Shown here in pieces: positions 1 to 15,325 of a stretch of 15,325 bases of DNA. Position numbers and translations under genes: made by a program. Source of the DNA: a bacterium (GTDB taxonomy: Bacteria > SZUA-182 > DTGQ01); NCBI GenBank assembly GCA_040752695.1, contig JBFMGO010000131.1, positions 1 through 15,325 on the forward strand, given 5' to 3'. The notes below the pieces were generated by a model, which was given only the letters and a program-made list of their open reading frames with translations, was not told the DNA's origin and searched no databases. Each line of letters starts with the position of its first letter. The first letter of the stretch is position 1.

Positions 1-54
1 TAATTTCCTTCCTATTCGATCTTAGGTAAAGTTATAAGATAAGGCCAGACAATG

Positions 55-70
55 TGGCATTCATTATGCA
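55..70 (+). promoter_or_regulatory. sigma54 (RpoN) -24/-12 promoter candidate for the beta-helix/multiheme cytochrome operon
   Basis: TGGCAT-TCATT-ATGCA: GG at 56-57 and GC at 68-69 with exact GG-N10-GC spacing, close to consensus TGGCAC-N5-TTGCA; about 165 nt upstream of the first gene. Confidence 0.6.
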
Positions 71-233
71 ATTATATAATATTATAGTTTTATCCTTTTC
101 CATTTTTCAATAACGGACGGTAGATTACGGTAGATTATAGAGAATGAGTCCGTTTTGCCTGATAACAGACCCAATAAAGGGTCCTCTCCATAAATATATT
201 CATAGAAACAGTAAGTTAAGGAGGATGCAGTTG

Positions 234-1025
234 ATGGAAGGGAAAAAAGTAATCTTTATGGCTCTTTTGGTTTTCCTGTTCATGATCGCTGTTCCCCTGT
301 CTACCTCTGGTGTAGAGGGGCAGATCGAGATTGTGCAGACACTTTCAACTACCTTTCCCATTCTTCTTGATGAGCCGGGAAATTACCTCTTGATGAGCGA
401 TCTTACCGTATCTGCCGTTGACACCAACTGTCTTCAGATCACTGCCGATGAAGTCATCCTCGATCTAAACGGCTACACCCTGAGCGGGCCGGGAAAGGGA
501 ATCGGCTCCAGCGGCTGCGGCATCTTGGCTTGCGGTCAAGACTGCATCACCATCCGCAATGGAACCATCCAGGGATTTTTCACTGGCCTTACCCTTTCGG
601 GAACAAGCCACGAGGTGAAAAACCTCAATGTTCTCAATAACACCTCCTGCGGCCTCGTGATCGAATCCGCGGCCCTGGCCAGTTGTACGGCTGCAAATAA
701 CGGATCTCACGGCATCGAGGCTGAAAGCTGCACCATAAAGGATTGCACGGCCAGCTACAATGGGGCCTGCGGCCTTTCTTCCAATTCATCAAACATAACC
801 AACTACACGGCGGACCATAACAGCTCTCACGGGATCTCGGCTACAGGCAATTGCCGCCTTGAGGGGTGCATTCTGAGTAACAATCAGGGCTATGGTCTTT
901 CCCTGCATCCCGATTACAGCTATGTCGTCAGGAATGGAACCAGCGCTAATGTCCTGGGAAGCTTTTCCATTGATGGTTTTCACTACCTGCCAACCAGCGG
1001 TGATGATGCCAATTATGAATTCTAA
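234..1025 (+). CDS. secreted right-handed parallel beta-helix repeat protein (pectin-lyase-like fold)
   Basis: Start re-assigned to ATG 234 (TTG 231 possible) behind AAGGAGG at 218-224. Signal peptide MEGKKVIFMALLVFLFMIAVPL. FPILLDEPGNYLLMSDL and ITADEVILDLNGYTLSG are typical beta-helix N-terminal motifs, followed by CTAxxNGxxGI-type repeats. Confidence 0.85.
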   Translation: MEGKKVIFMALLVFLFMIAVPLSTSGVEGQIEIVQTLSTTFPILLDEPGNYLLMSDLTVSAVDTNCLQITADEVILDLNGYTLSGPGKGIGSSGCGILACGQDCITIRNGTIQGFFTGLTLSGTSHEVKNLNVLNNTSCGLVIESAALASCTAANNGSHGIEAESCTIKDCTASYNGACGLSSNSSNITNYTADHNSSHGISATGNCRLEGCILSNNQGYGLSLHPDYSYVVRNGTSANVLGSFSIDGFHYLPTSGDDANYEF

Positions 1026-1047
1026 CCTTGGGGAAGAGGCCGATATC

Positions 1048-4000
1048 ATGAAGAGAAAAAAGAGAAAGACCACTTTTGCAAAAACCATTCTCATCTGTAT
1101 GGTGTGTCTTTTGAGTCCATGGATAATTTCGAAAGGGGTGTGGGCCGATCAGAACGATGCAGCCCACCAGACCCACCTGAGTGCAGCCAGAGGTCCCGGA
1201 CTGGGAGCGGACTGTGCGGCCTGTCATACAACCGGCACTCCGTCGGCAGCGGATGTCGGCTATTTCTTGTGTATTCCCTGCCACAGCCCGGCTGGGGCCT
1301 ATGATGGTCTGGATGATGCGGTGATCGGAGCCAGAGCCAATTGGGGAAGTGAATCTTCAGCCATTTACGAAGCGGACGGCAGCCTTAAGAGTGGAAAAGA
1401 AAAGTGGTGTGTAGGCTGCCATGATGATGGACTCAGTATCATTCAGGGCATACGTGCCCCGAACATTTCCGGTCAATCCATGAGCGGTGACTGGCAGGGG
1501 CCGGTTTCTTTGGTCTCCAGTGATATTCCGGGTGCGGAGAACCTTCTGGACGGCAATCCTGGTACGGGCAATACGGGGAATGGTTCTTATCTTATCGTTG
1601 ATCTTGGTGATACGGCTTCAATCTCTCACCTGAGACTTTTTATCACGTCCGGCACACAAGTTCACTGGGATGTCTACGGTGGAAGTGATCTTGTTTCCTG
1701 GACAAGGATACTGTTTGGCCAGTCAGTGCTTTTCGGCTCCCCCACCTGGCTGACAGGCCCTGATGGAGGGTGGAACGAAAGCAGGGCGGACCGGTTTCTT
1801 TCCATCCGCTACCTCAAACTGGTCAAGGTAAGCCCCTGGCCTCTGAGCGGGAATTGTCTTGGTGAGCTTGAAGTGAAAAAGGACCTGGCCTACGGCTACT
1901 ATGATACGGGGCATAAAATCGGATGCTCCCGCTGCCACGATACGAGCGGAGTGCATAGTGACGGTCTTGCCCGGACCTATGAGGCCGGTTTGAACAACTA
2001 CCGGACCGGCTACCGTCTCAATGAAGTGGAAGTGGACGGACAAATGGTGACTCCTCTTGAAATACCCAGAGTAGTGGGCTGTAACAGCGGAGAAAATCCC
2101 AGAACCGATAATGACTTTGCCCTCTGTTTTGCCTGTCATGACAAGATTAAACTGCTGGGTGACCCGTATGGTACGGGCATGTTTTTTCAGGATCCTCCGG
2201 CCACCAACTTCCGGAATGACGATCATGTCGATGGCAGCGGCAAGGTCATGAATGAGCATCTTCGTCATCTGCGGGGGAGATACTACTGCGGCAGCGGCCT
2301 TGACTGGGACTCTGACTGGGATGGTGTTACAGACTCACCCCAGAGCTGTCCGGCCTGCCACAATGTGCACGGCTCTCCCAATCCGGCCATGACCAGGCAT
2401 GGAGAACTGGCCGGCACTCAAGGGGCCGTGGACAAGGTTCCCCAGTTCAATTTCCGGTACCTGAATGCCGAAGGGAAGCCAGACACCGCTCTTTCGAACG
2501 TCATGGACAGCATCGGCGGCCAGACACAGTTCTATGGTGCAGGTCCGGGAACTGTGGATAAGAACCATGTGTGCTCTATGTGCCACAACGACATGATCAC
2601 CTATTATCGCAATCCAGTGCCGACCTGCCAGGGGTGCCACGCTTCCTACGTAGAGACGCAGGCCAGCCACTGCACCCATCTTCAGGCAGACCGGGGACCG
2701 AACCTCGAGTGCTGGGACTGTCATGCCGGCAGCCCTGATCAGCCCCACACCTTTGTCTTTGCCGATGGCAAACCGCTGGGGGAAACCGAAGTCTGTAATC
2801 CCTGTCACAGCCAGGGTGGATCATATGACGGAGTCGATGATCCCGATCTTGGGGCCAAGCCCAACTGGGAGCAGGGTGTCTATCAGGGAAACTCACTGAA
2901 ACCGGGCAAAGAGAAATGGTGTGCTACCTGTCACGATCAGGAACCAGCTTACAGCCAGCAGAGCTTTACTACCATCATCATCGATGACCCGCAAGCTGTC
3001 CTGTCTCCCGATTGCGCCGCCCCTCCCGGTAATCCGGCTGTAGAATGGGCTCATGCCTCGGGCAATGAGCAGCAGTACGGAGACGGCTACCGGTATAAAG
3101 ATATCGGCAGCGGCAGCGGTACGGTCACCTGGACACCCGATATCCCCTTAGCTGGCGAATACTCGGTCTATGCCCGCTGGGTAGACAGTACTTCACTGTG
3201 GAGAGCGACCAATGCCCCTTATACGGTTTATTACAGCGGCGGCTCTGAGACAATCAGGGTAGACCAGAGGAGGAAAGAAGACGGCGGACCGGGAGGCGGC
3301 CAGTGGCATTATCTGGGGACCTGGAATTTTTCTGCCGGAACTTCCGGCCGGGTAGTCTTAAGCGATGACGCGGATCATAAGTGGGTCATAGCCGATGCGG
3401 TCAAGTTCGTAAGCGGCCCAAAAGGTACCTATGCACCTAATATCGTTGGCAACGATACGGATTACGGCTTTTATAAAACCGGACATAAGATCGATTGTCT
3501 GGCCTGTCACGATGCCACGAAAACCCACCTCGATCACCAGCACCGAACCTATGAGGTTGATGAAGGAACCGGACAGGCAACTTTTCCCTATACCGACAGC
3601 TACCGGCTGCGGGAGATCGATGGCCTGCCGGCCATGAACCTGCCAAGACCTGTCTATCCTCCTGCCACCAGTCCCCATAATCACTGGCAGGATTTCGCCC
3701 TCTGCTTTGACTGTCATAACCGCTACGAGGTTCTGGGTGAAAACGGAAATGACGTCAGCCATACGAATTTCTGGAACAATGATTCCAGTATCGGCAACTC
3801 CCACTGGATTCACCTGAGCATCTACACCAAACACTTTGACTCCGACTGGGATGGAGCATCGGATTCAACCGAAAGCTGCATCTCGTGTCACAATGTGCAC
3901 GGCTCTCCCACAGGACCCATGATCCGCCACGGTGAATTGATCAGCCCATCCGGTACGAGTCAGTACACACCAGCCCTGAATTTCTTCTATCTCACTGAAG

Positions 4001-6090
4001 GGGACGGCTCAGCCACGGCTACCTTTACCCATCCCCTGGCTGGCGGAACATACGACGTTTATGCCTGGTGGAGCGATAATTCCAACCGCTCTACCTGCGC
4101 CAAATACATCATCAACTATCAGGGAGGATCGGACAGCGTTATCGTCGATCAGGAGCAGAACGGCGGGCAGTGGAATCTCCTCGGTCAGTATCCCTTTGCT
4201 GCCGGCAGCGAAGGTTCCGTGGTTCTGACCTCCGAGGGAGCCAATGAATACATCATGGCTGACGCCATCAAGTGGGACCGGACAGATGCAGGGGATACGG
4301 TTATTGTGGATGATCCCAATGCTTCCTATGTGGGAACCTGGGCTCTGTCGACATCCAATCCGGAACAATACGGATCGGGCTCCAGGTATTGCTATGCTCC
4401 GGTCAAGGATAGCGAGGCAACCATAGCAGAGAGTTTTGGCGGTACGTTTTCGGTAGGAGCTATCCTGACCAGCAACCATGTCTGCCAGATGTGTCATAAT
4501 TACGTGCAGTACAGCCGGATACCGAAAGCAGGGCCAAGGATAGTGCTGAAAAATGCCGATCCGTCCGGAGTTTCGAATGATCAATCGACTCCTGTTTTGT
4601 TTACCGTCTTTGTGAGTGACCGGGACGATAACCTGAGCAGTGTGGTGATCGACCTCACCCCGCTCGGCGGGAACCCGGACCGGGTTATGTATGACGACGG
4701 ATCGAATGGTGATGTCACCGCTGATGACGGAACCTTCAGTTATCGATACAGTGTGCCTTCAGGCATCGATTGTGGACCGAAAACTCTGACGGTAACCGCT
4801 ACTGATGCCCTGGGCTTGAGCGGACAGGGGGGTATCCCTCTTACGGTTACCCAGCCGGGAGCCATTATCGTGGATAATCCCGATGCGGTATTTGCAGGTA
4901 CCTGGACCGAATCCACCAGTTATCCTGACAGGTTCGAAGACAGCTATCATTACCATAGCGCCGGAAGCGGTACGGATACGGCTACCTGGACTGTCACGAT
5001 ACCGGCGGCAGGTAATTATGATGTCCATGCCTGGTGGACTGCCGATTCCAGCCGGGCAACGGACGCGAAATACACCGTCTTCTTTGAAGGTGGATCTCAA
5101 GAAGTGGTCAGGAGTCAGCAAATTAAGGGCGGATGCTGGAATCATCTGGGAACCTGGTTTTTTCTTCCGGGAGAATACGCGGTGGTCCTGTCCGATGATG
5201 CGGATGGCTATGTGATCGCCGATGCCATAAAGTGGGCACCTGAAAACGGTCCCGTCTTGTATCCTTTCCCTGTCAGCGATAATCCCGATGCCCACTATGT
5301 TGGCCCCTGGAAAGTATCAGACGTAAACAGTGATAACTATGCCGCAGATATGTATTACCTTGCTGCCGGCAGCGGCGGCAATAACGCCACCTGGACGCTG
5401 GCCGTTCCGGAGGCTGGTAACTACAATGTCTATGCCTGGTGGTCGGCCTCGGACAACCGGGCTGCCGATGCCCTGTACACCATCACCTATGAAGGAGGAT
5501 CAGAAACTGTTGAGGTATGCCAGCAGGTACGGGGCGGCCGCTGGAACTATCTGGGCAACTTTCCCTTTCTTTCGGCTCATTACACGGTAGTTCTCACCGA
5601 CGAGGCTACAGACTATAATAGTGCAAGCTCAGGTCCCTTTGTTATTGCCGATGCCATCAGGTTTGAGGCGGGCAGCGCCCCGGCTCACCCTTATCCGATA
5701 GCGGACAACTGGGATGCCGTTTTTGCCGGCCCCTGGTTAGCCGCAAGCTGGACCGGAGGGGGAGCATTTTATGGCTCCGATTATCAGTACCATGCCGCAG
5801 GCTCAGGAGCCTGCTCCGTCACCTGGACAACGGATATCCCGGAGCAGGGAAGCTATCATGTCTATGCCAGATGGACAGCCAGTTCCAACCGGGCCACCAA
5901 TGCACCGTATACCATCTTCCATGGGGGCGGATCGGACGTGGTTACCGTCAATCAGAGAAGCAGCGGCGGGCAGTGGGTACTTTTGGGAACCTATACTTTT
6001 CCCGTGGGAACGTATTCGGTCGTTCTCTCTGACCAGGCCAATGGATATGTGATAGCCGATGCTGTCTGGTGGGAAAAAGTGAATCCTTGA
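1048..6090 (+). CDS. large secreted multiheme c-type cytochrome (15 CxxCH) with discoidin-like, five golvesin/Xly-CBD-like and choice-of-anchor-X-like domains
   Basis: ATG 1048 follows GGGAAGAGG and begins a Sec signal peptide (MKRKKRK...KGVWA|DQ). Motifs counted: CAACH, CIPCH, CVGCH, CSRCH, CFACH, CPACH, CSMCH, CQGCH, CWDCH, CNPCH, CATCH, CLACH, CFDCH, CISCH, CQMCH. Five domains carry GxYxVxAxW...RxxxAxY...GGxWxxLG...ADA(V/I)x(F/W). MYDDGSNGDVTADDGTF motif at 4687-4737. Confidence 0.93.
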   Translation: MKRKKRKTTFAKTILICMVCLLSPWIISKGVWADQNDAAHQTHLSAARGPGLGADCAACHTTGTPSAADVGYFLCIPCHSPAGAYDGLDDAVIGARANWGSESSAIYEADGSLKSGKEKWCVGCHDDGLSIIQGIRAPNISGQSMSGDWQGPVSLVSSDIPGAENLLDGNPGTGNTGNGSYLIVDLGDTASISHLRLFITSGTQVHWDVYGGSDLVSWTRILFGQSVLFGSPTWLTGPDGGWNESRADRFLSIRYLKLVKVSPWPLSGNCLGELEVKKDLAYGYYDTGHKIGCSRCHDTSGVHSDGLARTYEAGLNNYRTGYRLNEVEVDGQMVTPLEIPRVVGCNSGENPRTDNDFALCFACHDKIKLLGDPYGTGMFFQDPPATNFRNDDHVDGSGKVMNEHLRHLRGRYYCGSGLDWDSDWDGVTDSPQSCPACHNVHGSPNPAMTRHGELAGTQGAVDKVPQFNFRYLNAEGKPDTALSNVMDSIGGQTQFYGAGPGTVDKNHVCSMCHNDMITYYRNPVPTCQGCHASYVETQASHCTHLQADRGPNLECWDCHAGSPDQPHTFVFADGKPLGETEVCNPCHSQGGSYDGVDDPDLGAKPNWEQGVYQGNSLKPGKEKWCATCHDQEPAYSQQSFTTIIIDDPQAVLSPDCAAPPGNPAVEWAHASGNEQQYGDGYRYKDIGSGSGTVTWTPDIPLAGEYSVYARWVDSTSLWRATNAPYTVYYSGGSETIRVDQRRKEDGGPGGGQWHYLGTWNFSAGTSGRVVLSDDADHKWVIADAVKFVSGPKGTYAPNIVGNDTDYGFYKTGHKIDCLACHDATKTHLDHQHRTYEVDEGTGQATFPYTDSYRLREIDGLPAMNLPRPVYPPATSPHNHWQDFALCFDCHNRYEVLGENGNDVSHTNFWNNDSSIGNSHWIHLSIYTKHFDSDWDGASDSTESCISCHNVHGSPTGPMIRHGELISPSGTSQYTPALNFFYLTEGDGSATATFTHPLAGGTYDVYAWWSDNSNRSTCAKYIINYQGGSDSVIVDQEQNGGQWNLLGQYPFAAGSEGSVVLTSEGANEYIMADAIKWDRTDAGDTVIVDDPNASYVGTWALSTSNPEQYGSGSRYCYAPVKDSEATIAESFGGTFSVGAILTSNHVCQMCHNYVQYSRIPKAGPRIVLKNADPSGVSNDQSTPVLFTVFVSDRDDNLSSVVIDLTPLGGNPDRVMYDDGSNGDVTADDGTFSYRYSVPSGIDCGPKTLTVTATDALGLSGQGGIPLTVTQPGAIIVDNPDAVFAGTWTESTSYPDRFEDSYHYHSAGSGTDTATWTVTIPAAGNYDVHAWWTADSSRATDAKYTVFFEGGSQEVVRSQQIKGGCWNHLGTWFFLPGEYAVVLSDDADGYVIADAIKWAPENGPVLYPFPVSDNPDAHYVGPWKVSDVNSDNYAADMYYLAAGSGGNNATWTLAVPEAGNYNVYAWWSASDNRAADALYTITYEGGSETVEVCQQVRGGRWNYLGNFPFLSAHYTVVLTDEATDYNSASSGPFVIADAIRFEAGSAPAHPYPIADNWDAVFAGPWLAASWTGGGAFYGSDYQYHAAGSGACSVTWTTDIPEQGSYHVYARWTASSNRATNAPYTIFHGGGSDVVTVNQRSSGGQWVLLGTYTFPVGTYSVVLSDQANGYVIADAVWWEKVNP

Positions 6091-6123
6091 TAAGATAAGG
6101 TAAGTCCTTGATGAAAGGCCAGT

Positions 6124-6163
6124 TCCTGAACAGGCCGGGTTTTCTCTCCCGGCCTGTTCAGGA
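6124..6163 (+). terminator. perfect 16-bp hairpin after the cytochrome gene (terminator or 3' stabiliser)
   Basis: TCCTGAACAGGCCGGG (6124-6139) / CCCGGCCTGTTCAGGA (6148-6163) with an 8-nt loop, 33 nt after the stop codon; no strong U-tract follows. Confidence 0.6.
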
Positions 6164-6389
6164 CGTTATGGTCTGCAATCGATTGAGCCGCGACGTATGA
6201 CCCGAGTTCCCCTCCTTTTTTCTCAAATCTAAGGATAATCCATCCCGGTGCCGGTTCCGTCTTTCCTCCCCTGGCGCCATTCTTCCCCCTTGCCGGATAG
6301 TGAATCATGTAACTCAAGAAAAGGTATTTTTAAGGGTAACGACCCCCTTTATTTTAAGCAAATTTTACGTATTTTTTACATACTTTCGG

Positions 6390-6418
6390 TTGACATTCGG
6401 ATTGATTTGATTTAAAGT
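6390..6418 (+). promoter_or_regulatory. sigma70-type promoter candidate upstream of the hydrogenase operon
   Basis: TTGACA (6390-6395)-N17-TAAAGT (6413-6418), preceded by an AT-rich UP-like tract. Confidence 0.5.
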
Positions 6419-6945
6419 GAAAGATGTGTTCCGAGAAGTTAGAGATTCTTGCTTTATGGAATTTGGGAGTAAGGATCGAAATTTTTCGGAATTTTTTTTT
6501 AGGCGGGTGAATTGATTTATTCCTGTATGTATTTATCGACTGCTCCTGATCGCTTCTTCAATCCCAAAAAACGAATCAGCCCTTTAGATTTTTTAACTTA
6601 TAGTAAATTATCACTTTAAATTATAGATAATAAATTATCCATCCCAACGCGAGGGAAGGATCATGAGGCCAGAGCGATAATATAAATAAGAAGACTTAAA
6701 GAAGGATAGATAATAGAAGCGGTGAGTGGTTACAAGGAATAGACAAGAGAGGGAATCGGGATGGGAAAAGATCGGAATGCGAAAAGATAGGAAAGCCTGA
6801 TTCCTGAATTTTCTACTCTTGACTCCTGAATAAGGAGTCTGAATTCCTGGAACTTACCTGAATCTTACATTTACAAAGGTATGGAATTAAAAAATGTCAA
6901 AATCAGATCTGTTACCACGGTCTACTGAAGAAAGAAAGGGAAAAT

Positions 6946-7971
6946 ATGCGACTGCTTTTTCTTCAAAAAGATGAACTGGCACCATTTGTTTGCAATCTTA
7001 TTGCTTCGCAGGAAGTAGTAGGACCGAAAGCCAGGAAGGGTAGGTTCGTATTTGATAAGCTGGAGAGTCCGGATGAATTGCGGTTGGACTACGATACGAC
7101 CATTCTTCCTCCGAAAAAATATTTTTTTCAACCCCAGCAGGACCTGATTAAATTCTCTCCCGGAGAATTCAAGGGGTGCATCGAACCGAAGCCAAGGATT
7201 CTTTTCGGTGTACATCCATACGATATCAAAGCCATATCTATGCTGGACCATCTGTTCAGCGAGGGGAAAAAGGATTGGAATTATCTGGCTCACCGCCAGG
7301 CTGCCACCATCGTGGGCATCAATGTTCACAAAGTATACAAGCACGCATTTTTTGAAAGCATGGGAGCCAGTATTGTTACCAAAGGGTATGACCTGTTCCT
7401 GACCGACATCGGAGAGGAGGGGTTTGTGGTTGATGTGGCCACGGACAAAGGGGAAGATCTGGTTCGGCTTGGCAGCTTTGATCAGGCTGCTCCTGAACAG
7501 ATGCAAAAACGCAGAACGATCCTGTACGGACAAACCGACCGGTGCCCGCAGAAGCTGGATCGCATGCAGGATGAAATTGCCGAAAAGGTAAGCCTTTCCT
7601 ATAACCATCCGATCTGGGAGGAAATGGCCGGGCGCTGCTTCTCCTGCGGTGCCTGCAATCTGGTTTGCCCCACCTGCTATTGTTTCGATGTGCAGGACGT
7701 CTGGAATCTCGATCAGGCATCCGGAACCCGGTTTCGGACCTGGGATGGCTGTCTGACCGAAGATTTCGCCAAGGTCACCGTGCAGGGGGGGCAGGAGAAC
7801 TTTCGCGAGGATCGTGCTTCCCGTTATCGTCACCGGATCATGCGCAAAGCGGTTTATTTGAATACTAAGCTGGAAGGGCCTGCCTGTGTGGGTTGCGGCC
7901 GATGTGCTTCGGCGTGCCCTGCAGATCTGGCTAACCCGGTACCTGTCCTCAATACCATTATGGAGGAATAA
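6946..7971 (+). CDS. hydB: group 3b [NiFe] hydrogenase (sulfhydrogenase) beta subunit, AsrA-like 4Fe-4S protein
   Basis: CFSCGACNLVCPTCYCFD and CVGCGRCASACP ferredoxin motifs, RTWDGC, LDYDTTILPPKKYFF; first gene of the B-G-D-A order. Confidence 0.9.
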   Translation: MRLLFLQKDELAPFVCNLIASQEVVGPKARKGRFVFDKLESPDELRLDYDTTILPPKKYFFQPQQDLIKFSPGEFKGCIEPKPRILFGVHPYDIKAISMLDHLFSEGKKDWNYLAHRQAATIVGINVHKVYKHAFFESMGASIVTKGYDLFLTDIGEEGFVVDVATDKGEDLVRLGSFDQAAPEQMQKRRTILYGQTDRCPQKLDRMQDEIAEKVSLSYNHPIWEEMAGRCFSCGACNLVCPTCYCFDVQDVWNLDQASGTRFRTWDGCLTEDFAKVTVQGGQENFREDRASRYRHRIMRKAVYLNTKLEGPACVGCGRCASACPADLANPVPVLNTIMEE

Positions 7972-7972
7972 C

Positions 7973-8848
7973 ATGGATTACCCTTATCTTACTGACAAAG
8001 AAGAGAAGGTCAAGGAAGCTGTTCAGGGAGAGGAAAACATTTTTTTGCCCAAAGTGGCCAAGATTCTCCATGTGCAGCCAATGGCCAAAACCGAGAAGCA
8101 TTTTCGGCTTGCCTTCCAGGATGGCACGCCAATGGCTCATCAGCCTGGCCAGATTGTGGAAGCCTCCATTTTCGGCTTTGGAGAGATCCCACTGGGAATT
8201 GCCTCTACCCCCACCCGCGAAGACCATTTCGATGTGGTGATTCGAAAGACTGGACGCGTTTCCGGTGCCCTGTGGGACCTGAATCAGGGCGATGCCATGT
8301 ACATTCGCGGCCCTCTGGGCAAAGGTTTTCCGGTAGAGGAGTTTAAGGGGCATGATGTACTCATTGTTGCCGGAGGGATCGGCCTTTGCCCTACCAGAAG
8401 CATGATTGAATATATCGAGGATCGCAGGGAGGAGTTCGGGCGGTTTATCCTGTTTTTCGGTGCCCGCTCACCAAAGGAGCAGCTTTTTCTCGACGATCTC
8501 GAGCGATGGAGAAAAGAAAAAGAGTGGATCGAATACCATGAGACCGTTGACCAGGCCGGTGGGGACTGGAATGGTAACGTAGGAGTTATCACCACTCTTT
8601 TCGGCAAGACCGACATCAGCAAAGATACCAGGGTGATCATCTGCGGCCCCCCCGTTATGTATAAATTTGTCATAAAGGAATTGAAAAAGCTGTCTATTCC
8701 GGATTCTCATATCTATGTTGACCTGGAACGTAGAATGAAATGCGGCGTAGGAAAGTGCGGGCATTGCCAGATTAATGGCCTCTACGTGTGTACCGATGGG
8801 CCGGTCTTTAATTTTGCCAGGATAAAAAACTTGGAGGAGGCGTTCTAA
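7973..8848 (+). CDS. hydG: sulfhydrogenase gamma subunit, FAD/NAD(P)-binding oxidoreductase with 2Fe-2S cluster (AsrB/PyrK-like)
   Basis: Start ATG 7973 after GGAGG. Motifs IRGPLGKGF, VAGGIG, CGPPVM and LERRMKCGVGKCGHCQ...VCTDGPVF. Confidence 0.92.
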   Translation: MDYPYLTDKEEKVKEAVQGEENIFLPKVAKILHVQPMAKTEKHFRLAFQDGTPMAHQPGQIVEASIFGFGEIPLGIASTPTREDHFDVVIRKTGRVSGALWDLNQGDAMYIRGPLGKGFPVEEFKGHDVLIVAGGIGLCPTRSMIEYIEDRREEFGRFILFFGARSPKEQLFLDDLERWRKEKEWIEYHETVDQAGGDWNGNVGVITTLFGKTDISKDTRVIICGPPVMYKFVIKELKKLSIPDSHIYVDLERRMKCGVGKCGHCQINGLYVCTDGPVFNFARIKNLEEAF

Positions 8849-9595
8849 ATGAGTAGACCAAAGGTCGCCTTTTTTGACTTCACCAGTTGCGAAGGGTGTC
8901 AGGTTGAGATTGCCAATTTCGACCAGGATTTGTTGAAGATGCTTCAGGCGATAGAGGTGGTGGAATTTCGGGAGATCATGAAAGAAACCTGCTCCGCGCC
9001 TTTGGATATTGCTTTTGTGGAGGGAAGTTTCTCGCGGGAAAAGGACCGTGCCCGGCTTCAGAAGATCCGCCAAAGGTCCAGGCTGGTGGTGGCCTATGGT
9101 TCCTGCGCAGCCACCGGCGGAATCAATGCTTTGAAGAATCATAAACCCGTTTACAAATACAAGGTGGAAGTATATGGCGCAGATGCAACCCTGCCCCACC
9201 TTGAAACCCAGAAAGCCCTGCCTATTTCAGCGGCTATTCCGGTTGATCTGGCTATTCCCGGCTGCCCGGTTAACCGCGATGAATTCGTCCGGCTGGTTTC
9301 GGACCTTTTGCACGGCAAGGCGCCGACTATTCCAAACTATCCGGTCTGTATGGAATGTAAAAAGAAGGAAAATATCTGCCGTTATGAGCTGGGAGATACC
9401 TGTCTTGGCGTGGTTTCCCGGGCAGGCTGCGGTGCTCTGTGTCCGTCTCATGACACACCCTGTGAGGCCTGCCGGGGCTTTGTGGACACCCCTAACCTGA
9501 ACTCCCTGGTGGATGTTCTGGTCAAGGGCGGCATGCAGCCCGCTTATGCCAGGATCAAGGCACAGATGTTTACGGCAAATCTGGTGGAGGAATAA
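8849..9595 (+). CDS. hydD: group 3b [NiFe] hydrogenase small (delta) subunit
   Basis: FTSCEGCQ, VEGS, GSCAATGG, IPGCP, VCMECK, CLG...GCGALCP...CEACRG; no Tat signal, so cytoplasmic; abuts the hydG stop codon. Confidence 0.93.
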   Translation: MSRPKVAFFDFTSCEGCQVEIANFDQDLLKMLQAIEVVEFREIMKETCSAPLDIAFVEGSFSREKDRARLQKIRQRSRLVVAYGSCAATGGINALKNHKPVYKYKVEVYGADATLPHLETQKALPISAAIPVDLAIPGCPVNRDEFVRLVSDLLHGKAPTIPNYPVCMECKKKENICRYELGDTCLGVVSRAGCGALCPSHDTPCEACRGFVDTPNLNSLVDVLVKGGMQPAYARIKAQMFTANLVEE

Positions 9596-9600
9596 GCCCT

Positions 9601-10920
9601 ATGGGACAAAAAATCAATATCAATCTGCAGCACGTAACCCGGGTCGAGGGACATGGAAACATCATTGTCAATGCCACGAATGGCAAACTGGAGCGATGTG
9701 AATGGCAGGTGCCCGAATCACCCCGGTTTTTTGAATCTATGGTGAGGGGCCGGCATTTTCCCGAAATCGCCCGCATTACCTCACGTATCTGCGGCATCTG
9801 CTCAGTAGGGCATCAACTGGCTTCGGTCAAGGCCACGGAAAAGGCGCTTGGCATAGAAATTTCCGAGCAGACCGACAAACTGCGGCGGCTTCTGAAGCAT
9901 GGTGAAAATTTTGATTCTCACATTCTCCATGTCTACTTCCTCGTTGCTCCCGATCTTTTGGGAGTTTCATCAGTAATGCCTCTGGCTGCCTCCCATCCGG
10001 AAGTGGTCAAGCGTGCTCTGGCCATGAAGGGAGTGGGGAGCCGATGGTCCGGCATTATCTGCGGCCGGTCCACCCATCCGGTGCGGATCGTGCCCGGCGG
10101 TTTTTCCAAACTGCCCACTAAGGCAGAGCTCCTTGAATTGAAAAAGCTCATTCTGGATACGGTGCCGGATGTAAAGGCAACTGCCGAAACTCTTCAATCA
10201 CTTGCCGATCGAATACCGGCATTTGAGCGAAAAACAGAATATGTGGGACTGGTGGACTCCGTGGAGTACGGCCTGTACGACGGCCGCATCGGATGCCTTA
10301 TGCCGGATGGACAAAGGACTTTACTGAATGTCGAAGAATACCGCTCGGTAACGAACGAATGGGTCAGCCCTCTGTCTACGGCGAAATATACCAGGCATCA
10401 AATGGACTCCTATATGGTTGGAGCCCTGGCCCGGATCAACCTCAATTTTCAGCAGTTGCACCCGGAGGCAAAAAAAGTCGCCGAGAGTCTGGGATTCAGT
10501 GTCCCTTGCTATAACCCTTACATGAATACCGTAGCCCAGTTTATCGAGGCAGTCCATTCCGCTTATGCAGGGCTGGACCTCATCGACAGCCTGCTGGATG
10601 CCGGGCTGCGGGAGGAAGAGGTACCGCCGATCCAGCCGAGGGCCGGCCGCGGAGTGGGCGCGGTGGACGTGCCGCGAGGGATTCTTTTCCACGACTATGA
10701 ATATGATGAATCCGGCCTTTGCCTTTCAGCCAACTGCATCATCCCGACCAACCAGAACCACGCCAATATCCAATGTGATATGGATCAACTGGTGCCGGCT
10801 ATGATTCGAAGCAACAAGAGTCAGGCGGAAATGGAATTGAGTCTGGAAATGCTGGTTCGTGCTTATGATCCCTGTATCTCCTGCTCAACGCATTACCTGG
10901 ATATTACCTTTGTGAAGTGA
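9601..10920 (+). CDS. hydA: group 3b [NiFe] hydrogenase large (alpha) subunit
   Basis: TRVEGHG, L1 motif RICGICSVGH, VPRG, L2 motif RAYDPCISCSTH plus an 8-aa cleavable C-terminal extension; Cys rather than Sec at the Ni site. Confidence 0.96.
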   Translation: MGQKININLQHVTRVEGHGNIIVNATNGKLERCEWQVPESPRFFESMVRGRHFPEIARITSRICGICSVGHQLASVKATEKALGIEISEQTDKLRRLLKHGENFDSHILHVYFLVAPDLLGVSSVMPLAASHPEVVKRALAMKGVGSRWSGIICGRSTHPVRIVPGGFSKLPTKAELLELKKLILDTVPDVKATAETLQSLADRIPAFERKTEYVGLVDSVEYGLYDGRIGCLMPDGQRTLLNVEEYRSVTNEWVSPLSTAKYTRHQMDSYMVGALARINLNFQQLHPEAKKVAESLGFSVPCYNPYMNTVAQFIEAVHSAYAGLDLIDSLLDAGLREEEVPPIQPRAGRGVGAVDVPRGILFHDYEYDESGLCLSANCIIPTNQNHANIQCDMDQLVPAMIRSNKSQAEMELSLEMLVRAYDPCISCSTHYLDITFVK

Positions 10921-10955
10921 GCATAAAGAAGTCGGGAGTCAAGTGAGTAAAAAAC

Positions 10956-11036
10956 GTCAGGAGTCAGAATCCCGAAAATGCGATAAAAACAGCATTTTTT
11001 CTGATTCCTGACTGACTCTTTTGGTTTTTGGATTTT
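10956..11036 (+). terminator. 14-bp stem followed by U-rich tracts between hydA and the protease gene
   Basis: GTCAGGAGTCAGAA (10956-10969) pairs with TTCTGATTCCTGAC (10999-11012, one G-U pair), followed by TGACTCTTTTGGTTTTTGGATTTTT; the loop is long (29 nt). Confidence 0.4.
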
Positions 11037-11158
11037 TGGGTAAGTAAAGGGGGCGGAGAGGATTTCTATTTTTGTAGTCTGCTCAAGTGCAAACCGCTAT
11101 AACATTGATAGCCGGGAAAGACTATTAACCTGCAATAACGAAAAAGGGGCAAACAGAC

Positions 11159-11620
11159 ATGGGTAAAAAAATAGCTATCGGTATGGGCAATTACCTTATG
11201 CAAGATGATGGCATTGGACCGAAAGTGATTGAGCAGATCTGTCTTCGTGAGCTGGATCAGAATTTTGAAACCGAAGACATAGCGACGGACGGTTTGCGGT
11301 TGTTCAAGCACTTTAATAATGAAACGGAAAAAATTGTCATTATCGACTCTGCCTATATGGGCCAGGAGCCTGGCACAGTAATAGTCTTTTCTCCGGATCA
11401 GGTTCAAACCGCGAAAACAAATCAGCCAATCAGCACCCATGAGGGAGATATCCTTAATCTGATCAATCTGGGCAAGATGCTGAATCTTCCAATTCCCGAA
11501 ATTAGAATTGTGGCCATTGAACCGGACCAGGTAGATGCAGGAGATGAACTCTCCATTCGACTGCGGGGCAAAGTGGATGAAGTGATCCAACACGTAATCA
11601 GGGAACTTTCCTGCCAGTGA
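11159..11620 (+). CDS. hydrogenase maturation endopeptidase (HycI/HyaD/HybD family)
   Basis: IGMGNYLMQDDGIG, IVIIDSA and STH motifs; lies directly downstream of the large subunit that carries a C-terminal extension. Confidence 0.93.
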   Translation: MGKKIAIGMGNYLMQDDGIGPKVIEQICLRELDQNFETEDIATDGLRLFKHFNNETEKIVIIDSAYMGQEPGTVIVFSPDQVQTAKTNQPISTHEGDILNLINLGKMLNLPIPEIRIVAIEPDQVDAGDELSIRLRGKVDEVIQHVIRELSCQ

Positions 11621-11771
11621 AAAGACGACCTTTGGCTTTCGCTTGAAGGGTTTATGAAAGGGACAGTAACGCTTGATGTTCAAGCTCTTTGAATGAAAAC
11701 TATAACCTCTTGTTTTTTAGGTTAAACGGTTGATATTTTACCATGAAAGAAAATCAAGAGGGCAGCCGGAT

Positions 11772-11817
11772 AAAAACCAAGAGGGCAGACCAGATATGGC
11801 CTGCCCTCTTGGCATTT
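11772..11817 (-). terminator. rho-independent terminator for the minus-strand gene (possibly bidirectional)
   Basis: CCAAGAGGGCAG (11777-11788) / CTGCCCTCTTGG (11801-11812), followed by TTTTT on the minus strand and CATTTT on the plus strand; lies between convergent genes. Confidence 0.75.
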
Positions 11818-11883
11818 TCAGGTTAGAAAGCTACCCTTGGTAATTTCCAAGGATTTTTCTCAAACGCGCAGTAATCTCTTTAG

Positions 11884-12723
11884 TTAGATAATCGCGCTTG
11901 GGGCCAGGAACGTCGGGAAGATTGGAGATATCGTTGGCGCTACGAAGGTCGTGGGGAAAGTTGGCCCTACGAAAGTTGTCGGGATAGTTGGTCCTACGAA
12001 AGTCGTCGGGATAGTTGGCCCTACCCAGGTTGTGGGCGGAACTGGAGGTACCCAGGTTGTCGGGATAGTTGGTCCTACGAAAGTCGTCGGGATAGTCGGC
12101 CCTACCCAGGTTGTGGGCGGAACTGGAGGTACCCAGGTTGTCGGGATGGTTGGCCCTACGAAAGTTGTCGGGATGGTTGGCCCTACCCAGGTTGTGGGCG
12201 GAACTGGAGGTACCCAGGTTGTCGGAACGGTGCCGAGAACTGGTGAGGGAAGAACCATCAGGTAAGCCAGGAGAGCTGCATTGCCAAGAGGTACATTGGT
12301 GTTAATCCAGGAACTGGCTGTTGGCGGCAGAAGCTCATAATCCAGGGGAAGATTGACAGGCAGAGGCGATCCGCTCGCATCGAGTAAATAAGATGGTGGC
12401 CAGAGGTTTACTCCGCCAATTGGATCATAATAAGCCATGCCGATCGGAGTATTATACAGTAACCAGGGTTCAGCCGCAGCCGGGTCCCAGGTCAGGCCGG
12501 GCTGAACAGGCAAAACGGTAGCAGGAGTCAACTCGGATACGATCGGGACTGGCAATCCGGTAATAGAGTCGACAGGGGACAGGGCGGGAGACCACAATGG
12601 CCAAAGTGTGTTATAGGGAGGCAGTGCCATCCAGTTTTGGGCTTGGGCAACAGGTGAATAGGCGAGAACTAAGGCAACTAAGCTGAGCAAAAGGGCGTAA
12701 GCGAGTCTCTTCGTGGTAATCAT
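11884..12723 (-). CDS. secreted Pro/Thr/Trp-rich hypothetical protein with C-terminal 9-aa tandem repeats
   Basis: GGAGG RBS (cctcc 12735-12739); signal peptide ending in AQA|QNW; own terminator; the repeats stay in frame with synonymous third-position variation. Confidence 0.85.
   Translation of the reverse strand: MITTKRLAYALLLSLVALVLAYSPVAQAQNWMALPPYNTLWPLWSPALSPVDSITGLPVPIVSELTPATVLPVQPGLTWDPAAAEPWLLYNTPIGMAYYDPIGGVNLWPPSYLLDASGSPLPVNLPLDYELLPPTASSWINTNVPLGNAALLAYLMVLPSPVLGTVPTTWVPPVPPTTWVGPTIPTTFVGPTIPTTWVPPVPPTTWVGPTIPTTFVGPTIPTTWVPPVPPTTWVGPTIPTTFVGPTIPTTFVGPTFPTTFVAPTISPIFPTFLAPSAII
11929..12225 (-). repeat. coding minisatellite: 11 x 27-bp units with an 81-bp higher-order period
   Basis: (PTTWVPPVP-PTTWVGPTI-PTTFVGPTI)x3 + PTTFVGPTF + PTTFVAPTI; 297 bp in total. 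Confidence 0.95.
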
Positions 12724-12743
12724 TGTAAAAGCTTCCTCCGTAC

Positions 12744-12777
12744 TCTTTGAAAACGTATCTTTCTTTGTAAACGTATC
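12744..12777. repeat. 16-bp direct repeat just upstream of the RBS of the minus-strand gene
   Basis: TCTTTGAAAACGTATC (12744-12759) and TCTTTGTAAACGTATC (12762-12777), 1 mismatch. Confidence 0.7.
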
Positions 12778-13053
12778 GTTAGATATTAAAACAGTAAGAC
12801 AACAGTAACCCTAGAACCAATCTTATTTACATTTGCTTCGCACTTTTTGTAGTTATCTCACCTCCCTTCCTCGCTTTGCAGAATCGTGCTCTTTAAGACA
12901 CAGAAAGACACCCGTGAAAGGATATCGAGGAATGCCTTACAATAAGGCGAATTGTAACATCTGGAATCCTGAAGAGCAGTTTCTGAAAAGTCATTTCAGG
13001 CAAACTTCATCCGCCAAAGAACCGTCAGACATAGTTAAGTTCCATGGAAATCA

Positions 13054-13125
13054 GCATCTTAAGCGTCTCAAGTGAACCCTTTAGTACCCACCCGCATCTT
13101 AAGTATCTCAAGAACTTTAAGTATC
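13054..13125. repeat. 19-bp direct repeat, period 40, with a partial third copy
   Basis: GCATCTTAAGCGTCTCAAG (13054-13072), GCATCTTAAGTATCTCAAG (13094-13112), TTAAGTATC (13117-13125). Confidence 0.7.
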
Positions 13126-13624
13126 CAGGTTATAGGCACTGAGGGTTATCTTGGGCCAATCATCAGGGAGTTACTTCCGTATACCAGGGTATTGTGGGAA
13201 AAAGGTAGAGATACACCTGCCGAATCTCATTTGCATTGGGCTTGTTTAATCTCTCTCTTCTCCCTTGTTGCTCCTGCTGTGTTGGACAGTTTTGTCCTTC
13301 ATGCGCTTTTATATCCTACATCATTTGCTGGGGAGGGATAGGATCAAGCACTTTTAAACAGACAATTGGAGCATACTCCCGGATCTGAAGAATGGTCACT
13401 GGCACGGATGGAGCTTGCAGATATACGTATTAGATGTTTTTAAAGCATATGGGCGACTAAGGCATTTTCCTCCTTATCAATTTCAGTTGACTGTGCCTGT
13501 GGTTATTTAACTTTATCTCTCTTACAACTCTCTTTTCTCTCTCGATCCTGCGTGATCGGTCTTTTGTCCCCTCTCTCTTAAGGGCAAGTTCCAGATCGAT
13601 TGAACAGAATCATTCTTCTTAAAG

Positions 13625-13639
13625 GCAATTTTTATGCCC
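13625..13639 (-). promoter_or_regulatory. sigma54 promoter candidate pointing toward the Pro/Thr-rich gene
   Basis: Minus strand reads GGGCAT-AAAAA-TTGC: GG-N10-GC with a canonical TTGC -12; about 900 nt from the start codon. Confidence 0.4.
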
Positions 13640-13964
13640 GGCATTAAAATTTCCGGATATGAATGCACTACAGGTTTAAATTTTCAGGATTTGACCCGCT
13701 TCCCAGGGGAGCAGCTTCATGGCAGGGAGGGTTACTGTCGGATACTCCGAAGAGACGAACTCTTAAAAATAATGGGAGGCTGAGAGCCATTGAGAGCACT
13801 TGTTTTCCATCTGCTTGATACATGCGAGATAAGAAGGGGGCCTTCCATCATAGTAACTATGGACAGACTCATATTTTATATGAAGTTACAGGAGTTACAG
13901 GTAAATGGAAGTGGTAATACCGGAGTGTAGAGCGCTCCTCGCTCATACCGGCGGGGTATAACAC

Positions 13965-14026
13965 TTCCAGCCCTCAAGTTTTATTCTCTCAATTTGCCAA
14001 AACACGATGAAGCTTGAGGGCTGGAA
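13965..14026. repeat. 14-bp perfect inverted repeat in the intergenic region
   Basis: TTCCAGCCCTCAAG (13965-13978) / CTTGAGGGCTGGAA (14013-14026), extendable by about 3 bp inward. Confidence 0.75.
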
Positions 14027-14514
14027 AGCTTAAGCAATGATCGTCACTTTTTTATCCCGGCCCTTACATCCTGCTTTTTCTATCTGCTTTTTCTATAACG
14101 CTACCGCTTAAATTCCTTAATACACGGCGAGGGAATTACCCGGCTCGTTATTGAACCAGGGGCATTTCCCGAAAACCCCTTCAATAACCGCTCATGAGTC
14201 CCTCACCCCCTTTACAAAAGGGGGGATAAAAACCCTTATCAGAGGGGATAGTGATTAACCGGCCGCATATTTCATGTGCGGTGTACTGAAGTAACACACC
14301 TTCAGGCAATGCACTTTGACTTTCGATTAAATCTCATAATTCTTACGCCCAAGTAATGAAAGCTTTTCGGTAAAATAATTGAATGTGCACTACACGTATC
14401 TCAAATTTTCTTCGTCCCCTTAACCCAGGTTTACAAAAACTTTTTAAAATTTCCCTACAATAGGTGAAGATGAACGCTCACGAGCAAAGCAGTGTTTCAA
14501 AATAAAATTCTTGC

Positions 14515-14595
14515 TTGACAAATGAGTGACTAAGTGATTATTATTAATTACATTAAAATCTTAGTTTTGACATAAAATATATTAAATAATATAAA
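14515..14595 (+). promoter_or_regulatory. tandem sigma70-type promoter candidates in a very AT-rich tract upstream of the CARF gene
   Basis: TTGACA (14515-14520)-N18-TATTAT (14539-14544) and TTGACA (14567-14572)-N17-TATAAA (14590-14595). Confidence 0.5.
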
Positions 14596-14704
14596 ATATT
14601 ATTCATAGATTATATTTTATTTTAAAAAATTACAGAAATACTAATGAGAGCCAGTGTCTGTCCTTTGCCCTATAAGTAGCTGATGAATTCGGTATTTTCT
14701 CTCT

Positions 14705-14767
14705 TGTTTAATTTAAACCTGCTGTATGGCTGTTTAATTTAAACCCGCTTTATGAACCTGCTTTATG
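14705..14767. repeat. tandem 24-bp repeat (period 26), each copy containing the palindrome GTTTAA-T-TTAAAC
   Basis: TGTTTAATTTAAACCTGCTGTATG (14705-14728), TGTTTAATTTAAACCCGCTTTATG (14731-14754), partial AACCTGCTTTATG (14755-14767). Confidence 0.75.
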
Positions 14768-15008
14768 GGCAGCATTTTTGGTTTTTTCCACCCCAGGCGC
14801 ACTCTGGAACTATAAAAAGTGCTATCTGGGGGCAGCTACTCGTTAACTAAAGCTAAGGGTTACCCTTACATACCTATTCAGATGTAAACCCAGTCGGTTA
14901 TCGCTGGCTTGTCCGGCAATTTGCTCAGGCTTTGCCTCTCCACATCGGGCTCAAACGTCGATTTCCGGATTCATTCAATAAAACTGACAGGCTGCCAGGG
15001 AGTATATT

Positions 15009-15325
15009 ATGGATAAATATCAAGAATTTAATAATCTAATCCTTCTTATTGGCACTAATCCCCTCCCTAATTTTGTTGTGGCTGATTATTTTTTGCGGAT
15101 CAATCAGAATATCCAATCCATTTGGCTTACTTACTCAGAAGCAAAAAACATGCTGCAGACAGGGACGGATAAACAGGCAAAAAATCTGGAAACCCTGCTG
15201 CGAAAGCTGTGGGAGGGAAAACAGTGTCCTTCCGGCAAGCTTGCACGAAAAACAGATCAAGAGATGGTATCATTAGAAGGCGAAGGGATTATGCCTGCCT
15301 TGGCAGTCATGGGGAAGAAACACTT
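15009..15325 (+). CDS. N-terminus of a CARF-domain protein (Card1/Can2/DUF1887-like), truncated by the window edge
   Basis: Manual translation from ATG 15009 (after AGGGAG): MDKYQEFNNLILLIGTNPLPNFVVADYFLRINQNIQSIWLTYSE..., open to the window end. The hydrophobic strand plus GTNPLPN matches CARF motif I of DUF1887-type proteins. Confidence 0.7.
   Translation, partial: MDKYQEFNNLILLIGTNPLPNFVVADYFLRINQNIQSIWLTYSEAKNMLQTGTDKQAKNLETLLRKLWEGKQCPSGKLARKTDQEMVSLEGEGIMPALAVMGKKH

Follow-up and report, generated by a model that had tools for sequence, protein, structure and literature searches.

OmcA and MtrC carry out extracellular electron transfer and are exported by type II secretion, and we take OmcS, OmcE, OmcZ and the archaeal ECN as the nanowire cytochromes for comparison. 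OetF, from syntrophic sulfate reducers, combines multiheme and adhesion-type domains and has been proposed to bind a conductive matrix or to recognize a partner (PMC10553843, available part). Similarly, MHC-C of ANME archaea is a large, anchor-less cytochrome whose pectin-lyase-like domain has been proposed to recognize the partner's wall (PMC9012536, available part), and the planctomycete-specific cytochrome c is fused to CBMs and F5/8 domains, its function being given as unknown (PMC5615132, available part). Thus, cytochrome-adhesin fusions have precedent in OetF and ANME MHC-C; the module family and plug-in design described here were not found in print. No paper was found that links a multiheme cytochrome with golvesin or with CBM32, and 'discoidin' did not occur among the matches listed for the literature on multiheme cytochromes.

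The cytochrome studied here, P0001, is encoded in the window, the whole stretch of 15 325 nucleotides that was analysed. Like OetF, it is a multiheme cytochrome fused with adhesion-type domains. However, OetF carries fibronectin domains and belongs to an oetABI porin-cytochrome cluster, whereas P0001 has no fn3 match and, within the window, is flanked by a beta-helix gene and a hydrogenase operon; the two are set apart here by description. The likeness to MHC-C lies in the beta-helix that is encoded just upstream of P0001 and is fused to the module in a paralogue (C2), but in a comparison by description P0001 differs in having no Beta_helix match in its own chain and in carrying its inserts inside the heme module. 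It differs from ANME MHC-A/B in having no S-layer Pfam match and no C-terminal transmembrane segment. Furthermore, P0001 shares with OmcA and MtrC the interleaving of heme domains with beta domains, but it has no lipobox, 15 hemes instead of ten, and no mtrB was found in the host (MtrB/PioB porin, PF11854, in 0 of 1 genome, 96.6% complete). Its PF22113 score was 28.3, below the cut-off of 30, TIGR03507 (OmcA/MtrC) gave no match at E 0.01, and MtrC structures gave weak motif-level matches only (E 0.048). P0001 resembles the nanowire cytochromes in being a predicted secreted, anchor-less, His-rich multiheme protein, although it is much larger and has binding domains; none of the solved filament subunits (OmcS, OmcE, OmcZ, ECN) was among the 2, 23 and 18 matches of three structure-sequence searches. 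The lyase of structure 6F2P and the Bacteroides lectins Cbeg4 and Cbeg5 also carry golvesin-family domains, on a lyase or on Fn3 (PMC9166713, available part), whereas those of P0001 are attached to hemes and occur in five copies, one of them circularly permuted. Finally, the planctomycete fusions have different heme domains, and P0001 has no PSCyt Pfam match.

Architecture of P0001 and its gene

The features of the locus are as follows.

234..1025, + strand: gene whose secreted product is a right-handed beta-helix protein (TIGR03804 weak)
1048..6090, + strand: 15-heme cytochrome c gene (P0001), 1680 aa, no internal stop
1048..1146, + strand: Sec-type signal peptide, aa 1-33, no lipobox (called by hydropathy; cleavage near aa 33 placed by eye)
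1165..1422, + strand: module A, first part, HxxH and hemes 1-3
1474..1884, + strand: CBM32 / F5-8-type beta-sandwich at site 1 of module A, with invariant His194
1912..2607, + strand: module A, second part, hemes 4-7, HxxH, DxDxDG-type acidic loop and CxxCHNxHG
2626..2640, + strand: linker heme 8
2668..2934, + strand: module B, first part, HxxH and hemes 9-11
2974..3414, + strand: golvesin/Xly-CBD (CBM35-like) insert at site 1 of module B
3484..3930, + strand: module B, hemes 12-14
3997..4422, + strand: circularly permuted golvesin insert at site 3, separating heme 14 from heme 15 (3976-4422 by own profile)
4483..4497, + strand: heme 15, the last of module B
4528..4860, + strand: Ig/PKD-like domain with a choice-of-anchor X motif
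4864..5238, + strand: C-terminal golvesin domain 1 (xanthan lyase 6F2P, E 3.8e-20)
5269..5670, + strand: C-terminal golvesin domain 2
5695..6078, + strand: C-terminal golvesin domain 3, at the protein terminus, no anchor

At its longest, the reading frame opens at 892, within the upstream gene, but the start at 1048 agrees with the N-termini of the paralogues. The original prediction of a Sec signal peptide, with neither a lipobox nor a C-terminal transmembrane segment, was borne out: the only 19-residue windows with hydropathy above 1.5 start at residues 8-15, forming a signal-type N-terminal stretch, and the lipobox pattern was negative. Its count of 15 CxxCH motifs was also reproduced, against a mean of 0.039 and a maximum of 2 in 2000 shuffled sequences. 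With these 15 motifs, an exported-type N-terminus and two heme-attachment genes in the host (PF01578 twice above cut-off), P0001 is classed as a multiheme c-type cytochrome. A promoter and terminator scan returned chance levels (8 vs 6.5 and 4 vs 6.4, respectively).

The hemes of P0001 fall into two homologous seven-heme modules, A and B, and one linker heme, a design that the original prediction overlooked; site 1 holds a CBM32 insert in module A and a golvesin insert in module B. A recent tandem duplication was ruled out because A and B are only 31% identical and lie in different clades. The structure models are of the separate insert-bearing halves, with the A-B junction not in one piece; the AlphaFold model of residues 34-525 has a mean pLDDT of 86.4, and that of module B has a pTM of 0.65 and a less confident start (pLDDT blocks of 38-74 over the first 110 residues).

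Five golvesin/Xly-CBD domains had been claimed, and Pfam Golvesin_C (PF25275) indeed matches five stretches with 482.8 bits (cut-off 31.6); the coordinates given here come from our own profile and lie close to the earlier ones. The predicted golvesin fold superimposes on the C-terminal domain of xanthan lyase 6F2P (Z 20.9, rmsd 1.6, 135 aligned, 38% identity), on CBM35 (Z 11.6-13.8) and on the xanthan-binding MiXBM (Z 12.9). In the second, permuted domain (pLDDT blocks 82-97), residues 2-93 correspond to 35-125, and 102-131 to 2-31, of a normal domain. The claim of a discoidin-like insert at 1474-1884 held for the fold but not for the Pfam family: the predicted structure matches 7D2A (Z 15.3, rmsd 2.0, 119 aligned) and a profile search matches the CBM32 of CpGH89 (E 1.7e-5), whereas PF00754 scores 17.4 bits, below its cut-off of 28.2. 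By its modelled fold, the insert is a divergent member of CBM32. The YDDG domain noted before matches NF041940, choice-of-anchor X (27 bits, cut-off 25), and its motif sits in an Ig/PKD-like fold (Z 10.8, rmsd 1.9, 89 aligned). Thus, the beta domains have predicted CBM32 and CBM35/xanthan-lyase folds, as expected of binding-type sandwiches. Glycan-array experiments showed binding by isolated Bacteroides members of the golvesin/xanthan-lyase CBM family (PMC9166713, available part); the available parts of two papers on xanthan CBMs (PMC10049358, PMC11002231) contain nothing on the C-terminal domain of the lyase.

The seven-heme module and its relatives

Judged by sequence, the seven-heme module is a widespread modular family and not a one-off fusion. 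Both stand-alone and fused versions are found in archaea and across many phyla of bacteria. Our survey comprised 220 modules, in 195 of the 242 proteins collected. Site 1 is empty in 110 modules, holds CBM32 in 69 and a golvesin-type domain in 41; site 2 holds golvesin in 11 of the 220, 47 have a permuted golvesin at site 3, and 89 carry no insert. Module identity across phyla is 50-60%, with invariant Tyr, Arg and Met. Each seven-heme module has eight conserved non-motif His, which would suffice for bis-His ligation, and the CBM32 insert adds His194, invariant in 43 of 43 rows. The module represents a natural domain plug-in, circular permutation included, within a cytochrome, and it may serve to flag extracellular electron transfer where scans by family name see nothing.

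The original prediction recognized no characterized cytochrome with this architecture, and neither did we: the NCBIfam scan of P0001 gave no cytochrome family, the module has no family model, and searches for solved relatives of the heme core returned motif-level matches only (best E 0.006 and 0.0007 in two of them). A known family for the relatives was rejected, as the DmsE, GSU2203 and MtrC models only grazed them, far under cut-off. Fold searches were run with the insert-bearing halves, and their lists were filled by beta domains; an ESM Atlas search with residues 278-525 gave a best score of 0.86 to generic doubled-CXXCH clusters, which we treat as a lead only. The seven-heme module is probably a new multiheme fold.

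Family members and their neighbours carry beta-helix, InlB-B, Ig, PKD, TSP3 and NHL domains and T9SS tails, all typical of extracellular proteins. A hydrophobic C-terminal anchor was found outside the diderm bacteria, in Ca. Syntrophoarchaeum (L003, P0123), Archaeoglobus (L009) and two Coriobacteriia genes (L058), but not in the Ethanoperedens, ANME-1 and ANME-3 copies; a test of C-terminal hydrophobicity singled out only 3 of the 195 proteins with a module, one of which looks spurious. The closest near full-length relatives, from Ca. Ethanoperedens and Ca. Syntrophoarchaeum, are 54% identical to P0001. Archaeal near full-length copies have 2.1-3.0 N-glycosylation sequons per 100 aa, and P0001 has 0.6. 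Where the module stands alone, as in Desulfobulbaceae and other groups, its loci had no neighbours in common and no porin-cytochrome cluster, although two of them have OprB or phosphate porin genes nearby.

Genomic setting and proposed function

The beta-helix gene ends 22 bp before the cytochrome gene, and the two likely form one operon. Its start at 234 was set by alignment (the ORF opens at 144), and two paralogues of its product match Beta_helix or NosD. Its relatives immediately precede module genes at C105, C18, L027, L036 and L094. A link to the downstream hydrogenase operon was dropped, as this is of a cytoplasmic sulfhydrogenase type, lies 855 bp off and does not accompany the paralogues. 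With 11 module-bearing genes and 49 ORFs of at least three CxxCH motifs (502 motifs), the uncultured host lineage appears, from its genome sequence, to be heavily electroactive.

Our preferred reading, in which we place slightly more than even confidence, is that P0001 is a secreted, glycan-tethered protein of extracellular electron transfer. The signal peptide, heme motifs and maturation genes would serve Sec export and heme attachment, and passage through the outer membrane would probably be by type II secretion, whose secretin gene, gspD, scores above cut-off at two loci. The CBM32 and CBM35-like domains would then hold P0001 non-covalently on the cell's own exopolysaccharide, on surface glycans or on a partner, substituting for a lipid or transmembrane anchor. 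Electrons would hop along mostly bis-His hemes, for which there are enough conserved His, and would be carried between the outer redox chain of the cell and a solid or cellular partner. The flow would be somewhat more probably outward, from oxidation of H2, formate or acetyl-CoA (the host has acetyl-CoA synthase), in an anaerobe in which neither dsrA nor a heme-copper oxidase was found. As family members differ mainly by the binding domain in three loops and at the ends, one wire could be retargeted to different surfaces.

The anchored relatives, found in archaea and in a Coriobacteriia genome, and the secretin of the host give indirect support to a location outside the cell. Against it, P0001 itself has no anchor, and the host has no detected MtrB/PioB and, by a rough screen, no barrel-like gene beside its cytochromes. 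The lack of an anchor and of a porin partner would also suit an electron relay or store kept in the periplasm (or beneath the S-layer), with domains that grip peptidoglycan or envelope glycans near hydrogenase and formate dehydrogenase. The paralogue at C18 and related genes at L027 and L040 do adjoin genes whose N-terminal motifs suggest a periplasmic hydrogenase or formate dehydrogenase, and another seven-heme cytochrome. We consider such a relay unlikely, however, as one would typically expect six binding domains, fusions to beta-helix, InlB, PKD and TSP3, and neighbours with T9SS tails in proteins outside the cell. Furthermore, a plain shuttle would hardly need to reach about 180 kDa and to vary at its tips, and anchored forms occur in monoderms as well as in archaea.

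The role of the module outside the cell could also be a different one. An extracellular multiheme redox enzyme, with a catalytic seven-heme module and CBMs docked on polysaccharide or humic matter, would fit the conservation of the module across phyla. An active site would also be compatible with the invariant Arg and Tyr and with the conserved His, of which there are one or two more than needed; the invariant Met may be added to these. The nearest solved domains come from polysaccharide-degrading enzymes, and the PSCyt-CBM fusions have been interpreted likewise (PMC5615132, available part). Yet a five-coordinate heme would need a deficit of His, not a surplus, and P0001 has no CxxCK or longer atypical heme motif with a free His. 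As the best relatives are in alkane-oxidizing archaea rather than glycan degraders, and many modules have no CBM insert at all, we think catalysis quite unlikely. Very unlikely, in our estimate, is an extracellular conduit in which the beta-sandwiches are non-binding spacers, stabilizers or protein-protein contacts. The galactose-binding-like fold does occur in non-lectins (muskelin, APC10 and IFT25 were among the fold matches), and His194 may contact a heme instead of a ligand, but CBM32 and golvesin interchange at one loop, golvesin domains stand in tandem at the free C-terminus, 12 mostly aromatic positions are kept across 153 golvesin copies, and other family members bind glycans, according to the part of the lectin study available. 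The surface-docking redox protein originally predicted is partly supported: of the three conditions named as refuting it, a match to a characterized family and beta domains of a non-binding type were checked, and neither refuted it.

Alkane-oxidizing consortia

The hosts of the closest relatives are alkane oxidizers whose electrons are thought to go to partner bacteria (PMC7175092, available part). The present family, which occurs in cultured alkane-oxidizing consortia, may bear on how syntrophic microbes recognize and electrically contact each other: it combines a heme chain with small, separately expressible binding domains. It is conceivable, if doubtful, that the heme module is a so far unrecognized electron-wire chassis common to bacteria and archaea, that its lectin inserts, being interchangeable, serve as address labels for partner or matrix, and that the gene has been traded between syntrophs. 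The idea of trading is based on the 95% identity between the copies of Ethanoperedens and Syntrophoarchaeum, both of which are partnered with Desulfofervidus. Were the address-label reading true, a single protein would couple partner recognition with interspecies electron transfer.

The GB50/GB37 record was not assigned to the bacterial partner Desulfofervidus, because the neighbours of L001 are archaeal-type (by eye) and Table S3 lists the gene on its archaeal sheet. In the ethane-oxidizing consortium, a 5331-bp 'Doubled CXXCH' gene, matched by length and annotation, is missing from the cytochrome list of the authors of that study. It is transcribed in Ethane50 at a modest 251-273 RPKM, where the most strongly expressed small cytochrome reaches about 14 800.

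Architecture of the 15-heme cytochrome

The 15-heme cytochrome P0001, translated from window 1048-6090 (+), is 1680 residues long. CxxCH occurs 15 times in it, whereas 2000 shuffled sequences gave 0.039 on average and never more than 2. Its hydrophobic windows lie at the N-terminus only; no C-terminal transmembrane segment was found by hydropathy and no lipobox by pattern search. Motif count, hydropathy and lipobox pattern thus bear out the heme count, signal-like N-terminus and lack of anchor given in the original prediction. The five golvesin-like domains it proposed are also recovered, since Pfam Golvesin_C matches five stretches (482.8 bits), and its coordinates fall within a few codons of the profile coordinates. 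Cytochrome_C7 and Paired_CXXCH_1 scored above their Pfam cut-offs and MtrC II/IV below; choice-of-anchor X was the sole NCBIfam match.

The observation is therefore real, and the organization is richer than first described. Residues 37-520 and 521-1160 are 31% identical (E 5e-55) and form two homologous seven-heme units, modules A and B, linked by heme 8. Along each module, HxxH is followed by three hemes, two more hemes and another HxxH; next come an acidic loop of the DxDxDG type, CxxCHNxHG and the last heme. In module A, a 137-aa insert follows the third heme; a fold search of the predicted model gave it a CBM32 fold (Z 15.3, rmsd 2.0, 119 aligned), in keeping with the F5/8 discoidin-like domain predicted there. 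Module B has a golvesin domain in the same position and a second before its last heme. This second domain is circularly permuted, its residues 2-93 and 102-131 corresponding to 35-125 and 2-31 of a normal copy. The C-terminal part comprises an Ig/PKD-like domain, which bears the choice-of-anchor X motif, and then three golvesin domains. The mean pLDDT of the AlphaFold models was 86.4 (aa 34-525) and 81.4 (aa 526-1271), and sequence searches found no solved relative of the heme core beyond motif-level matches.

Nine non-motif histidines of module A (40, 43, 194, 289, 303, 404, 407, 441 and 451), for seven hemes, are invariant across 42-45 near full-length rows, as is Met448. Across the wider set, the histidine after heme 4 is present in 213/214 modules, the inner HxxH in 208/214 and the N-terminal HxxH in 185/214, and the MxRxG position is a histidine in 177/200. 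These counts make bis-His ligation of every heme possible, with histidines to spare.

A seven-heme module with exchangeable inserts

The full P0001 query recovered 195 relatives among 8000 scored candidates (the best 120 of the 195 listed), and module A as query recovered 115 shorter ones. Recognizable modules numbered 220, in 195 of the 242 proteins examined, a sample that is biased because it was seeded with P0001. Binding domains occupy three fixed loops. Of the 220 modules, 110 are empty at site 1, which follows heme 3 (median spacing 45 aa), 69 hold CBM32 there and 41 a golvesin-type domain; site 2 carries one to three golvesin domains in 11/220; and site 3 carries a permuted-type golvesin domain in 47/220, the permutation being confirmed for P0001 alone. 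Eighty-nine of the 220 have no insert and five have long unrecognized ones. The exact domain string of P0001 was in no other of the 127 proteins compared.

As a stand-alone protein of 530-645 aa, the module was found at 17 of 78 genome loci, mostly in Desulfobulbaceae and in other Thermodesulfobacteriota or Deltaproteobacteria. Fused into larger chains, it occurs in Nitrospirota, Spirochaetota, Bacillota, Chloroflexota, Gammaproteobacteria, Calditrichota, Bacteroidota and archaea. The host genome has 11 module-bearing genes (15 modules), and matches were found in all five other genomes of its family and in 11 of the 40 relatives searched. At three Bacteroidota or Calditrichota loci (L060, L062, L070), the module gene comes after one for an NHL propeller whose C-terminal domain is of the T9SS type, above cut-off in two of the three.

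The closest relative among the matches listed is P0003 of Ca. Methanoperedenaceae GB50 (Ca. Ethanoperedens), with 1776 aa, 17 CxxCH and 54% identity over 89% of the query. Its inserts are those of P0001, with two terminal golvesin domains versus three. The archaeal homologues P0003 and P0123 also show, by eye, extra probable heme sites of longer spacing (Cx5CH, Cx8CH). Ca. Syntrophoarchaeum caldarius OFV67993.1 clusters with P0003 at 95% identity. The genes at L001:9197-14527 (Ethanoperedens, GB37) and L003:9203-14323 (another Syntrophoarchaeum locus) match at 93% of DNA positions along 2.6 kb whilst their flanks are unrelated, which points to a recent transfer between these two archaeal lineages; a transposase-like ORF was seen by eye directly upstream of the former. 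A hydrophobic helix closes both the Syntrophoarchaeum copies, where a PGF motif accompanies it, and the Archaeoglobus copy, with no sorting signal called on any of them by NCBIfam; copies from Ethanoperedens, ANME-1 (L022) and ANME-3 (L028, L029) have no anchor. In a quick-search tree of 91 module cores, with SH-aLRT support only, module B grouped with L002 and the second modules of Archaeoglobus, Ethanoperedens and Syntrophoarchaeum (95), and module A with host-like paralogues and stand-alone forms (98), making the P0001 gene a mosaic.

Table S3 of PMC7175092 gives RPKM values of 273, 261 and 251 for FHEFKHOI_00149 (5331 bp, 'Doubled CXXCH motif'), which we infer from equal length and annotation to be P0003. 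In the part of that source available, the 11 archaeal cytochromes that the authors tabulate, the top one at about 14,800 RPKM, do not include it.

Proposed function and comparison with known systems

We lean modestly towards P0001 being an exported protein that is secreted past the outer membrane and tethered by its CBM-type domains, its hemes giving electrons to, or taking them from, a mineral, a matrix or a partner by hopping. Sec export would be followed by heme attachment and then by secretion, and the hemes would form a continuous, outward-directed path. Observed here are the sequence features, the predicted folds, the design and spread of the family, the machinery of the host and the transcription of a probable homologue; passage out of the periplasm, ligand binding, an unbroken heme chain and its outward direction are inferences. 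The host genome (6.05 Mb, 96.6% complete) encodes 49 ORFs with at least three CxxCH, two heme-attachment genes, gspD at two loci, acetyl-CoA synthase and several molybdopterin enzymes; dsrA above cut-off, heme-copper oxidase and MtrB/PioB were not found in it. This content fits an anaerobe with a heavy investment in cytochromes, in which an outer-membrane conduit was not found. That P0001 is instead a periplasmic relay, retained behind that membrane, seems rather unlikely.

In fold searches, a golvesin domain of P0001 resembled the C-terminal domain of xanthan lyase (Z 20.9) and, at Z 12-14, CBM35s and a module that binds xanthan. A redox enzyme docked on a polymer is an improbable reading, and non-binding spacer domains a slightly more improbable one. 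We take Golvesin_C to be equivalent to IPR033803, a match supported by the common members golvesin and xanthan lyase. Bacteroides Cbeg4/5, of that domain family, bind glycans according to PMC9166713.

As a tethered electron carrier, P0001 would, by analogy, work in the manner of surface cytochromes that bear domains for adhesion. Such proteins, as the portions of the sources at hand describe them, include OetF with fibronectin domains (PMC10553843), ANME MHC-C with a pectin-lyase domain (PMC9012536), the 24-heme Fn3 cytochrome of Geoalkalibacter (PMC12016550) and PSCyt-CBM fusions (PMC5615132); CBM help in cytochrome adhesion in ANME has been speculated upon (PMC5244752, in part). By the features tested, P0001 is outside all four groups. 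Its family is not described in the available parts of PMC5566968, PMC11475568 and PMC9539880, and a literature search, with most subscription journals outside it, found no multiheme cytochrome paired with golvesin or CBM32. Within that literature, a family of seven-heme modules whose binding inserts are exchangeable is undescribed, and it links an uncultured bacterium with syntrophic alkane-oxidizing archaea.

Neighbouring genes

Other features of the window are as follows.
34-44 and 6090-6100: 11-bp direct repeat bracketing the beta-helix and cytochrome pair, seen by eye and possibly due to chance
6946-11620 (+): [NiFe] hydrogenase operon of five genes, maturation protease included
11884-12723 (-): secreted protein of 279 aa, with nine 27-nt Pro/Thr-rich repeats at its end
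12724-15008: AT-rich stretch of about 2.3 kb with no convincing ORF
13965-14026: 20-bp inverted repeat
14705-14754: 24-nt direct repeat
15009: open ORF with no family match

The cytochrome gene is preceded, at a distance of 22 bp, by a beta-helix gene. Among the loci examined, relatives of the latter appear only at C105, C18, L027, L036 and L094, each time immediately upstream of a module gene, and beta-helices are fused to the module in paralogue C2. The beta-helix gene is missing beside paralogue C1:135559 and wherever the module stands alone, which makes it no more than a partner specific to certain lineages.

The hydrogenase operon is probably a unit separate from the cytochrome gene. Its subunits matched ShyA/B/D and HydA/B/D/G models, all four under the equivalog cut-offs, suggesting a cytoplasmic sulfhydrogenase-type (group 3b-like) enzyme. 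The 279-aa protein has no Pfam or NCBIfam match; its N-terminal part gave 32 BLAST hit lines in the host genome, marking it as one of many members of a lineage-specific family, which may consist of surface proteins.

At C18 (L080), L027 and L040, a related two-module cytochrome adjoins another seven-heme cytochrome of about 700 aa, and neighbouring genes look, from N-terminal motifs, like a periplasmic hydrogenase or formate dehydrogenase. Clusters of very large cytochromes (up to 28 CxxCH), in which no porin was recognized, occur at G000:C5:1000-45000 and C4:77000-87300 (L086, L088, L089); they also contain NHL propellers, a double PPIase and a protein of the invasin/Ig/Fn3 kind.
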